Shown piece after piece: positions 1 to 64,000 of a stretch of DNA of 64,000 bases. Below the pieces are notes generated by a model, which worked only from the letters and a program-made list of their open reading frames with translations, was not told where the DNA came from and did no database searches. How positions within the stretch are numbered: position 1 is the first letter of the stretch; the number at the start of each line of letters is the position of its first letter. The DNA is from Opitutales bacterium. GTDB taxonomy: Bacteria; Verrucomicrobiota; Verrucomicrobiia; Opitutales; PNEW01. The stretch covers positions 800,001 to 864,000 of the forward strand of contig CBDANS010000007.1 of the NCBI GenBank assembly GCA_965197745.1, given 5' to 3'. The position numbers and the translations under genes are program-made.

Positions 1-234
1 CTTTTAAAGCCTAAACGACTGTGGGGATGATCATGGTTATAGGTCTGGCGCCATTGTTCGATTACAACTTGTGCTTCAGCCACGCTGAGCAACACTTCAC
101 GGTTCAAACACTCATCGCGTAAGCGGTTGTGAAACGACTCGATGAAACCGTTTTGCCAGGGACTGCCCGGATCGATATATATCGCCTTGATCTTTTTGTC
201 GGACAACGACTGCTGCACTTGATGAGCAATGAAT

Positions 235-266
235 GGCTTCGCATGTCGTCGCTTCGCTCCTCGGAA
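235..266 (-). mobile_element. 32-nt hairpin micro-insertion (TWCCGAR family) in the DNGS-E-F codon of IS copy 1
   Basis: AGT G[TTCCGAGGAGCGAAGCGACGACATGCGAAGCC]A TTC where AGT GAA TTC is expected. Confidence 0.85.
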
Positions 267-394
267 CACTGCCGTTGTCACTACGGATATAGCTGGGAGC
301 TCCCTCCTTTTCAATGGCCTCGCTAAGCACAGAGAGGACATCCGATGAGGGGAGTTCACGAGCGACCCGGATATCCAGACATTCACGCGTATAT

Positions 395-437
395 GGCTTC
401 GCTTCGCTTGAGTGTCGTCGCTTTCAGCTCCTCGGTA
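395..437 (-). mobile_element. 43-nt hairpin micro-insertion (TWCCGAR family) in the ID-E-Y codon of IS copy 1
   Basis: GAT G[TACCGAGGAGCTGAAAGCGACGACACTCAAGCGAAGCGAAGCC]A TAT; IS copy 3 has uninterrupted GAT GAG TAC here. Confidence 0.85.
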
Positions 438-866
438 CATCGATCAGAGTCATCATCTTTAATGGACCGCCATGGTCTGTGCGATCATGGACAAAGTCCC
501 AGGACCAAAGGTGATTGCGACCGGTTGCTTTAGTAGGCGACCCCGTAGAGACCCCTTGACGGTGTCTACGCTTTTTAGGTGGCTTTACCTGCAACCCTTC
601 TGAACGTCGTACCGCCTGAACAAACTTCCTGTTTGTTGTCCAGCCTTCCTTTACGAGCAAGGCACGGATGCGCCGGTAACCGTAGCAGGGATGTTCCCAG
701 GACAGGGTTATAATCCGCTCGGCCAACCGCTGAGCTTTCTTACTGGCCTGCTTGGGCTGGTAGCTGAAAGTTGACCAACTGAGGCTGAGGTAGGAACAAG
801 CCCTTCGCAACGAGCACAGCCCTCTCTCAGCCGCATCTTTTACTACTCGCTTCTTCTGCTTGGGGC

Positions 867-1133
867 TCACCACTTTTTTGACAGCGTTTCCTCCATTACC
901 TGATTCTTAAGCATTTGATCAGCGAGCATCTTCTTCAACTCGGTGTTTTCTTTTTCCAGCTCTTTAAATCGCTTCGCATCGGCTAGTTCCAAATTGCCAT
1001 ACTTTTTACCCCAGCGATAGAAGGTCTGTTCACTCACGTTGTTGCCTCGGCAGATTTCCTCTACCGTTTTTCCGGTATCGGCTTGCCGCAGTATTGCGAT
1101 GATCTGTTCTGTTGTGTATCTTTTTCTTTTCAT
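867..1133 (-). CDS. IS3 transposase OrfA (HTH)
   Basis: MKRKRYTTEQII...SEQTFYRW...LKKMLAD; ends at the A6G frameshift window overlapping orfB. Confidence 0.93.
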   Translation of the reverse strand: MKRKRYTTEQIIAILRQADTGKTVEEICRGNNVSEQTFYRWGKKYGNLELADAKRFKELEKENTELKKMLADQMLKNQVMEETLSKKW

Positions 1134-1204
1134 GAGGTTATCTGTTTATCCCGATAACCTCTCTCTGTTAATGATACCATTTTTGGGGGTCACTCCAAGT
1201 CCCT

Positions 1205-1588
1205 ATGGAGGAGGCGATTGCCAACTTCAAAGCCTTTATTGAATCAGCTGAAAATTATCAAACTGAAATTATTCTAATACTGCCTCCCGTATCCAATCGT
1301 GCGCCGCGATTGAGTGGTATACTGGAATATAATGAAAGTATCCGCTATGCTTTTCATGATAATGCAATGATCCTTAAATTAGATGACATGGATTATGACG
1401 CTCCATCTTCATACGGTTACTTTTTTCCCGATGGGTTGCATCCCAATACGGAAGGGGCAAAATATATTGCTTTTCAAATTGCACCCCTATGTCATCGCAT
1501 TGCAGCGATGAGAGCAGAAAGCAATAAAAGCAATGGTTCATTAACGCTTCGCGATGACGATAACCGCATTTTGCAGCGCACTCCGTAG
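1205..1588 (+). pseudogene. C-terminal part of an SGNH/GDSL hydrolase, probably cut by IS copy 1
   Basis: DGLHPN block-V motif with no N-terminal GDS motif; begins 8 bp after the IS end. Confidence 0.65.
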
Positions 1589-1808
1589 ATTGATTCTCTG
1601 AAGAGCACTTACTCTCAGCAAATTTTATATGTCTGGATATCAGGTATAAAGGCTTTTACTTGCTATCAAAGTTATGTCTCAATAAGATATTATTTTATCA
1701 TATGATTGAAATATCTTTTAATTTTTATTAACACAATTCGGGGTAAATCATTTTAGTATCGAACCACGAGAAGGAGCTGACTCTTTACTGATAAAATATA
1801 AATTTCCA

Positions 1809-2276
1809 ATGATTTTTCGTGAAGCTACAGTTGAGGATATCCCGGAAATTTTTGAAGTGCGTGTAAAAGTGAGGGAAAATCTGCTAACCCTCGTTGAATT
1901 GAGGAATATGGGTATTACTCAAGAGAGTGTAGCAAAATCATTCCAATTTGATTGTAAGGGGTGGGTAGCAGAATGCGATAATCGTATCATTGGATTTTCT
2001 ATTGCTAATAAACGCACGCGTTCGGTATGGGCGTTGTTCGTTCTGCCTGATTATGAAGGCAGGGGCTATGGTCGGGGACTTTTAGAACTGACTATGAATT
2101 GGTTGTGGGAACAGGGACTTGATAAAATATGGTTGGAGACTGGACCAGACCCTCATTATCGCGCTAATGGATTTTATAAGTATTTGGGCTGGGAAAAGAA
2201 GGAAACGACGTTGCACGGGCAATTTCGTTATACCTTCACGCGTCCGCTGAAATTAATTGAACCGCTCAACTCTTAA
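1809..2276 (+). CDS. GNAT family N-acetyltransferase
   Basis: FREAT..DIPEI start, LFVLPDYEGRGYG acetyl-CoA motif, FYKYLGW. Confidence 0.9.
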   Translation: MIFREATVEDIPEIFEVRVKVRENLLTLVELRNMGITQESVAKSFQFDCKGWVAECDNRIIGFSIANKRTRSVWALFVLPDYEGRGYGRGLLELTMNWLWEQGLDKIWLETGPDPHYRANGFYKYLGWEKKETTLHGQFRYTFTRPLKLIEPLNS

Positions 2277-2281
2277 ATTTC

Positions 2282-3202
2282 ATTATCGAATTTGTTCTAG
2301 AGTTATCAGCTGTTTTTAGTACCGCGCTTTTACCCTTAATCCTCTTTTGTGGAATAGGCGCCCTTGCTGACCGATTACTTCACTTCGATTTAAAGTCAGT
2401 TAACCGCTTGTCACTTTATATCTTTATGCCGGCGCTGCTTTTTACGACATTAATGAAAGTGCAGGTTAATGTCGGTGATGTGGGACGCGTCGCTTTATTT
2501 CTGGCCATTATCCTGTTGGGTATGGCGAGTATCGGATGGCTATATTCCCGAATCTTTCATTTAGATAAAGCTACCACCAGTAGTGCGGTTATCTCTACGA
2601 CATTATTCAATGCGGTTCATCTTGGATTTCCCTTAACCTTATTCTTTTTTGGCCATGAAGGTCTTGAGTACGCGGTTATTCTTGTTGCTCTCAATACTAT
2701 CCCTCATCACGGTTTTGGTTTATTCGTAGCTGCTCAGGGAGCACTTTCCAATCGAGATGCCTTACTAACCCTTCTCCGTATGCCGACATTTATTGTTATC
2801 GGCATTGCCGTTATTTTAAGAGTATCAGATGTTTCTGTCCCCGGGGTAATATTTGAGCCCCTGGCGATTTTAGGAAAAGCGGGTATCCCACTTGTTCTCG
2901 TATTTGTGGGGATGGAGCTTGGTCGTCTTCGGCTGGGGAAGGTGGGAAAAATAACTTGGGGGGTAATAGGAATACGACTACTCTTCGCTCCTGTTTTAGC
3001 ATGGGGTGCCGCAGAACTGGTAGGCTTATCGGGTCTTCTTCGCTCCGTTGTCATTATTATTGCCAGCATGCCGACGGCGATCATGCCGATTTCATTTGCT
3101 CGAGAATTTGGTAGTAATGTCGCTTTTGTATCACGAGCAGTCTTTTATTCGACTATTCTCAGTATCATAACGATTCCTGTTCTCTGTATTCTCATTCGTT
3201 AG
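2282..3202 (+). CDS. AEC (auxin efflux carrier) family membrane transporter; start uncertain
   Basis: Multi-TM protein with N..LG.P and SMPTA motifs; the frame stays open and hydrophobic upstream of the TTG at 2408. Confidence 0.8.
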   Translation: MIEFVLELSAVFSTALLPLILFCGIGALADRLLHFDLKSVNRLSLYIFMPALLFTTLMKVQVNVGDVGRVALFLAIILLGMASIGWLYSRIFHLDKATTSSAVISTTLFNAVHLGFPLTLFFFGHEGLEYAVILVALNTIPHHGFGLFVAAQGALSNRDALLTLLRMPTFIVIGIAVILRVSDVSVPGVIFEPLAILGKAGIPLVLVFVGMELGRLRLGKVGKITWGVIGIRLLFAPVLAWGAAELVGLSGLLRSVVIIIASMPTAIMPISFAREFGSNVAFVSRAVFYSTILSIITIPVLCILIR

Positions 3203-3235
3203 ACGAAGATTATGGCTAATTAATACACTATGAAT

Positions 3236-3391
3236 CTTCGTCTGCCTCCTCGTCTTCGTCCTCTTATACCCTAATTACTTAATAATAAGAGTTATTAAAT
3301 CTAAAACTGTTTATCAAACTTCCCAGCGGACGCGACGACGCGCGTCCCTCCGGAAAATCAATAAAGGGTGGGAGGCAGACGAAGACGAAGA
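3236..3391. repeat. Composite intergenic repeat: inverted CTTCGTC/GACGAAG arrays around a REP-like palindrome (3327..3351)
   Basis: CTTCGTCTGCCTCCTCGTCTTCGTC ... CGGACGCGACGACGCGCGTCCCTCC ... GAGGCAGACGAAGACGAAGA. Confidence 0.8.
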
Positions 3392-3476
3392 TTTGTACCC
3401 CATTGCAATAACTTTCAGTTATATCCCGTCATAACCCCAATTTTTCTATTGTGTTAAGAGGATACCTTTTAGATAT

Positions 3477-4217
3477 ATGGCTACCATGAGTGAATTAGAA
3501 AATAAAATTGCTATCGTTACGGGAGCCGGAACCGGTATTGGTAAAGGGATTGCCAGAGCATTTGCCCGTGAAGGCGCCAATCTCGTGTTGGCTTCACGGA
3601 ATGAAAAAAATCTGCAAACCACCGCAGAGGAACTCAAAGAATATAATAGGGAAGTTATAATTGTTCCTACTGATATTACTAAAGAAGATGAAGTCCTGGC
3701 CTTATTTAAGCAGACCATGGATACCTTTAGTCGCCTCGATATCATGATTAATAATTCGGGTATATCCGTAGGTAAATCGATTGATGAATTATCACTTCAG
3801 GAATGGAACGAGGTTATCGATGTTAACCTCACAGGAACTTTTCTATGCAGCCGGGAAGCGATGAAAATCATGAAAAGACAGGGCGGGGGGAGAATTGTCA
3901 ATATCGGCAGTATTTCCGGGCAAATGCCTCGCTTGAACTCGGCCCCCTATGTTGCCACAAAATTCGGAATAGCGGGTTTAACCAAAGCAACCGCCCTTGA
4001 AGGGCGTGATTTTGGGGTGGCAGCCAGTTGTGTTCACCCCGGCAATGTAGCGATAGAACGGCGTGTGGCTAGTGAATCCTCGCAGGACCAGGAACCCATG
4101 ATGTCCGTAGACGATATCTCTAAAGTCGTGCTGACCTCGGTTACGCTACCCCCCAACGTTAATATGTTTGAGTGTATCACGCTTCCCGTCGGTCAGTTAT
4201 ATTTAGGAAGGGGATGA
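3477..4217 (+). CDS. Short-chain dehydrogenase/reductase
   Basis: TGAGTGIG, NNSG, YVATK motifs. Confidence 0.93.
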   Translation: MATMSELENKIAIVTGAGTGIGKGIARAFAREGANLVLASRNEKNLQTTAEELKEYNREVIIVPTDITKEDEVLALFKQTMDTFSRLDIMINNSGISVGKSIDELSLQEWNEVIDVNLTGTFLCSREAMKIMKRQGGGRIVNIGSISGQMPRLNSAPYVATKFGIAGLTKATALEGRDFGVAASCVHPGNVAIERRVASESSQDQEPMMSVDDISKVVLTSVTLPPNVNMFECITLPVGQLYLGRG

Positions 4218-4223
4218 GCCATG

Positions 4224-4258
4224 AGTCAAAAAGTCAAAAGGTCAAAATGTCAAAAAGT
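4224..4258. repeat. Short GTCAAAA(A)-type tandem repeats
   Basis: GTCAAAAAGTCAAAAGGTCAAAATGTCAAAAAG. Confidence 0.75.
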
Positions 4259-4367
4259 TGGTTGATGCAAGATGCATGATCCAGGATTCAGGATAATCTA
4301 ACCGCTTATCTCATTTATCGCTTTTACGCGTCTACGCATGATCTCATATACCTTTTGACCTATTAAT

Positions 4368-5102
4368 TTAATTATTAGTCCTGATAAGCCTGACGTTTTG
4401 CATTAGAAACCAGTTATAGAATTGATGAGGATGTATAAATGCCGGGGGCACGGCACTGCGCTGTATATAGCCATCCTTTACGGATAATCCTCCCCATTTT
4501 TCAATTATATCCTCGCGCACACGATAAGATCGATCGCGCCATTCACCTATGGGAATACAGCGTTCAAGACGTCCTGATTCAGTCTTTTTTGCTCTGACCA
4601 CAATCTCCGTTTCCAGTGGTTTAACCCTACGGGTATGAGCATTTTGCTTCCATAGCTTCTTCTCTACTTTTCCCACGGAAACTACTTCTTTAACTACATA
4701 TAGACCAATTATAGCGTATATCAACCTGTGCGCACACGCTTCAATTGGTCGCAAGCCCGCATAAAAAACAATAATATCATCTGATTTCATTCGGGTGATA
4801 ACAGCGCCGCGCCGAGCTCCATTGTCGCCATAGGTCAGTTCATTGAAATCCGGATCCAAATGCATTTTTTTATTCAGGAGACCGGTGGAGAATTTAAGAT
4901 TCCTCCTTAATCCCGTTTTATATTTATGACAGAACCCGTTCAAAGCTGGCAATGTCTCGGAATAATAGCGCTGTAGATGCTTATGGCTGTGTTTATCTTC
5001 TGGAATCGGAATATAAACAAATTCTCTCGAGTGCAGATCGAGTGGAGCATTCCACTTACCATATGAGCTATCAATACCAACTCTTATGAGAAGCGCTATC
5101 AT
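4368..5102 (-). CDS. Nmad3-like (nucleotide modification associated domain 3) protein
   Basis: RVGIDS..G...FVYIPIPE, HLDPDF..LTYGD, DIIVFYAGL and NAH pattern, recalled as typical of Nmad3. Confidence 0.6.
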   Translation of the reverse strand: MIALLIRVGIDSSYGKWNAPLDLHSREFVYIPIPEDKHSHKHLQRYYSETLPALNGFCHKYKTGLRRNLKFSTGLLNKKMHLDPDFNELTYGDNGARRGAVITRMKSDDIIVFYAGLRPIEACAHRLIYAIIGLYVVKEVVSVGKVEKKLWKQNAHTRRVKPLETEIVVRAKKTESGRLERCIPIGEWRDRSYRVREDIIEKWGGLSVKDGYIQRSAVPPAFIHPHQFYNWFLMQNVRLIRTNN

Positions 5103-5107
5103 TATTT

Positions 5108-5141
5108 GTCAAAAGTCTAATGTCGAAAGTCTAATGTCGAC
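5108..5141. repeat. Heptamer tandem repeats downstream of the four-helix-bundle gene
   Basis: GTCAAAA GTCTAAT GTCGAAA GTCTAAT GTCGA. Confidence 0.75.
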
Positions 5142-5161
5142 TCTAATAGAACTGACGAGCA

Positions 5162-5560
5162 TTAGGAATCTACATCGGCTCTTGAATTCGACATATCTTG
5201 TTTAATATGGCGCATAAGCGCGGCAATACCTTTTGAGATATTTCTACTAGCTTCTCTTAAGTCTACTGCGTCCTTTTCTAATAAATATTTAAGGTCTTCC
5301 GCAATATAGAGCATATTCCTCAATTCCCCGCAGGACCCCTTTGCGATACTAAGATAATGATAGAACTCAGCGTCTCCTTTTCTTTCATAACCTTCCGAAA
5401 TATTATTCATTACAGACACACTAGATCTTTGAATCTGATTTTTAAAGCCAAAGTCTTTTGCTGCTGGCGTTGTATCACCAAACACAGTATAAATGGTCGC
5501 GACTAAGGTTCTTGCGTCTTGCCAGATTCTCAGATCTTCAAAAGATTTTACTGAGTTCAT
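5162..5560 (-). CDS. Four-helix-bundle protein (23S rRNA IVP / Avd-like family)
   Basis: SFEDLRIWQ...DFGFKNQIQRSSVSVMNNISEG...LSIAKGSCGE. Confidence 0.92.
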   Translation of the reverse strand: MNSVKSFEDLRIWQDARTLVATIYTVFGDTTPAAKDFGFKNQIQRSSVSVMNNISEGYERKGDAEFYHYLSIAKGSCGELRNMLYIAEDLKYLLEKDAVDLREASRNISKGIAALMRHIKQDMSNSRADVDS

Positions 5561-5650
5561 ATTTATCTTAAAGGTTGATGTTGGAAGAATGAGATCTTTA
5601 TAAAATTTAATTCGGTATTAAACACATGACACTTAATATTAATTATTTTA

Positions 5651-5706
5651 CCTTCGACTTTCGACCTTTGACTAATCACCTTTGACTTTTCGACCTTCGA
5701 CTTTCG
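5651..5706. repeat. Heptamer tandem repeats (YTTYGAC), inverted relative to 5108..5141
   Basis: CTTCGAC TTTCGAC CTTTGAC ... TTTCGAC CTTCGAC TTTCG. Confidence 0.75.
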
Positions 5707-6749
5707 GCTCTCACCTTTCACAGATGCATGCGGCAAAATCAGCCCCAACGCTCTCTAGAAAGAGGACTTATTTTCTCATTCGATTGTCAACATTTGCCAT
5801 TCTTCTCTTTGCTCTAATAATTTATATCGTTATGATGCCCAAAAGCTCTTATTCAGGTCCTTTTCTGCCACTCTCTGAAGATGAGAAAATTACACAGCGT
5901 CAGCTCAATAAACACATTGGCGTTCTGGCGAAAGAAATCGGAGAGAGAAACTTCTGGCATTACCTGGAGTTGACAGCGTCAGCGAATTATATCGACGAAG
6001 CATTTAAGGATTCAGGCTACGAAGTAGATCGGCAGGAATTTAAGATTGATGGTGTAACCGTTGCTAATCTTGTAGCAGAATTAAGAGGAACTTCCTTACC
6101 CGATGAAATAATTGTTGTCGGCGCTCACTACGACTCAGTTACAGGTTGTCCCGGTGCTAACGATAACGCTTCAGGTGTTGCCGGTCTGATCGAAACGTCG
6201 CGTCTGCTGGTAAATAATGAACTGTCCCGGACAATCCGCTTCGTCGCTTTCGTTAATGAAGAACCCCCATTTTTTCAGACTGCCAATATGGGGAGTCGCG
6301 TCTACGCAGCTCGCGCCCAACAACGCGGAGAAAATATAATCGCCATGCTTTCACTTGAGACCATCGGCTATTATTCAGAGGAGGAAGGCAGTCAGCGTTA
6401 TCCCTTTCCATTCAGTTTCTTTTACCCGGATGTTGCCAATTTCATCGGCTTTGTTGGAAATTTATCATCGCGCCGTCTGGTTCATCAGGCCATCGCTTCA
6501 TTTCGTGAACATACAAAGTTTCCCTCCGAAGGGACAGCTGCTCCGGGATGGATGACGGGGGTGGGGTGGTCAGACCATTGGTCTTTTTGGAAAGAAGGGT
6601 ACCCGGCGATAATGATCACTGATTCCGCGCTCTTCCGTTACAATTTTTACCACACCCCGGAGGATACACCGGACAAGATTGACACGGCGCGGATGGCGCG
6701 CGTGGTGAATGGGGTATCGCGTATAATCTCCGACCTTGCCACAAACTGA
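5682..6749 (+). CDS. M28 family metallopeptidase with N-terminal membrane anchor; true start probably downstream of 5682
   Basis: GAHYDS, PGANDNASG, NEEPP, SDH and YH motifs. Confidence 0.9.
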   Translation: MTFRPSTFGSHLSQMHAAKSAPTLSRKRTYFLIRLSTFAILLFALIIYIVMMPKSSYSGPFLPLSEDEKITQRQLNKHIGVLAKEIGERNFWHYLELTASANYIDEAFKDSGYEVDRQEFKIDGVTVANLVAELRGTSLPDEIIVVGAHYDSVTGCPGANDNASGVAGLIETSRLLVNNELSRTIRFVAFVNEEPPFFQTANMGSRVYAARAQQRGENIIAMLSLETIGYYSEEEGSQRYPFPFSFFYPDVANFIGFVGNLSSRRLVHQAIASFREHTKFPSEGTAAPGWMTGVGWSDHWSFWKEGYPAIMITDSALFRYNFYHTPEDTPDKIDTARMARVVNGVSRIISDLATN

Positions 6750-6769
6750 TATTTTAAAGCTTTTAATGC

Positions 6770-9049
6770 ATGAAAATCAATGTTGTCGCCCTCTGCCTCA
6801 CTTTGATTTTTGCATTCACTCTCTTTGCCGAAGAACCAATTGAGATTGATATTCCTATATTTGAGGGTGGGTATGGCGTTAAATTTTATCAGGATGTTGC
6901 GCGCACATTTGAGAAAGGACATCCCGGTGTTAAGATCAATCTATACGGCGATCCACGCATGCCGGATCAGGTGCGTATTCGTGTCATAGAAGGTAATTAT
7001 CCTAACGCGACAGCATCAGACCTGTCCTACTATAACTTAATTAAAGCCGGGAAAATTCTTGACCTGGCACCTTACCTGGAAGGACCCAATTGGGAGAATG
7101 ATGCCCGGTGGCGTGATACTTTTCTTCCTGGGGCAATTGAACATTGGCAGGACGGCGAACATGTCTGGGCATTGCCTTTTGCTTATGCCACCAAGCTGAT
7201 TTTGTATAACAAAACTCTGTTCAGAGATAATGATTGGGAAATTCCTCAAACCTGGGATGAGCTTTTCAGCCTTTGCGATCAAGTCCAAGCAGTCAATATT
7301 GCGCCATTCGCATTCCCCGGTGTTTACATGGGCTATGGCGATATGATCTTAAGAGCGGCCTATTACAACTTGGCTGGGCCGGATTTGTATCGACGTTATA
7401 ATCTTCTCGAGATAGGGACACGTTCCGATCCTCAATTCAAAAAAGCCGCGGGGATTCTTCAGAGGCTTTCCACCCAGTATTTCCAGGACGGGTGGGAAGG
7501 GATGAGTCATACCGGTTCCCAGTTACAGTTTTTTCAAGGCAATACCGCGATGATCGCCAACGGCTCATGGATAGTGAGCGAAATGGCAGGAAAAATTCCC
7601 GAGGATTTTGAGCTCGGAGCTTTTAGAATGCCAGTTTTCCCGGAGGGAAAAGGATCTAAGAATGCAGTCGATGCCGGAAGTGATTATTTCTTCCTTTTTA
7701 AAGAGGTGGAAAATAGTGATGTGACCGTTGATTTTTTTCGTTTTCTGACCTCCCGTCGATGGGCGAAAGCCTTCACCGAGAGACAGGATTCCCCCACCGC
7801 GATCATAGGAACACCTCTGGAAAGCTACTCACCTTTGATGCATGATATGGCAAGGATCATTGAGAACTCAACCGATGCCTACGGCTCACCATTGGGCTCA
7901 TCACCCCCATATCCAGGGATGGCTCAAGCAGAAGAAGATGCGCGGGCGATGCTCATGTATAATGAAATTTCTCCAGAAGCATTCGGTGATTTTCTCGAAG
8001 CGGCAGCAGAGAAAGAAAGAATAATCAGAATTAATCCCAAGAAAGTTGTCTATCGTCATACCACGGCTGGATCCCTTCTTATTTTCATTATTGTAGCCGC
8101 TTTAACCTACACAGTTTACAGCCAGCTTAAAGCAAGAAGAAAAATAAAGACGGTCAGTCATTCTCCGGGCAAGTTGAAAGCGCACTATGTGCTTTTATTC
8201 ATAGGACCGGCGATGGTAATGTATCTGGTTTTTTCCATTAAACCATCATTGGAATCTTTTGTCTGGGCCTTTACCCGGTGGGATGGAATTACCGATCGTG
8301 AGTATTTGGGGCTGCTTCATTTCAAACGGCTTTTGTTTGAGAGTGATATATTTTGGAAGGCACTGAAAAATAATTTATTCGTGATGTTTGTTCCGACTCT
8401 CTTCGTCATTCCCATCGCCCTTTTTATTTCTTTTCTTATCAGCCGTAGGGTCTGGGGCAGCAATTTGTTTCGCATCTGTTTTTTCTTTCCGAACATCATG
8501 GGGGGCATCGCCATTACCCTTTTGTGGATGAACGCTTATGATCCCCAGGGGGGACTGGTCAATGGTGCGTTTGTCGGCCTGGGTTTCACGCAGTTTGAGA
8601 ATTATCCCTGGCTCTCACAGGATCATTTATACTGGTCGTTAATACCTATGGCCATCTGGGGCGCCTGTGGGTTCAACATGATTCTTTACCTCGCCGCGAT
8701 GGAAAACGTGGACACCGTTTTATACGATGCAGCGTCGATTGATGGTGCCAGCACCTGGCAGCAGTTTATTTTCATTACCATACCGCAGATCTGGGAAGCG
8801 CTTACTATCTCTGCAGTCTTCATGGTCATCGGCGGCTTAAAAGCGTTTGAAAATATCTGGTTGCTGACGAGCCAACGGCCGACTTCGAACACACATGTCA
8901 TTGGCACCTACATGGTAACCACAATGTTTAAGGAATTTAAGGTAGGTCAGGCGACGGCGATCGCGGTCCTATTATTTGTCTTAGTTTTCTTTGGCGCGAT
9001 GGTTACGATACGATTGATGAAACGGGAAACGGTGGAGGTCTATCAATGA
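6770..9049 (+). CDS. Carbohydrate ABC transporter: solute-binding protein fused to permease
   Basis: Signal peptide and family-1 SBP domain, then TM segments with the LYDAASIDGA (EAA) loop. Confidence 0.88.
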   Translation: MKINVVALCLTLIFAFTLFAEEPIEIDIPIFEGGYGVKFYQDVARTFEKGHPGVKINLYGDPRMPDQVRIRVIEGNYPNATASDLSYYNLIKAGKILDLAPYLEGPNWENDARWRDTFLPGAIEHWQDGEHVWALPFAYATKLILYNKTLFRDNDWEIPQTWDELFSLCDQVQAVNIAPFAFPGVYMGYGDMILRAAYYNLAGPDLYRRYNLLEIGTRSDPQFKKAAGILQRLSTQYFQDGWEGMSHTGSQLQFFQGNTAMIANGSWIVSEMAGKIPEDFELGAFRMPVFPEGKGSKNAVDAGSDYFFLFKEVENSDVTVDFFRFLTSRRWAKAFTERQDSPTAIIGTPLESYSPLMHDMARIIENSTDAYGSPLGSSPPYPGMAQAEEDARAMLMYNEISPEAFGDFLEAAAEKERIIRINPKKVVYRHTTAGSLLIFIIVAALTYTVYSQLKARRKIKTVSHSPGKLKAHYVLLFIGPAMVMYLVFSIKPSLESFVWAFTRWDGITDREYLGLLHFKRLLFESDIFWKALKNNLFVMFVPTLFVIPIALFISFLISRRVWGSNLFRICFFFPNIMGGIAITLLWMNAYDPQGGLVNGAFVGLGFTQFENYPWLSQDHLYWSLIPMAIWGACGFNMILYLAAMENVDTVLYDAASIDGASTWQQFIFITIPQIWEALTISAVFMVIGGLKAFENIWLLTSQRPTSNTHVIGTYMVTTMFKEFKVGQATAIAVLLFVLVFFGAMVTIRLMKRETVEVYQ

Positions 9050-9918
9050 AAAACAAACCCGGCCGAAAGCAAATCATTGAACCTATCGTGAAGATGCTGA
9101 TTTTTAGTGTACTCCTGAGCTATCTTATAGTTGTTGTTTACCCTTTAATTTGGATGAACTATACCGCTTTGAAAACGGACCAGGAAATATTCCTGGAACC
9201 TTTTGCTCTTCCTGATTTTGAAAATCTGCAATGGGAAAATTTTGAGCGTGCCTGGGTAGGGGCACACTTCTCGAAGTATTTTCTCAATAGTGCGCTCGTA
9301 ACGGCGTGCGCGCTTACTCTCTGCCTCATCCTGGCATCGATGGCAGCCTATGCCCTGAGCCGATTTCGATTTCCGGGGGGCACATTACTGTTTTATCTCT
9401 TTCTCTCCGGTCTCATGATTCCCGTGCAGTTGTCGATCATCCCGCTCTTTTTTCAAATGCGCGACTGGGGATTGCTTAATTCGCGTGTGGGCCTGACCCT
9501 TGTCTATATTGCCGGTGGACTGCCCTTTGCCATCTTTATCCTCGCCGGGTTTTTTAAAACGTTACCCCGATCGCTCCACGAAGCCGCGCAAATTGATGGT
9601 TGTAGTGAATGGCGAATTTTCTGGAGCATTATGTTGCCACTCGCCCGCCCGGGGCTTGTAACCGTGGCTATTTTTACCTTTCTCTCGTTCTGGAATGAGT
9701 ACTTCACTGCTTACATGTTCTTATCGGGTGAAGGCAGTGAAAATATTCGAACGCTGCCCCTTGGTCTGGCGAATATTGCGATTACTTCACAATATCGCAG
9801 CGATTGGGGCGTCTGTTTCGCGGGACTTGTCTTAGTGCTCATCCCCACGCTGATCTTTTATATATTACTCCAACGCCAGATCGTTAAAGGTGTTGCCGCC
9901 GGCGCCCTTAAAGGGTGA
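9046..9918 (+). CDS. Carbohydrate ABC transporter permease (MalG-type)
   Basis: LHEAAQIDGC EAA motif; 4-bp overlap with the upstream gene. Confidence 0.93.
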   Translation: MKNKPGRKQIIEPIVKMLIFSVLLSYLIVVVYPLIWMNYTALKTDQEIFLEPFALPDFENLQWENFERAWVGAHFSKYFLNSALVTACALTLCLILASMAAYALSRFRFPGGTLLFYLFLSGLMIPVQLSIIPLFFQMRDWGLLNSRVGLTLVYIAGGLPFAIFILAGFFKTLPRSLHEAAQIDGCSEWRIFWSIMLPLARPGLVTVAIFTFLSFWNEYFTAYMFLSGEGSENIRTLPLGLANIAITSQYRSDWGVCFAGLVLVLIPTLIFYILLQRQIVKGVAAGALKG

Positions 9919-9999
9919 TTATTTAATAATCAGATGATGAAATATACCCGGGATAATAAAACACGTTCATGTCATTTAAGATAAAAAATGTGGAATAAA

Positions 10000-11262
10000 A
10001 TGAAAATAAAACATGCAACACGAGTAGCTTTAAATATTCCGTTTTACACTGCTCGTGTTACAAGGGCGATGAACCGGGCTCAATCCCACAGTCAACGGTA
10101 TTATGTTTACCAGATTGAGCTTGATAATGGAGTCGTTGGGTACGGCGATTGTATAGAAGTATACGACGTCGATCAATTGAAAGGCCATAACCCATTTACC
10201 CTTATGTATGATGACCGTATCGGTTTTGGTCCCCAAGTGGCAATTATGGATGCAATCGGTAAATCCGTTGGCGCACCGGTATATGCCCTGCTCGGGAGAA
10301 AAGTTCGCAATCGATGCCCGATATCCTGGTGGGACATTGACATGCCGCCGGAAGACTGGGCGGCGGAAGCAAAAGAATCCGTTAAACGGGGCTATACTTC
10401 TTTCAAGATGAAAACCAGGCCCTGGCGCGATATATTTCAACAGGTGGATGCAGTGGGAAAAGTCGTTCCCGCAGATTATAAATTCGATGTGGACTTTAAT
10501 GGATTTCTCTTGAATCAGGCCAAAGCTGAGGTTGTTCTTCAGCAGCTTGAGGAGCACCCCAATGTGGGGATTTTCGAAAGCCCCTTTTATTTACAACTTG
10601 ATATACCCGGAGCAAGGAAGTTATGCGAACGTATTCGAAAACCAATAGTCGAGCATTACAATGACGCCTGCCTTCGCGCCAATGCCTGCGATGGGTTTGT
10701 TATTGGCGCAGGCATAAAAGAGACACTTCGCCACGCGACCTTAGCCGGAACCTTCAACAAACCATTCTGGTTGCAAATGGTTGGAACCGGAATTACAACT
10801 GCCTTCGCCATGCATCTGGGTTCAGTCCTTTCTCATGCCCGTTTACCTTATATTACTTGCCATGAACTTTGGGAGCACGACCTCCTCTCTGAGCGATTTA
10901 AAGTAGTTGATGGATATATTGAAGTACCGAATGCACCGGGGCTTGGAATAGAAGTGGATGAGAAAGCCCTCGCAAAGTATACCGTCAAGCTGAATGATCC
11001 CACCCCTAAGGAACTTTATCGCAGAAAGAAAAGAATACTTCGTATTAACTGGCCCGGGGAAGGAAAGAAAAAACGCGTGTGGGAATTTACCGACGAATTC
11101 GTCTACCAGAGGGAGTATTACCAGGGGAATATACCGGGTTTTGAGCGCGGTGTCTCCCTGAAAGTTATTGAAAATGACGGCAGTTCTGCTTTCAAAAAAC
11201 GGCATAAACAGTTATTAGAAAATGAGCGTCTCATTGATTTGCAATTTCTTGATCACACTTAA
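10000..11262 (+). CDS. Mandelate racemase/muconate lactonizing enzyme family protein
   Basis: D..GK..G.PVYALLG, KMK, DFN, ESP, PGLGIEVDE. Confidence 0.88.
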   Translation: MKIKHATRVALNIPFYTARVTRAMNRAQSHSQRYYVYQIELDNGVVGYGDCIEVYDVDQLKGHNPFTLMYDDRIGFGPQVAIMDAIGKSVGAPVYALLGRKVRNRCPISWWDIDMPPEDWAAEAKESVKRGYTSFKMKTRPWRDIFQQVDAVGKVVPADYKFDVDFNGFLLNQAKAEVVLQQLEEHPNVGIFESPFYLQLDIPGARKLCERIRKPIVEHYNDACLRANACDGFVIGAGIKETLRHATLAGTFNKPFWLQMVGTGITTAFAMHLGSVLSHARLPYITCHELWEHDLLSERFKVVDGYIEVPNAPGLGIEVDEKALAKYTVKLNDPTPKELYRRKKRILRINWPGEGKKKRVWEFTDEFVYQREYYQGNIPGFERGVSLKVIENDGSSAFKKRHKQLLENERLIDLQFLDHT

Positions 11263-11294
11263 TCCAATAACCCTCATAATCCTGAAAGGAAACG

Positions 11295-12017
11295 ATGTCA
11301 GCAGCAGAAAATAACCAAGTCCTTTTGACTAAACACACACGAAGAGAGTTCCGGGAGCGGATGCAGGGAGGGGAACTGAAAGCGTGTATCATCCCCGTTG
11401 CCGCTACCGAGCAACATCTGGAACATTTATCAATGGAGCATGATTGGCGGAGCGTTATGCATATTTCTGTCGAAGTCGCCAAGCGTCTCCATCCGCAAGT
11501 ATTGGTTGCCCCCTCAATGAGTATTGGGATCAGCGAACATCACATGCGGCATATCGGAACCTTGACCGCTTTACCGGGTAGTTGGCTGGGGGTGTTATTC
11601 GATACCATACGCAGCATGCACGATGCCGGTTTTACCAATATCCTCGTGCTTAATGGCCATGGTGGCAATGTCGCGCCTTGCCTTGGTATGTGGGGGCAGT
11701 TCCAACAACGTCTAGAAATTAACTTACACTTTTTCCCTTATTGGGACTTCCTCTCAAAGGACGTCGCCGAAGCGAATCTTAAGACTAAGCGCTACCCGGG
11801 ACATGCCCAGGAATTCGAGACCGCTTTTGCCTTGGCCGTATTTCCCGAAAATGTTCGCCAAGACGCGATGAAGGATCAGGAGGATAAAGAGCCGCTGGAA
11901 GCAACCGCAGAAGCAGGTGTTGCTATGATAGATTCGATAGTGGATAATACTGCAAAATTTGTCGCCGGTATGATTGATGGCACTAACGTGGCCGAGATCC
12001 CCGAGTTTCATCCTTAA
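11295..12017 (+). CDS. Creatininase family amidohydrolase
   Basis: EQH..HL, S.HH, NGHGGN, HA.EFET. Confidence 0.9.
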   Translation: MSAAENNQVLLTKHTRREFRERMQGGELKACIIPVAATEQHLEHLSMEHDWRSVMHISVEVAKRLHPQVLVAPSMSIGISEHHMRHIGTLTALPGSWLGVLFDTIRSMHDAGFTNILVLNGHGGNVAPCLGMWGQFQQRLEINLHFFPYWDFLSKDVAEANLKTKRYPGHAQEFETAFALAVFPENVRQDAMKDQEDKEPLEATAEAGVAMIDSIVDNTAKFVAGMIDGTNVAEIPEFHP

Positions 12018-12037
12018 TTCAGTCAGGAGATATCACA

Positions 12038-13303
12038 ATGAACGCAAATCTAAAAATTACTGATGTTGAACGCATCGTTGTCGCTGTTCCATTTACCCCG
12101 CGTTGTGATAAATGGAATTCCCGTGAAGTCTATCAGTGGCGTGTCAGTGAAATCATTCGTTTAACTACAGACACCCCTGATATTGTCGGTTTCGGTGAAA
12201 CCATTATACATTATACTTGGGGCCGTGTTCCCGATGAGGCCATAGAGCGGGTGAAAGGTGGCAATCCCGCTGATTTTCTTGGTGATGATTCCCTCGGAGC
12301 AGGTTTGCAAATGGCAATGTATGATGTCGTGGGTAAAGCGCTGGGTGTTCCCGCCTACCGGCTTTTCAACTTACCCCGCGTCCGCGAATGGTGCCCGATA
12401 TCATGGTGGAATATCGATTTTCCCCCAGAAGAATTTGCGGCCGAAGCAAAAGAAGCCATTGAAAACGGCTATACTTCATACAAGATTAAGGCTCGCCCCT
12501 GGTGGGATATTTTTGAGCAGGTGAAGGCGATCAGTAAAGTAACGCCAGCGTATTTTGAACTCGATCTCGATTGGAACCAGATGCTGCTGAATGCCGGCAA
12601 CGCCACACCTGTTTTGACTGAACTGGACGAATATGAACGCATTTCCATATATGAGTCTCCCATCATGCAGCGTGATATCGAAGGGCATCATCAACTGCGT
12701 CAGAAAATAAATCACCCGATCGCGCTTCACTTTTATAATCCGCCATTCCCCAGCGTGGTTCGAGATGAGGTGTGCGATGGGTTCGTCATTGGTGGTGGGG
12801 TAGAAAGTGTGCTGCGACAAGGTCAGCTGAGCGCGGCATTTGACAAGCCATTCTGGCTTCAGATGGTGGGGACAGGATTGACAACGACTTTGTCATTGCA
12901 TCTCGGAGCTGTTCTGTCCTTTGCTCAATGGCCGGCCGTGAATTGTCTGAATAATTACGCCGACGACCTTCTTGTTGAACCATTGACGATACAAGGAGGT
13001 TACGCGCTTGTGCCGGATGGTCCGGGATTGGGAATCGAAGTAGATGAAGAAGCGCTTACCCGATATAAGATGGAGCCACCTTTTGTCCTTCAAGTGCCGC
13101 GACAAATCCTATCGGTAATCTGGCGCAATGGTCATGTTCGCCATTATACGGACATGCAGCAATGCAGGAATGACGCCCTTAGTGGCAATGTTCCTGCCCA
13201 GGAGCGCGGGGTGACAATGGACGTAAAACCCGATGATGGTTCAAAAGAATGGGCGGACCTCTACGCGAGGACTGAACTCGGCCCCGTTATTGACCAACTG
13301 TAA
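12038..13303 (+). CDS. Mandelate racemase/muconate lactonizing enzyme family protein (paralog of 10000..11262)
   Basis: KIK, DWN, ESP, PFWLQMVGTG, PGLGIEVDE. Confidence 0.88.
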   Translation: MNANLKITDVERIVVAVPFTPRCDKWNSREVYQWRVSEIIRLTTDTPDIVGFGETIIHYTWGRVPDEAIERVKGGNPADFLGDDSLGAGLQMAMYDVVGKALGVPAYRLFNLPRVREWCPISWWNIDFPPEEFAAEAKEAIENGYTSYKIKARPWWDIFEQVKAISKVTPAYFELDLDWNQMLLNAGNATPVLTELDEYERISIYESPIMQRDIEGHHQLRQKINHPIALHFYNPPFPSVVRDEVCDGFVIGGGVESVLRQGQLSAAFDKPFWLQMVGTGLTTTLSLHLGAVLSFAQWPAVNCLNNYADDLLVEPLTIQGGYALVPDGPGLGIEVDEEALTRYKMEPPFVLQVPRQILSVIWRNGHVRHYTDMQQCRNDALSGNVPAQERGVTMDVKPDDGSKEWADLYARTELGPVIDQL

Positions 13304-13317
13304 TAAGGAGTTAAGCC

Positions 13318-13971
13318 ATGATTGATCTATCAAAGTACCGCATTATTGATTTATCGCACGAATTGTATCCCAGTGAACAGAAGACAGATGGGCATCATCG
13401 ACACGGCAAACCTATCAATGGGCGACCGGTTGAGCTCTCCGAGTTTTTTCATTCAGATGACAATGCACGTATGCATTTTATCCGGAGTCAGACCCACAAT
13501 GGGACCCATGTAGAAGCCAGCTATAAATTTTCGGAGACCGGTGCGGATCTGGCTTCTATGCCGATTGAGACTTACATGGGAGAAGCTGTGGCCTGTAACT
13601 TTATGCAAAAGGCGGGCCAACCCATTACCCCGGACGATTTTCAAAATGCTGGGGTAAAGCAAAATGACATTGTCCTCGCCTGGAGTAGCCCAGACGGGGC
13701 CTATCTGACATTTGAATCTGTTGACTGGCTGGTGGTAACAGGTATTAAAGCATTGGGATTAGAGAACATTTCTCTGGCTCCACCGGGGACCCCATTAGAC
13801 CAGGCTCCGACCCCGGATGCCAAGTTGCTGCTCGCCGGAATTGGGTTTATCGACAATGGAAGAGGATTTGATCAGATTAGCAAAGCTCGGGTTTTCTTTA
13901 TTGGTCTGCCTGTCAGGATGCGACGCGCAACCGCATTCTGGACAAGAGCTATAGTGCTCGAAGAGATATGA
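13318..13971 (+). CDS. Cyclase family (kynurenine formamidase-like) metal-dependent hydrolase
   Basis: IIDLSH, THNGTHVEA (H.GTH.D-like), TRAIV. Confidence 0.8.
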   Translation: MIDLSKYRIIDLSHELYPSEQKTDGHHRHGKPINGRPVELSEFFHSDDNARMHFIRSQTHNGTHVEASYKFSETGADLASMPIETYMGEAVACNFMQKAGQPITPDDFQNAGVKQNDIVLAWSSPDGAYLTFESVDWLVVTGIKALGLENISLAPPGTPLDQAPTPDAKLLLAGIGFIDNGRGFDQISKARVFFIGLPVRMRRATAFWTRAIVLEEI

Positions 13972-13974
13972 ATG

Positions 13975-14105
13975 ATGCGGGATACAGGATGCAGGATACA
14001 GGATGCAAAGAAAGATAACAGTTCCTATATTACCACTTAAACACATTTTCACTTTATCTCATTCATGCATTTCCTTTTGACCTTCGACCTTTGACTTTCG
14101 ACTCT
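13975..14105. repeat. Two heptamer repeat tracts (GATRCAG and YTTYGAC)
   Basis: GATGCGG GATACAG GATGCAG GATACAG GATGC; TTTTGAC CTTCGAC CTTTGAC TTTCGAC. Confidence 0.7.
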
Positions 14106-14113
14106 GCACATCC

Positions 14114-14578
14114 ATGCATCTTTACCTGGTCCAACACGGCGAAGCAAAATCGAAAGACGTAGATCCTGATCGTGGACTTACCGATGAGGGCTTTCTCAAT
14201 GTTGAAAAAGCAGCTGCCACCGTAAAATTGATGGGCCTCAGTATCGACAGTATTTGGCATAGTGGTAAGACTCGAGCGAGGGAGACAGCTGAAATTTTTC
14301 ATTCATCGATAGTTGCACCGTGCGAACTGTTTCAGCGAGACGGGTTATCCCCTAATGATCCTGTAGAAGCAATAACACAGGTGATCGCAGCAGGGGGTAT
14401 TGACGTTATGATCGTAGGTCATTTGCCCTTTCTCAATAAAACTGTCTCATTACTCGTAGCCGGTAATGAAAATGCAGATATTATTACCTTTCAAAACGGC
14501 GGAGTACTCTGTCTGGAATGCGATGAAACTGATCACTGGTCAGTTTCCTGGATGATTGTCCCGGAGATTTTGAAATAG
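14114..14578 (+). CDS. sixA: Phosphohistidine phosphatase SixA
   Basis: LYLVQHGEA, HS.K.RA.ETA, MIVGHLPFL. Confidence 0.88.
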   Translation: MHLYLVQHGEAKSKDVDPDRGLTDEGFLNVEKAAATVKLMGLSIDSIWHSGKTRARETAEIFHSSIVAPCELFQRDGLSPNDPVEAITQVIAAGGIDVMIVGHLPFLNKTVSLLVAGNENADIITFQNGGVLCLECDETDHWSVSWMIVPEILK

Positions 14579-14580
14579 AA

Positions 14581-14633
14581 AAAGTCGAATCTCGAATTTC
14601 CATATCTTCATCTTGACTTTTGACTTTCGACTT
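14581..14633. repeat. Inverted heptamer repeat pair
   Basis: AAAGTCGAATCTCGAA ... CTTGAC TTTTGAC TTTCGAC. Confidence 0.6.
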
Positions 14634-14635
14634 AT

Positions 14636-15457
14636 ATGCAATACGGAATAAGCACCCTGGTTATACAAGATGAAGGACTGGAATCAGGCCTTGAAAGAAT
14701 AAAAAGAACAGGCTTTAACGAAATAGAGTTGTTATTGGACCCTCCGCATTTCGGGCCTGATGACAAATCGACTGAGGCGGTTCATGCGCTTATGAATCGC
14801 ATAGGTCTTTTAATGCGAGTCGGTCATAGCCCGATTACTGATATCGATCTGGCATCTTTCGATAAGGAAAAAAGAAAATTATCAATCAAAAGAATTGCTG
14901 GATCGTTTACTATTTTTAAGGAGCTGGGAGCTGAATCGGTCGTCGTTCATGTCAATGGTCCCGCCTCTGATTACACTCAAGAGAATCTGAGTAGGAGTGT
15001 AGGCAATTCAAAACAATCAATCCTTGAGTTGGCTGATTGCGCTGCTGAGGTGGGTATAAAAATGGCTTTGGAGAATCTGCCACATCGTGGCACTTTGCGG
15101 CCCTTTCATTCGATGGAAGAACTGCAATCATTGATATTGGATATGCCGCGGGAACATGTGGGCTTATGTCTCGACACCACGCATGCCAGGTTCGCCGGAC
15201 ACGATCCACTTCAGCAATTAAATGTGGCGGCGGATAGATTGTTCACATTACATTTGCATGATACTGATGGAGAAGGCGATCGACACTGGGTGCCGGGGAG
15301 GGGTATCATTGACTGGGACACCTTTATTGCAAGATTGTCAGAATTGAATTTTAACGGTTCAAGGACCATTGAAGTGCAATTCTTTCCAGAGACAAACGTA
15401 TGTGAAATTGAGGAGAGTTTTAATATCGCCAGTCAGTGGGAGTCACGCTACAAATGA
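14636..15457 (+). CDS. Sugar phosphate isomerase/epimerase (AP endonuclease 2 TIM barrel)
   Basis: ALEN, LDTTH, HLHD, H..PG.G.IDW, TIE. Confidence 0.88.
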   Translation: MQYGISTLVIQDEGLESGLERIKRTGFNEIELLLDPPHFGPDDKSTEAVHALMNRIGLLMRVGHSPITDIDLASFDKEKRKLSIKRIAGSFTIFKELGAESVVVHVNGPASDYTQENLSRSVGNSKQSILELADCAAEVGIKMALENLPHRGTLRPFHSMEELQSLILDMPREHVGLCLDTTHARFAGHDPLQQLNVAADRLFTLHLHDTDGEGDRHWVPGRGIIDWDTFIARLSELNFNGSRTIEVQFFPETNVCEIEESFNIASQWESRYK

Positions 15458-15467
15458 GATTATATAA

Positions 15468-15890
15468 ATGGAAAATGAAAAAAAATATTTAAAAGTATTC
15501 ATTGCGGGATTAGCGTTTCCCGCAACGATTCTTCCCTTTATTTATTCACTATTATTTTTATCGGGGCATAGCGCAGTAATAAATATACCAGTACAGTTCA
15601 TCCCCCATTATTTACCCATTATTTTTGGTCTGTGGAATATGCTTTATTTTGCGATTGGAGAAAAGTACCCGATAAAAAATAAAAGTATGCGTTTATGGGT
15701 GTGGGGGGCTCTGCTCGGTCTCATCGCCGCATTGATCGGGGTATTTATTATTAGCCTGCCCGAATTACTCTATGGTTTAAAAGGTCCATTACAATACCTG
15801 CCTCTCATTGTCGTTCCCATTTTTTATGGTTTGATCTGGAGATATGTTGTTGGCTCATTAAATGATCTGCTCGGTTTAGAGGAATGGTAA
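15468..15890 (+). CDS. Hypothetical 4-TM membrane protein
   Basis: ATG start directly after the upstream gene; four hydrophobic segments. Confidence 0.75.
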   Translation: MENEKKYLKVFIAGLAFPATILPFIYSLLFLSGHSAVINIPVQFIPHYLPIIFGLWNMLYFAIGEKYPIKNKSMRLWVWGALLGLIAALIGVFIISLPELLYGLKGPLQYLPLIVVPIFYGLIWRYVVGSLNDLLGLEEW

Positions 15891-16015
15891 TAAGTTGGAT
15901 TATTATTCTCTTCGGTTTCTTTGACAGCGTAAGTATCTAAAAAGAGCGAAAGTGAAAACTTACACTTATTATTTGCCAGGGAGATAAATCTGAGACTATA
16001 GCTCAATCTTCCTAA

Positions 16016-16345
16016 CGGCCACGACGACGCGTAGCCCTCCAGAATGAGAACAAATGGGAGGGCCTCGCGTTGTCGTGGCCGTGGTTTAAATATTTAAAAC
16101 AAGAGAATGAATAATTAATTATTACAGAAAGAGGATAGTTTGGAGGGATGCGTATAGCCTGTCGCCCATAGTCCCGCGGATGCGGGACGACGGCTGGTCG
16201 TGTCCGCTTAGGTGCATGAATTTACTGCAGGTAGCTAATTACTGGATAAAAATTATACTCATTGTCCTTTCATTTTGTGCTTCTTGTGCCTCTTGTGGCT
16301 ATCTTAATCGAGGATGAAGACGAAGAGGCAGACGAAGACGAAGAT
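16016..16345. repeat. Composite intergenic repeat: REP-like pair, REP with nested insert, TTGTGCC/GTGGCT repeat (empty allele), GACGAAG array
   Basis: Collinear similarity with 23665..23962 and 26868..27102. Confidence 0.85.
16158..16197 (+). mobile_element. 40-nt CCTGTC...GCTGG micro-insertion in a REP loop
   Basis: GGAGGGATGCGT ATAG[insert]TCGTGTCC versus empty GGAGGGACGCGC GTCG TCGCGTCC. Confidence 0.75.
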
Positions 16346-16355
16346 AAATAGAATA

Positions 16356-17978
16356 TTAAACTTCCAGGGCCATGCCACCACTACCGGTGTCCGCGCCGCC
16401 AGCCAGCTTGCCACTTTTAGGGTCGATAGTTATGGCATGGACCAAACCTAATCCACCGTGACTTTCCGGCATTCTTTTAACGGGATGCTTTTTTCGAATT
16501 TCTTCACAAACAAAATCAGGAATACGGGCCTGGCATTTAATTTCATCACCCTCGCAGTCAAATCGGGGTAGATGAACCGCGTCACTAATGCTCATATTAA
16601 AATCAAGCACATTGAGAATCACTTGAAGGATTGAAGTAATAATGCGGGTCGCGCCGGGTGCGCCGATAATAAGGAGTGGTTTGCCGTCCTTATAAATGAT
16701 GGTTGGCGCCATTCCGGTCGTGCGACTTTTACCCGGAGCCATTGAGTTAGGATGACCGGGTAGAGGATGGTAATTGATCATTGAATTATTATACATAAAC
16801 CCCATGCCCGGAGTAATGACTCCCGATGACATACCAAGCGAGTGGGTGAGTGCCACGCAGTTTCCTATGTTATCGACAACACTGACATGCGTGGTGTCTG
16901 GTGATTCAGACGCGGTGGAAGATACATCAATGGGCAGACCGGCGTCGATGTGCTGACGCCACTCATGGGCGCGCTCTTTTGATACCATCCAATCCAGTGG
17001 CACCTCGACGAATGTAGTATCAGCTAAATGTTTATTGCGATCAGCAAAAGCTGCTTTCATTGCCATCGAAACAAGATAAATATAATCGGCGGAGTTATGA
17101 TCAATTGATCCCAGATCATATTCTTCCAGTATGTTAAGAATAGCCAATAAGGTGGGACCGCCATGTGGGGGTAGAACAGTGCTGAGTGTAAAACCGCGAT
17201 ACGTGCCGGTGAGTGCCTCGTCTTCACGGAGCCGGTAGTCTTTTAAATCCTCGTCAGTAACAAAACTGTCATTGGCTTCCAGGTCCTTAATAATACGTTT
17301 TGCTAACGCGCCATCATAAAAGTCATCCGGACCTTCTCTCGCGAGATGTTGCAAGGTGCGAGCGTAGTCTGGATTGCGCAATAGTTCGCCGGCATCGTAA
17401 GGGCTGCCGTCATTTTTCAGGTAAATCCGACTGGCTTCCTTATTTTCCACTATATAGTCAAGCATTGTGGAAGCTTCCGGGAACTTGGCTTTAACTTTCC
17501 ATGAATTTGCCAGGGTAGAATTAACCATAAATCCTTCTTCGGCAATCCGAGCTGCCGGGCCGATTGCCTGCTCCCAGGAAAGGGTGCCCCATCGTTCCAA
17601 CATGGTTGACAAACCTCTAACCGTTCCCGGCGTGCAAATAGCCTGGTATCCGGATTCGTTAACTTTTCCTTCTAAAAAGTAACCCCACCCATCGGGGTTT
17701 GGCCGGATAACCTTATCTTCCCACATTGCGGGATCAACTTTTGACCCGGCTAAAGCAGGGGCGTCCAGGACTATGGTTTCTATAGTTCCATCTGTAGAAA
17801 CGGGTGTCGAATGCAGGGTTAAAAGAATATAACCTCCTACACCGCAACAGTGAGGATCAATGACCGTTTGAACAAAAGCGCAGGTCACGGCCGCATCAAT
17901 AGCATTACCACCGTTCATTAAAACTTTAGCTCCTTCCTCCACTGCTTGTGGTTGCGGCGCGACAATCATATTGTTCAT
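16356..17978 (-). CDS. ggt: Gamma-glutamyltransferase
   Basis: GGNAIDAAV, TTHVSVVD autocleavage Thr, GAPGA. Confidence 0.92.
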   Translation of the reverse strand: MNNMIVAPQPQAVEEGAKVLMNGGNAIDAAVTCAFVQTVIDPHCCGVGGYILLTLHSTPVSTDGTIETIVLDAPALAGSKVDPAMWEDKVIRPNPDGWGYFLEGKVNESGYQAICTPGTVRGLSTMLERWGTLSWEQAIGPAARIAEEGFMVNSTLANSWKVKAKFPEASTMLDYIVENKEASRIYLKNDGSPYDAGELLRNPDYARTLQHLAREGPDDFYDGALAKRIIKDLEANDSFVTDEDLKDYRLREDEALTGTYRGFTLSTVLPPHGGPTLLAILNILEEYDLGSIDHNSADYIYLVSMAMKAAFADRNKHLADTTFVEVPLDWMVSKERAHEWRQHIDAGLPIDVSSTASESPDTTHVSVVDNIGNCVALTHSLGMSSGVITPGMGFMYNNSMINYHPLPGHPNSMAPGKSRTTGMAPTIIYKDGKPLLIIGAPGATRIITSILQVILNVLDFNMSISDAVHLPRFDCEGDEIKCQARIPDFVCEEIRKKHPVKRMPESHGGLGLVHAITIDPKSGKLAGGADTGSGGMALEV

Positions 17979-18077
17979 TTGGTGTTTCCTTGTTCGATTA
18001 GCGGTCCTTTTTCTAAATATGTTAATATAACATAACGATAGGCATACATTTAAAGGTAAATCGTAAATTTACGTGTA

Positions 18078-18296
18078 AGGCTACGATCTGCCTTCGTCTC
18101 CCCTCGCAGTCGCCGGAGGACTACGGCATGACAGGCAACGCGTGGCTGCTCCAAAAATGAATCTTACGGCCACAACAACGCGTGGCCCTCCAGAAAAAAT
18201 ATACACCCGGAGAGCCATGCGTCCTGGTGGCTGCTATATCTTTCTCTAAATCTTTTTCTTGTGTTTTATGTGCATTTTGTGCCTTTTGTGGCTATC
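18078..18296. repeat. REP-like cluster with a nested 49-nt insert (18087..18135) and an empty TTGTGCCTTTTGTGGCT repeat
   Basis: CGGCCACAACAACGCGTGGCCCTCC; the insert reads CCTGTCATGCCGTAG...GAAGGCAGA on the minus strand. Confidence 0.75.
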
Positions 18297-18298
18297 CT

Positions 18299-20869
18299 AT
18301 GCGATACAGTATATTAGTATTTCTCTTTTTATTAATTACTGTCTGCTTATCTCCCTGGGCAGTTTCCGGTGAAATAAATCCGCCTGATGAATTGTTTAGC
18401 TGGGAAGAATTACCGGACTTGCCATACAAATCTGGTATTGCCGGGGCATTTGTCGGAACAAGCAACGGCGCATTGATAGTTGCGGGTGGGATGAGCACGC
18501 TTCAATCCACAAGTAAAGACGAACAATCCGTCTATCACGATTCAATTTACGTTTTAGAAAAAACAGGGGAAGGAGAATACCGTTGGTTTTCCGAATTTAA
18601 ACTACCGCATCCCGTCTCTCTGGGTGCTTCAGTCGTCACTGATGAAGGCCTTATCTGCCTGGGAGGTCGTGATGAAAACCTTATTTACGATGATGTCTTT
18701 CTTTTGATTTGGAATGCTGAGAACAAAGAGATTGGAATAAAGAATTTACCTTCCCTGCCTTATCGAAGTCATGGTTCAGCAGCAGCCCTTATAGACAATT
18801 CGATCTATATAGCCGGGGGGATGAATGAAAGTGGAATGCTTAAAAACTTCTGGGTCTTAGATCTAACCCCCTCTGAGGAAAATGGCGCTTTACAGTGGCA
18901 GGAACTTCAACCCTGGCCTGGTTTAGAAAGATACGGGGCGGCTCTCATCGCTCAGAATAATGGCTACCACCCTTGTCTCTACCTGTTTAGCGGTAAACAT
19001 GGAGATGATTATCTTAGTGACGCTTATTTTTATGATCCGCGTGAAGATGATTTAAGTAAACGATGGAAGCAAAAAGCGGATATGCCTCGCGCGGCATTTG
19101 GAGCGCCGGCAGCCGCGGTCGGTCAATCGCATATTATGATTTTCAGTGGATCCGATGGTCAAGATATTGACCGGATTGATGAGTCGGGGGACCCATATCA
19201 AATCGAAAATAATATTTTATCCTATCATACGATAACCGATACCTGGGTTACGGTCGGGCACATACCCCAGGGTGCAGTTAAGACAAGTATTGTTCCCCAT
19301 GAAGATGGTTACGTATTGGTGAGCGGAGAAATTTCACCAGGGTTAGAGTCCGCCCGGGTTCTTCTCTTACGCACCAGGAGTATCATCAAGCGGTATTTCC
19401 ATCCTCTCGATTACGCCTCACTTATATTATATCTGGCTGTTTTAATGGGGATGGGATTTTATTTTTCCAGAAGAGAAAAATCGACTAAAGAATATCTGTT
19501 GGCTGGGCAGCGTATTCCATTCTGGGCGGCGGGGTTGAGCATGCTGGCCACGGGTGTTAGTTCCATCGGGTTTATGGCTATTCCCGCGAAAGCATTTGCT
19601 ACTAACTGGGTCTATTTTACCGCAATTGTCGTTTGGTTTATCGCCGTTCCTGTTATTAATAGCTCGATCGTTCCATTTTATCACAAATTGAAAATTACTT
19701 CCGTTTACGAATTTCTTGAAGCAAGATTTAATATTTTTGTTCGTCTCATGGTTGCCGGGATATTCTGTCTTTTTCAAATCCTCGGGCGTATGAGCGTCGT
19801 TCTTTTTCTGCCGGCGCTCGCTCTATCCGCGGTAACCGGCATCGATAAATACACCTGCATTCTTCTCATGGGTGTTTTCGCCACTCTCTATACGGTGATG
19901 GGGGGCATGGAAGCCGTCATCTGGACGGATGTTCTTCAGCTCATTGTTCTTATGGGGGGCGCTATTCTTTGTATCGTCCTCGTCGTTTCAGATATCGATG
20001 GCGGGGTGGGGACTTTCTTTGATGTTGCTTTGACCGACCGCAAGATGACGATGGCCATTTTCAAATGGGATTATACAGAAGCGGTATTATGGGTTGTACT
20101 CCTGAATGCTTTGATCTATCGCCTTTTAAATTTCAGCACTGATCAAACGATCGTTCAGCGAATTATGACGACGACGGATGCAAAAGGAGCGAAAAAAGCG
20201 ATTTGGTGTGATTGCCTGTTTGCCATCCCCTGGTCTTTTATCGCATTTGGTCTGGGGACTGTTCTTTATGTCTATTATAAAACGCATCCCGAACAATTAA
20301 ATCCAACATTAGCGACCGATGCGGTCGTGCCTTTGTTTATTGTTCAAAATGTCCCCATCGGACTCAGTGGTATCATCATTGCCGGAGTATTTGCCGCGGC
20401 GATGTCGAGCCTGGACAGTTCCATGCATAGTACCGCGACAGTCATAGTGACCGATTTCTACAAGCGTTTCAGACCAGCGTCTGCCGATCATCATCTACTT
20501 GTCATCTCACGCTGGCTGACCGGATTGCTCGGAATGTTTGGAACGGGAGCAGCCCTCTGGATGGCAAAGCTGGACAGCTCGTCGATGTGGGATGTATTTA
20601 TAACCGCTTTAAGCCTGTTTGGCGGAGCGATAGGGGGAGTATTTGCGCTCGGCATCTTTACCAATCGCACGAACAGCTTCGGCGTTATTACCAGCACGGT
20701 GCTTAGTGTCATACTATTGTGTTTTGTGAAACTATTTACCGAGATTCATTTTTTCCTTTATTCCTTTGTCGGCATGTCAGTAGGAATTATTTTAGGGTAC
20801 GGCTTGAGTTTCATCACCCCCGGTAAACCGAAATTCGAAGGATTGACGATTCATAGCCTGAAGGGCTGA
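18299..20869 (+). CDS. Kelch beta-propeller (NanM-like) fused to sodium:solute symporter
   Basis: Signal peptide; Kelch repeats (IVAGG, ICLGG, IYIAGG, YLFSG); SSS motifs GGMEAVIWTD and AAMSSLDS. The ATG at 18299 is preferred because the upstream frame is repeat-derived. Confidence 0.9.
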   Translation: MRYSILVFLFLLITVCLSPWAVSGEINPPDELFSWEELPDLPYKSGIAGAFVGTSNGALIVAGGMSTLQSTSKDEQSVYHDSIYVLEKTGEGEYRWFSEFKLPHPVSLGASVVTDEGLICLGGRDENLIYDDVFLLIWNAENKEIGIKNLPSLPYRSHGSAAALIDNSIYIAGGMNESGMLKNFWVLDLTPSEENGALQWQELQPWPGLERYGAALIAQNNGYHPCLYLFSGKHGDDYLSDAYFYDPREDDLSKRWKQKADMPRAAFGAPAAAVGQSHIMIFSGSDGQDIDRIDESGDPYQIENNILSYHTITDTWVTVGHIPQGAVKTSIVPHEDGYVLVSGEISPGLESARVLLLRTRSIIKRYFHPLDYASLILYLAVLMGMGFYFSRREKSTKEYLLAGQRIPFWAAGLSMLATGVSSIGFMAIPAKAFATNWVYFTAIVVWFIAVPVINSSIVPFYHKLKITSVYEFLEARFNIFVRLMVAGIFCLFQILGRMSVVLFLPALALSAVTGIDKYTCILLMGVFATLYTVMGGMEAVIWTDVLQLIVLMGGAILCIVLVVSDIDGGVGTFFDVALTDRKMTMAIFKWDYTEAVLWVVLLNALIYRLLNFSTDQTIVQRIMTTTDAKGAKKAIWCDCLFAIPWSFIAFGLGTVLYVYYKTHPEQLNPTLATDAVVPLFIVQNVPIGLSGIIIAGVFAAAMSSLDSSMHSTATVIVTDFYKRFRPASADHHLLVISRWLTGLLGMFGTGAALWMAKLDSSSMWDVFITALSLFGGAIGGVFALGIFTNRTNSFGVITSTVLSVILLCFVKLFTEIHFFLYSFVGMSVGIILGYGLSFITPGKPKFEGLTIHSLKG

Positions 20870-20945
20870 TAAAAAATCGATAGATTTTTTGTGTTAAGTT
20901 TTAAGTAAGAAGGATTAGATTTCTCTATGACTAAACTCAGAGCAG

Positions 20946-20970
20946 TCCCTTCGACTGCGCTCAGGGCAGG
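20946..20970 (-). repeat. Short palindromic element CCTGCCCTGAGCGCAGTCGAAGGGA
   Basis: Hairpin resembling the CCTGTC micro-insertion family; single copy. Confidence 0.55.
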
Positions 20971-21037
20971 TTGGGTTCGGAGATTGATCGAAATCGATTG
21001 ACCCCTCTCGCTCTACATTAGAGCGTATGAAGATTCG

Positions 21038-21892
21038 ATGAAAACTTTTGACATCGACCACCATACAAACGAACTTGAACACGAGGGATATACTATTCTC
21101 CACGATGTTATGTCGAAGTCGGAGCTCGATGCGACGAAACAGGCGATTGAAGAGACGTTGAATGCTGAAGAAACCCTTGGTCGCAAGTATGGATTACAGA
21201 ATGAAAACCTGCGGATGTCATTCAATGTCCAAAGCAAGCACCCTCATTTCTGTGGTATGCCCCTGCGTAGTCCGGAACCGGTTGAGGTCGCTCGAAGTGT
21301 GTTAGGTAAAGACATGTTCGCGCACGATGTCACAATCCGGACGCCATTACCGACCGGCAAAAAGAACTGGAGCAAGTATGGGGGAAATCTGCACACGGAC
21401 TGGCCCGATTTCACCGTAAAACCTTTCATCGGTGGCAAGCATTACCCAATGGCTATACAGTCCGTATGGGCGGTGTCTGAATTCACCGAAGAGACCGGGG
21501 GCCCGATGATCTGGCCGAGATCCCATATGTCACTTAAAGTCCCCCCCGAAGAACCTGATAATTTACCGCCGGGTTGGATTATTGCTGAAGCACCGGCAGG
21601 TTCTGTTGTCATGTGGGATTCAGGTCTTTGGCATACCGGTGGGGTCAACTGCAGTGACAGACCGAGGTATTCGCTTATCTTTTACTTTCAGCGATGGTGG
21701 ATCAAGGGTTTCAACGATTCTTACCGCTTTGTCTCACCTGAGGTGCGCACTGCGATGACTGAAGAAGAATGCAGGATGTGGGGCCTTGAGGCAGGGATTC
21801 CGCCTAATACCCATCTTCGAGGGATGAGCACTGAGCAGATAGCTGCATTGACACCTGAAGAAAAGGCAGTGTTAAATATCGCTCCTTACTAA
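21038..21892 (+). CDS. PhyH family Fe(II)/2-oxoglutarate dioxygenase
   Basis: GY.IL, LHTD, P.SH, AGSV....LWH.GG.N.S..PR. Confidence 0.9.
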   Translation: MKTFDIDHHTNELEHEGYTILHDVMSKSELDATKQAIEETLNAEETLGRKYGLQNENLRMSFNVQSKHPHFCGMPLRSPEPVEVARSVLGKDMFAHDVTIRTPLPTGKKNWSKYGGNLHTDWPDFTVKPFIGGKHYPMAIQSVWAVSEFTEETGGPMIWPRSHMSLKVPPEEPDNLPPGWIIAEAPAGSVVMWDSGLWHTGGVNCSDRPRYSLIFYFQRWWIKGFNDSYRFVSPEVRTAMTEEECRMWGLEAGIPPNTHLRGMSTEQIAALTPEEKAVLNIAPY

Positions 21893-21910
21893 GCAAACTG
21901 CGAATTTATT

Positions 21911-22606
21911 ATGGACAAAAATTCTATACCCAAAGTAGTCGAGGATCTACGCGGATACGACAGCGCAACCATTTCTAATGCTATCGAACATTTCGAGGTA
22001 CGGGATCCCACGATGGGCTTTGCCAATAATGAATTGATCTGTCAGTTTCCTGAAATCGGTACACCGATGGTCGGCTACGCGCTTACCGCGACAGCCGATT
22101 CCACTACACCCGGCGACAAAAGAACGTCACGAGTAGACGATCTTGCTGGCCATATCGATGCGGCACCCAATCCTGTCATCCTCGTAGTACAGCATGTCGG
22201 ACATGATCGCAAACGCTGCTGTTTATTTGGGGACATGTTTTGCACCTTTGCTGAAAGGCTTGGCATGGTTGGGGTCGTTACCGATGCCAATTGCCGAGAC
22301 CGAACAGCGATCCGCAAGCGCACACCTGATTTCCATGTATTTTCTGCTGGATGGGTTGTATCACACGGATACGGCGCCTTCCTCGACTTCAACGTTAATA
22401 TTGAAGTCGGAGGACTGACCGTTGCCCCAGGTGACCTGTTGCACGGTGATGAGAGTGGGCTGGTCTCTGTCCCAAAAGACATCGCCGATGATGTTGCAAA
22501 ACGTGCAAAGGACGTCCTTCAGGAAGAAGCCGATTTCTTTAAATTTTTGAAAAGCGATGAATTTACCCTGGAAAAACTCCAGCGTCGAGTTATCCCGCAT
22601 GATTGA
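21911..22606 (+). CDS. RraA/HMG-aldolase family protein
   Basis: MVGYALT, FGDM, V.D..CRD, V.PGDLLHGDESGLVSVP. Confidence 0.88.
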   Translation: MDKNSIPKVVEDLRGYDSATISNAIEHFEVRDPTMGFANNELICQFPEIGTPMVGYALTATADSTTPGDKRTSRVDDLAGHIDAAPNPVILVVQHVGHDRKRCCLFGDMFCTFAERLGMVGVVTDANCRDRTAIRKRTPDFHVFSAGWVVSHGYGAFLDFNVNIEVGGLTVAPGDLLHGDESGLVSVPKDIADDVAKRAKDVLQEEADFFKFLKSDEFTLEKLQRRVIPHD

Positions 22607-22610
22607 ATGG

Positions 22611-22688
22611 AGTCAAAGGTCGAAGGTCAAAAGTCAAAAGCAAATTGTGAAATTCCGACCTTCTACTTTAGACCTTGGACATTAGACT
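22611..22688. repeat. Inverted heptamer arrays between convergent genes
   Basis: GTCAAAG GTCGAAG GTCAAAA GTCAAAA ... GAC CTTCTAC TTTAGAC CTTGGAC ATTAGAC. Confidence 0.7.
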
Positions 22689-22694
22689 CTTTCC

Positions 22695-23570
22695 TTAATG
22701 CCGTATCTTCTCCTGCAAGGCAGCGGTTTCTTCCATTTGCTTCATAAACGGAAGCGTCTGACGCACGAGTGTTTTCCAGTCGGGTAATGCGGGAATACTG
22801 TCCAACGCCAGATAACCACTGAACCCAATCTCGTTCAGAGTGCGGATCACGTCGAGGAAATCGATGTGCCCGGTCCCGGGTGCCTGCCGGTTGCTGTCGG
22901 CCAGGTGGATATGGTATAGACGGTCGCCCGCCCGCCGCAACGCTTCAGTGATCGGACCCTCCTCCATGTTGACGTGAAAAAAGTCGGCCAGGATATAGAG
23001 GTTGTCCATCGCTAATTGTTCCACTAGTCCCATCACTTCCGGAATAGTATTCATAAATCCGGAATATGATTCGAATCGGTTTATCGGCTCGATCGCAATA
23101 TTCACGTTACGCTCCGCGGCGTACTTTGTGATATCTTCTGTCGTACGTAAGAAATTCTCGCGTAGGTCGTTATATGGTATGCTCGTGCGCGGGTATCCTG
23201 ATTCGACTGGGCAGGGCACAATCTCATAGCAGGGTGGCTCCTCGAACGTGGCCGCCAGATCGACACACTTCTTTGCGTATTGGACGGCATTAGCGCGGAT
23301 CGCCGCATCGGGAGAGGCTAAATTCCGCTCTTCCCCTGCGTGCCAGTAACCCCAGGCGCCAACGAGAAACGGGATCTTCAGCCCGAGGGAAGTGGCCATA
23401 TCTCGAACCTCGTTGAATTGCTCTTCAGGAATTCGATCCGGTTCCGCATCGAGGTCGACACCATTGTATCCCGCTTCCGCAACTGTCTCCAACACTTCGC
23501 GGGGGTTCTTCCAGACATCCCCACCATCGGCGGCAAGGGTGCAAAGGATGACTGAATATTTATGGCTCAT
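22695..23570 (-). CDS. Sugar phosphate isomerase/epimerase (ketose 3-epimerase-like)
   Basis: IEPINRFE, DFFHVNMEE, HIHLADSNR..PG.GHIDF. Confidence 0.88.
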   Translation of the reverse strand: MSHKYSVILCTLAADGGDVWKNPREVLETVAEAGYNGVDLDAEPDRIPEEQFNEVRDMATSLGLKIPFLVGAWGYWHAGEERNLASPDAAIRANAVQYAKKCVDLAATFEEPPCYEIVPCPVESGYPRTSIPYNDLRENFLRTTEDITKYAAERNVNIAIEPINRFESYSGFMNTIPEVMGLVEQLAMDNLYILADFFHVNMEEGPITEALRRAGDRLYHIHLADSNRQAPGTGHIDFLDVIRTLNEIGFSGYLALDSIPALPDWKTLVRQTLPFMKQMEETAALQEKIRH

Positions 23571-23664
23571 GATCTTGTTCCCTGGGATCGACAAGTGTGG
23601 CTTGCCTTATAACTCATGTCAAGGGGTTGGGTGTTTGGTCTAATTGAAGTGAGTTCAGAGAAAT

Positions 23665-23962
23665 CATCGTCTTCGCCCATACCTGTCTAAATACTTAAAT
23701 TTATAGGTAGTATAATTAAGACTATTTTTCAAACTACCCAACAGACGCGACGACGCGCGTCCCTCCAGAAAAGAACAAATGGGAGGGCCACGCGTCGTCG
23801 TGGCCGCTTAGGAGAATGATCATACAATTGAGATAAATTTAAATAGGATAAAGATTATACTCAAGACACTTTCATTTTTGTGTATCTTGTGCTTTTGGAA
23901 GATGTCGCCCTGCTATTGCAGGACTCGGAAGTGGCTATCAAATCGTGGACGAAATCGAAGCT
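23665..23962. repeat. Composite intergenic repeat (REP pair plus TTGTGC/GTGGCT repeat carrying a micro-insertion)
   Basis: Collinear with 16016..16345, including the GGATAAARATTATACTCA spacer. Confidence 0.85.
23897..23930 (-). mobile_element. 34-nt TWCCGAR-family micro-insertion in an intergenic repeat
   Basis: TAGCCAC[TTCCGAGTCCTGCAATAGCAGGGCGACATCTTCC]AAAAGCAC versus empty TAGCCAC-A-AAAGGCAC. Confidence 0.8.
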
Positions 23963-23969
23963 TGACTGC

Positions 23970-24731
23970 TCAAACAAGCTTATCGTCAGCTGAATCCTGT
24001 GGCTCGAATCCGACAGTCTCGCGGGCGTGGGTGATGTCGCGGTAACTCCATTTGTTATTCGATACGCCGTAAAAAATATCGTATTTCAAACTTTCTGGTG
24101 CTTCGATGCATTTTTCTACTAATTGTGCAATGTCACGCTGGCTGCACCAGATTGCATTCTGTCTTGTTTGAAGGGGCCGATCTTCACGGTTAACTCCACC
24201 TATGCGCAGGCAGATGATGGAGAGGTCGGTGGTGTCAGTGAAATGACGTGCCAGAGCCTCACCCCAAACTTTGCTCGCTCCATAAAGACCAATAGGACGC
24301 GTAACTGATTCATGCGTCATCATCTCCCAGGAGTCAGGAGCTTCATCATAATTTCCTTCAGCAATCGCCTTATAGGGATTCTCTTTTTCCCAACCGGCAA
24401 TGGTCGCACCACTACTGGCTGATATAATACGTTTAACCCCGACCTGTCTTGACGCCTCAAAGACATTGTAGGTGCCAATTACATTAGCATTGTGAATTTT
24501 ATCCCAGGTTGCGCCTAATTTCGCGAATGCTGCCATATGAACTACGACATCTTGGCCTTCAAATGCCGGTCGTATCGCATCAAGGTCGGCAATATCAGCC
24601 TGGTGACATTTAACTCCAGGCACATCACTGCGGTTGAGCGCGCTGAGTTCATACTTGCCCTCTAATTGTTTACGCACAGCGCCACCGATGAGCCCGCTCA
24701 TTCCCGTTATCAATACACTTTTATTATTCAT
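23970..24731 (-). CDS. NAD-dependent epimerase/dehydratase (uronate dehydrogenase-like)
   Basis: TGMSGLIG, ASS, YGASK, CLRIG. Confidence 0.87.
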   Translation of the reverse strand: MNNKSVLITGMSGLIGGAVRKQLEGKYELSALNRSDVPGVKCHQADIADLDAIRPAFEGQDVVVHMAAFAKLGATWDKIHNANVIGTYNVFEASRQVGVKRIISASSGATIAGWEKENPYKAIAEGNYDEAPDSWEMMTHESVTRPIGLYGASKVWGEALARHFTDTTDLSIICLRIGGVNREDRPLQTRQNAIWCSQRDIAQLVEKCIEAPESLKYDIFYGVSNNKWSYRDITHARETVGFEPQDSADDKLV

Positions 24732-24778
24732 TTTCTTCTCCTTCAATCCCTTGATTTAAACCCCTTTGACCCTGTAAA

Positions 24779-25465
24779 CTACATAATCCCGTAGGTATCG
24801 AAAGCTTCCTGGGAGGGCATTCCCTCTTCAATAGATTTTCGGACCAGGTTCTCTCCTCTAACTTTTTCCAGCGCACTATTCACTACATCCTCTTCATGCT
24901 CGTGAGGAATAATGACAACGCCATCCAAATCACCGAAAACAATGTCTCCAGGGCTCACCTCAACTCTGTTTGAAAACATAATTTTACAACGAAAGTCGAC
25001 GACCCGACCACGAATGCCCTGGTCCTGCGCAAAACGCCCGGTGGAAAAAGCAGGAAAATTTAAGGCCAGGATTCCTTTGCTGTCGCGACTCACGCCGCCA
25101 ACTACCGCTCCCGCGGCTTTCTGTTTCAGCGCGCGAACACTCATGAGTTCTCCCCAGAGGGCGTAGGTCGGTGAAGCCCCGGTGGCGATATAAACTTCAC
25201 AGGTATTTAAATCGTCCAGGGCTTTAAACATTAAACCATAGGGCTTATCACGGCCCTTCTCGAAAGGTACCTGTTCACTGTAATCCGCTTCCTGTACGGG
25301 CATCGCTCTGCCAGCGACAATCATATCATCGCGCAGAGGCTGAATCTCCTTAGGTAAAAATTGACGGGTTAAATCCATATCATCCATGACATCTCCAACT
25401 ACAGCCGGAAATAACTCCCGCTTGAGAAGATCCATAAGTTCGGTATCGTTATTCCAGTCTGCCAT
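24779..25465 (-). CDS. RraA family protein
   Basis: AVVGDVMD, ALWGELMS, RD, V.PGDIVFGDLDGVVIIP. Confidence 0.88.
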   Translation of the reverse strand: MADWNNDTELMDLLKRELFPAVVGDVMDDMDLTRQFLPKEIQPLRDDMIVAGRAMPVQEADYSEQVPFEKGRDKPYGLMFKALDDLNTCEVYIATGASPTYALWGELMSVRALKQKAAGAVVGGVSRDSKGILALNFPAFSTGRFAQDQGIRGRVVDFRCKIMFSNRVEVSPGDIVFGDLDGVVIIPHEHEEDVVNSALEKVRGENLVRKSIEEGMPSQEAFDTYGIM

Positions 25466-25492
25466 ATCCTGTGGGTGATTTTTGATTATAAT

Positions 25493-26734
25493 TCAATGAG
25501 AGGTCAAGCGATCTGCGCTTGCCATTCCGGTGAGTGTCGATGTCAATTCTTTTACATCTATTGATTGCTTTTGTAATGGACGGCAATTCATCGTCGCTGA
25601 GGTCTCTCTAAATCCTGAACCGCTGACCATGGCTACGACACTATCCTGGGATTGGACTTTTCCTGAATTTAATAATTTACTCACTCCTGCAAGGCAAGCG
25701 CCGCTCGATGGTTCTATATACAGTCCCTCCTTATGGCCAATTTCCTGTTGTGCGTTCAGTGCTTCTTCATCGGTGACAGAGATAAAATAGCCCTGCGATG
25801 CTTTCACCGCACGCGGTGCTTCAAGCTGATCGGGAGGGTAAGGATGCGCCAATTTTACGAGTACTGATGGTGGTGAATCTTTAAAGGGCATGGCCATTAC
25901 CTCTTCCCAATTCGATATTCCCTTATCCAATGCGACTTCCAAGGCATTGTAATCCCGGGGGACTACACCGATCATTTTCGGACAGAATGGTATAACTTTT
26001 AATTTTTTTAGATCATCAAAACCCCGCCAGATTCCCGAGATACTCCCACCGCCACCAACCGGGACTACCATCCACTCCGGTGCGCGACCCAATTGTTCGA
26101 CAATTTCAAAGGCGATCGTTTTATTACCCTCACTTTGGTAGGGATTTGAATTTCTACTCGTGGAGGTAATATAGAGTCCTTGCTCGCGGCAGATATCAGC
26201 GACTTGATTTACAACCATGTCAATTTCACCGTTGACTTCCAGGAGGGTAGCGCCCAGCGCGAACAGAGGGTACAATCTTTCGGCCGGTGTCCCCTCACAC
26301 ATCACAATTACACTGCGCATTCCGGCGCGAGCCGACAATGCCGCGTTGGAAATGCCTGCGCTACCGGTCGAGACAATAAAGGAGACCTGAGCGTCGATAC
26401 TTTTCCCATGATTAATGGCTACGGACAGCGAGCGATCCTTATGTGACCCGGTGGGATTGCGCGTTTCGTCTTTTACATAAAAATTATGGTTGGCAAAGGC
26501 AGGACACGAAAGCAAAGGGGTCCCCCCCTCATCAAGGGTTACTATATTTTCGGGATTTTGAATCGGTAAAAGAGGCCAATAGCGCCACATGTTTTCGCTG
26601 TAGCGATCATCCCATTTAACAGCGTCATAATTATAGCGGAAGCTGAGAAGACCATTGCAGCCAGTGCAAACCATCGACGCGGGATCGGTTTCTTCCCGTT
26701 CACATTCAATACATATTTTTTGAAAGTGGCTCAT
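25493..26734 (-). CDS. Threonine synthase-like PLP enzyme (fold type II)
   Basis: N-terminal CxxC..CxxC, EGGTPL, NPTGSHKDR, PVGGGG, EPSS. Confidence 0.85.
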   Translation of the reverse strand: MSHFQKICIECEREETDPASMVCTGCNGLLSFRYNYDAVKWDDRYSENMWRYWPLLPIQNPENIVTLDEGGTPLLSCPAFANHNFYVKDETRNPTGSHKDRSLSVAINHGKSIDAQVSFIVSTGSAGISNAALSARAGMRSVIVMCEGTPAERLYPLFALGATLLEVNGEIDMVVNQVADICREQGLYITSTSRNSNPYQSEGNKTIAFEIVEQLGRAPEWMVVPVGGGGSISGIWRGFDDLKKLKVIPFCPKMIGVVPRDYNALEVALDKGISNWEEVMAMPFKDSPPSVLVKLAHPYPPDQLEAPRAVKASQGYFISVTDEEALNAQQEIGHKEGLYIEPSSGACLAGVSKLLNSGKVQSQDSVVAMVSGSGFRETSATMNCRPLQKQSIDVKELTSTLTGMASADRLTSH

Positions 26735-26939
26735 CGGTAATAATTATTTCAAACAGTCTCCCGGTGGCGGAGACTGTGCCGGGTTACACAAAAGCTAGAA
26801 GTGAACTAAGACACAGAAAAAGCAAGAGAGATTTTAGAGGAAGAGCCCGTGTCATCTCGCGGAAAGTGGAGGGCCACGCGTCGTCGTGGCCGTGGTTGTA
26901 ATATTTAAAAAGATTAATAAAATGGAGGGACGCGCAATG

Positions 26940-26979
26940 CCTGTCGGCCATAGCCCCGCAGTTGTGGGGTGACGGCTGA
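26940..26979 (+). mobile_element. 40-nt CCTGTC...GCTGA micro-insertion in a REP loop
   Basis: GGAGGGACGCGC AATG[insert]TCGCGTCC. Confidence 0.75.
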
Positions 26980-27019
26980 TCGCGTCCGCTTAGGAGCATG
27001 ATTATAGGATAGGAGATAT

Positions 27020-27053
27020 GGAAGATGTCACCCTGCTGTTGCAGGGTTCGGAA
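27020..27053 (-). mobile_element. 34-nt TWCCGAR-family micro-insertion
   Basis: TAGCCAC[TTCCGAACCCTGCAACAGCAGGGTGACATCTTCC]ATAT; stem changes are compensatory relative to the 23897 copy. Confidence 0.78.
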
Positions 27054-27173
27054 GTGGCTATCAAATCGTGGATGAAGACGAAGAAACAGACGAAGACGAA
27101 GATTATTATTGATATCATTCCCATCCAATCATCCAGGCATCCATCCTTCCACTTTTGTGAATTTTGTGCCTTT

Positions 27174-27196
27174 GAAAGATCTCGCTACACTCGGTA
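27174..27196 (-). mobile_element. 23-nt minimal TWCCGAR-family micro-insertion
   Basis: TAGCCAC[TACCGAGTGTAGCGAGATCTTTC]AAAGGCACAAAA versus empty TAGCCAC-A-AAAGGCACAAAA. Confidence 0.75.
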
Positions 27197-27376
27197 GTGG
27201 CTATTCTAATCGAAGACGAAGACGAAGACGAGGAGGCAGACGAAGATACTAATTATTGCATAGCCCAAGAGGAATGGTGCGACCATCTGAAATTGTCAGA
27301 GTAGAGGAAAATTTCAAATCCGGGATATGTATCCTGAATCCGACTCGTGAATACAGCTGGTCCCTATCTTAACCCT

Positions 27377-27727
27377 TCAATTTCTCTGAAGCAGATCGAG
27401 CTGCTTTTTCAGTTCAGTTTCGCGACGCATAAGATTTATTCGTTCTCGAGTCGCTTTTAATTCTGCATGAAGTTGCCATTCAGTTTCGGAGGGCGTATCA
27501 AACATCAGATCAGGGAATTGAAGCCAGAACGCTAATAACTTTCGCGGTGAAATTTGGTGATAATATTTTTTTCCTGCATTAGTATTTTGGAATAAACCTG
27601 TCTGAACAATCGAAGAATCTGAGGTTTTCAACGCTTCAGATTTCGATTTATAATTTCCCCAGACCGGGGTTAGGGATAAAGTGGTGACGAGAATTATAAG
27701 GCGAAGGCTTCGTTTCATAAAAATCAA
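27377..27727 (-). CDS. Hypothetical exported protein
   Basis: Signal-peptide-like N-terminus and coiled C-terminus. Confidence 0.55.
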   Translation of the reverse strand: MIFMKRSLRLIILVTTLSLTPVWGNYKSKSEALKTSDSSIVQTGLFQNTNAGKKYYHQISPRKLLAFWLQFPDLMFDTPSETEWQLHAELKATRERINLMRRETELKKQLDLLQRN

Positions 27728-27804
27728 TTAGAAAAAATGCAAAAATTTTGAATCACAATAAAGATTAATAAAGTTAGGTTTAAACTGAAAGGTGAATTAC
27801 TATC

Positions 27805-28692
27805 CTATATATTTCTCTCCAGTGTGTCTTTCAAAATTTCTATCATCTCTTCCAGGGTTCGGTTTTTATCACGCGATTCGAATGTTTCATCAGCAAGAGG
27901 AGACTTGCCCATAAATTCATATAGGTCTGCAGCTCCCTGGTATATCCTTGGAGTCAGCCCTATATCATTGAATGTTTTTGCAATCTCTTCCATTTCACCA
28001 ACCCAGCGTCGCGCTTTAGTCGGCACTCCTGGAAGGTTTCGTTCCAGAGCGGCAAAAGGTTGTGGCTGGCTTAACTGAAATTCATTAACCAAAGAATCGA
28101 AGAGCCCCATTTTTGCAGCGGCGACCAGCAACTCGGTTGATAAGGCAGATGTCCCTTTCGTTAATGCCGCATAGCACATTTTCAATCCGGAAGCCTGGCC
28201 AATCACCGATCCAACGACCCGGACATCGAGACCAAATGCATTCAGTGAGGCAAATATCTCTGCGTCTTTTCCAGAAGCATAAAAACGTGTTTTTTCCTTC
28301 ACTTTTGGTGGGGGTCCAATGATACCCGCATCCACAAATCGACTGTTTGCTTCCGTGATTATTTTATCTATCATCTTTGTCGTATTGGGGGCGATGGCAT
28401 TACAATCCACATAGACAACTTCTTTACCTGTAGCATTAATTGATGCTGCGGTTTTTTCAGCTACTTTCACTGCTTCAGCGGGAACAAGGATTGAAAGGAT
28501 TAAATCTGATTCACTGACGAGCGTATCATAAGATTCTACTTCATTTATTTTTGCTTTTCTTGCCAGTGATTGAGTCAATTCACTCCGTCCCTCCAGGCAG
28601 GTATTCACCTGCAACCCGTGCTTGATGAGCACTTCTGCTACGATGTGTCCCATTTCTCCGGGACTTAACAAGCCCACTGTCTTCAGCTGCAT
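27805..28692 (-). CDS. NAD(P)-dependent oxidoreductase (6PGD/3-hydroxyisobutyrate dehydrogenase-like, DUF1932 C-terminus)
   Basis: SPGEMG, DAGIIGPPP, ASGLKMCYA..TKG, RWVGEMEEIA. Confidence 0.87.
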   Translation of the reverse strand: MQLKTVGLLSPGEMGHIVAEVLIKHGLQVNTCLEGRSELTQSLARKAKINEVESYDTLVSESDLILSILVPAEAVKVAEKTAASINATGKEVVYVDCNAIAPNTTKMIDKIITEANSRFVDAGIIGPPPKVKEKTRFYASGKDAEIFASLNAFGLDVRVVGSVIGQASGLKMCYAALTKGTSALSTELLVAAAKMGLFDSLVNEFQLSQPQPFAALERNLPGVPTKARRWVGEMEEIAKTFNDIGLTPRIYQGAADLYEFMGKSPLADETFESRDKNRTLEEMIEILKDTLERNI

Positions 28693-29026
28693 TTTTTAAT
28701 TCCTTTCATCTTGAGAATAGTGAGTTGATCTCTTTTAAATTTCAAATCGACTGTAATTTTAGATAACGACAATATTATGGTTAAATGCCAATGCTAAATT
28801 ACGTGTGTCGATGAAGTAACTGGATGAAGCGCAGACGATTCAACTTATTGATGAACGTGGAATTTATGCGCAGTCTGTGATTGGGGAAAGGTAGCCCCAG
28901 CAACCAGATTTTATAACGCGGTTGGAGATGCCATCCCCTCTGAACTTCATCTACCACCGGCCGGCCAACCCTTAAACTGAGCGGTGGCGGGGGGGGACTG
29001 AGAATACTTGAAGGGACAAGCTATGA

Positions 29027-29725
29027 TCAGGAGGTGCTCGGGATATTATAAAACCAGAATACAACGAGAGCTCCGGTGATAAGTAAAATAGCCAGTATTG
29101 GTATACAGGCGGCTAATCTGAGAGCACCAAAAATGAGGTATCGCAAGCCATTCAATAATTCTAAAACACCTGCTATTATTAAACCATAAAAGACGACGCC
29201 AAAACCAACCATTCCCAAAACACTGGATAACCCGAAGGTCAATGCAAGCCCTGCGATTATACTGCCGATGCCAAGGAATATATGCATTAAACCGGTACTG
29301 CGATATTCCGAATGCCGCATTTTATTGACTTGATTTATTAACTGAAATCCCACCTTTTCCGGAACATTATTTTCCGAAAGTTCGCGCAATATTTTATGCT
29401 TGGATTTTCCTTCCGCCAGCCGAACGCTTATATGGTAAGTAATCTCTTCAACTTTATAACCTCCCGTCGGTATTTCTTCATCCATTGATTCATCTTCCCA
29501 TTCATCCCCTGTCTGCATTTCCTCTTCGGGAGGAGTTAAACTTTGTCCCGGATGATTCGCAATACAGAGCTCTGATACTTCAGCAATGCAGACCCAGTCG
29601 TCACCCAGGTTTTCATTCCAGACGTAGTCTTCAGCGCTGAGCGTCTCCTTTTCGATTAGAGACTTTAACATTTCAATGCTAACAGGACCCACTTGCTTTT
29701 CATTCAGTGCGTAATACCAATCCAT
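29027..29725 (-). CDS. GYF_2 (DUF4339) domain membrane protein
   Basis: MDWYY...QVGPVS...VW.....W N-terminus; C-terminal TM helices. Confidence 0.8.
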   Translation of the reverse strand: MDWYYALNEKQVGPVSIEMLKSLIEKETLSAEDYVWNENLGDDWVCIAEVSELCIANHPGQSLTPPEEEMQTGDEWEDESMDEEIPTGGYKVEEITYHISVRLAEGKSKHKILRELSENNVPEKVGFQLINQVNKMRHSEYRSTGLMHIFLGIGSIIAGLALTFGLSSVLGMVGFGVVFYGLIIAGVLELLNGLRYLIFGALRLAACIPILAILLITGALVVFWFYNIPSTS

Positions 29726-29987
29726 AATATTTTTTTCCTTTTTTAGCTCCCTGATCTTACTGACTCATACCCAATTCTGATTATTTAAAAGTATATGAAT
29801 TTATTGAGTTCCAATGCTTAGTCAGAAAGTGCAATTTTAAGCTGCTATCGAAAATATACTGCTATTATTTATTTTCTATGAATAAAATAAGGTATACGCT
29901 TTAAAGTGTCTAGGTTTAATACCCTATAACCCTTAATTGCAGGTATTTTGACTAAATTTTATCAATTGCCCGAACGTGGTACAAGGA

Positions 29988-31445
29988 TCACTTAGGGGCA
30001 GTAGGCCAAATGGGAGCCATTCGCCAAATATCCAAGGAATGCACAATTGCATTCCCTCCCTCGGAGTAGAGAGCCAAGCCGAGGCTGTCTGCACGGGTGG
30101 GGTATATCCGTTTCGTCAGGCACTGCCGATTATTGGCAAAAACTTCAATTACTGAACGGTCTAAATAAATACGTAATTGTAATCTTTCTCCACTGTGGAG
30201 TTTAAAGGGGCCACGTTGAACACTTAGGTTTGCAACATCTTTGCTCAAGCTGGACCACTCAGGATCGAGTTCCAGACATTCATTGTTATGATTGTAGGCA
30301 ATACGGGTAAACTCATTTCCGTTGGGAGAACACCGCACTTTTATCCCGAACTCTATTGCATCACACACATCAATTTCAGCCGCTATTTCCAGGCAATCTC
30401 CGTTAATTCCATTGATCCTATCTGTAGCATTAGCTGTTATTTTCAGGTTTGTTAATGAATGATGATCACGCCGAAGCTGTTCCAATTCGGGGACCGGCTC
30501 AATGCCAAGATTATTTTCATTGTCCAGCGAGAGTATTCTTGGAATGGATGCGATACCCGCCCAACCAGCCTCACTTTGAATTCTGTATTTGCGCCCTTCT
30601 GAGATCCAACCAAATAAAATACGACGTCCCTGATCATCTTTCAAAGTTATCGGTGCGGATAAATTACCACTTTCGAGGTTAAAGTCGCCGTAGTTCATTC
30701 TGCCATGCTTTTCAATGTAAAATCGATGATCGCGATAGGTACCGATATAATACTGTGGGCCTCGAGCATGACTTGAGAAAAGCAATATGTGTTTATTTCC
30801 TAGGGGGAAGAAGTCAGGTACCGCACAGTCGGATTCGGGAGGTTTACCTTCAATTCCTTCATATAAAGGATGCATGTAATCCCAATGAATTAAATCATCT
30901 GATTTGAATAAGAATGCGGTGTCACCGTTTCCTTCGAAGCTGCCTCCAGAAAGCGAATACCAGGTATTCCCTTCCTTCCAGGCACAGGGATCGAATGGCT
31001 CCCACTCTTCCTGCCCTTTCGGTGGATGGGGAATCACGGGATTAGCAGGATGTTTCTTCCAGTTGATTAATTCGTCATCACCTGTCGCGATACAAGTACC
31101 CGCATCTTTACCGTAATAAATGAGCGTGGGGACCCCATCGTTATTAACAGCACCTCCGCTGTAGCAGCCGCCCTCATCGGGTTCACCCGGGTTTAATGAG
31201 AGGGCGACAGGCAAATCTTTCCAGTTTACAAGATCTTCGCTTACCGTATGCCCCCAATGCATGGTGCCGTGGAAAGAGCCATTGGGGTTGTATTGGTAGA
31301 ATAAATGGTATTTCCCTTTCCAATAGATCGCACCGTTGGGGTCATTCATCCAGTTGGCAGGAGGCAGAAAATGAAATAAAGGACGATAGGGATCCTCAGC
31401 CAGGTCAATGCGACGTGGATCGAAATCCTTATTCTTATCTGCCAT
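29988..31445 (-). CDS. Glycoside hydrolase family 32 (beta-fructofuranosidase-like)
   Basis: WMNDPNG, HWGH, CYSG, FDP, C.VPD, DRSVIEVF. Confidence 0.92.
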   Translation of the reverse strand: MADKNKDFDPRRIDLAEDPYRPLFHFLPPANWMNDPNGAIYWKGKYHLFYQYNPNGSFHGTMHWGHTVSEDLVNWKDLPVALSLNPGEPDEGGCYSGGAVNNDGVPTLIYYGKDAGTCIATGDDELINWKKHPANPVIPHPPKGQEEWEPFDPCAWKEGNTWYSLSGGSFEGNGDTAFLFKSDDLIHWDYMHPLYEGIEGKPPESDCAVPDFFPLGNKHILLFSSHARGPQYYIGTYRDHRFYIEKHGRMNYGDFNLESGNLSAPITLKDDQGRRILFGWISEGRKYRIQSEAGWAGIASIPRILSLDNENNLGIEPVPELEQLRRDHHSLTNLKITANATDRINGINGDCLEIAAEIDVCDAIEFGIKVRCSPNGNEFTRIAYNHNNECLELDPEWSSLSKDVANLSVQRGPFKLHSGERLQLRIYLDRSVIEVFANNRQCLTKRIYPTRADSLGLALYSEGGNAIVHSLDIWRMAPIWPTAPK

Positions 31446-31492
31446 TAAATATTCCTTTGTAGAATCTGAAGGAAAGCTTCGAGTAATTTTAT

Positions 31493-32677
31493 CTATTGAG
31501 AAGATGGGGGTCCCGCAAAACCCTCCATTGCATGCGCACTCATGTATTCACGGTCAAGATTGATTCCAAGACCAGGTCTATCTGAAAGATAGAGATCTCC
31601 ACTTCTGATGTCCAATGGGTAGTCAATAAAAGGATTGTAGTCACTTAAATCGTACTTAGTCGTCTCCAGTTTATAGAAGTTCGGTACCGTCATCATTACT
31701 TGCGCTCCAGCCATTACGTTAATAGGCCCGCTGGCGTCATGAGGTGATACCGGGATATAGTAACTCTCAGCCAGGGTTGAGATCTTTTTAAGCTCACTGA
31801 TTCCCCCCGTCCATGTAACATCCGGCATAATATAATCAGCGAGATTATTTTCGAAAACAGGTATAAATTCATATCGTGTGTATAACCTTTCGCCCACAGA
31901 AATTTTCAGATTTATTTTCTCCCGCACTTGTTTAAGCGCGTGATAACTCTCCGGCGGGCAAGGTTCTTCAAACCAGAATATATCGTAAGGTTCAAGCCTT
32001 CGGGCTAGATCAATAGCCGTAGGGACGTTATACTTACCATGGGCATCAATAAGAAGTTCGATGCTTGGCCCTACGGTTTCTCTGATAGCTGCTGTAATTT
32101 CTGTCGCTTCTTCTGCGCCCTTAATTGAAATCTGACCATCCATATAAGCGGCATTGCCTTCAGGAATGGCGTGCATAAACGGGTCGAGTTTAAATGCGCG
32201 GTGCCCTGATTCAACAATAGCCACAGCATCAGCTGCCGCCGTCACCGGGTCTTTGGGCTCAGGCGGGTGACAGTAAAGACCGATGCGGTCCCTTACTGGT
32301 CCACCGAGCAGCATGTAAATGGGTTGGTCCAGAACTTTTCCTCGAATATCCCAGAGAGCGATGTCGATCGCGCTGACCACGGCACTCGCCGCGCCACGTA
32401 TCCCGACATAAGTCAAAGATCTGAGGGTTTCATGCCACAAAGTTTCGATATGGGAAGGATCACGTCCGATTAATCCTTTACCGATTTCCCTGACCATGGA
32501 AGCAACAGCAGTATTCGCCGTTGGTCCGGGATAAGTTGTAATTTCCCCCCAACCGATGAGGCCTTCGTCTGTATCAACCTCGATAAAGAAGTACTGACGA
32601 TCGATGGGGGACTGTTCTCCATCTCGATTCATCCACGGGACATTAATGATCCATGGGTTGATAGCGGTAATTTTCAT
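31493..32677 (-). CDS. Mandelate racemase family, galactonate dehydratase-like
   Basis: DIALWDIRGK, KLD, DAH, EEP, GER, PHD. Confidence 0.88.
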   Translation of the reverse strand: MKITAINPWIINVPWMNRDGEQSPIDRQYFFIEVDTDEGLIGWGEITTYPGPTANTAVASMVREIGKGLIGRDPSHIETLWHETLRSLTYVGIRGAASAVVSAIDIALWDIRGKVLDQPIYMLLGGPVRDRIGLYCHPPEPKDPVTAAADAVAIVESGHRAFKLDPFMHAIPEGNAAYMDGQISIKGAEEATEITAAIRETVGPSIELLIDAHGKYNVPTAIDLARRLEPYDIFWFEEPCPPESYHALKQVREKINLKISVGERLYTRYEFIPVFENNLADYIMPDVTWTGGISELKKISTLAESYYIPVSPHDASGPINVMAGAQVMMTVPNFYKLETTKYDLSDYNPFIDYPLDIRSGDLYLSDRPGLGINLDREYMSAHAMEGFAGPPSSQ

Positions 32678-33280
32678 TATGTATTAGTTCATGGATTCAA
32701 TGAAGTGACCCGTTTGACACTATTAAAAATGGTGGGCATTTAAATTATCACAAACAACTATTTTCTGATTCGAGTTCCAGCAATGTTTATAAAATCGATG
32801 TTGTTTGTATATATTCTTAAGTCAATATGTGATCGCGACACAGTCCTGGCGTATGCTGATCATTTTGAGTGAAGAATTGGATCAATCCTATTTAAAAATT
32901 ATTAAGTGACTAACAGTAAGACAAAGGCAATGAATTAACCTGTCACCCAAGATTATCAGTCTTCGTGCGGTGTCGTATTTTTACACTGTTTAATTTGTAA
33001 ACGAGAATGTAAATTCATCTATGTAAAATAAGAAAAATTTTAGGACAAAAAGAAGTTAAAGAAATGTAAAAATAAAAACGCTAAATCAATGCAACTTGCC
33101 TTAGACTATGATTAGTATATAAATAATATTTACTATGAGGTGTTATATGTCAGGAACAGTAATAATAAAAAGCATTTCAATATTGGGTGAGTTCCATCTT
33201 GCGATCGGAAAATAATGAGCATGGACCTGAATACCTTATATAAAAAACCGATAATGTAATAACTTAAAAATTTAATTAAA

Positions 33281-33739
33281 ATGAAGAATATATATATAAT
33301 CGAAGATGATGAAGTAGTGCGTAATCTTCTCGTGCGTTATTTAGATGAAATAATACCGGAGTATGAATTAGTCGGAACCAGCGTGGACGGTGAAACGGCG
33401 AGAGAGGACTGTGTTAAACTGAATCCCGACCTCGTCATTCTGGATTTGTATTTACCGGGAATAAATGGGCTCGAAATATTGCACTTTATTAAGAGCAATT
33501 TACCCAAGACTAAGGTAATCATATTTTCGGGAATAGCGGAAAAAAAGATTTATGATATTGCCGTTCAGGGTAAAGCGGATGGTTATGTTATAAAATCCTC
33601 AGGGTTTGAAGAATTTTACCATGCCGTAAATACGTATATGCGAGGGGGGCACATATTACAGTCCGGTGTTTCACAAAACACGGCTCTCTACAGCCATATA
33701 AATTTTATTCATTGTCCACATTGCGTGACCCTCGGGTAG
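33281..33739 (+). CDS. NarL-type response regulator receiver without an output domain (possibly a truncated pseudogene)
   Basis: IEDD, LDLYLPGING, GYVIK; no LuxR HTH; apparent frameshift at G6 33644..33649. Confidence 0.75.
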   Translation: MKNIYIIEDDEVVRNLLVRYLDEIIPEYELVGTSVDGETAREDCVKLNPDLVILDLYLPGINGLEILHFIKSNLPKTKVIIFSGIAEKKIYDIAVQGKADGYVIKSSGFEEFYHAVNTYMRGGHILQSGVSQNTALYSHINFIHCPHCVTLG

Positions 33740-34091
33740 GCTCTTGATGGCTTCCTGAACACAGGCGTTTATTAGTGGAATGCATTGTGAATTGACTGGG
33801 ACATAGGCGTTTGTCCCTATCGACTTAATTCAGGACAACCTTTGCTGCATTAGTTCAGGGGCATGCGGATCTAAGCACTTATTGCAGCGCTGACTGTCGT
33901 AGTCCGGGCACCATGGGACAACTGCTGAAGCACACTGGGGGACACGGTAATGGTTGGCATACCCAATTTTATGACGACTTCCAATCTTTCAAACCATGAG
34001 TTAATGGTCGATGGTTGAAGAAACGCGAATTAGCTGTGATCAATTTTAGGGAAGACGAAGTATACTATCCCCTTACAGGTCCGTTTTACGG

Positions 34092-34868
34092 TTAGAAGCC
34101 TTCATTGATGAAAGCTATTGCCGGGTCTTCCTCTTTGATCTTAACGACTTCCAGGCCTTCCGTAGTTTCGCCAATATATGGAATCAATGCCGCGGCCATC
34201 AAAGGTATGTATTTATTCAGATCTTCCTCCTCATTATTATTGATGATCTCTATTTTCCAGATCTGGACGGAAGATCTATTTTTCTCAGGTGCACGGTTGT
34301 CATGCGATATCATGCTCAAGCGTTTTTCAAAAGTTAAGACTGGGATATAGGATTCTTCGACCATCGTAAATGAACCGATAATGGGTTCCGTGTGCCTTTT
34401 GAATTTACTGGTCAGCGGTCCGCTAACACTGTAAGATATATCAATAATCATTTCGGCTTGCTCAGGATCAGGTGACTCGTAATAGCCTCTTCCCGATAGT
34501 GCCGTTTTGATATATTGAGTCGCTTCTTCGAATAACATCGGTTGTTCAGCCAATTCTTCTGTCGAACTGACAATCTTATAGGATTCAGGTCGATTAACGG
34601 CTACAGCCATTTGTGGGCTAGTTAAGGCGTTAACTTTAAAAGTATAGGTAGTCGTAGTACAGCCACCGAATATTATCCCGAAACATAGGACAGTTAGTAC
34701 TAATAATTGAATTTTTATATACTGAATGACCTCTCTCAAATCGTCATACCAAAAGAGTCGAAGGACACTCGAATTCAATAGAGGAGGGTCATATCTCTCG
34801 CTTCCGATGGCATAGCTCGGCGGAACATCGGGTCCGATTTGGGCAATTGTAGGAATGGTACTCATCAT
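34092..34868 (-). CDS. Putative lipoprotein (DUF4136-like); true start probably downstream
   Basis: Hydrophobic stretch ending FGGC (lipobox-like); ALSGRGY..IDISY. Confidence 0.55.
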   Translation of the reverse strand: MMSTIPTIAQIGPDVPPSYAIGSERYDPPLLNSSVLRLFWYDDLREVIQYIKIQLLVLTVLCFGIIFGGCTTTTYTFKVNALTSPQMAVAVNRPESYKIVSSTEELAEQPMLFEEATQYIKTALSGRGYYESPDPEQAEMIIDISYSVSGPLTSKFKRHTEPIIGSFTMVEESYIPVLTFEKRLSMISHDNRAPEKNRSSVQIWKIEIINNNEEEDLNKYIPLMAAALIPYIGETTEGLEVVKIKEEDPAIAFINEGF

Positions 34869-35264
34869 TAGTATATTTAATGTTCAATAAATATAACATT
34901 ACCAAAACTTTAATAAAAAGGCGATAAAAATACGCTATTTTACGTGTGAATAAAATGTGAAAATGCTGATAATCAATAAGATGATAAATCCATATAAGCA
35001 GACACACCGACCCTAACGGTCAACTATAGCAAAGTAGTTGATTTACGGAAATATAGAGATCCGTGAATTAACGATTATTTGAAGATCGTTAAAGATAGAG
35101 CAATTGGAAGGAGCAGAAATTACCGCGGATAACGATTAGCAATATGAAAAAAAAGAGTAAAAACACGCGAACAGGTGTTGAAAAATGATGTGACTTATCT
35201 GATCAGGTTATGAGAGGATATAGGTTTCGGTGTTGAGGTGGGATCCTTTCAATCGCTTATGCGC

Positions 35265-36365
35265 TTAAAGACGATTAAGAACCAGTTCAACTTCATCCCA
35301 CATTGCCAGGACTTTGGCTTTCTGAATGGCAGCGCGCTCCTTTAATTTTGTGATAAGAGAGGTACGCTTAGTTTCGTCAGTGATATACGATAATTTTTCA
35401 TCTAACTCACTTTCCGAATGGATTGAGTCGATTAGGCAGTCGCTACAATCATAATCCTCGAAAAGAGGATTATATTTATGGATCCATCTGGTTCCGATTG
35501 TGGGAATCGCTTGATTGAGACCGCTTATCAGTGCATGATAGCGTGATCCGATCAAGCCGTAGCTACATCCAATTATCCCTTTTGCTCTTATAGCTGTTTC
35601 ATCGATAATTTGGATTTTAAAATTTAATGATTGAGCAAGTACAGAGGTAAAAGAACGGTCCTCTTCGGCATGAAGCATAATAAAAGGCTCCAGACCCCGA
35701 TTAATAATTTTGTAAATACAATTTTGAAGAAATGTTAAGTAATGACTGCCGATATCATGGGGCGTTTTATCGATCATTCTAATATTCGGAACGATACAAA
35801 CCTTATTGTGCCATTCAGCGGGATTGGCTGGAATTTCCCCGGGAAGAAGGAGAGTAAAATCGGGTGATATCTTTAGATTGGTAGCGTGCGGAGAGCATTT
35901 GAGGAGGGATTGATATGAAGTGTAATCTCGGGCGTAGACTAAATCACAACAGTCAATTATACTGGCCATAAACTGCTGTAGATATTCAGATTTAAAAGCG
36001 CCAAAGGTTTGCGGTAACAATATGATTTTACCCCCCAGTTTTTTTAGTCGCTGGTACAAGTACAGCCTATACTTATCCTGGGAGGAATGTTCCTTCCAGA
36101 GATCACTGTAATGAAAGCCCGAACAGTCGAAAACCGCATCAGTGCTGCGAGCGCGTATCTCTTCACGCAATATTTTTAAAAGATGGCGGGGGATAAATTT
36201 AGAAAATGCCACCTTCATAAACTGAAGGGATCTCTGAGAAGTCTCTATTTTTTGGGTATTAACATTGAAGCGGGTACTCAGTTTTTGCTCTATGGCTCTT
36301 GCCATCAAAACATCACCTTTATTGATGAAGACAGGTCCTATAACATTTATGGTTTTTGTTTGCAT
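35265..36365 (-). CDS. Polysaccharide pyruvyl transferase family protein
   Basis: NKGD.LM, PQTFG, YARD..S, PD, GSRYH. Confidence 0.88.
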   Translation of the reverse strand: MQTKTINVIGPVFINKGDVLMARAIEQKLSTRFNVNTQKIETSQRSLQFMKVAFSKFIPRHLLKILREEIRARSTDAVFDCSGFHYSDLWKEHSSQDKYRLYLYQRLKKLGGKIILLPQTFGAFKSEYLQQFMASIIDCCDLVYARDYTSYQSLLKCSPHATNLKISPDFTLLLPGEIPANPAEWHNKVCIVPNIRMIDKTPHDIGSHYLTFLQNCIYKIINRGLEPFIMLHAEEDRSFTSVLAQSLNFKIQIIDETAIRAKGIIGCSYGLIGSRYHALISGLNQAIPTIGTRWIHKYNPLFEDYDCSDCLIDSIHSESELDEKLSYITDETKRTSLITKLKERAAIQKAKVLAMWDEVELVLNRL

Positions 36366-36895
36366 CTATTCGGGGGCCAATTTCATATCACAGAACCAAT
36401 AGGCTAAGACCATTAATTAAGCAAATCCCTGATTGCGCAATGGCTGGATTTAATTCGGTGAATAAAGAAATAATAGAAACGGATCTTCCCACCCGTCGTT
36501 TAGGAAAGACCTGATCGGACCCCGTATTTCGTATCAAATTTTAAGTGAGAGAACTACCGGGTGTTAATGGTTTTAGGATTGATGTATATGAGAGATCTTG
36601 GCGCAGTGAGGGCGTAGCCCGAACGCGGCCAAGAGCGGAAAGGAATGTGACAAACTCTTGTGGGCTTTTAAAGCCTAATCGACTGTGGGGATGTTCATTG
36701 TTATAGGTCTGACGCCATTGTTCTATTAGCACTTGCGCTTCAGCCACGCTGAGCAACACTTCACGGTTCAAACACTCATCGCGTAAGCGGTTGTGAAACG
36801 ACTCGATGAAACCGTTCCAGGGACTGCCCGGATCGATATATATCGCCTTGATCTTTTTGTCGGACAACCACTGCTGCACCTGATGAGCAATGAAT

Positions 36896-36927
36896 GGCTT
36901 CGCATGTCGTCGCTTCGCTCCTCGGAA
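36896..36927 (-). mobile_element. 32-nt TWCCGAR micro-insertion in the DNGS-E-F codon of IS copy 2
   Basis: Identical to 235..266. Confidence 0.85.
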
Positions 36928-37055
36928 CACTGCCGTTGTCACTGCGGATATAGCTAGGAACTCCCTCTTCATCGATGGTTTCGCTGAGTACCGAGAGAAC
37001 ATCGGTTGAGGTGAGCTGTCGAGCTACCCGGATGCGTAAACATTTACGCGTATAT

Positions 37056-37098
37056 GTCTTCGCTTCGCTTGAGTGTCGTCGCTTTCAGCTCCTCGGTA
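37056..37098 (-). mobile_element. 43-nt TWCCGAR micro-insertion in the ID-E-Y codon of IS copy 2
   Basis: One substitution relative to 395..437. Confidence 0.85.
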
Positions 37099-37527
37099 CA
37101 TCGATCAAGGTCATCATCTTTAGCATACCGCCATTGTCTGTACGATCATGGACAAAGTCCCAGGACCAGACGTGATTGCGACCGGTTGCTTTAGTAGGGA
37201 GCCCAGTAGAGATCCCCTGACGGTGTCTACGCTTTTTTGGGGGCTTTACCTGTAAGCCCGAAGAACGTCGCACTGCCTGTACAAATTTCCTGCTTGCCGC
37301 CCAACCTTCTTTCACCAGCAAGGCACGAATGCGCCGGTAACCGTAACGGGGATGTTCCCAGGACAAGGTCAAAATCCGCTCGGCCAATTGCTGAGCCTTC
37401 TTACTGGCCTGCTTGGGTCGGTAGCTGTACGTTGACCAACTGAGGCTGAGATAAGCACAAGCCCTCTAAAACGAGCACAGCCCCTTCTCAGCCGCATCTT
37501 TTACTGCTCGCTTCTTCTGCTTTGGGC

Positions 37528-37794
37528 TCACCATTTTTTTGAGAGCGTTTCCTCCAACACCCGAAGCTTGAGCATTTGATCAGCGAGCATCTTCTTCAGC
37601 TCCGTATTCTCCTTTTCCAGCTCTTTAAATCGCTTCGCATCAGCCAGCTCCAAGTTGCCATACTTTTTGCCCCAGCGATAGAAGGTCTGTTCACTTAGGT
37701 TGTTGCCGTGGCAGACTTCCTGCACGGTTTTGCCCGTATCGGGCTGCCGCAGTATTGCTATGATCTGTTCTGTTGTATATCTTTTTCTTTTCAT
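37528..37794 (-). CDS. IS3 transposase OrfA
   Basis: Near-identical to 867..1133; A7 slippery site. Confidence 0.9.
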   Translation of the reverse strand: MKRKRYTTEQIIAILRQPDTGKTVQEVCHGNNLSEQTFYRWGKKYGNLELADAKRFKELEKENTELKKMLADQMLKLRVLEETLSKKW

Positions 37795-38794
37795 TGAGGT
37801 TATCTGTTTATCCCGATAACCTCTCTCTGTTAATGATACCATTTTTGGGGGTCACTCCATGCCGAATTATACCCGACGGTGCTCAGTCTCGGTGGGGTCC
37901 ATTTAGGAGGTGCGCAGAACGGTCTGGGTATAGAGGGTGATGATGAAAGGGCTGCGGACATGGTGGAAACTGCCTGTCGTTTGGGCATAACTCTTGTCGA
38001 TACTTCGCCCCTTTACGGAAGAAGTGAATACCGAGTCGGAATAGCATTAAAAAGAAATAAATTTTCCGACCTCATAATATCAACTAAAACGGGCACTCAT
38101 CCGGAACGTCAATACAGTTATTCTAATGAGGATCTTCGCTGGTCATTTAATAATAGTCTGCGCATGCTGGGCCGAATATGTGTGGATGTAGCAATGATCC
38201 ACGATCCACCCAGTATGCAACCTGTATTTAAGTCGGGTCATGGATTTGACACTATGGAGGAGCTGCGAAAAGAGGGTAAACTGCGTTATATTGGGCTCGG
38301 CGTTCGGGATCACTCATTTCACATTGAGGCCATCAAAGCGGGTAAAGTGGATGTCATTCTCACTTACGGAGATTTCAATCTAGTTCGAAGAACCGCGCGT
38401 TCTCTTATTGACATGGCCTACAATGAAGGGGTGGGAGTATTTCTCGGTTCACCTCAAATGCTTGGACTGCTTGCTCGTGGTGAGCCCGCACATGTTGCGA
38501 AGGAACAATTAAATCTTACTAATTGGTTTAATGATGGGGATTTTAAAACAGCTCAGGAGTGGTGGTTGTGGTGTCGCGAGCGTGATATACAACTCAGGCA
38601 TTTGAACATGCGTTATATCATGAATAATCCCAAAATAGGATGTGTTCTCACGGGGGGGGGCGACAGTAGAAGAATTAGAACAAAATATTCACGAGGCACT
38701 GACACCAATTCCAAAAGATATATGGAATGAAGCAATGGAGAGGATTGTCATGCTGGATGAAAAAGCTTCGCGCTGAAATGACAAGAAACACATA

Positions 38795-38838
38795 GAAAAA
38801 AGCCACCATCCTGTTGCCGCAGGATGATGGCTTTATTA
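38795..38838. terminator. Probable bidirectional intrinsic terminator
   Basis: AAAAAAGCCACCATCCTG-loop-CAGGATGATGGCTTTATT between convergent genes. Confidence 0.7.
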
Positions 38839-38865
38839 ATCTGACCTCTATTAATCTATCGGAAA

Positions 38866-39396
38866 TTATCCTTTAATAATTGTCCTGTATTGCAGCTCGG
38901 GAACGAGTTTTTCAGTTGCTCGTCGAGCCGAGGTTTTGAAATGCTCAATCGTGGTGGCGGGCGGATTAAAATCAATGGTTAGATAACGCCCGACAAATAT
39001 TCCGAGCTTTTCTTTTCCACTTGGTGAATTAAGCGTAGCAGACATCCGTGTTTCAAATTCACCTAATCGGTTGATTCTCCACTCCAGGAGATTGATATTT
39101 AGAACAGTAACGCCTTCCGGAATATCGCTTCCAAAACGAATAAACTTTAGATTAACTGGATATTCTTCGTTTTCGATTACTGAGCTGATACTTTGACTGA
39201 GATGATTGAATCGGTCTTTTTCACCAATATCCGTCAGGTTGGCTTCAGCCGTATAGATCCCTGAATGATCAATTATGCGAACGTAAAGTGTATCGTACGC
39301 GGAGATTTCCACAATCTTCTCTTCTTTTGCATTCAGCGTTCCTATGAAAGCAATGAATAGTGAGACTAACACTGCTGTTGTCATTTTTAATTTCAT
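38866..39396 (-). CDS. Hypothetical exported protein
   Basis: Signal peptide MKLKMTTAVLVSLFIAFIGTLNA. Confidence 0.7.
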   Translation of the reverse strand: MKLKMTTAVLVSLFIAFIGTLNAKEEKIVEISAYDTLYVRIIDHSGIYTAEANLTDIGEKDRFNHLSQSISSVIENEEYPVNLKFIRFGSDIPEGVTVLNINLLEWRINRLGEFETRMSATLNSPSGKEKLGIFVGRYLTIDFNPPATTIEHFKTSARRATEKLVPELQYRTIIKG

Positions 39397-39557
39397 CGTA
39401 GTAACTTTTTTTTTTAATATTTCAGGCCCATTCATCATCATGCCTGTTATGTGATCGTCACATTTTTTTAAACAATTAGAGATAATAGGATGGTGATTTA
39501 TTCCCGTTCAGTCCGTCCGAATAAATACGTGACGATGCAATATTTCAAACTTTCTGG

Positions 39558-39672
39558 CGGCCACGATCAGCCGTCGCCCCGCAACAGCGAAGCTATGGCC
39601 GACAGGCATTGCCTGGCCCACCAGAATGAAAACAAATGGGAGGACCACGCGTTGTCGTGGCCGAAGACGAAG
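39558..39672. repeat. Inverted REP-like pair, one with a nested 40-nt CCTGTC insert (39567..39606)
   Basis: Shares the CAGAATGARAACAAATGGGAGG spacer with the pair at 16016. Confidence 0.8.
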
Positions 39673-39695
39673 CGAACGATGATTTTATTCTAACT

Positions 39696-40433
39696 CTAAC
39701 TCCATAGAAGCTTTGATTTTCGCCCATGTTTTTCTAAAAGCGATTCGGCTGCGTTTATAACTAGAGCGTTTATATCAATAGCTTCCATGATGTCAGAGAT
39801 CATATGTTTACCTGCGGCATGAACTTTATCCACAGCCTTGGCAAAAGCTTCTTTCGCTTTAGGATGATCAGGTTCTCCTGGAAGATCCAATGATTGGGCG
39901 ATATCTTCGGGGCCCCCTGTAAAATAATCTATACCGTCGACAGTAAGAATCTCATCCAGATTTTCAAATGCGGTGATACTCTCCAATTGCGGGACTAACA
40001 TTGTATTTTCGTTGGTGAAATTATAGACATACTTACGATCGGTTTTCGCCGCGTTAAAAATCATGCGAATACCGGTGGCGCTACGAGCTCCCTTGGGGCC
40101 GTAATATGTATATTCAACAAGGGCTTCAGCTTCCTCCCTGGTCTTTAAATTGGGAACTACGATCATTCTTATCCCCCGATCCAGATAGCTGAGGATCGTG
40201 CTCTCTTTCTGATCAGGAATACGCATGGCAGGCGTAATTCCAAAACCGTCAGCGACACGACACATATGCTCCACGGTTTCGGGAGGAACCGATGTGTGTT
40301 GACCTTCAAAGTAGACATAATCAAGCCCCGTGAGGGCGGCTAATTCAATAAGATCTTCTTCTCCCGACCTGACATTCAAGCCTAATGCTTTTTCACCTTT
40401 TCGCACCCTTTCAAGTATTTTGTTAGTCTTCAT
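39696..40433 (-). CDS. HpcH/HpaI aldolase family protein
   Basis: E.QH, LDRG..MIVVP, PQLES, GPED. Confidence 0.88.
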   Translation of the reverse strand: MKTNKILERVRKGEKALGLNVRSGEEDLIELAALTGLDYVYFEGQHTSVPPETVEHMCRVADGFGITPAMRIPDQKESTILSYLDRGIRMIVVPNLKTREEAEALVEYTYYGPKGARSATGIRMIFNAAKTDRKYVYNFTNENTMLVPQLESITAFENLDEILTVDGIDYFTGGPEDIAQSLDLPGEPDHPKAKEAFAKAVDKVHAAGKHMISDIMEAIDINALVINAAESLLEKHGRKSKLLWS

Positions 40434-40650
40434 AAATAACCTTTCATGTTTATCGTTCTTTTTCGATTAACTACGCCTCCTTATGATCGAAATATACATC
40501 AGGATATATATCAAGAGTCTATTGCGTATCAGGTAATTATTAAATTGAATTCGTGCCTGAAAAATGAGCCATGCGTGGTTATATTCTTTTGCTTTTTAAA
40601 TTATTGCTTAATAATCTGGGCCTGAATCTAAAAAACAAAAGATTGGATTT

Positions 40651-41787
40651 ATGAAAACTTATGATTTTCGTTCTGGATGCACTGATCCGGCCTCATTTCC
40701 CGCGGCGCAGATAGCAGAGTATGCGGCTGAGGCAATTAATGAGGTGGGCATTGATTTTGCGAGATATCCGGGAGATCTGGGTCATTTAGGCCTTCGAGAA
40801 GTGATGGCTGCGCGAGAATCCCAGCGGGAAGGCGTGGAGGTTTCACCCGACAATATTTCCTTAATGAATGGGTCGATGCAGCCCCTTGCTCTCGTCGCTG
40901 AAGCACTGATGGAAAAACGCGGCGATATAATAATAACAGAGGAGCTGACCTATTCGGGAACGATCAGCGTTTATAAAAGTCTGGGGGCTAAACTGGTCGG
41001 TATACCCATGGATGAACATGGCATGAAAATAGATGCGCTTGAAAAAACAATGAATGAACTCCACGAAAAGGGCACACCACCTCGTTTTATCTACAGCTTG
41101 CCCACTTACCAAAATCCGACGGGAACCCTAATGCCTGAATCCCGTCGCTTGGAACTCATAGAAGTGGCACTTAAATATAATACCGTATTAGTGGATGATA
41201 ATTGCTATGGAGATGTTCATTTTGAAGGTAAAAAAGAGCCCTCGCTATATGCTTTGAATGATAGCCCCAATATAATTTATTTATGTTCGCTCTCGAAAAT
41301 TTTGGGGCCGGGTCTTCGCTTGGGATATCTTATTGCTCACCAGCCCATGCTCAGCCGCATCCTGGATCGTCGTTTTGATGGGGGGAACAGTCTTTTAGCT
41401 GCGTCCGTATGTGCCGCCTACTTAAAAGATAATATTTGGGATTATGTCGCTAAAGCAAACACGCTGCTGAAAGAAAAAAGGGATGCGGTTTATGCCGGAT
41501 TGGAAGCGAGCGTGAGTGATATTTGCACCTGGTCCCATCCGATCGGGGGCATTTTTATCTGGGTGCAATTTCCCGACGATGTGGATAGAGCTAAGCTTGC
41601 TGCTCTCCTTGAGAAAGAGGGAATCCTTTATGGACCCGGATCAGCCTACCATGTAGAGGGAAAAGATATACCTTATCTCCGCCTGGCTTTCGGCTATTGC
41701 AGTTTGGAGGAGATTAATAAATGTATTCCTCTTGTTGGTCAGGCAATTCATGCATCGAGGAAATCAATTGCCCAAGCTGCAGTATAA
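40651..41787 (+). CDS. PLP-dependent aminotransferase class I/II (LysN-like)
   Basis: YQNPTG, DNCY, SLSKILGPGLRLG, LRLAF. Confidence 0.9.
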   Translation: MKTYDFRSGCTDPASFPAAQIAEYAAEAINEVGIDFARYPGDLGHLGLREVMAARESQREGVEVSPDNISLMNGSMQPLALVAEALMEKRGDIIITEELTYSGTISVYKSLGAKLVGIPMDEHGMKIDALEKTMNELHEKGTPPRFIYSLPTYQNPTGTLMPESRRLELIEVALKYNTVLVDDNCYGDVHFEGKKEPSLYALNDSPNIIYLCSLSKILGPGLRLGYLIAHQPMLSRILDRRFDGGNSLLAASVCAAYLKDNIWDYVAKANTLLKEKRDAVYAGLEASVSDICTWSHPIGGIFIWVQFPDDVDRAKLAALLEKEGILYGPGSAYHVEGKDIPYLRLAFGYCSLEEINKCIPLVGQAIHASRKSIAQAAV

Positions 41788-41871
41788 ACATAGACCTCCA
41801 TATAATTCCCTGTTTAAGTGAAAATAGTTAACCCCTAAATCCTAACGCTGAAAATCTATTGGATTTTCAAT

Positions 41872-42489
41872 TTACTTCACCAGAACAGTGTAAGAAAGCA
41901 CACCGTCTGAAGGGGAATCAAACTTAACATCCGTGTAACTGTCTTTTCGCAAGATTAATTTTTGAGTTCCACTGGGTTGGAGATCAAGGCTGCCCTCTAT
42001 TCGAAAGGAGCATGATACCTGGATGCGTAATGGTCCATTAGTTTCATTTTTTATACGCGCCCAAACACGAATATGATTATCATTCAGGGGATGGGCTTCA
42101 ACACGGGGAAGTGTGACAGAAGCATTATAGGCCTTTGACATGACCTTCATGTCCGGGATCAGGACGATACCATTCCAATCGGGTTCAGGCAGAGAGACTT
42201 CAATCTCGGGTTTAGGTGTGCTTGCTCGATTCGAAGCGTTCGCATCAACTGGCACTGCAGGAAAAAGAGTAGGGGGTGCAGCTTCTTCTGTCAGATAAAC
42301 AATGGAGTTTTCAAAGTAGGTCTGGGTCTCTACAGCGTGAGGGAGAACTTTTGGATTATCGGTTGATTCAACCAGGGTTAAAGCCGCTTTAGGCAGCTCA
42401 TCTTTCCCCGCAGCGAAGAATTTGAGGTAAATAAAAAAACCGCCAACTCCGAGAACCATGATCAAAATAATAATGAATAGCTTTTTCAT
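41872..42489 (-). CDS. Hypothetical membrane-anchored protein (possible YcfL-like C-terminal domain)
   Basis: N-terminal TM, Pro-rich linker, beta-rich C-terminus. Confidence 0.6.
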   Translation of the reverse strand: MKKLFIIILIMVLGVGGFFIYLKFFAAGKDELPKAALTLVESTDNPKVLPHAVETQTYFENSIVYLTEEAAPPTLFPAVPVDANASNRASTPKPEIEVSLPEPDWNGIVLIPDMKVMSKAYNASVTLPRVEAHPLNDNHIRVWARIKNETNGPLRIQVSCSFRIEGSLDLQPSGTQKLILRKDSYTDVKFDSPSDGVLSYTVLVK

Positions 42490-42739
42490 ATCTTTAATTG
42501 TTAGAACAGTTTCATCACATAATATAATTTATAAAAATTTAGTCAACGCATCTCATTGTGACTTCATAAATAACTTGTAGTATGTTGAAAAACAACATTT
42601 TATAAATATCAGAAAAAGGTGATGATGACCTTGCTTAAAGTAGGTTATATTAATAGTGCAGGGTGGACGCAGTGGTCGTGACCACGAAAACTGGTCCACT
42701 TGAAAAGTTAGTCTGGTCCAACTAGAAAGGACACAGACA

Positions 42740-43006
42740 ATGAAAGGCAAAAGATACACGACCGAAGAGAAAATACGGATGCTGCGCCAGGCGGACAAAG
42801 GGAAAACGATCCTGGAAGCATGCCGCGAGAACAACATAAGCGAACAGACCTTCCACCGCTGGAAACGTGAGTTTGGGATGATTGATGTCAACCAGGCCAA
42901 GCGGATGAAGGAGCTCGAGAAGGAGAACGCGCGGTTAAAACGGATGCTGGCGGACAAGATGCTGGGGATAGAGATCCTGCAGGAGACCCTCGAAAAAAAA
43001 CTGTAA
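42740..43006 (+). CDS. IS3 transposase OrfA
   Basis: MKGKRYTTEE...SEQTFHRW...ENARLKRMLAD; A8 slippery site. Confidence 0.93.
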   Translation: MKGKRYTTEEKIRMLRQADKGKTILEACRENNISEQTFHRWKREFGMIDVNQAKRMKELEKENARLKRMLADKMLGIEILQETLEKKL

Positions 43007-43981
43007 GCCCTGGGCACAAGCGGCAAGTGGCAGAGAGACTTGTGACTCGGGGCCAGTGTTCGATGCGAGCGGGGTGCCGGTACTTTCGGCTGCACCGTTC
43101 CACCTATGCGTATAGGGCCAAGCATCCGGATGCCTGGCTAACGAAACTAAAAGCGGCAGTAAGGCGGTTATCACGGCAATACGCGAGGTGGGGCTATCCC
43201 AAGATCACGAAGCTGTTGAAGGACGAAGGCTGGCAGGTGGGTAAACGTCTCGTGCAAGGTCTGCGACGTGAACTGGGTCTGGCGATCCCCCCACGCAAGC
43301 CAAGACGCCGGCGCAGGGGTGTCTGCACCGGGCTACCGACAAAGGCCGAACATCCCGACCATGTTTGGACCTGGGATTTTATCCACGATAAGACGGTTCG
43401 CGGCGGCAGTCTAAAAATGCTGACCGTGCTCGATGAGTACACCCGCGAGTGCCGGGTGATCCATGTTGATCGCCATATCAATGCGGAAACGGTGCGCGGT
43501 ATCATGCAAAAACTGCTCGACCGGCATGGGCCGCCAAAATATATTCGTAGCGACAACGGTTCCGTTCCGAGGAGCGAAGCGACGACATGCAAAGCCATTC
43601 ATTGAAAGCCAATTGAGAGCCTGGCTAACTGCGATGAAAATCAAAACCCTCTATATCGAACCAGCAAGCCCTTGGCAGAACGGATACATTGAATCGTTCC
43701 ATGCCCGTTTTCGCGAGGAGTGTTTAAACCGTGAACAGTTATGGACTTTGACCGAAGCCCGCGTGGTCATCGAAGATTGGCGCTGGCTTTACAATCATGT
43801 CCGACCCCACCGCAGCCTCGGCAACATCACTCCACGGCACTTCACTGAAAACCTCAATACCGAAGGCTCGGGCTCCATTCGGGCTACGCCCTCATTGCGC
43901 CCAAGCCTTGACTTCCTCTACCAACTTAACTTCAACATTAACCTCTCCAGACTAACTCTCCCGGTGGACCAGTTTGTGTAA
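43003..43981 (+). pseudogene. IS3 OrfB frameshifted only by a 32-nt micro-insertion
   Basis: WTWDF, VLDEYTREC, SDNGS[insert]FIE, PWQNGYIESF; no other lesion seen. Confidence 0.85.
43565..43596 (+). mobile_element. 32-nt TWCCGAR micro-insertion in the DNGS-E-F codon of IS copy 3
   Basis: TCC G[TTCCGAGGAGCGAAGCGACGACATGCAAAGCC]A TTC; 31/32 identical to the insert in copies 1 and 2. Confidence 0.85.
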
Positions 43982-44085
43982 CCCGACCAGCAGAGACAGT
44001 GACGTCGAGCCAAGGGGGCTGGATCTTGACAATAACTATCGGCCTCTATTTTGTGCCGCTGTGCGAAAGTTTGATTATTAACGCC

Positions 44086-45414
44086 ATGAATAGTGAAGAA
44101 TTGAAACAGGTTGTGTGCGCGGCCATAGACCAGCGCAGCGAGCGTATCGTCGAGACGGGTGAAGCGATTATGGACGAACCCGAGTTGGGGTTTAAGGAGA
44201 GGGCTACCGCTGATAAAGTAAAAGCCACATTCGATGAATTGAATCTGGAATATGAAGACAGGCTCGCGTTGACTGGTGTGAAAGCCAGGTTGAAGGGTGG
44301 GCGACCGGGACCGACGCTGGCGCTTATGGGTGAGCTGGATGCCTTGCTCGTGCCCGATCATCCACGAGCTAACAAAGAGACTGGGGCGGCGCACGCCTGT
44401 GGGCACAATGCCCAAATTGCGGGATTGCTCGGAGCGGCCCGGGGATTAGTTGATTCCGGTGCGGCCAAAGAGCTGGCGGGGGACATAGTTTTTTTTGCGG
44501 TACCGGCTGAAGAATATGTGGAGATCGAATACCGTTTGGGTTTGGTAAGAGAGGGACGCACCACTTTTCTCTCGGGAAAGCCAGAGTTGGTTCAACTCGG
44601 TCATTTTGATGATGTGGATATGGCGATTATGATTCACAGCATCAGCGCGGGGCCCGCCGATGGGGCCATGGGAGTTACAAGCTCGTTTAATGGATTCATC
44701 GCAAAATGTATTCGATTCACGGGACAAGCAGCCCATGCCGGGTGTGAACCCGAGAGTGGTATCAATGCTTTGAATGCCGCTCAACTGGCAATTAGTGCGA
44801 TAAACGCTCAGCGTGAAACCTTTCGCGACCAGGATTGCGTGCGTGTGCATCCGATAATCACTAAAGGTGGCGATCTGGTGAATATCGTACCTGCTGAAGT
44901 GCGTATGGAGACCTATGTTCGCGCTCGAACCCATGAAGCAATTCTCGATGCCACGCTCAAAGTTGATCGCGCCCTCAAAGGTGCTGCTTTAGCCATCGGC
45001 TGCCAGGTGGAGATCGAGACGGTGCCCGGCTATCTGCCATTGCGAAATGATCCGGATCTGGCCCGTCTCTTCCGGGAAAACGCGAGCCGCTTTTTTGGCA
45101 AGAATAAATACAGGGACTACCCGCACAACGGGGGTTCGACAGATGCAGGTGATCTGAGTCATATTATGCCGGTACTGCATCCCATGATGTCAGGAGCAGC
45201 GGGAACGGTACACAGCCCAGATTGGCATATCGCCGATCCCGTTGCCGGTTATCTGACTCCAGCCAAAACACTCGCGGTGATGGCTGTCGATCTATTGCAT
45301 GGTGATGAAAACAGAGCGAAGGGCATTGTCGACCGACATAAGCCGGCTTTGACAAAGAATGAGTATTTAAAACAGCAGCGAGCGTTGTTCAGCACCGATG
45401 TTTTCTCCGGATAG
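44086..45414 (+). CDS. M20 family amidohydrolase
   Basis: PELGFKE, GELDAL, HACGH, PAEE, GSTD. Confidence 0.9.
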   Translation: MNSEELKQVVCAAIDQRSERIVETGEAIMDEPELGFKERATADKVKATFDELNLEYEDRLALTGVKARLKGGRPGPTLALMGELDALLVPDHPRANKETGAAHACGHNAQIAGLLGAARGLVDSGAAKELAGDIVFFAVPAEEYVEIEYRLGLVREGRTTFLSGKPELVQLGHFDDVDMAIMIHSISAGPADGAMGVTSSFNGFIAKCIRFTGQAAHAGCEPESGINALNAAQLAISAINAQRETFRDQDCVRVHPIITKGGDLVNIVPAEVRMETYVRARTHEAILDATLKVDRALKGAALAIGCQVEIETVPGYLPLRNDPDLARLFRENASRFFGKNKYRDYPHNGGSTDAGDLSHIMPVLHPMMSGAAGTVHSPDWHIADPVAGYLTPAKTLAVMAVDLLHGDENRAKGIVDRHKPALTKNEYLKQQRALFSTDVFSG

Positions 45415-45431
45415 AAAGTTGAGAGAAACCT

Positions 45432-46145
45432 TTACCATTGGTAATTATCGGTATTCCCATCGCGACCCATAAACTGACTGGTATTGTCGATTGTTAACCG
45501 GTGGGCCGTGTTTGCAATACAAAGCGCGGATTCTTCAGTTGAGATCTCAGCGTCAGCACCACCCATGTCGGTTCTTACCCAACCCGGGCTAAGGGCGATA
45601 ACAGTTATTCCCTCTGGTTTAAGTTCAGCAGCTAAGGCGCGAGTAAACATATTTAAGGCTGCTTTTGAAGTACTATAACTGTAAATTTTAAAGTTAGATT
45701 TTGCGGATATTGAACCCGCGCCGGAAGATACGTTGATAATACGCGGTTGATCACTTTTTCTAATGAGCGGGAGAAAAACCCGAGTGACGCGAGCGGTACC
45801 AACAAGGTTAACTTCGAAGGCATCCTGAAAATGGTTGAGATCCATTTCCTCGAATTTTTCATCTTTGGAATCGGGATTCACCCCGGCGTTATTGATAAGG
45901 ATATCAAGACTGGAGAATGATTGAGGGATATTATCATAAGCATGGTTGACGGACTCTTCATCTGTAATTTCCAGGGGCAGGAGAGTAAGAACCGGTTCCT
46001 TTATGGTTTGGCTCAGGGCTTTTAATTCATCTGCTTTCTCAAGCTGACGTGACGTTGCGATTACGTTGTCACCCCTTTTGAGAAATTCACTGACCAAGGC
46101 CAGCCCAATGCCGCGATTCGCCCCCGTAATAAGTACATTCGCCAT
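45432..46145 (-). CDS. SDR oxidoreductase (C-factor/CsgA-like)
   Basis: TGANRGIG, NNAG, YSTSKAALNM, PGWVRTDMGG. Confidence 0.92.
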   Translation of the reverse strand: MANVLITGANRGIGLALVSEFLKRGDNVIATSRQLEKADELKALSQTIKEPVLTLLPLEITDEESVNHAYDNIPQSFSSLDILINNAGVNPDSKDEKFEEMDLNHFQDAFEVNLVGTARVTRVFLPLIRKSDQPRIINVSSGAGSISAKSNFKIYSYSTSKAALNMFTRALAAELKPEGITVIALSPGWVRTDMGGADAEISTEESALCIANTAHRLTIDNTSQFMGRDGNTDNYQW

Positions 46146-46308
46146 GGTTATTAAATCAAAAAATTGCTGACGCAGTGTTAAGTTTTATGTGTTAAGTGTT
46201 AGGTTTGAGTAATATCACTGAAACAATTATGATCAATAAAAGTCTACATATTCTGATCTAATCGTCTTATTTAAAACCTAAACCTGAATAGTCGAATGAC
46301 TTTCACAA

Positions 46309-47154
46309 CTATTCCACAATATCTTTATAATAATAATCCCAGGGGTGATAGTAAGGTGTTTTTAAAAGACGCGTTTTAATTTCATCATCCTCCGTTCTGG
46401 CCCTTAATTCCTTAGAAGCTTCGCAACCCGGCCAACTCAACATATAAGACGGGCCGTATTGGTAAGAGAGCCAGCACTGGCGTTTTTGTATAACTAATTT
46501 CATCGTGTGCGATAAGTTCTCACTGAAGATCACAGCGTCTCCAGCTTGTAGAGAGACATCTTTTAAAACAGTAATTTCTTCGAGGGGAGTGTCACTATAC
46601 GGATGAGGAAAATTACTTTTATGACTGACTGGAATCACGCAGAATGATCCATCACCTTGAGACTGATTATCAAGCGCGATAAGACAGGTTGTCATCAGAC
46701 AGCGAAATTCACCTTCAACAAAGCAGCGATACCTGGTATAGCGCCTTGGATCCGCTTTTCCTCCCTGGGTCAATTTCCCTACGCTGCCGGGCTCTCTGAG
46801 AATCCCCCGCGAGGCAACAAGCCTTACCTGGTTACCCCAGATAATTTCTTCCATTGCATTGAGCAGTCGAGGTAAAGTAATTGCATCTTCAATAATACCT
46901 CCACTTTCGACAATGTTCAAAAGCTCCGTTTCTGAATTGCTATTGTCGCTGGTTACCTTGGGGGGTGGGTTCTCCATTGCGTCTTCCAGAAGCTTATGCG
47001 CTTCTTTTACATGGTCGGCACTTAAAAATTTTTCAATTACGAGGTAACCTCTTGTATCAAAAAAATGCCTCTCTGCATCAGAGAGATGGCGCTGGCCAGT
47101 CCCCGTCTGTAATTGATTTTTTCTTTCTTTTTTATGCTTAACTTTAAGTTCCAT
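46309..47154 (-). CDS. PhyH family dioxygenase-like protein
   Basis: FFD.RGY, G.F.VIP.SHK, AGDAVIFSE.L.H. Confidence 0.82.
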   Translation of the reverse strand: MELKVKHKKERKNQLQTGTGQRHLSDAERHFFDTRGYLVIEKFLSADHVKEAHKLLEDAMENPPPKVTSDNSNSETELLNIVESGGIIEDAITLPRLLNAMEEIIWGNQVRLVASRGILREPGSVGKLTQGGKADPRRYTRYRCFVEGEFRCLMTTCLIALDNQSQGDGSFCVIPVSHKSNFPHPYSDTPLEEITVLKDVSLQAGDAVIFSENLSHTMKLVIQKRQCWLSYQYGPSYMLSWPGCEASKELRARTEDDEIKTRLLKTPYYHPWDYYYKDIVE

Positions 47155-47189
47155 ACTATATAATCAGGTTAAGTTGTGCCTGTCTTTAG

Positions 47190-48005
47190 TTATGTCCCGG
47201 CAATGGCAAATGGCGAGGGTCCATTGATCAACTCCAATTGTCTGGAGGTAGCTCTACTTTCGAAGCCATCCGCGGTATCGATAAGTTGCCCCCAAGGGGA
47301 TTGAAATGCCGGGGCATAAGAGATAAATAATGTCCGACGCGTTTTATCAGTTTTGTTTACCATTGCACCGTGTGTAAGGTCTTCAGAGAAAATCACCGCA
47401 TCTCCGGCTTTGCAGGGACATGCTTCAATTAAGGGGTGATTTTCATCGGGAGTCGATCCGGCAAAAGGATTGTCAAAATTACTTTTGTGACTTCCTGGTA
47501 TAACGGCGAAAGAACCATCCTCAATAGAAACGTCTCTTAGAGCGTAGGCGATTTTCACACTGACACATTTAAACTGTCCATCATCAATAGCATATTCACT
47601 GTAAGATAAAAGCTCAGCGTAGCCATGGTGTAAATTGGAACAACGCCCGCGATTGCGTGCCATAAACATAAATCCATCGAGACGCAGGGGTTCACTAATC
47701 ATCGCATCAATGTAGGGGAGCGTCCGGGGGCAGTCGATTATCTCCTCAAAAGGCCCTCCTAATCTTAATATATTACAGTCGTAGTCACGTCGTCGATTCG
47801 GATCGAATTCTTCCTCCCATCCGCTTTTGGGGTCATCGTGAAACTTTCGCAATATACCGAGTGCGTCTGTATTCTCGTCATTGAGAGATTCCAGTTTGTC
47901 AATTTCATCATTTAATCGTTGCACCAAGTCTGTCGGTATTGCCTCGGGTATGAAAAGAAAACCCTGAAGGTCAAATAAGTATCTTTCTTCTGGTGTCATA
48001 ATCAA
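47190..48005 (-). CDS. PhyH family dioxygenase
   Basis: YLFDLQGF, LHHG, VIPGSHK, AGDAVIFSE.LTHG, RR. Confidence 0.85.
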   Translation of the reverse strand: MIMTPEERYLFDLQGFLFIPEAIPTDLVQRLNDEIDKLESLNDENTDALGILRKFHDDPKSGWEEEFDPNRRRDYDCNILRLGGPFEEIIDCPRTLPYIDAMISEPLRLDGFMFMARNRGRCSNLHHGYAELLSYSEYAIDDGQFKCVSVKIAYALRDVSIEDGSFAVIPGSHKSNFDNPFAGSTPDENHPLIEACPCKAGDAVIFSEDLTHGAMVNKTDKTRRTLFISYAPAFQSPWGQLIDTADGFESRATSRQLELINGPSPFAIAGT

Positions 48006-48154
48006 TCACTCCTTAATAGATCTACGTACGCTTTGTTCTACCGTTACATTACATTACAATTATTATAGCCAATAAGGTGAAAGTAAAGATTATCTGCTTT
48101 ATTCAGACGGTTTTACTCAATCGTAGAATAAATAGAACTACTGCTTAATCTGCT

Positions 48155-49525
48155 GTGACCCAAGAGACTCCACACAGTGAAAGATACGGGGAACCATCTC
48201 CCCATACGCTTCCTTCTTCTACAGGTGATTGGTCGCGACGGGTCTGGGTACTTGCCGGGCCGATAATACTCTCTAACCTGACGGTGCCTTTAGTGGGAGC
48301 TGTTGATACCGGTGTTGTTGGGCATTTACCCGATCCAATATATATCGGGGCAGTAGCCCTTGGGGCGGTTATTTTTAATTTCCTATACTGGGGATTTGGA
48401 TTTTTACGTATGGGGACCACTGGATTTGTCGCCCAGGCATTTGGATCCGGCGATGCATCTGAAATACGGGGCGCTCTGGCCAGAGCCCTGATCCTGGCGG
48501 GTGTGCTAGGAATACTCGTGATAATATTGCAAAAACCCATAGTGCGACTAGCCATTTATATTCTGGAGGGGAGTGAAGATCTTGAAAAGCTGGCGGTAAG
48601 CTATTACTCATTCCGCATCTGGGGAGCGCCCGCAGCGCTCGCCAACTTTGCTATTCTCGGATTTCTTATTGGCATTCACAAGACGAGCGCGGCACTCGCT
48701 CTCCAACTGACACTGAATATTTGCAATGTTCTCCTGGATCTTCTATTCGTTTTGGGCTTGGGCTGGGGAGTAAAAGGGGTAGGACTTGCCTCTTTTATCA
48801 GTGAGTACTTAGCCGTCCTCGTGGGTATCGGGCTGATAAAAAACAATATCAAGATCATTGGTGGTGAATGGCGATTGCGCTCTATTCTCGCCCCGGCTCA
48901 GTTAAAGAAGCAGCTCCATGTAAATGCTAATATCTTTTTAAGAACCTTGAGTGTTATATTCGCTTTTTTTTATTTCACCGCGATGAGTGTTAAACTGGGA
49001 GAAATTACCCTTGCGGCCAATGCGGTACTCATGCACTTACAGCACTTTCTTGCTTTTGGTCTGGATGGATTTGCCTTTGCCGTTGAAGCCCTGGCTGGCA
49101 GCGCTTATGGTATGCGCAGTAAGCGTCAATTCCGCGCGGCTGTTAAGGCCACTACTTTTTGGGCGCTCATTGTCGCGTTAGTGTATACCATTGTCTATGC
49201 TTCATTAGGGATGATCATTATCAGTGCCATTACAGGAATTGAAGAAGTTAAAATAAGAGCAGCTGTATTTATGCCGTGGTTAATAGCTTCACCTATTATC
49301 TCGGTTTGGAGTTATCAGTTGGATGGTGTTTTTATTGCAACTACGCGATCGGTCGAAATGCGTAACGCGATGATCTTATCAGTCATCGTATTTCTCGTTT
49401 CGGTATGGGTTTTTTTACCCCGTTGGGAAAACCATGGGTTGTGGTTTTCGTTCATTATTTTAATGATAGCACGCGCTGTATTTTTAGCTATCTTCTATCC
49501 CCGTATCGAAAGGTCATTAGGTTAA
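48155..49525 (+). CDS. dinF: MATE family efflux transporter (DinF-like)
   Basis: PLVGAVDT.VVGHL, GFLRMGTTG, multi-TM pattern. Confidence 0.85.
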   Translation: MTQETPHSERYGEPSPHTLPSSTGDWSRRVWVLAGPIILSNLTVPLVGAVDTGVVGHLPDPIYIGAVALGAVIFNFLYWGFGFLRMGTTGFVAQAFGSGDASEIRGALARALILAGVLGILVIILQKPIVRLAIYILEGSEDLEKLAVSYYSFRIWGAPAALANFAILGFLIGIHKTSAALALQLTLNICNVLLDLLFVLGLGWGVKGVGLASFISEYLAVLVGIGLIKNNIKIIGGEWRLRSILAPAQLKKQLHVNANIFLRTLSVIFAFFYFTAMSVKLGEITLAANAVLMHLQHFLAFGLDGFAFAVEALAGSAYGMRSKRQFRAAVKATTFWALIVALVYTIVYASLGMIIISAITGIEEVKIRAAVFMPWLIASPIISVWSYQLDGVFIATTRSVEMRNAMILSVIVFLVSVWVFLPRWENHGLWFSFIILMIARAVFLAIFYPRIERSLG

Positions 49526-49537
49526 GGTTTTATATCA

Positions 49538-49571
49538 AGGATGAAGACGAAGAGGCAGACGAAGATGAAGA
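49538..49571. repeat. GACGAAG array
   Basis: GGATGAAGACGAAGAGGCAGACGAAGATGAAGA. Confidence 0.7.
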
Positions 49572-49631
49572 ATATTGCAAATCACCATACCTATTTCCAG
49601 CGTCCTTTAGGTTTAAATAATTGACAATAAG

Positions 49632-49830
49632 TAGCCCCTGAGGGGCGACATAAACTTAGCCCATTGCGTGAGCAATGGGTATTAGAATTACCCAACACCT
49701 AGAGCCCCGGAGGGGCGACACAACCTATCTTCCGACAGTAATTGAGTCGCCCCTCCGGGGCTACTTTTTATAATTATATTATTTTCCACAGCTTGCGCTG
49801 TGGTTTATGATTGTGTCACCCTTCAAGGGT
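49632..49830. repeat. BIME-like cluster of a second REP type (AGCCCCNNAGGGGCGAC) in direct and inverted copies
   Basis: AGCCCCTGAGGGGCGACA, AGCCCCGGAGGGGCGACA, GTCGCCCCTCCGGGGCT with spacer hairpins. Confidence 0.78.
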
Positions 49831-49910
49831 GATGCCCTTCGAGCTCGACTGAATGAGTATGCTGTTTAATTTATTAATCATACTACCGAGATAATACTTA
49901 ACACTTATGG

Positions 49911-49980
49911 CGGCCACGACGACGCGTGGCCCTCCCTTTCATCAATCCCCTTCTGGAGGGCCACGCTCCGTCGTGGCCGC
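49911..49980. repeat. Inverted pair of GGAGGGCCACGC-type REP palindromes
   Basis: CGGCCACGACGACGCGTGGCCCTCC ... GGAGGGCCACGCTCCGTCGTGGCCG. Confidence 0.82.
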
Positions 49981-50052
49981 TGGGAAGACCGAATAAAATT
50001 TTTTAGCTATTTAAAGGAGACAAACGCAGATGAAGAAAGTGAGTAATCTCAT

Positions 50053-51533
50053 TCACGGGGTGATAGCTGCAAAGTTTTTTTCAGTGAATAAACTTTTGTG
50101 GTGACGGTACCAGTCACTTTGGAACCGTTCATCGGGGTCATACATCTTCTTTTTTTGAAGAAATGCTCGAAATTCCGGATAGCAAGATTGAACCTGCTCA
50201 AGCGTAGCAAATTTATGATAGGTTAAATAATAACTTCCTCCAAATCTGATCGCCAGGTCAATGAGACGGCGGAATGCTTCCGCAGAGTGTGCTATGCCTT
50301 CGTTCGTGTGTTCAGTGTGAAGATTAAAAATAACACAAGCATAAGATTGTTTCGCCCATGCTAAATAGCTTTCCTCGTCTCGCGCGATCATCCTAATTGT
50401 TCCATAAATTAAATTGACATCGTTATCTATGAAATCGCCGCGCACATCACTCATGAATTTCTCCAGTTTATCTCTGGGGACATAAATTTCTGTGATAATT
50501 TCCGATGCCGGATTGCAGGTTCCCAGTTTCAAGTCCATGTCTCGATGGTAGTCATCAATATAAATACTTAACTGATGAGTGTCAGAGTAGTATAACTGGT
50601 TAGAGGTAGAGAGATAAAAATCAGCGTATTTTTGAAATGCCTTTCCCTTGTCGCAATGCGCTTGCTTCAAAAGGTCTCTCCAATCATCAGCCGAGAGCTT
50701 TTTCTGATCTGTCGGCATCGGCGTATTCGGGTCAACGGGTCGATAACATGAGAAGACTCCTTTTCGCAAAAAGTCCTCAGATGTCTCGTCCGTAGAAAAT
50801 TGAAAATCTCCATAAATATAGCCATCATCAATACGTTTGTTGACAACGCTAAGCAGGTTTTCAATTTTTTCTATTTCTACATGCCGTATAATTTTTTTCG
50901 GGGCACCAGTCGCAATGTCACCGAATAGACAATTCCAAAAAGACCGTACCCGCCAATTGCCAAACGAAATAGAATGGGATTTTCCTGGCGACTGCACCGC
51001 TGTAATATGCCTCGCGCATCAATCAGGAGGAATGATTCGATGTCCTGGATAAAAGGTTTGAAGCAAAGCCCCCTCCCGTGAATGTTGGCAGCTAGTGCTC
51101 CGCCAATACTCAATCGATCAGCGCCTGTTTGCTTTTGGTTGATTGTCCAGGAATGTGTGGAATTCCTCTCTACCGTATTTAAGTAAGCAATTAATTCTGG
51201 CCAACGAATACCGGCTTCAACCTCAATCGTTCCTCGTTCGCAGTCAAAGCTTAGCACCCGATTTAATCCTGTGGTATCGAGCAATATGGCATCATTTGCG
51301 AATTGCTGTCCTCCCATCGCATGCTTCCCTCCGGCTATGCAAATCTCTCTACCTGTGTTTCTGGCGTAAATGATAGTCTGCTGTATGGAACCAATCGAAT
51401 CTACCTTCACAACACGGTTTACCCAGGTCCGGTTGAGTTGGGAATGTATATCATTAACCCAGATTCCGTCACCCTCTGACGGACTGCGTTCAACGGGATC
51501 AGATCGAACACGATTATAACTCATGGATGGCAT
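50053..51533 (-). pseudogene. FAD-binding (FAD_binding_4) oxidoreductase split by a frameshift in an A7 tract
   Basis: GGKHAMGGQ, SIGG...NIHGR, GGYGLFG in the first ORF; C-terminal domain in an overlapping frame, joined at 50892..50898. Confidence 0.8.
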
Positions 51534-51799
51534 CGTTTATTGTGCTCCTACTAAGCACGAGTGATGCCAGCCTTATAAAAATTTAATATAATGTTATATA
51601 ATAATAACTTATGTAATTATAATAAAGAGGATCCACATTTACAGAAACAAAGATAATTGACCTAAAATGCCAGGTTGTATTCATAGGATGTCAGGTAATG
51701 AGGAATAAGATTTATAGCTGATAACGATCGCCTCAGCGTTGAAGTGCTCACGTAATTTAAGTACTGCAATCAAATCTGATTAACATAAAAATCTGAATT

Positions 51800-52945
51800 A
51801 TGATTAACACAGCTGATATCGTTATCATCGGTGGCGGAGTTCATGGAGCCAGCCTGGCCTATAATTTAGCGCGGGAAAAAGCGGGAAAAATTGTTCTTCT
51901 CGAGAAGAAACATATGGCTTCAGGCCCAACCGCAAAATCGAGTGCCATGATCCGTCCACTTTTCAACGAGTCCGTATATATCGAGCTGGTCAGTGAAGCG
52001 ACAAAAATGTTTGAACAATGGGATGACTGTGTGGGTGGTGACTCAGGATTTGTGCAAAATGGTTTTCTCAGAATTACTGATTCCTTAGAAAAAGAGGCAT
52101 TGGCGGGGGATCTTAAGCTTGCGAAAAGCCTCGGGGTGAATTATCAGATTATACCGAACGATGGATTGAATAACTATGCCCCTAACGGAAAATTTGGTGA
52201 TGAAGAAATAGGTGTTTTATTCCCCGAAGGTGGATTTGCTGATCCTTACTTAACAACAATTTCTTTAGCCTCAGCCGCAAAAAGGTTGGGCGCAGAAATA
52301 ATCGAGGGGGTTAGTGTCACGGGTATTAAATTATCCCAGGGTCGCGTTGATACGATTCAAACAGATGCCGGAGAAATCAGCACCCGCATCGTCGTCAATT
52401 GCGCCGGGTCCTGGAGCGATCGCATTGCTGCCTATGCGGGTATTCAACTGCCTATAGAAATTCACCGCATTCCCATATGTCTCTTTCGCAGGCCCCTGGA
52501 CATGAATATAGAGAACCCCGTTTACTCTGACGGGACCCATGGCGTGTATTTGCGAAAAACCGATGAGAATATATTCAGATCCGGTCTCTTCGGTTTTGAT
52601 ATAGATCCTGTCGATCCTGACTCTTATGATGAAACGATAAGTAAAGAGCAGCTCAATGTCATTCGCAAACCCCTGAATCAGCGGTTTACAGCAATTAATA
52701 AAACTTATTTTACGGGTGGTTTTTCCGCTATCTATGATATGAGCCCCGACGGACATCCGATCATTGGAATGATGCCGGAGGTTGATGGTTTCTGGTGTGA
52801 TTGTGGATGGAGCGGAAATGGTTTTGCCAGCTCACCGGTTATCGGGCGCTGTTTAGCTTCAGAGATCACGGGTGGAAAAAGTGATATCGATATCTCTTAT
52901 TTTCGCTGGCCGCGTTCACCGGAAGTAACAAATCGCAAGAAGTAA
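51800..52945 (+). CDS. FAD-dependent oxidoreductase (DAO/sarcosine oxidase beta family)
   Basis: IIGGGVHG, VVNCAG.W, SPDGHPIIG, G.SG.GF. Confidence 0.9.
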   Translation: MINTADIVIIGGGVHGASLAYNLAREKAGKIVLLEKKHMASGPTAKSSAMIRPLFNESVYIELVSEATKMFEQWDDCVGGDSGFVQNGFLRITDSLEKEALAGDLKLAKSLGVNYQIIPNDGLNNYAPNGKFGDEEIGVLFPEGGFADPYLTTISLASAAKRLGAEIIEGVSVTGIKLSQGRVDTIQTDAGEISTRIVVNCAGSWSDRIAAYAGIQLPIEIHRIPICLFRRPLDMNIENPVYSDGTHGVYLRKTDENIFRSGLFGFDIDPVDPDSYDETISKEQLNVIRKPLNQRFTAINKTYFTGGFSAIYDMSPDGHPIIGMMPEVDGFWCDCGWSGNGFASSPVIGRCLASEITGGKSDIDISYFRWPRSPEVTNRKK

Positions 52946-53073
52946 GGGAAAAAACCGTATATTTTAAAGCAATTCACATGGTAAGGATAATGTCATGCGT
53001 AATCGTTCGAGAGACTCGAAGAACCGGGGCTTAAAAATAGTAAGTAATCCTCAACTCCATCAGGTATTACTTT

Positions 53074-54063
53074 ATGAACAAGATAAGAGTCGGTGTAATT
53101 GGCTCGGGGGGGATGGCAAAAAGCAGGATTTCATCGTTTTCTTGTCTCGATGGATGTGAAATCGTGGCCCTTGCCGCGCGCAATGCCGAAACAGGCACTG
53201 CATTAAGCAAGGAATATGAAATCCCCTATCGTCCAGATTGGCGTGAATTACTGAACCAAAATGATGTAGATGCGGTAATTATATGTACAAACAATGATAG
53301 CCACGGGACAATCGCCCTGGCCGCAATTAATGCAGGCAAGCATGTATTCCTTGAATACCCGCTTGCACGCAGTTTGGAGGAGTGTAATCAGTTGGTAAAG
53401 CAGGTGGAATCCACCGGGCGTGTTCTAAGAATAGCGCATGACGAGTCTCTGTCAGCGGTTCACCGGCAATTGAAAGAGCAGGTTAACTTATTGGGTGACC
53501 TACTGACCACTGTCTTTGTGCGCCTCACACCCGGTAAAGGAGCGCGCCCCGATGTATTGTTTAATCTGAATATATCAGGTCCACCGGCACTTTTTTTTAT
53601 TTATCATATTTCTCCGCTTGTCGATCTCTTTGGGCCGGCAGTTTGGGTTGAAGGTCATGCTGAATATCCCGGATTGGAAAAATCAGGACGCTACGAACAG
53701 TTTATCAATGCGGTGACCGTAAAATTTGAGCGGGGAGGATCAGCTCATTGGACATGGGCGGGTGGAATTGCTATCAATAAAGCTGAAGAATATCAGCGTA
53801 TTATCATGAGCGAGGGAACACTGATAAAGGAAAATGGAAAATGGTTTAAATCCCTATCAGAAAATGAAGTGGAGATTCAATTCACGAGGGATGATAAATT
53901 ATCATTAGAAGAATTATTTTTGAATGAAGTAAGAGGTGTGGAATCGTTATGGCGCGACGATTTGCAACGAGAATATGAAGCTGTTACCATCAGTTTAGCT
54001 GCCGAAATATCATTTCAGGAAAAGAGACGAGTCTTTATTAACGAGCCACTTTTTTCTTCTTGA
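53074..54063 (+). CDS. Gfo/Idh/MocA family oxidoreductase
   Basis: GVIGSG, AGKHVFLEYP. Confidence 0.88.
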   Translation: MNKIRVGVIGSGGMAKSRISSFSCLDGCEIVALAARNAETGTALSKEYEIPYRPDWRELLNQNDVDAVIICTNNDSHGTIALAAINAGKHVFLEYPLARSLEECNQLVKQVESTGRVLRIAHDESLSAVHRQLKEQVNLLGDLLTTVFVRLTPGKGARPDVLFNLNISGPPALFFIYHISPLVDLFGPAVWVEGHAEYPGLEKSGRYEQFINAVTVKFERGGSAHWTWAGGIAINKAEEYQRIIMSEGTLIKENGKWFKSLSENEVEIQFTRDDKLSLEELFLNEVRGVESLWRDDLQREYEAVTISLAAEISFQEKRRVFINEPLFSS

Positions 54064-54159
54064 GGAGGCTGCAATTGATAGCCTTTTACTTTTTATGTAA
54101 CAATGAGATAATTTAAAATTTCCAGTCGTAATAAATAGATTCGAAATGGAGATTAAAAT

Positions 54160-54930
54160 ATGGAAGCGGTAAAATTTGATTTAGAGGGGAAAGTTGCGAT
54201 TATCACCGGAAGTGGAACAGGTATCGGGAGAACCCTTGCTATAGGTTTGTCTCAAGCCGGCGCTGATATTGTCGTAACCGAGCTTCCTGGAAAAGAGGCG
54301 GCAGCTGAAGAAACAGCAGATGCGGTACGTAAACAGGGGAAACGGGCGATAACAGTGGAACTGGATGTAACACAAATAAAGAGTGTCGAGCGTATGATAG
54401 CAGTAACCATGGAGAAATTAGGGAGCATTGATATTCTCGTAAATAACGCGGGCACCATTATCAGGAAAAAAGCAATCGATATAACGGAAGAAGATTGGGA
54501 CACAGTAATGGACGTTAATTTGAAAGGGTTATTTTTTACGAGTCAGACAGTGGCCAGGGAAATGATAAAACAGCGATTCGGTAAAATCATCAATATATCG
54601 TCTATTAATGGTGTCATTGGGTCAGCAGAACGAGCATCATACACCGCGAGTAAAGCGGGAGTAATCAATTTAACCCGTACCCTCGCCGCGGAATGGGCAG
54701 AATATGGAATCAATGTAAATGGTATAGGTCCCACCTATTTATTAACCCCGTTAACCGAAACATTATTTGAAAATGAAACCTTCAAGGAGAAATACTTTGA
54801 TCGTCAACCCATTCAGCGAATAGGCAGACCCGAAGACATCCTGGGTGCTGTTATATACCTGGCGAGTTCCGCATCCAACCTCGTAACAGGGCATACCATC
54901 ATGGTCGACGGGGGATGGACAGCGGTTTAA
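54160..54930 (+). CDS. SDR oxidoreductase (gluconate 5-dehydrogenase/KduD-like)
   Basis: TGSGTGIG, NNAG, YTASK, VDGGW. Confidence 0.92.
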   Translation: MEAVKFDLEGKVAIITGSGTGIGRTLAIGLSQAGADIVVTELPGKEAAAEETADAVRKQGKRAITVELDVTQIKSVERMIAVTMEKLGSIDILVNNAGTIIRKKAIDITEEDWDTVMDVNLKGLFFTSQTVAREMIKQRFGKIINISSINGVIGSAERASYTASKAGVINLTRTLAAEWAEYGINVNGIGPTYLLTPLTETLFENETFKEKYFDRQPIQRIGRPEDILGAVIYLASSASNLVTGHTIMVDGGWTAV

Positions 54931-54956
54931 AAATAAGATTTACAAAACGTATAATT

Positions 54957-55068
54957 CTTCGTCTTCGTCCCTCCTCTTTATTCTTTTCCTGGAGGGCCAC
55001 GCGTCGTTGTGGCCGCAGGGAATATCGAGATATAATTTTTAGCTATTTAAATGAAGCAGACCAAGACG
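54957..55068. repeat. Composite repeat: CTTCGTC array, REP palindrome (54991..55015), degenerate GACGAAG
   Basis: Same modules as 3236..3391. Confidence 0.72.
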
Positions 55069-55150
55069 CCGCTACATTGTTTAATGCAAACCCTTAATCC
55101 TTTACTCAATCCACCGATATATTTTCCGCGGAAAATATTCAAAGAGAAAA

Positions 55151-55528
55151 TTACTCGGCCTTTATAGCGCTCTCAATTTCCTGAATAAGAATATCGCTAT
55201 CGGTAATAGGCTTACTGATGTATCCGGAAAATCCCTCACTCAAGTAGTGTTCCCTGTCATTTCCCAATCTCTGAGCAGTAACAGCGATAATAGGAACCTT
55301 GTCATACTTATTATAAATGCGAATGTTCTCCAATATTTCACCCCCGTTCATTCCCGGTAAATTAATATCCATGAGAAATGCATCAGGGACGATACAATCG
55401 GGTTGGTCTAAAAAGTTAAAGAGCTCAAGGGCATTGGTAAATATTTTTATTTCGTAAATGCCGCTGAGCATATCGAGAATTAAATCAGCATTGTCTTTGT
55501 TATCTTCAACTAAATATACTTTTTTCAT
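55151..55528 (-). CDS. Single-domain response regulator (CheY/DivK-like)
   Basis: VEDN, MDINLPGMNG, IAVTA, YISKP. Confidence 0.9.
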   Translation of the reverse strand: MKKVYLVEDNKDNADLILDMLSGIYEIKIFTNALELFNFLDQPDCIVPDAFLMDINLPGMNGGEILENIRIYNKYDKVPIIAVTAQRLGNDREHYLSEGFSGYISKPITDSDILIQEIESAIKAE

Positions 55529-55684
55529 AATTAATAATAGATGCCAGCTAGAGAATGTATATCAGCTAATTGTGATAAAGTTAATATTGTCAGGATGAGC
55601 GATTTTTAACAAGCATCTTTTACTTGAATTTTTCATGACCTGTTTGGAAAAATAAAAGCGTGATTAATTCAAATTAACCTATGT

Positions 55685-56596
55685 TTAAATCGCAAGAGAG
55701 ATAAGTTCACTGATGTTTTCAGGAATATTAACCCAAAGATGAGAGTTGTCTTTCCAAATCATTGATTGAGGAGAAAGGTATTTATTAATTACATTTTTCA
55801 TATCGGTAATCGACTTACCCTGCCAGTAGCCATCGTTCGTGGCTGATAAGACATAGGCTTTTATGTCGAGTGGGGCTTTTATATTTTCGGTGCAGTGGGG
55901 TAAGAGCCAATTCATACAATCAGAGGAAACATAGGTCCAGGATAGCCCAAAAATTTTAAAACGGGATTCAAGATCGTGCTTGAAGAATGTTTTATTTTGC
56001 ACCCCATATTTCCAATTATAAGTTAAGCGGGTCTCAGGATTAATAAATGACAATAGGTTACTATTAGGTAGGGCGCAGTATCGAAAACCATTTCGTTTAA
56101 CACCATTAAGAGGGAAAAATAATTTTTCCCAAAAGCTGTCATCCACGCTATCTGGCGCTGAAGCGACCCAGAGCAGTTGTAAAGACTGCTGAGTATCCTT
56201 AGATAATTTTGGGTATGCTTGAAGGAAGTCATAAAATCCGGTGCTTGATGCAATGACAGAAACCCGGTTAAATTTTTGAGAAAGTTCATTTAAGTCTGAA
56301 CACATTTGGACTTCTCGTTTATTTTGATTTTCTTTCGTGTACTTTTCCCATATTGGAACGGTGGCTGAAAATTCTGAAAGATAAAGCGAGCGAATATAAA
56401 ATCTATTTTTGAGTTTGCGGTATAAGCTGGGTAGGGCGAAACGGATCTGCCCCGGCGATCCATCTAAACCATGAATAAAATAGAAGGCTTCATCTGCCTG
56501 TTCTTCATTACCGTACTCGTTCAGATCATCGTAGAAAAATCGATAATAATTCAATGATTCGTAATATTTATTTTCGAATTTATCGGATAGTGACAT
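55685..56596 (-). CDS. Hypothetical protein, possible alpha/beta hydrolase fold
   Basis: FIHGLDG, ASSTG, D..W and SH pattern; AT-rich. Confidence 0.55.
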   Translation of the reverse strand: MSLSDKFENKYYESLNYYRFFYDDLNEYGNEEQADEAFYFIHGLDGSPGQIRFALPSLYRKLKNRFYIRSLYLSEFSATVPIWEKYTKENQNKREVQMCSDLNELSQKFNRVSVIASSTGFYDFLQAYPKLSKDTQQSLQLLWVASAPDSVDDSFWEKLFFPLNGVKRNGFRYCALPNSNLLSFINPETRLTYNWKYGVQNKTFFKHDLESRFKIFGLSWTYVSSDCMNWLLPHCTENIKAPLDIKAYVLSATNDGYWQGKSITDMKNVINKYLSPQSMIWKDNSHLWVNIPENISELISLAI

Positions 56597-56779
56597 ATGA
56601 TGAGGAAAGGTCGGAATATTTAGATCTATAGCGGTAAAAAAATAATATTAATTTATATTTCAGATATTTGAAGAGCGTAATTTTTAATTATGAACCTTTG
56701 ATTCAGATTAAGTTACCACCTTTTATATAATATTTGATATACGGAGGACGAGGATGAGGAAGAATTTTTACTTAAACTC

Positions 56780-57517
56780 TCATTTCTGCTCTTGCCGACA
56801 TGCATTTTCAATCTGTGAAAATGTATCGCGTATGTGTTCTGCGCAACGTTTCACAATTATTGCCAATGCCTTTTCTCCTTTATCTCGAGAGGCTAAACTC
56901 GATTTACCCCACACCCCCGTTTTGCTCATCGCGCTCATGGGTAAATAGTCGAAATACTCTGCGGTTTTACCAGGAGGCACATGATCATGACGCTCTTTCC
57001 CCACAGTGGATTCATCAATAGTCAGCATCAGAGAGGTTTCAAAATCGCCACCATGTAAATCGTTGTCGAAATCAGGAAATATTTGGCATAACTCTTTAAG
57101 CGCCGGCATCCAGGGGTTAATAAGTAGAACTTTACCATCATTTCGGGTGGTGTTCAGTTTGCGCACCGCGATTTTTAAAATAGCATTGCCACCATGGAGA
57201 TTGACGATCACGACCTTTTTAAAACCCTGCACGAAAAGGCAAGTGACCAGGTCTTCAGTTACTTGAGCGAGGGTCTCATGTTTGAGGGAAACAGTACCTC
57301 GAAAATCAGCATGCGCTTCCGAATTACTAAAGGGTAAGGCCGGCAGGAGGTAGGCATTCAGTTCATGAGCAATACCTTCACCCACAGCATCAGCCTCCAT
57401 CCAATCGGTGCCAAGGGGAAGATGCGTGTCATGTTGTTCGATCGCCCCTACAGGTAATATTGCTATTTCGGCCTTGCTTTTTTCCAATTCAGGGCTGGTA
57501 TTTTTTGCGTTCCACAT
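56780..57517 (-). CDS. Creatininase family amidohydrolase
   Basis: PVGAIEQH..HLPLGTD, N.HGGN, HGG.FETS. Confidence 0.92.
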   Translation of the reverse strand: MWNAKNTSPELEKSKAEIAILPVGAIEQHDTHLPLGTDWMEADAVGEGIAHELNAYLLPALPFSNSEAHADFRGTVSLKHETLAQVTEDLVTCLFVQGFKKVVIVNLHGGNAILKIAVRKLNTTRNDGKVLLINPWMPALKELCQIFPDFDNDLHGGDFETSLMLTIDESTVGKERHDHVPPGKTAEYFDYLPMSAMSKTGVWGKSSLASRDKGEKALAIIVKRCAEHIRDTFSQIENACRQEQK

Positions 57518-57540
57518 CTTATACCTCTCTCGTTGATATT

Positions 57541-58428
57541 TTACTCAATTATCTTCAGCGTTTGGGCCAGTTTTTTTATCTCTTCCAAATGCCAATCGTC
57601 GGCTTTAGGGTAGGGGGGGCGGGTCGTTGCATGATCAATGATCCCCTTCCATTGAAGAATGTGTTTAGCGACCGAAAAGGCATAGGGGTCCGGGGTTATG
57701 AAGGTTATGAGGGGTATCATATTTTCATAGAAATGGGCTCTTGCTTCATCCCATTTTTTTTCTTGCACCAGATCATACAAGACAACTTCGTGATCGGGCA
57801 TAACCGCCGCGCTTCCGGCAATCACCCCATCGCTTCCGGCGATATAGGTGATCAATGAATACATGTCTGAACCGCATAAAGCGGGAATGGATAGTGATTC
57901 GTGTTTCAACACTTCGTAAGACCCGATATCGCCGCTTACTTTCAAGGCCGCAATCCGATCACAATCCCTTATGATAGGGAGAACGTCCTTTTGCATATTG
58001 AGCCTTCCCTCGTTGGTCATATCATAAAGCATAACCGGCACCTCTTCCGCGATTTTGAGGAAAAATGAGTGTAAATCCTTGTAGGAACGCTTTTTTACCA
58101 TGGCGAAACTGGCCCCTTTCCGAGAGGCAATCTTTGCCGCTTTCATACCCTCATCGAGGTCGAGAGAGATAATGCCCATTCCGACGGGCACCCTGCCATT
58201 CACATGTTCCAGAACATGGTCCAATACCGCTTCGATCTCATTGAGGTTCATCCCCTCAAACTCCCCCGCTTTTCCACAGGCTACCAGGCCATGTACTCCA
58301 CCGTCCAGGATGTAATCTATTAGACGACTCATACTCTGAGGATCGAACTTACTTCCATCCTCACTAAATGGTGTAGAGAGAAGGGTGTATACTCCTCCAC
58401 TGAGTTGGATGTCACTACCCTTAGTCAT
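57541..58428 (-). CDS. Dihydrodipicolinate synthase/N-acetylneuraminate lyase family protein
   Basis: TPF, G..GEF, GRVPV, MLYD, ALK.S. Confidence 0.85.
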   Translation of the reverse strand: MTKGSDIQLSGGVYTLLSTPFSEDGSKFDPQSMSRLIDYILDGGVHGLVACGKAGEFEGMNLNEIEAVLDHVLEHVNGRVPVGMGIISLDLDEGMKAAKIASRKGASFAMVKKRSYKDLHSFFLKIAEEVPVMLYDMTNEGRLNMQKDVLPIIRDCDRIAALKVSGDIGSYEVLKHESLSIPALCGSDMYSLITYIAGSDGVIAGSAAVMPDHEVVLYDLVQEKKWDEARAHFYENMIPLITFITPDPYAFSVAKHILQWKGIIDHATTRPPYPKADDWHLEEIKKLAQTLKIIE

Positions 58429-58472
58429 TTTTATATTTATTTTTACTTAGCATGCCTATAAATTTGCTACTA

Positions 58473-60380
58473 TCATGTAGGGATAATCGGGAGCACCACA
58501 TGGGATGGGTGTTCTGCGTCCAGGTGAATGGTATTGTCCGCGCTGGCTTGACGTCGGTTGAGGCCAATCTTTTCGCCGGTGTTGGGGTTTACATCAAAAC
58601 GTGGAAAATTGGAACTGGAGATATCAAGCCGCATGCGGTGGCCAGTGACAAAGAGGTTGCTCGTAGGATAAAGGGTGATCGTCACCGTGTCGATTTCACC
58701 GGGTGGCAGAAACCGGGCGGTCTCAGGACCCTTGCGATATCGCAAGCGCATGATACTGTCTGTAAGGTTTAAAGCGTAACCGAGTGGATACGATGCACTG
58801 GGCGGGTAGAGGTCGATCAGTTTGGCCGTGAAGTCAGTGTCGAGAGCCGACGAGGAGACCCAAAGGGTTACGGTGATTGGGCCGGTCACTTCTACATCCT
58901 GTTCAAGCGCCTCAGTTTGAAAAATGATGACATCGCTGCGTGAACCTAATGGCAGGTAGGGTGGCTCACAACCGTAAATATCTGGCGATTCTACCTGGTT
59001 GAATCCTCCCGCGTTCATGATCGGTTCAGCTCGGGCGGCGAAGTGGAGAATCCCTGGGTCGGCCAGGCCTGGGGGCATGGGACCAACCTCCTGATGTGAC
59101 GAAACACCTCCACCGATTGACGGCACCGGGTTTGAAGGATCGAATCGATAAGTGATGGCCGCTTCTGTTTGATCAGGCGGCTGACGCCGCAACAATTGAT
59201 CCTCGTGCAGATAGTAATGGGTGAATTGGGTGCGGGCCAGCGGCCATTCGTTTTCATCTCGCCACGATCCGCCATGAAACAAGCGACCGTTCCTTGAGCG
59301 ACAGCCATGGCCACCCCCCATAACGAATATGCGCACCGGTGGTTGGTCTTCGATAGCCGAACCCTGCCCCTTTAAGACAGCGTCGAACCAGGAAAAATGC
59401 AGATCGCGAAAGCTATCGAGCGCCGCCTCCGGTCCGAACTCCACGTCGCCGGCAAAGGACTGTTCGACTGTCGTGTTGCCATGGGTCCAAGGTCCGACTA
59501 GAACTTTAATGGGGCCTTTTTTTCGTGACGACAAACCAATGTAATTCTCGAATGTCGCCCGTGTATAGGAGTCATACCAACCGCCAACGATGAGCATGGG
59601 TATATCCGGGAATTGATCCCAATGTTCGGATGGCGCCCAGCTTGGGTTTCGCCAGTAGTCATCGTAATCACTATGGGTGAGCAGTTCCATCGCCCAGTCT
59701 TCGTAAGGCGGCACCAGGCGCAGTTGCGTTTGTCCTCGACGAATAGGCATGCGCTGGAGCCAGTCACCAAAGGTGTTAGCGCCCAGATTCAGAGCGTGAT
59801 CGATACTGGGGTCATTCTTCAGTTCGGCTTGGGTATTGCCCGCGGAATGCCAGAACGCCCAGGCCATAAACCGCAGTTCCAGCGCTCCGCCATGGCGCAC
59901 GCTGCTGCTGTGCGCGTTGGACCCGCTCATGTTGGGGATCATCGTAGCAAGTTGTTCAGGACCCAGCGCGGCCATCGCCGTCTGTGTCCAGCCGCACCAG
60001 GAGGTTCCCCAGCTGCCCACCTGGTCGTTTGACCACGGTTGTTGTGCAATCCACGCGAGGGTATCGTAGCCGTCTTGGGCCTCCGGCAGGAGAAAGTTGA
60101 CTTTACCGCCTGAACTGAAGCATCCCCGACAATCCTGAAGGACCACTGCAAATCCGCGGCGGGCAAACCATGATCCTTCACCCGTCGAGCGTTCAGTGTT
60201 ACTTTTGTCATAGGGCGTGCGGAAGAGCAGAGTCGGCATTTTCTCAGGAAGTGGATTTCCCTCTTTTGCCGGAAGAAAAATATCGGTTGCCATCTCCACG
60301 CCGTCACGCATGGGCACCATTACGTCTTTCTCTACAATGACATCATAAATATCAGGTGACGATTGCTCACTCATAGCCAT
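58473..60380 (-). CDS. CocE/NonD family hydrolase
   Basis: MRDGV, RTPY, G.SW.G, GGWYD, GPWTH, SSSNFPRFD.N.NTG. Confidence 0.93.
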   Translation of the reverse strand: MAMSEQSSPDIYDVIVEKDVMVPMRDGVEMATDIFLPAKEGNPLPEKMPTLLFRTPYDKSNTERSTGEGSWFARRGFAVVLQDCRGCFSSGGKVNFLLPEAQDGYDTLAWIAQQPWSNDQVGSWGTSWCGWTQTAMAALGPEQLATMIPNMSGSNAHSSSVRHGGALELRFMAWAFWHSAGNTQAELKNDPSIDHALNLGANTFGDWLQRMPIRRGQTQLRLVPPYEDWAMELLTHSDYDDYWRNPSWAPSEHWDQFPDIPMLIVGGWYDSYTRATFENYIGLSSRKKGPIKVLVGPWTHGNTTVEQSFAGDVEFGPEAALDSFRDLHFSWFDAVLKGQGSAIEDQPPVRIFVMGGGHGCRSRNGRLFHGGSWRDENEWPLARTQFTHYYLHEDQLLRRQPPDQTEAAITYRFDPSNPVPSIGGGVSSHQEVGPMPPGLADPGILHFAARAEPIMNAGGFNQVESPDIYGCEPPYLPLGSRSDVIIFQTEALEQDVEVTGPITVTLWVSSSALDTDFTAKLIDLYPPSASYPLGYALNLTDSIMRLRYRKGPETARFLPPGEIDTVTITLYPTSNLFVTGHRMRLDISSSNFPRFDVNPNTGEKIGLNRRQASADNTIHLDAEHPSHVVLPIIPT

Positions 60381-60434
60381 ACACGGACAGTGATTAAATA
60401 CTCGATGGGGTGACTGATGTTGAGAAGATTCATC

Positions 60435-60623
60435 TTAGCGTTCTGTCCAATACTTTTTTCCCAGGATGGCACTGACAATAAAGAGGGCGAGAGCAAGCAT
60501 CATTTTTACTATCCATAAATCAGTGGTATAAAGGTTGGATGCCATTAACAAAATGGCAACCAGAAGCAGGATCACCGCAGAATAAATTTTTTCCAGCTGG
60601 TTTGTTCTTTTGTCGTCTTCCAT
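60435..60623 (-). CDS. Small 2-TM membrane protein
   Basis: ATG start, two hydrophobic helices, co-oriented with its neighbours. Confidence 0.55.
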   Translation of the reverse strand: MEDDKRTNQLEKIYSAVILLLVAILLMASNLYTTDLWIVKMMLALALFIVSAILGKKYWTER

Positions 60624-60686
60624 ATTAATGAATGTTTCGAGAATGGTGATCTATCATCAAATCATACATGCCGTGCTGAAAAAATA

Positions 60687-62393
60687 TTACCATAGCAAAA
60701 TAAAAAGCAAATAACAGACAATGATGAGATAGAATATTGCTAATAATCCCGGACGTCGATACCACGGAAGACCATCCGGGGGAACTTCGAATGGATACTC
60801 AGGTTTGATCGGCGCTTCAATTAGCGTTTTCTGCAGCCATGTGCCTTCCAACACTTTTAAGCGATGACCCATAAGTTCCCTTAAGTCCGTGGCAATAGTA
60901 TGCCTATCGTAAACCAGGCCCTTATACTCCTCCTCCTTCATCGGTCCATGAAAAATACTGATCATTCTCGATACCACAAGCATAGTTGTAGCGGGCAGAA
61001 TTATATTCCACAAATAGGTCCACCAGGTATTCGTGATCCATACCGGCCAATTCCATTCACGGGCGTCTGCGATTATCGCAAGAATTCCGTAAGTGAGGCC
61101 GGCGAGGAGACCGAATATGCCGGTGCGGCGGTGAACGCGTGTGAAGACCCCCATCAGAATAACGGTCATGAGTGGTACCGCAATGGCACCTGCCAGTCTC
61201 AGGAAAAAAAGCAACATACCTTCCTTGATAAAGGGTATATAGACAAATCCGAGCGCGATGATGAAGGGAACAGAAATTCGACCGACAAGCGTATAGTGAG
61301 CATCATCAGCTTTTCTTACGATAAAACGGGCATAAATATCACGCACGAAGAGACTGGATATGCCGATGGCAACGGAATCAAATGTAGAATAGGCGGCCGC
61401 TATGAGACCGGCCACGACCAGACCGATCAGGCCGGGAGGCAGATATTTAGCCATCATTAAAGGGTAGGCTGCGTCAACGGTTTCCAGGTTTGGAAAGTCG
61501 GCATGGGCCATGGGACCGAGGCTTACATTAAACCAAAGGCATAGCGCGGTCGCGACGCTCGCGACCAATGCCGCCATCTTGAAATCCCACTCCGATTTCG
61601 CTCCAAGGAAGCGAATGGCCTCGTACTGGTTGATCACCGCGTAGGTTGTTAAGACGACCAGAAACCCGAAGATCACGATAATCGCGGGAACACCGTCCGG
61701 CGAATATCCGCCAACATGAAGGAGGGTGTCCGCTAATTCCGGATCGATGGCAACCAGTCTTTCATTCAGACCCTTCCAACCCCCTCCTTTGACCCATACC
61801 ACTCCCCATAAAACAAAAGCGGCTACGATCATAATGGTACTCTGCAAGGCATCGGTAAGTACTCCCGCTTTCAGGCCGCCGCGGACAATGTAGAGTGCGG
61901 AAGTTATGGCTACTCCCACTACAATCATCCAGCTCCATCCCGTACCGATATTTGCAACAATCTTCAGGACGAGAAAAAGAGAGAAAAATATATTACCCAG
62001 AACATTGGTGCGGGATTGTATGTTGATTAGAACGGCAATTACGCGGGCTGCCGGTCCAAAGCGAAATTCAAGCCACTCAGCATTAGTGAAGACACCGGAG
62101 CGGTACATGGGAACGATGACGAAAAAACTCAGGACGATCCATCCCACAGCTATACCCAACCACCATGAAGATAATTGAGATAATCCTAATTCATAGGAAC
62201 CACCGACAATAGAAACATAATCACCGCTGTCGACTGCTGTTCCAAACGCAGATAATCCAATGACCCACCAGGGCATTGATTTCGCCGCCAGGTACCAGTC
62301 AAAACTTTCACCTTTGCCCCTGAAGACAACGATACCATAGAGAACGATTCCTCCATTGATTACAAGGACGAGCAACCAATCAACAAGAGTCAT
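60687..62393 (-). CDS. Sodium:solute symporter family protein
   Basis: GGLKA...TD..Q, GL.AA.YST.DS, multi-TM. Confidence 0.9.
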   Translation of the reverse strand: MTLVDWLLVLVINGGIVLYGIVVFRGKGESFDWYLAAKSMPWWVIGLSAFGTAVDSGDYVSIVGGSYELGLSQLSSWWLGIAVGWIVLSFFVIVPMYRSGVFTNAEWLEFRFGPAARVIAVLINIQSRTNVLGNIFFSLFLVLKIVANIGTGWSWMIVVGVAITSALYIVRGGLKAGVLTDALQSTIMIVAAFVLWGVVWVKGGGWKGLNERLVAIDPELADTLLHVGGYSPDGVPAIIVIFGFLVVLTTYAVINQYEAIRFLGAKSEWDFKMAALVASVATALCLWFNVSLGPMAHADFPNLETVDAAYPLMMAKYLPPGLIGLVVAGLIAAAYSTFDSVAIGISSLFVRDIYARFIVRKADDAHYTLVGRISVPFIIALGFVYIPFIKEGMLLFFLRLAGAIAVPLMTVILMGVFTRVHRRTGIFGLLAGLTYGILAIIADAREWNWPVWITNTWWTYLWNIILPATTMLVVSRMISIFHGPMKEEEYKGLVYDRHTIATDLRELMGHRLKVLEGTWLQKTLIEAPIKPEYPFEVPPDGLPWYRRPGLLAIFYLIIVCYLLFILLW

Positions 62394-62477
62394 CGAAACG
62401 TTTCTCTTTTACCCATTATTGTAACTTCCGATCACAGCGCCTGGAAAACGATTCCCTTCAAATCTTATAATCGGCCC

Positions 62478-63524
62478 CTACTTGGGAGGAAGTTGGTAAC
62501 CGTATTTTTTCATCTTGATCCGATACAGATTAGATTCACAGGTAATATAGAGCGTGTTACTTTTCGATCCTCTGCCGAATCCAACATTTGTTGGCACAAA
62601 AGGTGTCGGAATGTATGCTAATTCCTTTCCTCTTGGGGTGTAGACATAGATCCCATATCTTGTTAAATCGCGTACCGCTACATAAAGGTTGCCTTCAACA
62701 TCGACGGTGAGGCCGTCCGGTCCGTCTTGTGGCGAGTAGTCTACAAGGACTTCCCTGAAGGAAGCGGAACCATCTTCAAAGAGATCGTAGGCTAAGAGGG
62801 CCATGCGTCCTTTATGAAAGACGGTGCCTACAGGCAGGCGATCAAAGCCGAGTGCGCCGTCATCATTACTCACTACATAGAGTGTTTTCTGATCAGGTGA
62901 AATAGCGATGCCGTTTGGTCTGCCCGCATCCGTCACTATCAAGTGTATCGTTCTATCGGGATCGATGCGATAGACTCCCATTATGGGTTGATCAATCGGT
63001 TCATGCCCTAAATATCGCGGATCACTAAAATAAACGCGTTCCTTTTCGTCGATCGCGATATCATTTGGCGAATTTAACGGTCGTCTCTGGTACAAACCTG
63101 CGATGATTTCAGTCTTGCCTGTCACCAGATCAGTGCGCGTAACCCGGCGACCTCCGTAATCGGCTCCTTCCGCTACAATCATCCTTCCCCTGGCGTCAAA
63201 CTTGATACCATTGGACATCCCACTAGGGGAGCGAAATACCTTCGTTGTTCCAGTTTCCGGATTATATTTCCAGATGCGCCCCGCCTGCATATCTGATTTA
63301 AAGGTAAAGGTGATATCACTGAAGTAGACAGATCCATCGCGCGCAACTGCCGGTCCCTCTGCAAAAAAGGCGCCGCTAAAGAGCAACTCTAATTCTGCAT
63401 CGGGTGAAATAATCGTCGGGTCTCCCACCGGTTTATCACCAGCTAAGCCGTGCCCCATGAATAGAAAGAATAAAACTGGAAATAACAGGCCGATGACCCT
63501 GGGGATATTTTTCATAGATAGCAC
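62478..63524 (-). CDS. SMP-30/gluconolactonase family protein (exported)
   Basis: EGP, FSD, SNG, NSPND, PNG, PDG, PTN. Confidence 0.92.
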   Translation of the reverse strand: MLSMKNIPRVIGLLFPVLFFLFMGHGLAGDKPVGDPTIISPDAELELLFSGAFFAEGPAVARDGSVYFSDITFTFKSDMQAGRIWKYNPETGTTKVFRSPSGMSNGIKFDARGRMIVAEGADYGGRRVTRTDLVTGKTEIIAGLYQRRPLNSPNDIAIDEKERVYFSDPRYLGHEPIDQPIMGVYRIDPDRTIHLIVTDAGRPNGIAISPDQKTLYVVSNDDGALGFDRLPVGTVFHKGRMALLAYDLFEDGSASFREVLVDYSPQDGPDGLTVDVEGNLYVAVRDLTRYGIYVYTPRGKELAYIPTPFVPTNVGFGRGSKSNTLYITCESNLYRIKMKKYGYQLPPK

Positions 63525-63697
63525 TTTTTTAATGATTTGATGGATTATAAGGCAAATTAACCGTATTTCTTAGGTAAATTCCTATCTTTTGGTTTCAATT
63601 CAATTTTTCTCAACTTTTTTCAAAATTATCTTGATTTACGTTATAGTGAACATAAATATACTATTCTAAATTAATAAAAAATAAAGAAAGACAAAAC

Positions 63698-64000
63698 ATG
63701 AATATTACACACATTACGGGAAATCTAACCGCCGATATAGAAACAGTGCCTTTGAAGGACAAGTCTATCTCAAAATTCACACTGGCCTGCAATCAGGGCG
63801 AACGAACGCTATTTATACCTGTGGAAGCCTGGAATCAGGATCATTTACAGAGTTATCTGAGAAAGGGTTCAAAAGTTCTTCTCAGCGGCTATCTCAAGCA
63901 GGATACCTGGCAGAATAAATCTGGTGAAAATCGCAGCCGGGTGGTCCTTGTGGCCAACAATGTAGAGTTTATCGATATCCGATCCAGAGGTAAAAATTCG
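63698..64000 (+). CDS. ssb: Single-stranded DNA-binding protein (partial, runs off the window; not in the ORF track)
   Basis: MNITHITGNLTAD...FTLACN...VEAW...LRKGSKVLLSGYLKQDTW...RSRVVLVANNVEF. Confidence 0.85.
   Translation, partial: MNITHITGNLTADIETVPLKDKSISKFTLACNQGERTLFIPVEAWNQDHLQSYLRKGSKVLLSGYLKQDTWQNKSGENRSRVVLVANNVEFIDIRSRGKNS

Follow-up and report, generated by a model that had tools for sequence, protein, structure and literature searches.

Two short inserts interrupt the orfB gene of an IS3-family element in a 64,000-nucleotide stretch of DNA from an Opitutales bacterium, which we refer to as the window. These inserts are probably members of an Opitutales-wide family of ultra-small, non-coding insertion modules that enter DNA at N^AR targets, leave the IS3 copies that they fill dead, and hitch-hike with them. 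Since the modules are non-coding, they are non-autonomous. The family is apparently undescribed, and full-text searches of the literature for comparable repeats of Opitutales or Verrucomicrobia returned nothing relevant. The window spans positions 800,001-864,000 of contig CBDANS010000007.1 (C7) in assembly GCA_965197745.1 (4.45 Mb, 7 contigs, 92% complete). The features of the window on which the analysis is built are as follows.

1..1197, minus strand: IS3-family copy 1, lineage A1, cut by the window start; Pfam HTH_Tnp_1, HTH_21, rve and rve_3
235..266, minus strand: 32-nt module, type a, at site 2 (SDNGS^EF); AGT GAR TTC becomes AGT G[32]A TTC
395..437, minus strand: 43-nt module, type b, at site 1 (LID^EYTRE); GAT GAA TAT becomes GAT G[43]A TAT
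867..1133, minus strand: orfA of copy 1, 88 aa; Pfam HTH_Tnp_1, E 1.3e-21; ends at the A6G slip site
23897..23930, minus strand: a fourth kind of module, TTCCGAG plus a 6-bp hairpin plus CGACATCTTCC, in the non-coding motif ATAGCCAC^AAAAGCACAAGA
36512..37859, minus strand: IS3 copy 2, lineage A2; both modules, and a TAG stop in the N segment that is common to the lineage
36896..36927, minus strand: 32-nt module of copy 2, identical to the 32-mer of copy 1
37056..37098, minus strand: 43-nt module of copy 2; one change, GAAGCC to GAAGAC
42673..43989, plus strand: IS3 copy 3, lineage B1; its C-terminal part shares about 60% of amino acids with lineage A
43435..43437, plus strand: empty site 1 of the lineage B copy, a GAG codon in VLDEYTRE (GAT GAG TAC)
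43565..43596, plus strand: 32-nt module of the diverged lineage B copy at the same SDNGS^EF codon; variant TGCAAAGCC

Inserts in the IS3 copies of the window and the genome

The host elements have the organization of the IS3 family. Pfam places an HTH domain in orfA and a DDE integrase core in orfB (HTH_Tnp_1, 1.3e-21; HTH_21; rve; rve_3, 1e-25), the orfA/orfB overlap carries A6G in lineage A or A8 in lineage B with orfB in the -1 frame, and the elements have TG..CA ends (TGGAGTGACC.. ..GATCA and TGGTCGTGACC.. ..GACCA). Copy 1 in full occupies C7:799848-801197, 1350 nt including both inserts, and aside from these two inserts its ORF segments are intact. The two interrupted Glu codons lie inside the rve core, but neither is likely to be the catalytic Glu, which we take to be the one in ..IESFH...

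The original prediction described inserts of 43 and 32 nt with G^A junctions, shared ends and no target duplication, and this description was confirmed to the base. Both inserts start with TWCCGAGGAGC, contain GCTGAAAGC or GCGAAGC followed by GACGACA, and end with GAAGCC. The reading frame survives the 43-nt insert (net 42 nt gained), although a TGA lies within it, and is shifted by the 32-nt insert (net 31 nt gained). The prediction that the same inserts recur in copy 2 despite drifted flanks was also borne out: around the inserts, in the N and M segments, A1 and A2 (window copies 1 and 2) differ with a dS of 0.48-0.90 and a dN/dS of 0.08-0.19, yet their modules differ at only 0 of 32 and 1 of 43 positions.

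We surveyed the genome for IS3 elements by tblastn and aligned 72 near-full copies, which contain six polymorphic insert blocks. Site 1 is filled in 31 and site 2 in 65 of the 72 copies. Site 3 (SPW^QNG; TGG C[43]AAAC) is filled in 12 and site 4 (LRD^EC; GAT G[36]A TGT) in 8, and the A8 frameshift window of lineage B holds a member of 23-25 nt in reverse orientation in 5 (e.g., GGGCTTAC[module]A TTTTTTTT); the sixth block is a singleton 28-mer. Among the four sense types, the one at site 3 is in frame and open, the one at site 1 is in frame with a TGA, and the other two are frameshifting.

Empty alleles of site 1 read GAT GAG TAC in window copy 3 and GAT GAA TAT in a related genome (L033) and in a DNA contig of public run X4; those of site 2 were found in the source genome, in a second related genome (L038; AGT GAG TTC) and in runs X1 and X4. 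The states of the two sites assort freely among related genomes, with site 1 empty and site 2 filled in L033, the opposite in L038, and both filled in L034 and L035. Four lineage B1 copies of the source genome are empty at site 2 and otherwise near-identical to filled copies; the three that were compared in full have intact reading frames, and in one empty B1 copy, at C7:1901266-1902552, an extra A joins orfA and orfB into a 415-aa frame. No intact lineage A copy was present among the 72 near-full copies of the 92%-complete assembly; A-type empty alleles were present in other samples, namely, in assembled contigs of public runs.

An assembly or sequencing artefact, for which we found no supporting evidence, is refuted, with a probability that is practically nil, by the presence of the inserts in assembled contigs of public sequencing data (four runs, three studies; some contigs carry empty alleles), in about 100 places of the genome and in other genomes.

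Anatomy, targets and hosts of the module family

Members of the family share a common plan: TWCCGAG forms the 5' arm, a hairpin of variable sequence comes next, and the 3' arm is CGACAY, followed by a tail that is rich in pyrimidines and ends in CC. They span 24-90 nt, and the short type measures 24 nt. The motif CCGAGGAGC-N0-12-GCGACGACA has 103 matches in the genome versus 0 for a reversed control, and both arms with 5-34 nt between them occur in 241 places versus 5 for the reversed pattern. The inter-arm sequences vary in a paired manner, as in C-GCA-G, GGC-GAA-GCC, GAC-GAA-GTC, AGC-AAA-GCT, TCCTGTA-..-TGCAGGA and CCCCGT-..-GCGGGG. All 3 possible pairs are formed in 28 of 42 nine-nt inter-arm sequences, and at least 3 pairs in 14 of 18 sixteen-nt ones. 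In the IS3-type modules the hairpin sequence is GAGGAGC-loop-GCGACGA, which may be read as an alternation of G-C pairs and tandem G.A/A.G mismatches. This reading is favoured by the covariation of the one variable Watson-Crick pair (G/C 25, A/T 8, G/T 1 and A/C 0 in 34 unique contexts), by the joint absence of GGA and CGA from the short form, and by the freely varying loops. Tandem module-module arrays and nested copies exist, and in other Opitutales families there are longer modules whose 3' part is GACCGG-hairpin-CCGGACC.

Nearest-neighbour folding energies gave no better-than-shuffled hairpin for the modules (z >= 0), and the hairpin assignment therefore rests on the covariation and on the stability that is known for GNA mini-hairpins and for sheared G.A pairs. 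For GNA mini-hairpins, such stability has been published (PMC13037366). Rfam scans yielded no known RNA family spanning the modules, the matches being tRNAs and group II intron domains that modules interrupt. A resemblance to hammerhead, twister, hatchet or K-turn motifs was considered and dropped after inspection by eye.

Filled and empty alleles were recovered at at least nine independent sites, which belong to several IS lineages and to other hosts, and not to the single IS lineage expected of a one-off mutation. At every filled/empty pair the 5' junction is exact and target duplication is absent. Insertion occurs in a single orientation relative to the target, which is N^AR and most often G^AA or G^AG, and an AR that follows G (or C) becomes module+A, so that usually there is one base fewer at the 3' junction. 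This deficit is not universal, as there are at least five clean C^AA insertions in a palindromic repeat. We know of no transposition chemistry that fits the missing 3'-junction base.

Within IS3, the targets deduced from these pairs are GAT GAR TAY (site 1), AGT/TCC GAR TTY (site 2), TGG CAA AAC (site 3), GAT GAG TGT (site 4) and, for the antisense site in the A8 window, GGCTTAC AG T8. Outside IS3 they are GGCAATGATGG AG CATTGCC in a Pelagicoccus hairpin loop (L075), GGTG AA AGTG in a tandem repeat (L049), and CCCTG AA CCCTG and CAATCG A.. in heptamer repeats. The palindromic repeat reads GGC AA TCCAGG when empty and GGC[module]A.. when filled, and a T-loop-like target reads TTCG^AATCC. The motif ATAGCCAC is filled 13 times in the genome and occurs empty with AAAAAG (9) or AAAAGG (4) following it. 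Type e modules occupy TGGC^AAAAC in IS elements and GG(U)C^AAACC in group II introns. We also considered whether the variable 3' part guides insertion by pairing with target flanks and saw no complementarity between the two by eye.

The 241 modules of the genome comprise 119 sense and 7 antisense members in IS3, 38 in the palindromic repeat and 77 elsewhere, many of the last in heptamer repeats; most of the IS3-borne modules arose through IS amplification. The palindromic repeat, TTGTCATTGCGAGG....CCTCGCAATGACAA, is about 150 nt long and has 117 matches, some copies holding a module in both arms and many being empty. Two tRNA genes, for Gln and Asn, are each followed by a unit of about 150 nt that ends in a copy of the tRNA 3' end, contains an upstream stretch complementary to the 3' part of its own tRNA, and carries a 38-nt module in its T-loop-like sequence. 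This layout recurs in another genus, and in other Opitutales families modules sit in terminator loops adjoining tRNA genes. One group II intron holds a module twice in domain 1 (L054), versus the uninterrupted L050, and a group II intron RT gene contains a module in reverse orientation. The specificity for transposases and Glu codons that was originally proposed is not supported, since members also occupy a CAA codon, the antisense A8 window, group II intron RNA and RT gene, terminator loops, tRNA-like palindromes, and both palindromic and heptamer repeats.

The long type is present in 3 of the family's 4 genomes, the one without it being 82% complete, and in 27 of 401 genomes sampled from the class. 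Its matches within the order are distributed by family as 13/21, 2/5, 1/3 and 1/27, and those outside the order have long GC-rich loops and look like chance. The short type is present in 35 of 121 sampled Opitutales genomes and reaches 162 copies in one, where it rides in a larger repeat and forms tandem arrays. In a scan of one genome per species, among the matches listed (at least 117 loci), most were chance matches in high-GC phyla, and the genuine members were Opitutales records, namely, Pelagicoccus, Coraliomargarita(ceae), Puniceicoccaceae and an Opitutales MAG, together with one further locus, L176. A phage origin was considered and rejected; 2 of 10 long-pattern and about 3 of 61 short-pattern viral loci were genuine-looking, and the others were chance or coding matches. 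In a one-contig genome (G432), module strands showed no replichore pattern by eye, an uninformative result because copies hitch-hike in larger repeats.

Fate of the interrupted transposases and age of the inserts

Because the modules bring a stop codon and frameshifts into IS3 orfB, the filled IS copies are dead. Together with the independent filled and empty sites, this upholds the earlier proposal of a site-selective micro-element that disables transposases. Lineage A2, whose common TAG stop is shared by about 15 near-identical copies, indicates that mobilization in trans happens. Filled copies would multiply only through transposase supplied by intact copies, the modules hitch-hiking along.

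The original prediction also offered a different role, in which the inserts are intervening sequences, removed by splicing, ribosome bypass or DNA excision, that gate transposase expression. Several observations are compatible with such a role: the 65 of 72 copies filled at site 2, the A1 copies that are otherwise intact and form a recent burst with differences of 0-7 nt, the near-invariance of module sequence across diverged lineages, and, post hoc, the finding that cutting GU...GAAG leaves all three shifted or stopped sites in frame. However, metatranscriptome contigs from two runs span both inserts (records 13, 14 and 18). Among the RNA-library contigs an insert is skipped only in an allele whose GAG is intact, as in the empty DNA alleles of X1 and X4; these contigs, which cannot exclude rare spliced forms, showed no other spliced joint. 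A change from G[..]A TTC to GAG TTT would moreover require absent bases. The members that lie antisense in the IS, 7 in number, and those in non-coding repeats and terminator loops argue against an intron-like role of the family, as do the A2 copies, numerous despite their extra stop, and the intact lineage B helpers. The retention of the inserts in RNA contigs and the existence of intact IS copies lead us to regard the inserts as disabling passengers, not as introns or bypass elements, and removal to restore the transposase is highly improbable.

The near-saturation of site 2 and the lack of an intact A copy would also fit a functional role of the insert or a very efficient drive. An undescribed hairpin-directed system might home, drive-like, into G^AR at conserved codons of the IS3 catalytic core and in conserved stretches of group II introns and their RT gene, as a tiny selfish or host-recruited element that inactivates rival mobile elements. 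This reading is unlikely; were it correct, the 24-nt form, with its sheared G.A hairpin, would rank with the smallest known mobile DNAs.

Between lineages A and B synonymous changes have reached saturation, and the bases abutting the 5' junction differ (GGCAGTG versus GGTTCCG), yet both lineages hold the same 32-mer. From this, and from the near-identity of the A1 and A2 modules despite their drifted flanks, we conclude that the inserts postdate the divergence of the IS lineages and reached them by several separate entries. Recombination between IS copies is also evident. It forms the basis of another explanation, according to which ancient one-off insertions were inherited vertically, owe their spread and uniformity solely to recombination or gene conversion among IS copies, and are immobile now. 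The mosaic dS of IS segments points to frequent exchange. Over 1285 nt, nothing sets filled B1 copies apart from empty ones except the insert and a single synonymous change located 3 nt from the junction, which suggests a short-patch templated transfer between IS copies in preference to a simple insertion, and recombinant B copies contain the B1 insert variant within B2-type flanks. Short-patch recombination among IS copies may add to the spread of modules. Recombination as the sole cause is decidedly unlikely. The flanks of A and B are identical over only 8-11 nt, with mismatches abutting the 5' junction, which is too little for RecA conversion; modules with differing hairpin alleles occupy dozens of single-copy sites in unrelated DNA (the 77 other contexts) and form tandem arrays; and the same module types, such as type e in IS elements and group II introns, are found at unrelated hosts that have the short target alone in common.

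Candidate movers and relation to known small repeats

Under our preferred reading, that of mobile, non-autonomous modules, movement would take place at the DNA level, most likely in the form of a folded single strand on which a nicking-joining enzyme of the host or of an IS acts in trans. We hold this DNA-level, single-strand model tentatively, at somewhat less than an even chance. The leading candidate for the enzyme may be a Y1 (HUH, IS200-like) transposase, although as the mover itself it is a weak and rather doubtful candidate. A Y1 gene is present in the source genome at C6:163149-163742, and Y1 relatives occur in each of 5 module-rich genomes that were examined, the richest of which gave 66 matches. 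A module lies within 1.5 kb of a Y1 gene at only 1 of 9 loci, about 800 nt away, which is not the arrangement of a REPtron, where a RAYT gene is flanked by its repeats. By a hand count over 121 non-independent genomes of the order, 20 have both module and Y1, 15 module only, 13 Y1 only and 73 neither; the corresponding hand count for the genomes of at least 3 Mb (n = 62, likewise non-independent) is 20/12/11/19, and the association is weak. Of the co-distributed HUH gene that had been suggested, the presence is borne out and the association is weak.

A co-distributed reverse transcriptase had been suggested as well. RVT_1 had 0 matches in four of the six module-rich genomes, namely, the source genome itself (G000), its one- and two-contig relatives G002 and G003, and G468, even though these contain 40, 36, 52 and 62 short-type modules, respectively. 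These counts weigh against an RNA-mediated route in which small hairpin RNAs, many ending in CCA, are copied into nicked G^A sites, and a reverse transcriptase as the mover is unlikely. Module tails do mostly end in CC+A, and the tRNA-linked copies end in a tRNA 3' end. Small deletions at the target are a known outcome of target-primed reverse transcription, and RNA intermediates were reportedly suggested for the cyanobacterial small dispersed repeats (SDRs) by Elhai in 2008. Taking these points together, we consider retro-insertion very unlikely.

Models based on integron attC or on the core sites of serine or tyrosine recombinases were discarded, as the two module junctions have no core in common. 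The IS3 transposase was considered as a mover since module+A ends in ..CA; this stays speculation because the 5' end of the module is not TG.

The SDRs of Nostoc and Anabaena may be regarded as the closest published analogue, by description and not by homology. Elhai and colleagues in 2008 reportedly distinguished SDR1-8, of 21-27 nt, with a compensated hairpin and nested in heptamer repeats and mini-transposons. Like the modules, SDRs are said to be non-coding, tens of nucleotides long, with compensatory changes in the hairpin, and to lie inside tandem heptamer repeats, mini-transposons and copies of themselves. Both reportedly are confined to one coherent clade, which here, among the matches listed, is Opitutales plus locus L176. 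The modules match this description in their 24-nt short type, their compensated hairpins, their heptamer and palindromic-repeat hosts, and their tandem and nested copies, which does not amount to homology. In contrast to the cyanobacterial SDRs, the modules belong to Verrucomicrobiota, order Opitutales, have the arms TWCCGAG and CGACAY (the sequences being compared by description only) and reach 90 nt. They also saturate IS3 catalytic-core codons, enter group II intron RNA and the RT gene, and are typically one base short at the 3' junction. Precise site choice is a further likeness, and SDR5, which inserts at GCG^ATCGC, likewise has a G^A junction (Elhai 2015, PMC4390886).

CGTC REPs have stems of 8-9 bp with A-T first pairs and loops of 4-5 nt, and occur mostly outside genes as head-to-head dimers; the same source names two Rickettsia palindromic elements (RPEs), RPE-4 and RPE-6 (Di Nocera et al. 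2013, PMC3733652). CGTC/TGTC REPs bear a partial likeness to the modules in the short stem-loop with an unpaired tag adjoining the stem (..TGTCG-stem on the module reverse strand), in tails often ending in CCA, in the location of some copies inside genes, and in having no known dedicated transposase (PMC3733652). The stems differ, those of the modules being of 1-7 bp or containing G.A pairs versus the 8-9 bp of CGTC REPs (PMC3733652). The modules have 1-7 Watson-Crick pairs and a folding z >= 0. Although TGTCG adjoins the stem on the module reverse strand, the CC+A tail lies, in comparison with REPs, at the opposite end and on the opposite strand, and the modules are single, oriented by an asymmetric target, and have exact junctions known from filled and empty sites.

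The modules share with IS200/IS605 elements, PATEs and REP/RAYT systems a hairpin flanked by conserved single-stranded arms, oriented insertion beside a short target with no duplication, and non-autonomous copies that far outnumber enzyme genes, a Y1 HUH gene being in the genome (Quentin et al. 2018, PMC6006769; Bertels & Rainey 2011, PMC3116915). Of the features of a PATE, the modules have the hairpin with arms, the absence of duplication and the Y1 gene. However, in a departure from IS200/IS605 and PATEs, they lack a fixed tetranucleotide in the 5' flank and are often one base short at the 3' junction, and in a departure from REP/RAYT, the Y1 gene is not flanked by modules and there are no REP doublets. 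RPEs and MITEs are at least 100-150 bp long; MITEs have terminal inverted repeats and target duplications, and RPEs are in frame and translated. The modules resemble both as selfish short repeats within coding sequences and other repeats but differ in their 24-90 nt, their ends (TWCCGAG and ..YCC are not inverted copies) and the absence of duplication at any pair.

How very short repeats such as REPs and SDRs move is a long-standing question, for which the module family is unusually clean material. It offers exact filled and empty alleles, a simple N^AR target, and a two-arm and hairpin anatomy with natural compensatory variants, and cultured hosts exist (Pelagicoccus and Coraliomargarita), which makes a trap assay feasible. 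For the annotation of these genomes, the family means that most IS3 "pseudogenes" are broken by modules, which also split group II introns and cassette-junction repeats.

Repeats of the source genome carrying or adjoining the hairpin module

An imperfect palindrome of about 150 nt, TTGTCATTGCGAGG ... CCTCGCAATGACAA, is present in approximately 117 copies in the source genome, as counted with the pattern GTC[AC]TTGC[GA]AG, which gave 117 matches. Example copies are as follows.

Palindromic repeat, example copies
C6:916420-916570, palindromic repeat
C6:654405-654560, palindromic repeat
C7:1574012, minus strand, palindromic repeat

The left arm of the palindrome contains CGAGGAGC-AAC-GCGACG or alternative compensated hairpins flanked by GCGAGG and GACG, and this left-arm hairpin is the same hairpin module as that found in the long-type inserts. 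A non-coding motif, ATAGCCAC AAAAGCACAAGA(G/A), recurs throughout the genome, including at 23860-23900 of the window, and is often located close to the palindromic repeats. The module was present in 13 copies of this motif and absent from at least 16.

Units linked to tRNA genes

On their 3' side, tRNA genes carry either a single unit or two units, roughly 150 nt in length. Each unit ends in a duplicated tRNA 3' end (..CCGGGCAGCCA) and contains a stretch complementary to the T-arm and acceptor 3' strand of its particular tRNA. The units resemble tandem att-site or tRNA-mimic palindromes.

tRNA-linked units
L015:1334-1556 (contig C5), at tRNA-Gln
C6:355392-355700, at tRNA-Asn
L031 (Opitutales genome G002)

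Modules in group II introns, genome G432 and viral contigs

In other Opitutales, modules interrupt domain 1 of group II introns, at the CAAA at approximately positions 36-39 of Rfam RF02001, and the RT gene of these introns is likewise interrupted, inside RVT_1.

Module-split group II introns and RT gene
L054:1440-1484 and 1499-1549
L052
L050:1499 and 2088

The single-contig Opitutales genome G432 (f105) contains 162 short-type (24-nt) modules, the majority of which sit 18 nt into a larger repeat that reads YTARCCCGCATRTCTCAC(T)-module-AATCTTCTACTGCGCTCCGG...; the Y1-like protein has 66 matches in this genome, which are diverse paralogues of about 330 aa. Two IMG/VR contigs (L234 and L236) both carry a genuine long-type module (GTTCCGAGGAGCGAAGCGACGACAAGACCGG..).

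A fused IS3 transposase frame

A copy of the IS3 lineage B in the source genome (C7:1901266-1902552) has one additional A in its A8 slip run, the orfA/orfB frameshift window, and orfA and orfB are thereby joined in a single frame of 415 aa. This fused orfAB is possibly a constitutive source of transposase.

Follow-up and report, generated by a model that had tools for sequence, protein, structure and literature searches.

The 34 bases at positions 23897..23930 (minus strand) of the analysed DNA are a copy of a lineage-restricted family of micro-elements. The members of this family have a covarying stem between constant ends and occupy sites for which empty paralogous versions exist, and a comparison of the filled and empty sites reveals a footprint of minus one, i.e. 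the net loss of one nucleotide. In kind, the element resembles a miniature repeat of the REP/SDR type, and its footprint is well documented. On balance, and with modest confidence, we consider the focal copy to be a member of a non-autonomous, REP/SDR-like family of DNA micro-elements that is moved in trans.

The window, i.e. the whole stretch of 64 kb that was analysed, corresponds to G000:C7:800001-864000, where G000 is the source genome (4.45 Mb in 7 contigs). The set used for genome comparison comprised 21 Opitutales genomes, four of which (G000, G001, G002 and G015) carry the element. On the minus strand, from 23930 to 23897, the focal copy and its flanks read TAGCCAC[TTCCGAG-TCCTGC-AATA-GCAGGG-CGACAT-CTTCC]AAAAGCAC, as quoted in the original prediction, and the two empty TAGCCAC repeats that it had set beside this site were recovered as well. 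The relevant features of the window are the following (R1 is the covariance model described below).

23897..23930, minus strand: focal micro-element, 34 nt (R1 27.3 bits, E 0.0013; DNA fold -5.9 kcal/mol)
23930-23924, minus strand: 5' arm of the focal element, TTCCGAG
23924-23907, minus strand: stem-loop of the focal element, 7 bp with an AATA loop
23907-23902, minus strand: CGACAT of the focal element
23901-23897, minus strand: tail of the focal element, CTTCC
23931..23937, minus strand: left flank of the host repeat, TAGCCAC
23889..23896, minus strand: first host unit after the focal element, AAAAGCAC, 8 nt versus 9 nt in the empty counterparts (AAAAAGCAC)
16286-16301, minus strand: empty host repeat TAGCCAC-AAGAGGCAC (in full TAGCCACAAGAGGCAC)
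18279-18294, minus strand: empty host repeat TAGCCAC-AAAAGGCAC (in full TAGCCACAAAAGGCAC)
27020-27053, minus strand: paralogue of 34 nt within the same host repeat (R1 E 0.0072; -8.2 kcal/mol, z -4.1)
27174-27196, minus strand: short-class copy of 23 nt, TAGCCAC[TACCGAGTGTAGCGAGATCTTTC]AAAGGCAC (R1 E 0.027; no stable fold predicted)

The focal element sits 40 nt past the stop of the ORF at 23970..24746. As single-stranded DNA its predicted 7-bp hairpin has a z-score of -2.47, and 4 out of 200 shuffles fold as well; the closing pair is G-C in the focal copy and A-T in the paralogue at 27020. The pattern TTCCGAG N8-36 CGACAT has four matches in the window where 0.04 are expected, a number reached by none of 100 shuffles, and the three matches besides the focal copy are inserts in IS3 elements (see below).

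All three window copies of the element with the TAGCCAC host lie within one composite module, and the focal copy would be a fixed passenger in this composite intergenic repeat. The module recurs at 16250-16350, 23820-23960 and 27000-27260 (minus strand) and consists, in this order, of CTTCGTC-type heptamers, GATAGCCAC, 9-nt units of the AAAAGGCAC type, a -10-like box (GAGTATAAT), CCTAAGCGG and a GC-rich hairpin. It may represent a portable promoter or terminator cassette.

In Logan contigs (4 runs, 3 studies), which hide rare variants, the focal locus carries the filled allele in all runs and an empty allele was seen in none; the sole length variant nearby is the deletion of a 9-nt unit at 16282, in one run. 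An orthologous empty site was not found in G001 or G002, the spacers of which (136 and 133 nt) cannot be aligned with the focal spacer of 358 nt. The orthologous spacer of G002 (G002:C1, ~1187334-1187466) contains another small hairpin module with different arms (…GTAGTCC-TCCCGC-GAAT-GCGGGA-CGAAGACATGG…), and there seem to be several families with this design that differ in their arms. Rfam gave no match at the focal element. Elsewhere in the window, at 49633-49679 (minus strand), an Acido-Lenti-1 RNA motif (RF01687) scores 43.6 bits versus a gathering score of 37, and it is adjoined by a long perfect hairpin at ~49700-49765.

Distribution and structure of the family

A strict regular expression finds 92 copies of the element in the source genome. 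The exact pattern TACCGAG N4-24 CGACATCTTCC occurs 42, 66, 84 and 6 times in G000, G001, G002 and G015, respectively, and not once in the other 17 Opitutales genomes; its reversed control is absent from all 21. The covariance model R1 was built from 24 distinct copies of G000 and applied with 150 candidates scored per genome. At E<=0.01 it gives 50, 68, 82 and 7 matches in the same four genomes and none in the remaining 17 of 21. The copies at 27020-27053 and 27174-27196 of the window were missed by the regular expression and recovered with this model.

Two parts of the element are constant: a 5' arm of 7 nt, T(A/T)CCGAG, and a 3' arm of 11 nt that is composed of CGACAT and a pyrimidine tail (mostly CTTCC). 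The interior comes in three size classes, which bring the total to 23, 27 or 34 nt, and the lengths range from 23-34 nt in intergenic regions and from 24-43 nt inside IS elements. Within the 24 distinct copies, the four pairs adjacent to the arms are formed in 97.3% of the cells, versus 71.3 +/- 4.0 in shuffled sets (a level that 0 out of 500 reach) and 26-49% in slid controls. Moreover, 16 cells show a double change versus 4.7 in the shuffles. The stem is thus maintained via compensatory changes, and the sequence of both loop and stem is free. The proposal of one family with conserved ends and an exchangeable hairpin is borne out by this pairing and by the presence of matches in 4 of 21 genomes.

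In the classes with hairpins of 5 and 9 nt, GCA, GAA and GTA make up 41 of the 59 triloops, and we take these to be the unusually stable GNA mini-hairpins of DNA. Their prevalence is a hint that the element acts as single-stranded DNA and not as RNA. No stable hairpin is predicted for the short class and for the inserts in IS elements, a prediction in which the nearest-neighbour model may underrate GNA loops.

Most of the strict copies of the source genome (80 out of 92) lie outside ORFs of at least 150 aa. Singlets predominate (75 of the 92), and the 9 pairs of neighbours within 300 nt are all inverted. When GC skew was used as a guide to the replication strand, no bias in the orientation of the copies was found: the two orientations have 28 and 25 copies in G>C regions and 16 and 17 in C>G regions. 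A phage origin was considered and rejected, as none of the 21 pattern matches in viral contigs reaches a stem of 3 bp; they are chance matches. A pattern scan over all species gave at least 103 matches; most of those listed are single chance matches, and among the matches listed seven were judged real on account of hairpin and flanks, all of them in records titled Opitutales.

The one-base deficit at filled sites

The clearest view of the insertion footprint is offered by the host repeat of the focal copy. Throughout the genome, the first unit of the empty [AT]AGCCAC repeats measures 9 nt in 20 out of 20 cases (A4GGCAC 5, A5GCAC 9, A4TGCAC 2, AAGA[A/G]GCAC 4), whereas that of the filled repeats measures 8 nt in 13 out of 13 (A3GGCAC 9, A3GTCAC 1, A4GCAC 3, focal copy included). 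The subtypes pair up, A4GGCAC (5) with A3GGCAC (9) and A5GCAC (9) with A4GCAC (3). The filled site is therefore one base short, as originally predicted, and the variation by one base among empty repeats that would have undermined this reading is not seen. The same footprint recurs at sites inside IS3 elements, where empty and filled copies can be aligned.

IS3 site B: 7 empty and 30 filled of 37 aligned copies; net +42 for an insert of 43 nt
IS3 site A: 3 empty and 34 filled of 37 aligned copies; net +31 for 32 nt
IS3 site C: 26 empty and 11 filled of 37 aligned copies; net +42 for 43 nt
IS3 site D: 28 empty, 8 filled and 1 truncated of 37 aligned copies; net +35 for 36 nt
Frameshift window of a second IS3 lineage: 35 empty (CTTAC-AG-T8 33, CTTAC-CG-T8 2) and 7 filled (CTTAC[24 nt]A-T8); net -1

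In addition, three genomes have heptamer arrays with one A missing after the element, namely arrays of AACCCTG in G000 and G001 and one of AATGGTG in G015. A mimic of the tRNA 3' end reads GGTTCG[insert]ATCC versus GGTTCGAATCC in the neighbouring true tRNAs, and if these are taken as the empty state, the T-loop mimic would carry the footprint of minus one as well. Altogether, the net change is minus one in nine classes of site with observed empty counterparts, and probably in the tRNA mimic as the tenth. At the joint, only a G or C is conserved before the insertion point and AA(W) after it.

The target (G/C)AA(A/T) with the loss of one base, as first proposed, thus holds for nine site classes and not for all. 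The exception is the REP-like host repeat ATTGCGAG-hairpin-GACGAAGC^AATCCAGG, with 44 empty and 27 filled copies and a net change of 0. Its filled form reads ...GC[element]A(T/C/A)TCCAGG, with T in 24 copies, C in 2 and A in 1, so that an A to T/C substitution lies beside the joint. Furthermore, the empty form reads AG instead of AA at two sites. At these sites, the missing base is a G unless the element extends to ...CCA and takes the place of two bases, as in the alternative boundary that the original prediction had allowed for.

The one-base deficit itself is robust, and we know of no transposition mechanism that predicts the replacement of one base. The footprint rules out the outcomes of textbook DDE transposition (duplication) and of textbook IS200/IS605 transposition (no change). 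A differently working HUH-like enzyme, or a route via a nick and a gap, may be compatible with it. The earlier claim that the insertion fits neither DDE transposition nor clean HUH insertion is upheld by the lack of target duplication and of inverted terminal repeats other than the hairpin and by the loss of one base; with respect to HUH it extends to the textbook footprint, and HUH-type agents in general fall outside it.

Inserts in IS3 transposase genes and putative tRNA mimics

The genes of IS3 elements carry up to four inserts, at the conserved codons LIDEYTRE, SDNGSEF, PWQNG and RDECLN. Copies with inserts are found in the window at 36541-37900 (minus strand), 1-900 (minus strand) and 42700-43990 (plus strand), and ~70 more are found in G000. 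The inserts located in the window are the following.

36896..36927, minus strand: insert A, 32 nt (net +31), at G^AATTC in the SDNGSEF codons
37056..37098, minus strand: insert B, 43 nt (net +42) with an in-frame TGA, at G^AATAT in the LIDEYTRE codons
235..266, minus strand: insert A in a second IS3 copy
395..437, minus strand: insert B in the second IS3 copy
43565..43596, plus strand: insert A in a different IS3 lineage, the flanks of which are only 72-75% identical

The kinship of these inserts to the intergenic family depends on the measure that is used. The original prediction had looked to a significant covariance model as the link between the two, and by that measure the link fails: of the models built from intergenic copies, R1 gave no insert at E<=10, and a core model (R2) placed them at the correct coordinates with only 8.6-10.7 bits (E ~2-6). 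Yet six inserts that were defined by alignment or context (the four in ORFs, the one in the frameshift window and the one in the tRNA mimic) all begin with T(A/T)CCGAG, for which the chance is 1.2e-4 each. They have CGACA(T/C) 5-13 nt beyond this start, and share the S^A-R joint and the footprint of minus one. Because these identical ends lie at boundaries that were set independently, by alignment to empty paralogues, we regard the IS inserts as probable extended-tail relatives of the intergenic element; the common ends proposed at the outset are retained, and statistical significance in the models is not.

Comparable inserts occur downstream of tRNA genes. At G000:C6:355000-356200 (L125 500-700) and G000:C5:236000-237100 (L126 510-615), one or two units of ~95 nt lie just downstream of intact genes for tRNA-Asn and tRNA-Gln. 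Each unit repeats the last ~18 nt of the tRNA (ATCC..GGGCAGCCA) with the inverted complement ahead of it, and contains an element-like insert of 38-40 nt in the T-loop-like GGTTCG^A^ATCC. These units may be mimics of the tRNA 3' end.

Inserts A (+31) and D (+35) shift the reading frame of the transposase gene, B carries a TGA and D a TAG, and only C is open in frame. The copies in IS3 could resemble introns or IESs: they would be cut from the DNA or RNA, or else the ribosome would skip them or read through them, such that a working transposase is made. The conserved ends would then be recognition signals, and the intergenic copies would lie at sites where removal is irrelevant. We consider this quite improbable. 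In its favour, orfB, once the inserts are masked with an N at the joint, runs for 284 codons without interruption in most of the 37 copies. Its dN/dS between IS3 lineages is 0.11-0.31, and the two lineages that carry both B and A differ with a dS of 0.384 and a dN of 0.055 (ratio 0.144). None of the 37 copies of G000 is free of inserts, and 14 copies with at least 98.8% identity all have B and A. G002 contains at least 36 near-identical IS3 matches, of which the 13 sampled carry insert B only; in both copies examined (L137 and L141) the in-frame TGA of the insert is the sole defect of orfB. Moreover, the inserts vary far less than synonymous sites, with no more than one difference in 75 nt at a dS of 0.38, and the four ORF inserts are all in the sense direction. 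On the other hand, excision at the ends of the element would leave the gene one base short and would not restore the wild-type codon. Inspection of the frame-shifting inserts A and D revealed neither a slippery site nor a matching context of take-off and stop, and the fifth IS site is antisense. Recent and efficient site-specific insertion into every copy would explain the conservation, too. Genome-wide, insert A occupies 71 sites in at least five IS3 lineages, and the surviving empty A sites read mostly GAG, not GAA. Ribosomal hopping or frameshifting over A and B was rejected by inspection: the codon pairs match (AGC..AGC in B, GCG..GCG in A), a stop is found by the take-off codon only in B, and a slippery site is lacking. 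The single insert-free copy, in G001, is damaged otherwise. Hence, expression of the IS3 genes would have to neutralise the inserts, unless these home very efficiently into every copy. Transposase genes are preferred targets of the family, and the IS3 lineages have multiplied under purifying selection despite frame-breaking inserts, which would imply a new layer of transposase control or extremely efficient homing.

Mode of spread, candidate enzymes and known systems

That the element has no mobility of its own, and was carried along by the amplification and gene conversion of larger repeats (IS3, heptamer modules and the REP-like repeat) after a few old events, appears rather unlikely. Such a history would agree with the way in which the hairpin class follows the class of the host (short 24/40 in the REP-like host, medium 25/39 in 'other/heptamer' hosts), with the single composite module that holds all three window copies, with IS copies that carry their inserts along, and with the lack of polymorphism across the contigs of 3 studies. 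It is at odds, however, with the filling of at least ten unrelated classes of site, including five positions in two IS3 lineages and the tRNA mimic, and with the presence of at least two hairpin classes in every host class. Likewise, the inserts have a mosaic distribution on the IS tree, and their combinations vary with the genome (BA, BACD, AC, CD, AD, B only, A only, D only, none), and insert A is identical where the IS flanks are only 72-75% identical, with immediately adjacent flanks that are lineage-specific. Nevertheless, considering that hairpin class tracks host and that the window copies share a module, part of the copy number may be due to co-amplification with the hosts. An origin as a by-product of repair or replication is highly doubtful. 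In that case, an abundant hairpin oligonucleotide or an ectopic template would serve to fill a one-nucleotide gap or nick at S-A-R, by copying or by ligation (templated insertion), without any dedicated transposase. The replacement of exactly one nucleotide, the lack of both target duplication and strand bias, and the failure to find a cognate enzyme next to any copy of the element are in line with this, but the conserved ends of 7 and 11 nt, the discrete sizes (23, 27 or 34 nt) and the confinement of the element to 4 of 21 genomes argue for specific recognition, and we know of no source of free element DNA.

Mobilisation in trans is the favoured reading. A trans-acting enzyme would recognise the arms and the hairpin, probably on single-stranded DNA, and the element would be joined into (G/C)^A-R sites in either orientation with the displacement of one target nucleotide; equivalently, an element ending in ...CCA would replace two target bases. 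The enzymatic nature of the mobility, the single-stranded substrate and the identity of the enzyme are all putative here. A bolder version, to which we attach little weight, holds that a micro-element of ~25-40 nt integrates by single-nucleotide replacement at (G/C)^A-R by neither DDE nor canonical HUH chemistry, and thus in an undescribed way of moving bacterial DNA, and that the IS3 copies are tolerated through removal or read-through, as a counterpart of tiny introns or IESs that throttles transposase output.

One gene for a Y1/HUH enzyme was found in G000. It is RAYT-like (NF047646 66 bits, with a cut-off of 80; PF01797 50.7 bits), and it is frameshifted: at G000:C6:163149-163742 (L010) it is split by a one-base deletion (between …VLHC and NDWLYDLG…) relative to G001, where it is intact and encodes 341 aa. 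Homologues with 60-93% identity are present in all four carrier genomes, and weaker ones in 7 non-carriers. No copy of the element was found within ~1.5 kb of the Y1 genes at 6 loci; the RAYT-like gene of G001 is immediately preceded by an arm of the REP-like host repeat (L011, ~1418). The RAYT-like Y1 transposase is accordingly a weak candidate for moving the element, possible rather than probable. A reverse transcriptase of the RVT_1 type (PF00078) was not detected in G000, while control genomes gave matches, and a search for Y2/IS91 enzymes gave no match in G000 and none in the control genomes either. No autonomous parent emerged: where CGACATCTTCC occurs with no 5' arm nearby, the copy is degenerate and does not mark the end of a long element.

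The element resembles a REP/SDR-type miniature repeat, yet lacks the defining features of the REP/RAYT, IS200/IS605 and MITE systems. To our knowledge, no insertion footprint of minus one has been reported for REPs. REPs and REPINs are described (PMC3116915, PMC2817692, PMC3733652) as short hairpin repeats that are mobilised by RAYT (Y1 HUH) transposases. Like these, the element is a non-autonomous hairpin repeat of 20-40 nt with ~100 copies per genome, mostly extragenic and sometimes in genes, with a conserved unpaired tag and a RAYT-like gene in its carrier genomes. It is also a covarying imperfect palindrome, with 50-82 copies per genome and the extragenic bias noted above. In contrast to REPs, it has no GTAG/CGTC tag, its arms being TACCGAG and CGACATCTTCC, although next to the stem its other strand reads TGTC, a variant that PMC3733652 mentions. 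Furthermore, its stems of 2-7 bp are unlike those of REPs, inverted doublets are not usual as they are in REPINs (75 of 92 copies are singlets, with 9 inverted pairs), and the Y1 gene scores below its cut-off and is not flanked by the element.

Our literature searches on REPs, Verrucomicrobia and Opitutales and by sequence words of the element yielded no description of it; Elhai et al. 2008, who reportedly dealt with small dispersed repeats (SDR) of Nostocaceae, stands outside this comparison. SDRs are portrayed (PMC5861425, PMC13756078, PMC4390886) as very small dispersed modules (~21 nt and up) that are inserted precisely and at fixed positions in other short repeats, that occur in Nostocaceae only, and for which mechanism and function are still unknown. 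Compared by description (PMC4390886, PMC13756078), the modules of ~21-27 nt, which also occupy heptamer arrays, parallel our element of 23-34 nt in AACCCTG, AATGGTG and 9-nt-unit arrays. The hosts are of different phyla, Opitutales versus Nostocaceae. By description, the SDRs appear to be the nearest precedent. For decades, no mechanism has been generally accepted for the spread of very small dispersed repeats such as REPs without a transposase and the cyanobacterial SDRs. The present family offers an unusually clean handle on this problem, with many pairs of filled and empty sites per genome, a fixed footprint of minus one, sharp arms and a free interior, and with three near-complete carrier genomes and a short list of candidate enzymes at hand.

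A superfamily of CGTC-tagged REPs without a dedicated transposase has stems of 8-9 bp, loops of 4-5 nt and CCA tails, according to Di Nocera et al. 2013 (PMC3733652). The REP-like host repeat ATTGCGAG-hairpin-GACGAAGC is similar in that CGTC lies at the foot of its stem on the other strand and no flanking transposase was found. The arms, stem length and tails of the repeats described here differ from those of the superfamily. The layout of the micro-element, xCGAG-hairpin-CGACx, is also that of the REP-like host. This repeat (TTGTCATTGCGAG-hairpin-GACGAAGC-AATCCAGG...) has ~75 copies genome-wide, e.g. at G000:C6:123731 and in repeats adjacent to the window, and is the commonest host of the micro-element.

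Elements of the IS200/IS605 family integrate without loss on the 3' side of a tetra- or pentanucleotide of fixed sequence, need a hairpin at either end and favour the template of the lagging strand. A hairpin-dependent, single-strand logic as in their mini-derivatives is plausible for our element, which likewise has neither target duplication nor terminal inverted repeats. Unlike them, it has only a G or C fixed before the joint, loses one base, contains one hairpin and shows no strand bias. It also differs from DDE-type MITEs, in that its ends TACCGAG and CTTCC are not inverted repeats and the filled sites are one base short rather than duplicated. Finally, the palindromic elements of Rickettsia are 100 nt or longer and are found inside protein-coding genes, in frame and translated. 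They share with the IS3 inserts the occurrence of small palindromic repeats in coding sequence, but of the four ORF inserts only C is in frame without a stop.

IS110 elements were considered as a source and rejected, because the ends of four copies are unrelated to the element and the copies sit in CTTCGTC heptamers. These four identical IS110-family copies, at G000:C5:450796-451230, C7:658515-658949, C7:1406596-1407030 and C7:2015553-2015987, each lie within CTTCGTC/TGCCTCT heptamer arrays, which points to sequence-specific targeting of these repeats by the IS110 copies.

Follow-up and report, generated by a model that had tools for sequence, protein, structure and literature searches.

How does one short block of DNA come to occupy the same codon in transposase genes whose products are less than half identical? 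The question is raised by three IS3-family elements in a stretch of 64,000 nt (the window) from an Opitutales genome, which is available as a 4.45-Mb assembly of 7 contigs that is 92% complete. Copy 1 (1..1197, minus strand) is truncated by the start of the window and belongs to lineage A2. Copy 2 (36512..37859, minus strand), whose ends were set by comparing seven A1 copies, belongs to lineage A1, and copy 3 (42673..43989, plus strand) to lineage B1. Each carries a micro-repeat, s2, within orfB, at 234..266 (minus strand) in copy 1, 36895..36927 (minus strand) in copy 2, and 43565..43597 (plus strand) in copy 3. Copies 1 and 2 carry in addition a second micro-repeat of 44 nt, s1, at 394..437 and 37055..37098, respectively (both minus strand), the latter at the sequence LID-E-Y.

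An earlier note on the window had described the block in copy 3 as an insert of 32 nt (43565–43596) shared by divergent elements. This block does recur, at 235–266 and 36896–36927 on the minus strand, with one mismatch in each case, and it was matched in 0 of 100 shuffles. It also lies at the identical glutamate codon (DNGS-E-F) despite the divergence of the OrfB proteins, which are 46–48% identical between lineages A and B and differ, for example, in having HGPPKYIRSDNGS in copy 3 as opposed to EGAPSYIRSDNGS in copy 1. The inverted repeats differ as noted: copies 1 and 2 have the ends TGGAGTGACCCCC...GGGGTCCGATCA, whereas copy 3 begins with TGGTCGTGACC....

Copy 3 is 1317 nt in length with ends TGGTCG...CGACCA, as determined by BLAST and end pattern, and a BLAST search of the genome with this copy yielded nine copies at 99.6–100% identity. 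Direct reading and flank comparison identified the two halves of a 4-bp target duplication, GCAG, at 42669..42672 and 43990..43993. The orfA gene (42740..43006, plus strand, from the list of open reading frames) encodes 88 amino acids with an HTH_Tnp_1 domain (Pfam PF01527, E 3.6e-20). A run of eight adenines read directly at 42993..43000 (plus strand), in the overlap between orfA and orfB, is likely to be the −1 slippery site of copy 3, by analogy with established IS3-family biology. The rve domain encoded by orfB is divided by the micro-repeat. The 5' part (43027..43564, plus strand) encodes HTH_21 (PF13276) and profile positions 2–76 of rve (PF00665) and ends in ...YIRSDNGS, and the 3' part (43598..43981, plus strand), which lies in a different frame as seen from the open reading frames, encodes rve_3 (PF13683, E 1e-26) and contains the region expected to hold the catalytic glutamate. 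The host element is assigned to the IS3 family by the helix-turn-helix of orfA, the rve DDE core in the −1 frame, the A-rich slippery overlap, the TG...CA ends, and the target duplication of 3–4 bp. As had been reported, the ends and duplication of copy 3 are intact, the larger insert (43/44 nt) of the other copies is absent from it, with GAT GAG TAC uninterrupted at that place, and its orfB has no other lesion. Removal of the insert columns leaves 354 open codons, as in insert-free copies.

Comparison of filled and empty alleles, along with membership in the repeat family described below, placed the s2 unit of copy 3 at 43565–43597, that is, as 33 nt of the form T...CA in place of the AG of a GAG codon. 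The presence of the insert at this codon therefore stands, but a plain insertion of 32 nt does not, as the 33 nt take the place of two bases, AG or AA, and so lengthen the gene by 31 nt. The reconstruction of GAATTC as the target in all three copies is likewise contradicted. Empty alleles are known for each of the lineages A, B, and C, and they read TCC GAG TTT in the lineage of copy 3, AGT GAG TTC for type A in a relative, TCG GAG TTT for type C in a relative, and GTG AAT TC or GTG AGT TC in distant A-like copies. The same footprint was found at five sites in the IS elements (s0, s1, s2, sX, and s3) and at one tRNA-linked unit, for which the empty state was taken from the adjacent tRNA gene. 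Filled alleles have the form S-[T...CA]-W and empty ones S-AR-W, so that two target bases are replaced by the unit.

In the genome, BLAST and MAFFT alignment identified 79 IS copies from these lineages that are near full length, with s2 filled in 71 and empty in 8. Four of the empty ones form a lineage termed E, three are distant and A-like, and the last has TAG at the codon. The 32-nt string, allowing up to 3 mismatches, has 73 matches in the genome, all 73 of them at the s2 site of orfB. Of 201 sampled Opitutales genomes, three contain the string: this one, with 73 matches, and those of two species from a sister genus, with 12 and 14. The s1 micro-repeat is present in 32 of the 79 copies and is in frame except for one TGA, and sX (44 nt, at PW-Q-NG; 10–12 of 79 copies) is in frame and stop-free. 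The frame is broken by s3 (37 nt, at LRD-E-C; 8 of 79 copies). The s0 unit (25 nt; 6 of 79 copies) lies immediately 3' of the A run in reverse orientation. Combinations of filled sites are mixed between lineages: none, s2 alone, s1 with s2, s2 with sX, s2 with s3, sX with s3, and all four. One distant copy has a singleton insertion of 28 nt (alignment columns 324–352), which is not a repeat unit.

At s2, the 31 nt gained shift the frame and thereby sever the integrase core between its second Asp and its catalytic Glu. With the core severed, filled copies are predicted not to make transposase. As judged from the reading frames, the micro-repeat disables the transposase of most copies of several IS3-type lineages, while a few copies remain intact. 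Among these are the four copies of lineage E, which have no insert and in which both orfA and orfB are open.

The insert is a unit of a lineage-specific, REP-like family of hairpin micro-repeats that is otherwise intergenic. A looser scan of the genome defined the architecture of the family as T[AT]CCGAG followed by a short hairpin, then (C)GACG or GACA, and, after a few bases, a closing CA. The strict pattern matched 101 units, as compared to 1 for the same pattern read backwards, which served as a control. The unit is preceded by G or C in 92 of the 101 cases and followed by T or A in 90, and only one unit of the 101, namely s0, lies in a long open reading frame. The arms of the hairpin covary among unit variants, with stems of 2–6 bp (such as GGGC/GCCC, CG/CG, and TCCCGC/GCGGGA) and loops of GAA, GAAG, or NNNN, and the units end in ...TTCCA, ...GCCA, or ...TCCA. 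A pattern scan of the window located a free-standing unit of this family (TTCCGAG, hairpin, CGACATC, TTCCA) at 23896..23930 on the minus strand. Six of the 201 Opitutales genomes, from three families, have 37–132 strict matches, one more has 11, and the others have 0–7. Composite arrangements of units were also seen in the genome. A 20-kb region compared between two relatives, G032 and G060, for filled and empty intergenic units proved to be a paralogue-rich gene family that lacks clean synteny.

Some units lie 3' of tRNA genes. When the replacement rule was applied to units 3' of tRNA-Asn and tRNA-Gln, the sequence restored was GGTTCG-AA-TCC..., which corresponds to the tRNA T-loop and 3' end. 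Rfam returned nothing above threshold for the tRNA-linked units except tRNA, with RtT remaining below threshold (23.7 bits versus a cut-off of 45, E 0.22). RAYT proteins were considered as movers of the family and rejected, as no unit occurs within ~1.5 kb on either side of the seven best-scoring Y1_Tnp loci in six genomes. Y1_Tnp has one match in genome G000 and 4–46 in the other REP-rich genomes.

How the 33-nt unit came to be shared by lineages A, B, and C is addressed by its relationship to its flanks. The insert is 32–33 of 33 nt identical in every lineage pair, whereas synonymous sites in orfB are saturated between A and B (pS ~0.8), and the divergence of the insert does not track that of orfB. 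The nearest 129 and 79 nt on the two sides are 47% and 58% identical between A and B, and long flanking identity, which the earlier note had named as a sign of ordinary recombination between IS copies, is absent. Conservation of the insert between such flanks excludes ancient neutral co-inheritance and indicates that no long recombination tract is involved. The lineages themselves diverged as working genes, as seen from dN/dS ratios of 0.145 between A1 and A2 and 0.25 between E and B2.

Short tracts of foreign sequence are evident in several copies. Painting of B-type copies at 77 sites informative for B1 and B2 revealed many patches of 1–4 sites from the other lineage and several mosaics. An A'-type copy (C7:1673308-1674707) contains ~75 nt of B2 sequence whose start falls among the first 11 nt of the insert and whose end lies in conserved sequence. 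In G032, three loci are of type B upstream and type A downstream of the insert and one is of type A upstream and type B downstream, with the reservation that all genomes here are metagenome assemblies and chimeras could be assembly errors.

The history of copy 3 provides a further case. Lineage B1, to which it belongs, consists of nine filled copies, and lineage E of the four insert-free ones. Outside the insert, the consensus sequences of B1 and E, which mask private changes of single copies, are equal at 1260 of 1261 positions. The single substitution is the C of a TTC codon at 43600 (plus strand), 5 nt 3' of the insert, where E has TTT. The other filled copies likewise have TTC, and we read this position as co-converted with the insert, a sign that had been sought. 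The nearest markers that distinguish E from B2, at −14 and +13, are unconverted in B1. Given this near-identity and the open frames of E, B1 equals E plus a patch of at most ~56 nt and, as judged from these sequences, arose very recently from that intact lineage without the insert. At alignment columns 301–303, about 750 nt upstream of the insert, a complex haplotype divides both lineages (two and two copies in E, five and four in B1). Its presence in both fails the four-gamete test and points to recombination between these columns and the insert. B1 probably reached its at least nine loci either through transposition with E transposase acting in trans or through conversion of E copies that were already dispersed. 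The 4-bp duplications are still in place around two B1 copies, each with a sequence of its own (GCAG and CTTC), which is compatible with both routes. Supply in trans is plausible in view of the four intact, insert-free copies that are otherwise identical.

We consider it fairly probable, on this evidence, that gene conversion spread the disabling micro-repeat among the IS lineages and that transposase could come from intact copies. In this reading, the 33 nt of the hairpin unit take the place of AG or AA at the glutamate codon of DNGS-E-F in orfB, and short-patch gene conversion or recombination would then copy the unit from one IS copy to another. The sharing of the unit by A, B, and C would reflect this same copying, and the intact E copies would provide transposase for the filled ones. 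Of the earlier proposal of homing or gene conversion between IS lineages, conversion is borne out by the patches, the chimeras, and the linked T-to-C change. Homing, in the sense of a nuclease-driven bias, is not. In G060, a B-like lineage is empty in nine full-length copies (1286–1287 nt) in the same genome as filled IS copies; of the five empty copies read, four are B-like with GAG TTT and one is type-C-like. The nine empty copies argue against strong drive.

Several observations sit less easily with spread by conversion. IS3-family transposases are generally considered to prefer acting in cis, and trans-mobilization alone then fits poorly with nine filled versus four empty copies in B1 and E and with 71 filled copies among the 79. 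As the flanks of A and B are only 47–58% identical, homologous conversion of an A or B copy that had no insert would require microhomology. Two inserts are present in each of ~25 near-identical A copies, yet a search of the 92%-complete assembly yielded no intact type-A copy, and the 4-bp flanks are identical in only 7 of 40 B-type copies.

The strongest alternative is that some repeat-moving machinery recognizes G|AR|TTY (Glu-Phe) and struck DNGSEF separately in A, B, and C, with conversion accounting only for later shuffling. Evidence that such insertion takes place comes from a different IS family. Outside the genomes described above, the core string of the unit recurs in another Opitutaceae genome, where a 44-nt relative occupies TATG|AR|TTTGG (K-Y-E-F-G) in a transposase fragment identified as IS5-family by NCBIfam (transpos_IS5_1, E 2.3e-20), the same fragment having no match in Pfam. 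The relative replaces the glutamate codon and is in frame and stop-free, and it occurs at the same sequence in a related metagenome contig. As this context has no homology to IS3 elements, the unit there did not arrive by homologous conversion from an IS3 copy, and de novo insertion at GAR TTY does occur. Furthermore, all s2-type contexts have the form G|AR|TT[TC], and E contains only two GARTTY sequences, both on its coding strand, so that repeated independent hits at one codon are not very improbable. The filled type-C allele also has its own TTT, while filled B alleles have TTC. Against this stands the identity of the 33-nt variant in A, B, and C together with its absence from the rest of the genome (73 of 73 matches at s2). 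Any master copy would hence itself be an IS copy. In addition, no copy is filled at the second GARTTY site, in orfA (CGTG AG TTTGG). The two IS5 contexts, which are mutually homologous, perhaps reflect one event, and B1 differs from E by the insert and a T-to-C change to the donor state, which insertion alone leaves unexplained. Independent targeting seems to us unlikely, though it merits serious attention. A bolder proposal, which we offer as speculation and judge doubtful, holds that the family is a still-mobile, enzyme-orphan micro-transposon that swaps out AR between S and W. A GARTTY-selecting sub-family would act as an off-switch for IS3 (DNGSEF) and IS5 (KYEFG) transposases, its 33 nt would serve as a homology patch, and drive or host selection would account for the 71 of 79 filled copies. 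Were this so, IS lineages of <50% protein identity would recombine through a portable patch of 33 nt.

The insert could instead be older than the split of A, B, and C and have been kept for being useful, with conversion homogenizing it. Filled copies could, for instance, produce a truncated OrfAB that binds the IS ends and damps transposition, or they could be a brake favored by the host. The truncated OrfAB would retain HTH_Tnp_1, HTH_21, and most of rve, and the predominance of filled copies (71 of 79), the conservation of the insert far above that of its flanks, and its occurrence in two species of another genus all fit an old insertion. The full length of orfB, with the region 3' of the insert included, shows purifying selection (dN/dS 0.145–0.25), which speaks instead for divergence as intact genes. 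Empty alleles of A, B, and C also count against great age, as do the full-length copies of the B-like lineage in G060, nine of nine of which are empty, and precise reversion from G[33 nt] to GAG is unlikely without an empty donor. We therefore regard an ancient, maintained insertion as improbable.

Least of all do we credit the idea, also raised in the earlier note, that the insert is removable, whether as a GT...AG-like mini-intron, by translational bypass, or by frameshifting with readthrough, such that filled copies would still make transposase. The inserts are conserved, filled copies have otherwise open frames, and deletion of GT...AG segments of 42, 31, and 32 nt restores the frame at s1, s2, and s3, respectively. 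However, several RNA contigs retain the inserts. These come from X21, a single metatranscriptome run that was available as contigs only and was taken from a sample other than those of the DNA runs. Of the contigs listed for it, the three that cross s1 or s2 with no joint keep the insert, and another carries the s3 insert. Among the joints listed at s2, the two sides are separated by AG (depth 22) or AGTTT (depth 3.1). These are empty alleles, which are not derivable from the filled allele by one deletion. The AGTTT form is also found in X1 and X5, runs of unrecorded type that cover this genome region, and a type-A empty allele is found in a third such run, X3. The net lengths gained at the five sites (+42, +31, +35, +42, and +23) would furthermore demand a different recoding trick at each.

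Individual mechanisms of removal fare no better. Translation through the inserts would need a +1 shift at s2 and readthrough of TGA at s1, and s3 has stops in both frames, so that no single mechanism suffices. Programmed bypass, as in T4 gene 60 and mitochondrial byps, would fit the CCG...CCA arrangement of s2 and of a minority s1 variant but not the common s1 (ACA) or s3. The mini-intron fits the frames at three sites, but sX begins with CT and no RNA splice appears among the joints listed. We know of no GT-AG splicing machinery in bacteria. RNA folding of the insert contexts was no better than that of shuffled sequences (z scores of −0.33, −0.56, and +0.60), and a search for a ribozyme fold or endonuclease likewise gave nothing, as the 33-nt insert has no open reading frame and folds no better than shuffles.

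The micro-repeats resemble REP/REPIN-RAYT systems in having units of 24–44 nt, a hairpin with covarying stems and conserved unpaired flanks, many copies that are nearly all extragenic, and a lineage-specific distribution. They differ from these in their 5' tag, which is T[AT]CCGAG after G or C rather than GTAG, in stems of only 2–6 bp, in the replacement of two target bases on insertion, and in having no unit near the seven Y1_Tnp loci examined. A partial likeness is to the CGTC/TGTC-tagged REP super-family as described by Di Nocera et al. 2013 (PMC3733652). GACG or GACA (the reverse complement of the tag) lies directly against the hairpin here, albeit in a different architecture, and the two share a short ...CCA tail, some intragenic copies, and the lack of a known dedicated transposase. 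The tagged REPs described there have stems of 8–9 bp and loops of 4–5 nt, unlike the shorter stems here, where moreover the tag and CCA tail lie on one side of the hairpin and TWCCGAG on the other. The same source reports many intragenic REPs in Opitutus terrae, of the GTAG type, and IS elements that insert into REPs are also reported (PMC1525189).

Other known systems share particular aspects. As with Rickettsia palindromic elements and in-frame intragenic REPs, tiny repeats are found here in protein genes, with the 44-nt sX and IS5 forms adding 14 stop-free codons. Unlike Rickettsia palindromic elements, s2 (+31) and s3 (+35) break the frame, s1 has a TGA, and the hosts are transposase rather than housekeeping genes. 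Filled copies that have both ends and target duplications beside otherwise identical intact copies recall trans-mobilized, non-autonomous IS elements and MITEs. Here, however, a foreign micro-repeat, not an internal deletion, disables a full-length element, and trans-mobilization is only a candidate route. Presence or absence at one exact site, with a covarying marker 5 nt away, is reminiscent of intron and intein homing. Unlike those, the unit has no coding capacity, ribozyme fold, nuclease, evidence of RNA removal, or evident drive, as illustrated by the nine empty copies of G060. In a literature considered mostly at the level of titles and abstracts, we found no account of the transposase genes of IS elements being disabled by a REP-type unit that passes between IS lineages. 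The present analysis contributes the footprint of replacement, an intact sister lineage whose sole difference is the patch, the conversion patches and chimeras joined at the insert, the IS5 case, and the comparison with RNA-run contigs.

These results bear on how such genomes are read. Many 'frameshifted transposase pseudogenes' of Opitutales are intact genes with one tiny unit inside, and identical inserts in diverged paralogues need not imply homing or splicing. A small repeat has two effects, as a transposase knockout in most IS3-type copies of an IS-laden, symbiont-type genome and as a shared stretch of 33 nt for recombination. REP-like repeats are common, and the five IS sites with exact filled and empty alleles, together with the tRNA-linked unit, supply a testable footprint for how REP-like units move. 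The micro-repeat is a real feature and a member of a known REP-like kind, and it offers clean material for the study of how such repeats move.

The micro-repeats, REP-like hairpin units inserted in IS3-type orfB genes, also occur next to tRNA genes. One or two units of ~100 nt lie 3' of each tRNA-Asn or tRNA-Gln gene at three loci: L001 (G000, the genome holding the window, C6:354400-356600; positions 1118-1300 of the locus), L002 (G000 C5:235400-237600; about 1128-1210), and L055 in G032, another Opitutales genome. The 3' end of each unit is a copy of the T-arm and acceptor 3' end of the adjacent tRNA, including CCA, and every unit contains a micro-repeat of the s2 sub-family (s2 being the 33-nt insert of orfB), placed precisely within the T-loop (GGTTCG|..|TCC). 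A sister genus also keeps the unit linked to tRNA-Asn. These units resemble tRNA-linked repeats like rtT of E. coli, although their match to Rfam RtT falls short of the threshold (E 0.22).

Among G000 copies of the intact, insert-free IS3 lineage E and the near-identical, s2-carrying lineage B1, two orfA haplotypes were found at alignment columns 301–303, differing by a 1-nt indel and two substitutions. The first leaves orfA and orfB as separate frames (orfB, 354 codons), and the second yields one fused 415-codon frame. Each haplotype is found both in copies that carry the insert and in copies that lack it.

Within the window, a second intergenic repeat family (motif ...GGCCACGACGACGCGTGGCCCTCC...) recurs at 3290-3372, 15979-16081, 23705-23806, 26840-26892, 39611-39663, 49953-50030, and 54989-55066. 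Short repeats rich in GAAGAC/GACGAA (family D1) recur at several gene ends (16306-16362, 27052-27252, and 49533-49589) and may be coding tails rich in Asp/Glu.

Throughout G000 there is a composite MITE-like repeat, starting TTGTCATTGCGAGG... and ending ...GACATCTTCCATTCCAGG (for example, C6:596300, C7:745831, and C7:2099202). It contains two tandem hairpin modules of the micro-repeat family, and an inverted copy (CCTCGCAATGACAA) is often close by. G038, from a different Opitutales family, has a high-copy intergenic repeat, TACCGAGGAGCGGATGCGACGACACCTCAACGAGC..AGCGAGAATAACAACC, at about 80 loci, which closely resembles sX, a 44-nt insert of the IS copies. Free-living relatives of the IS inserts therefore exist in other families.
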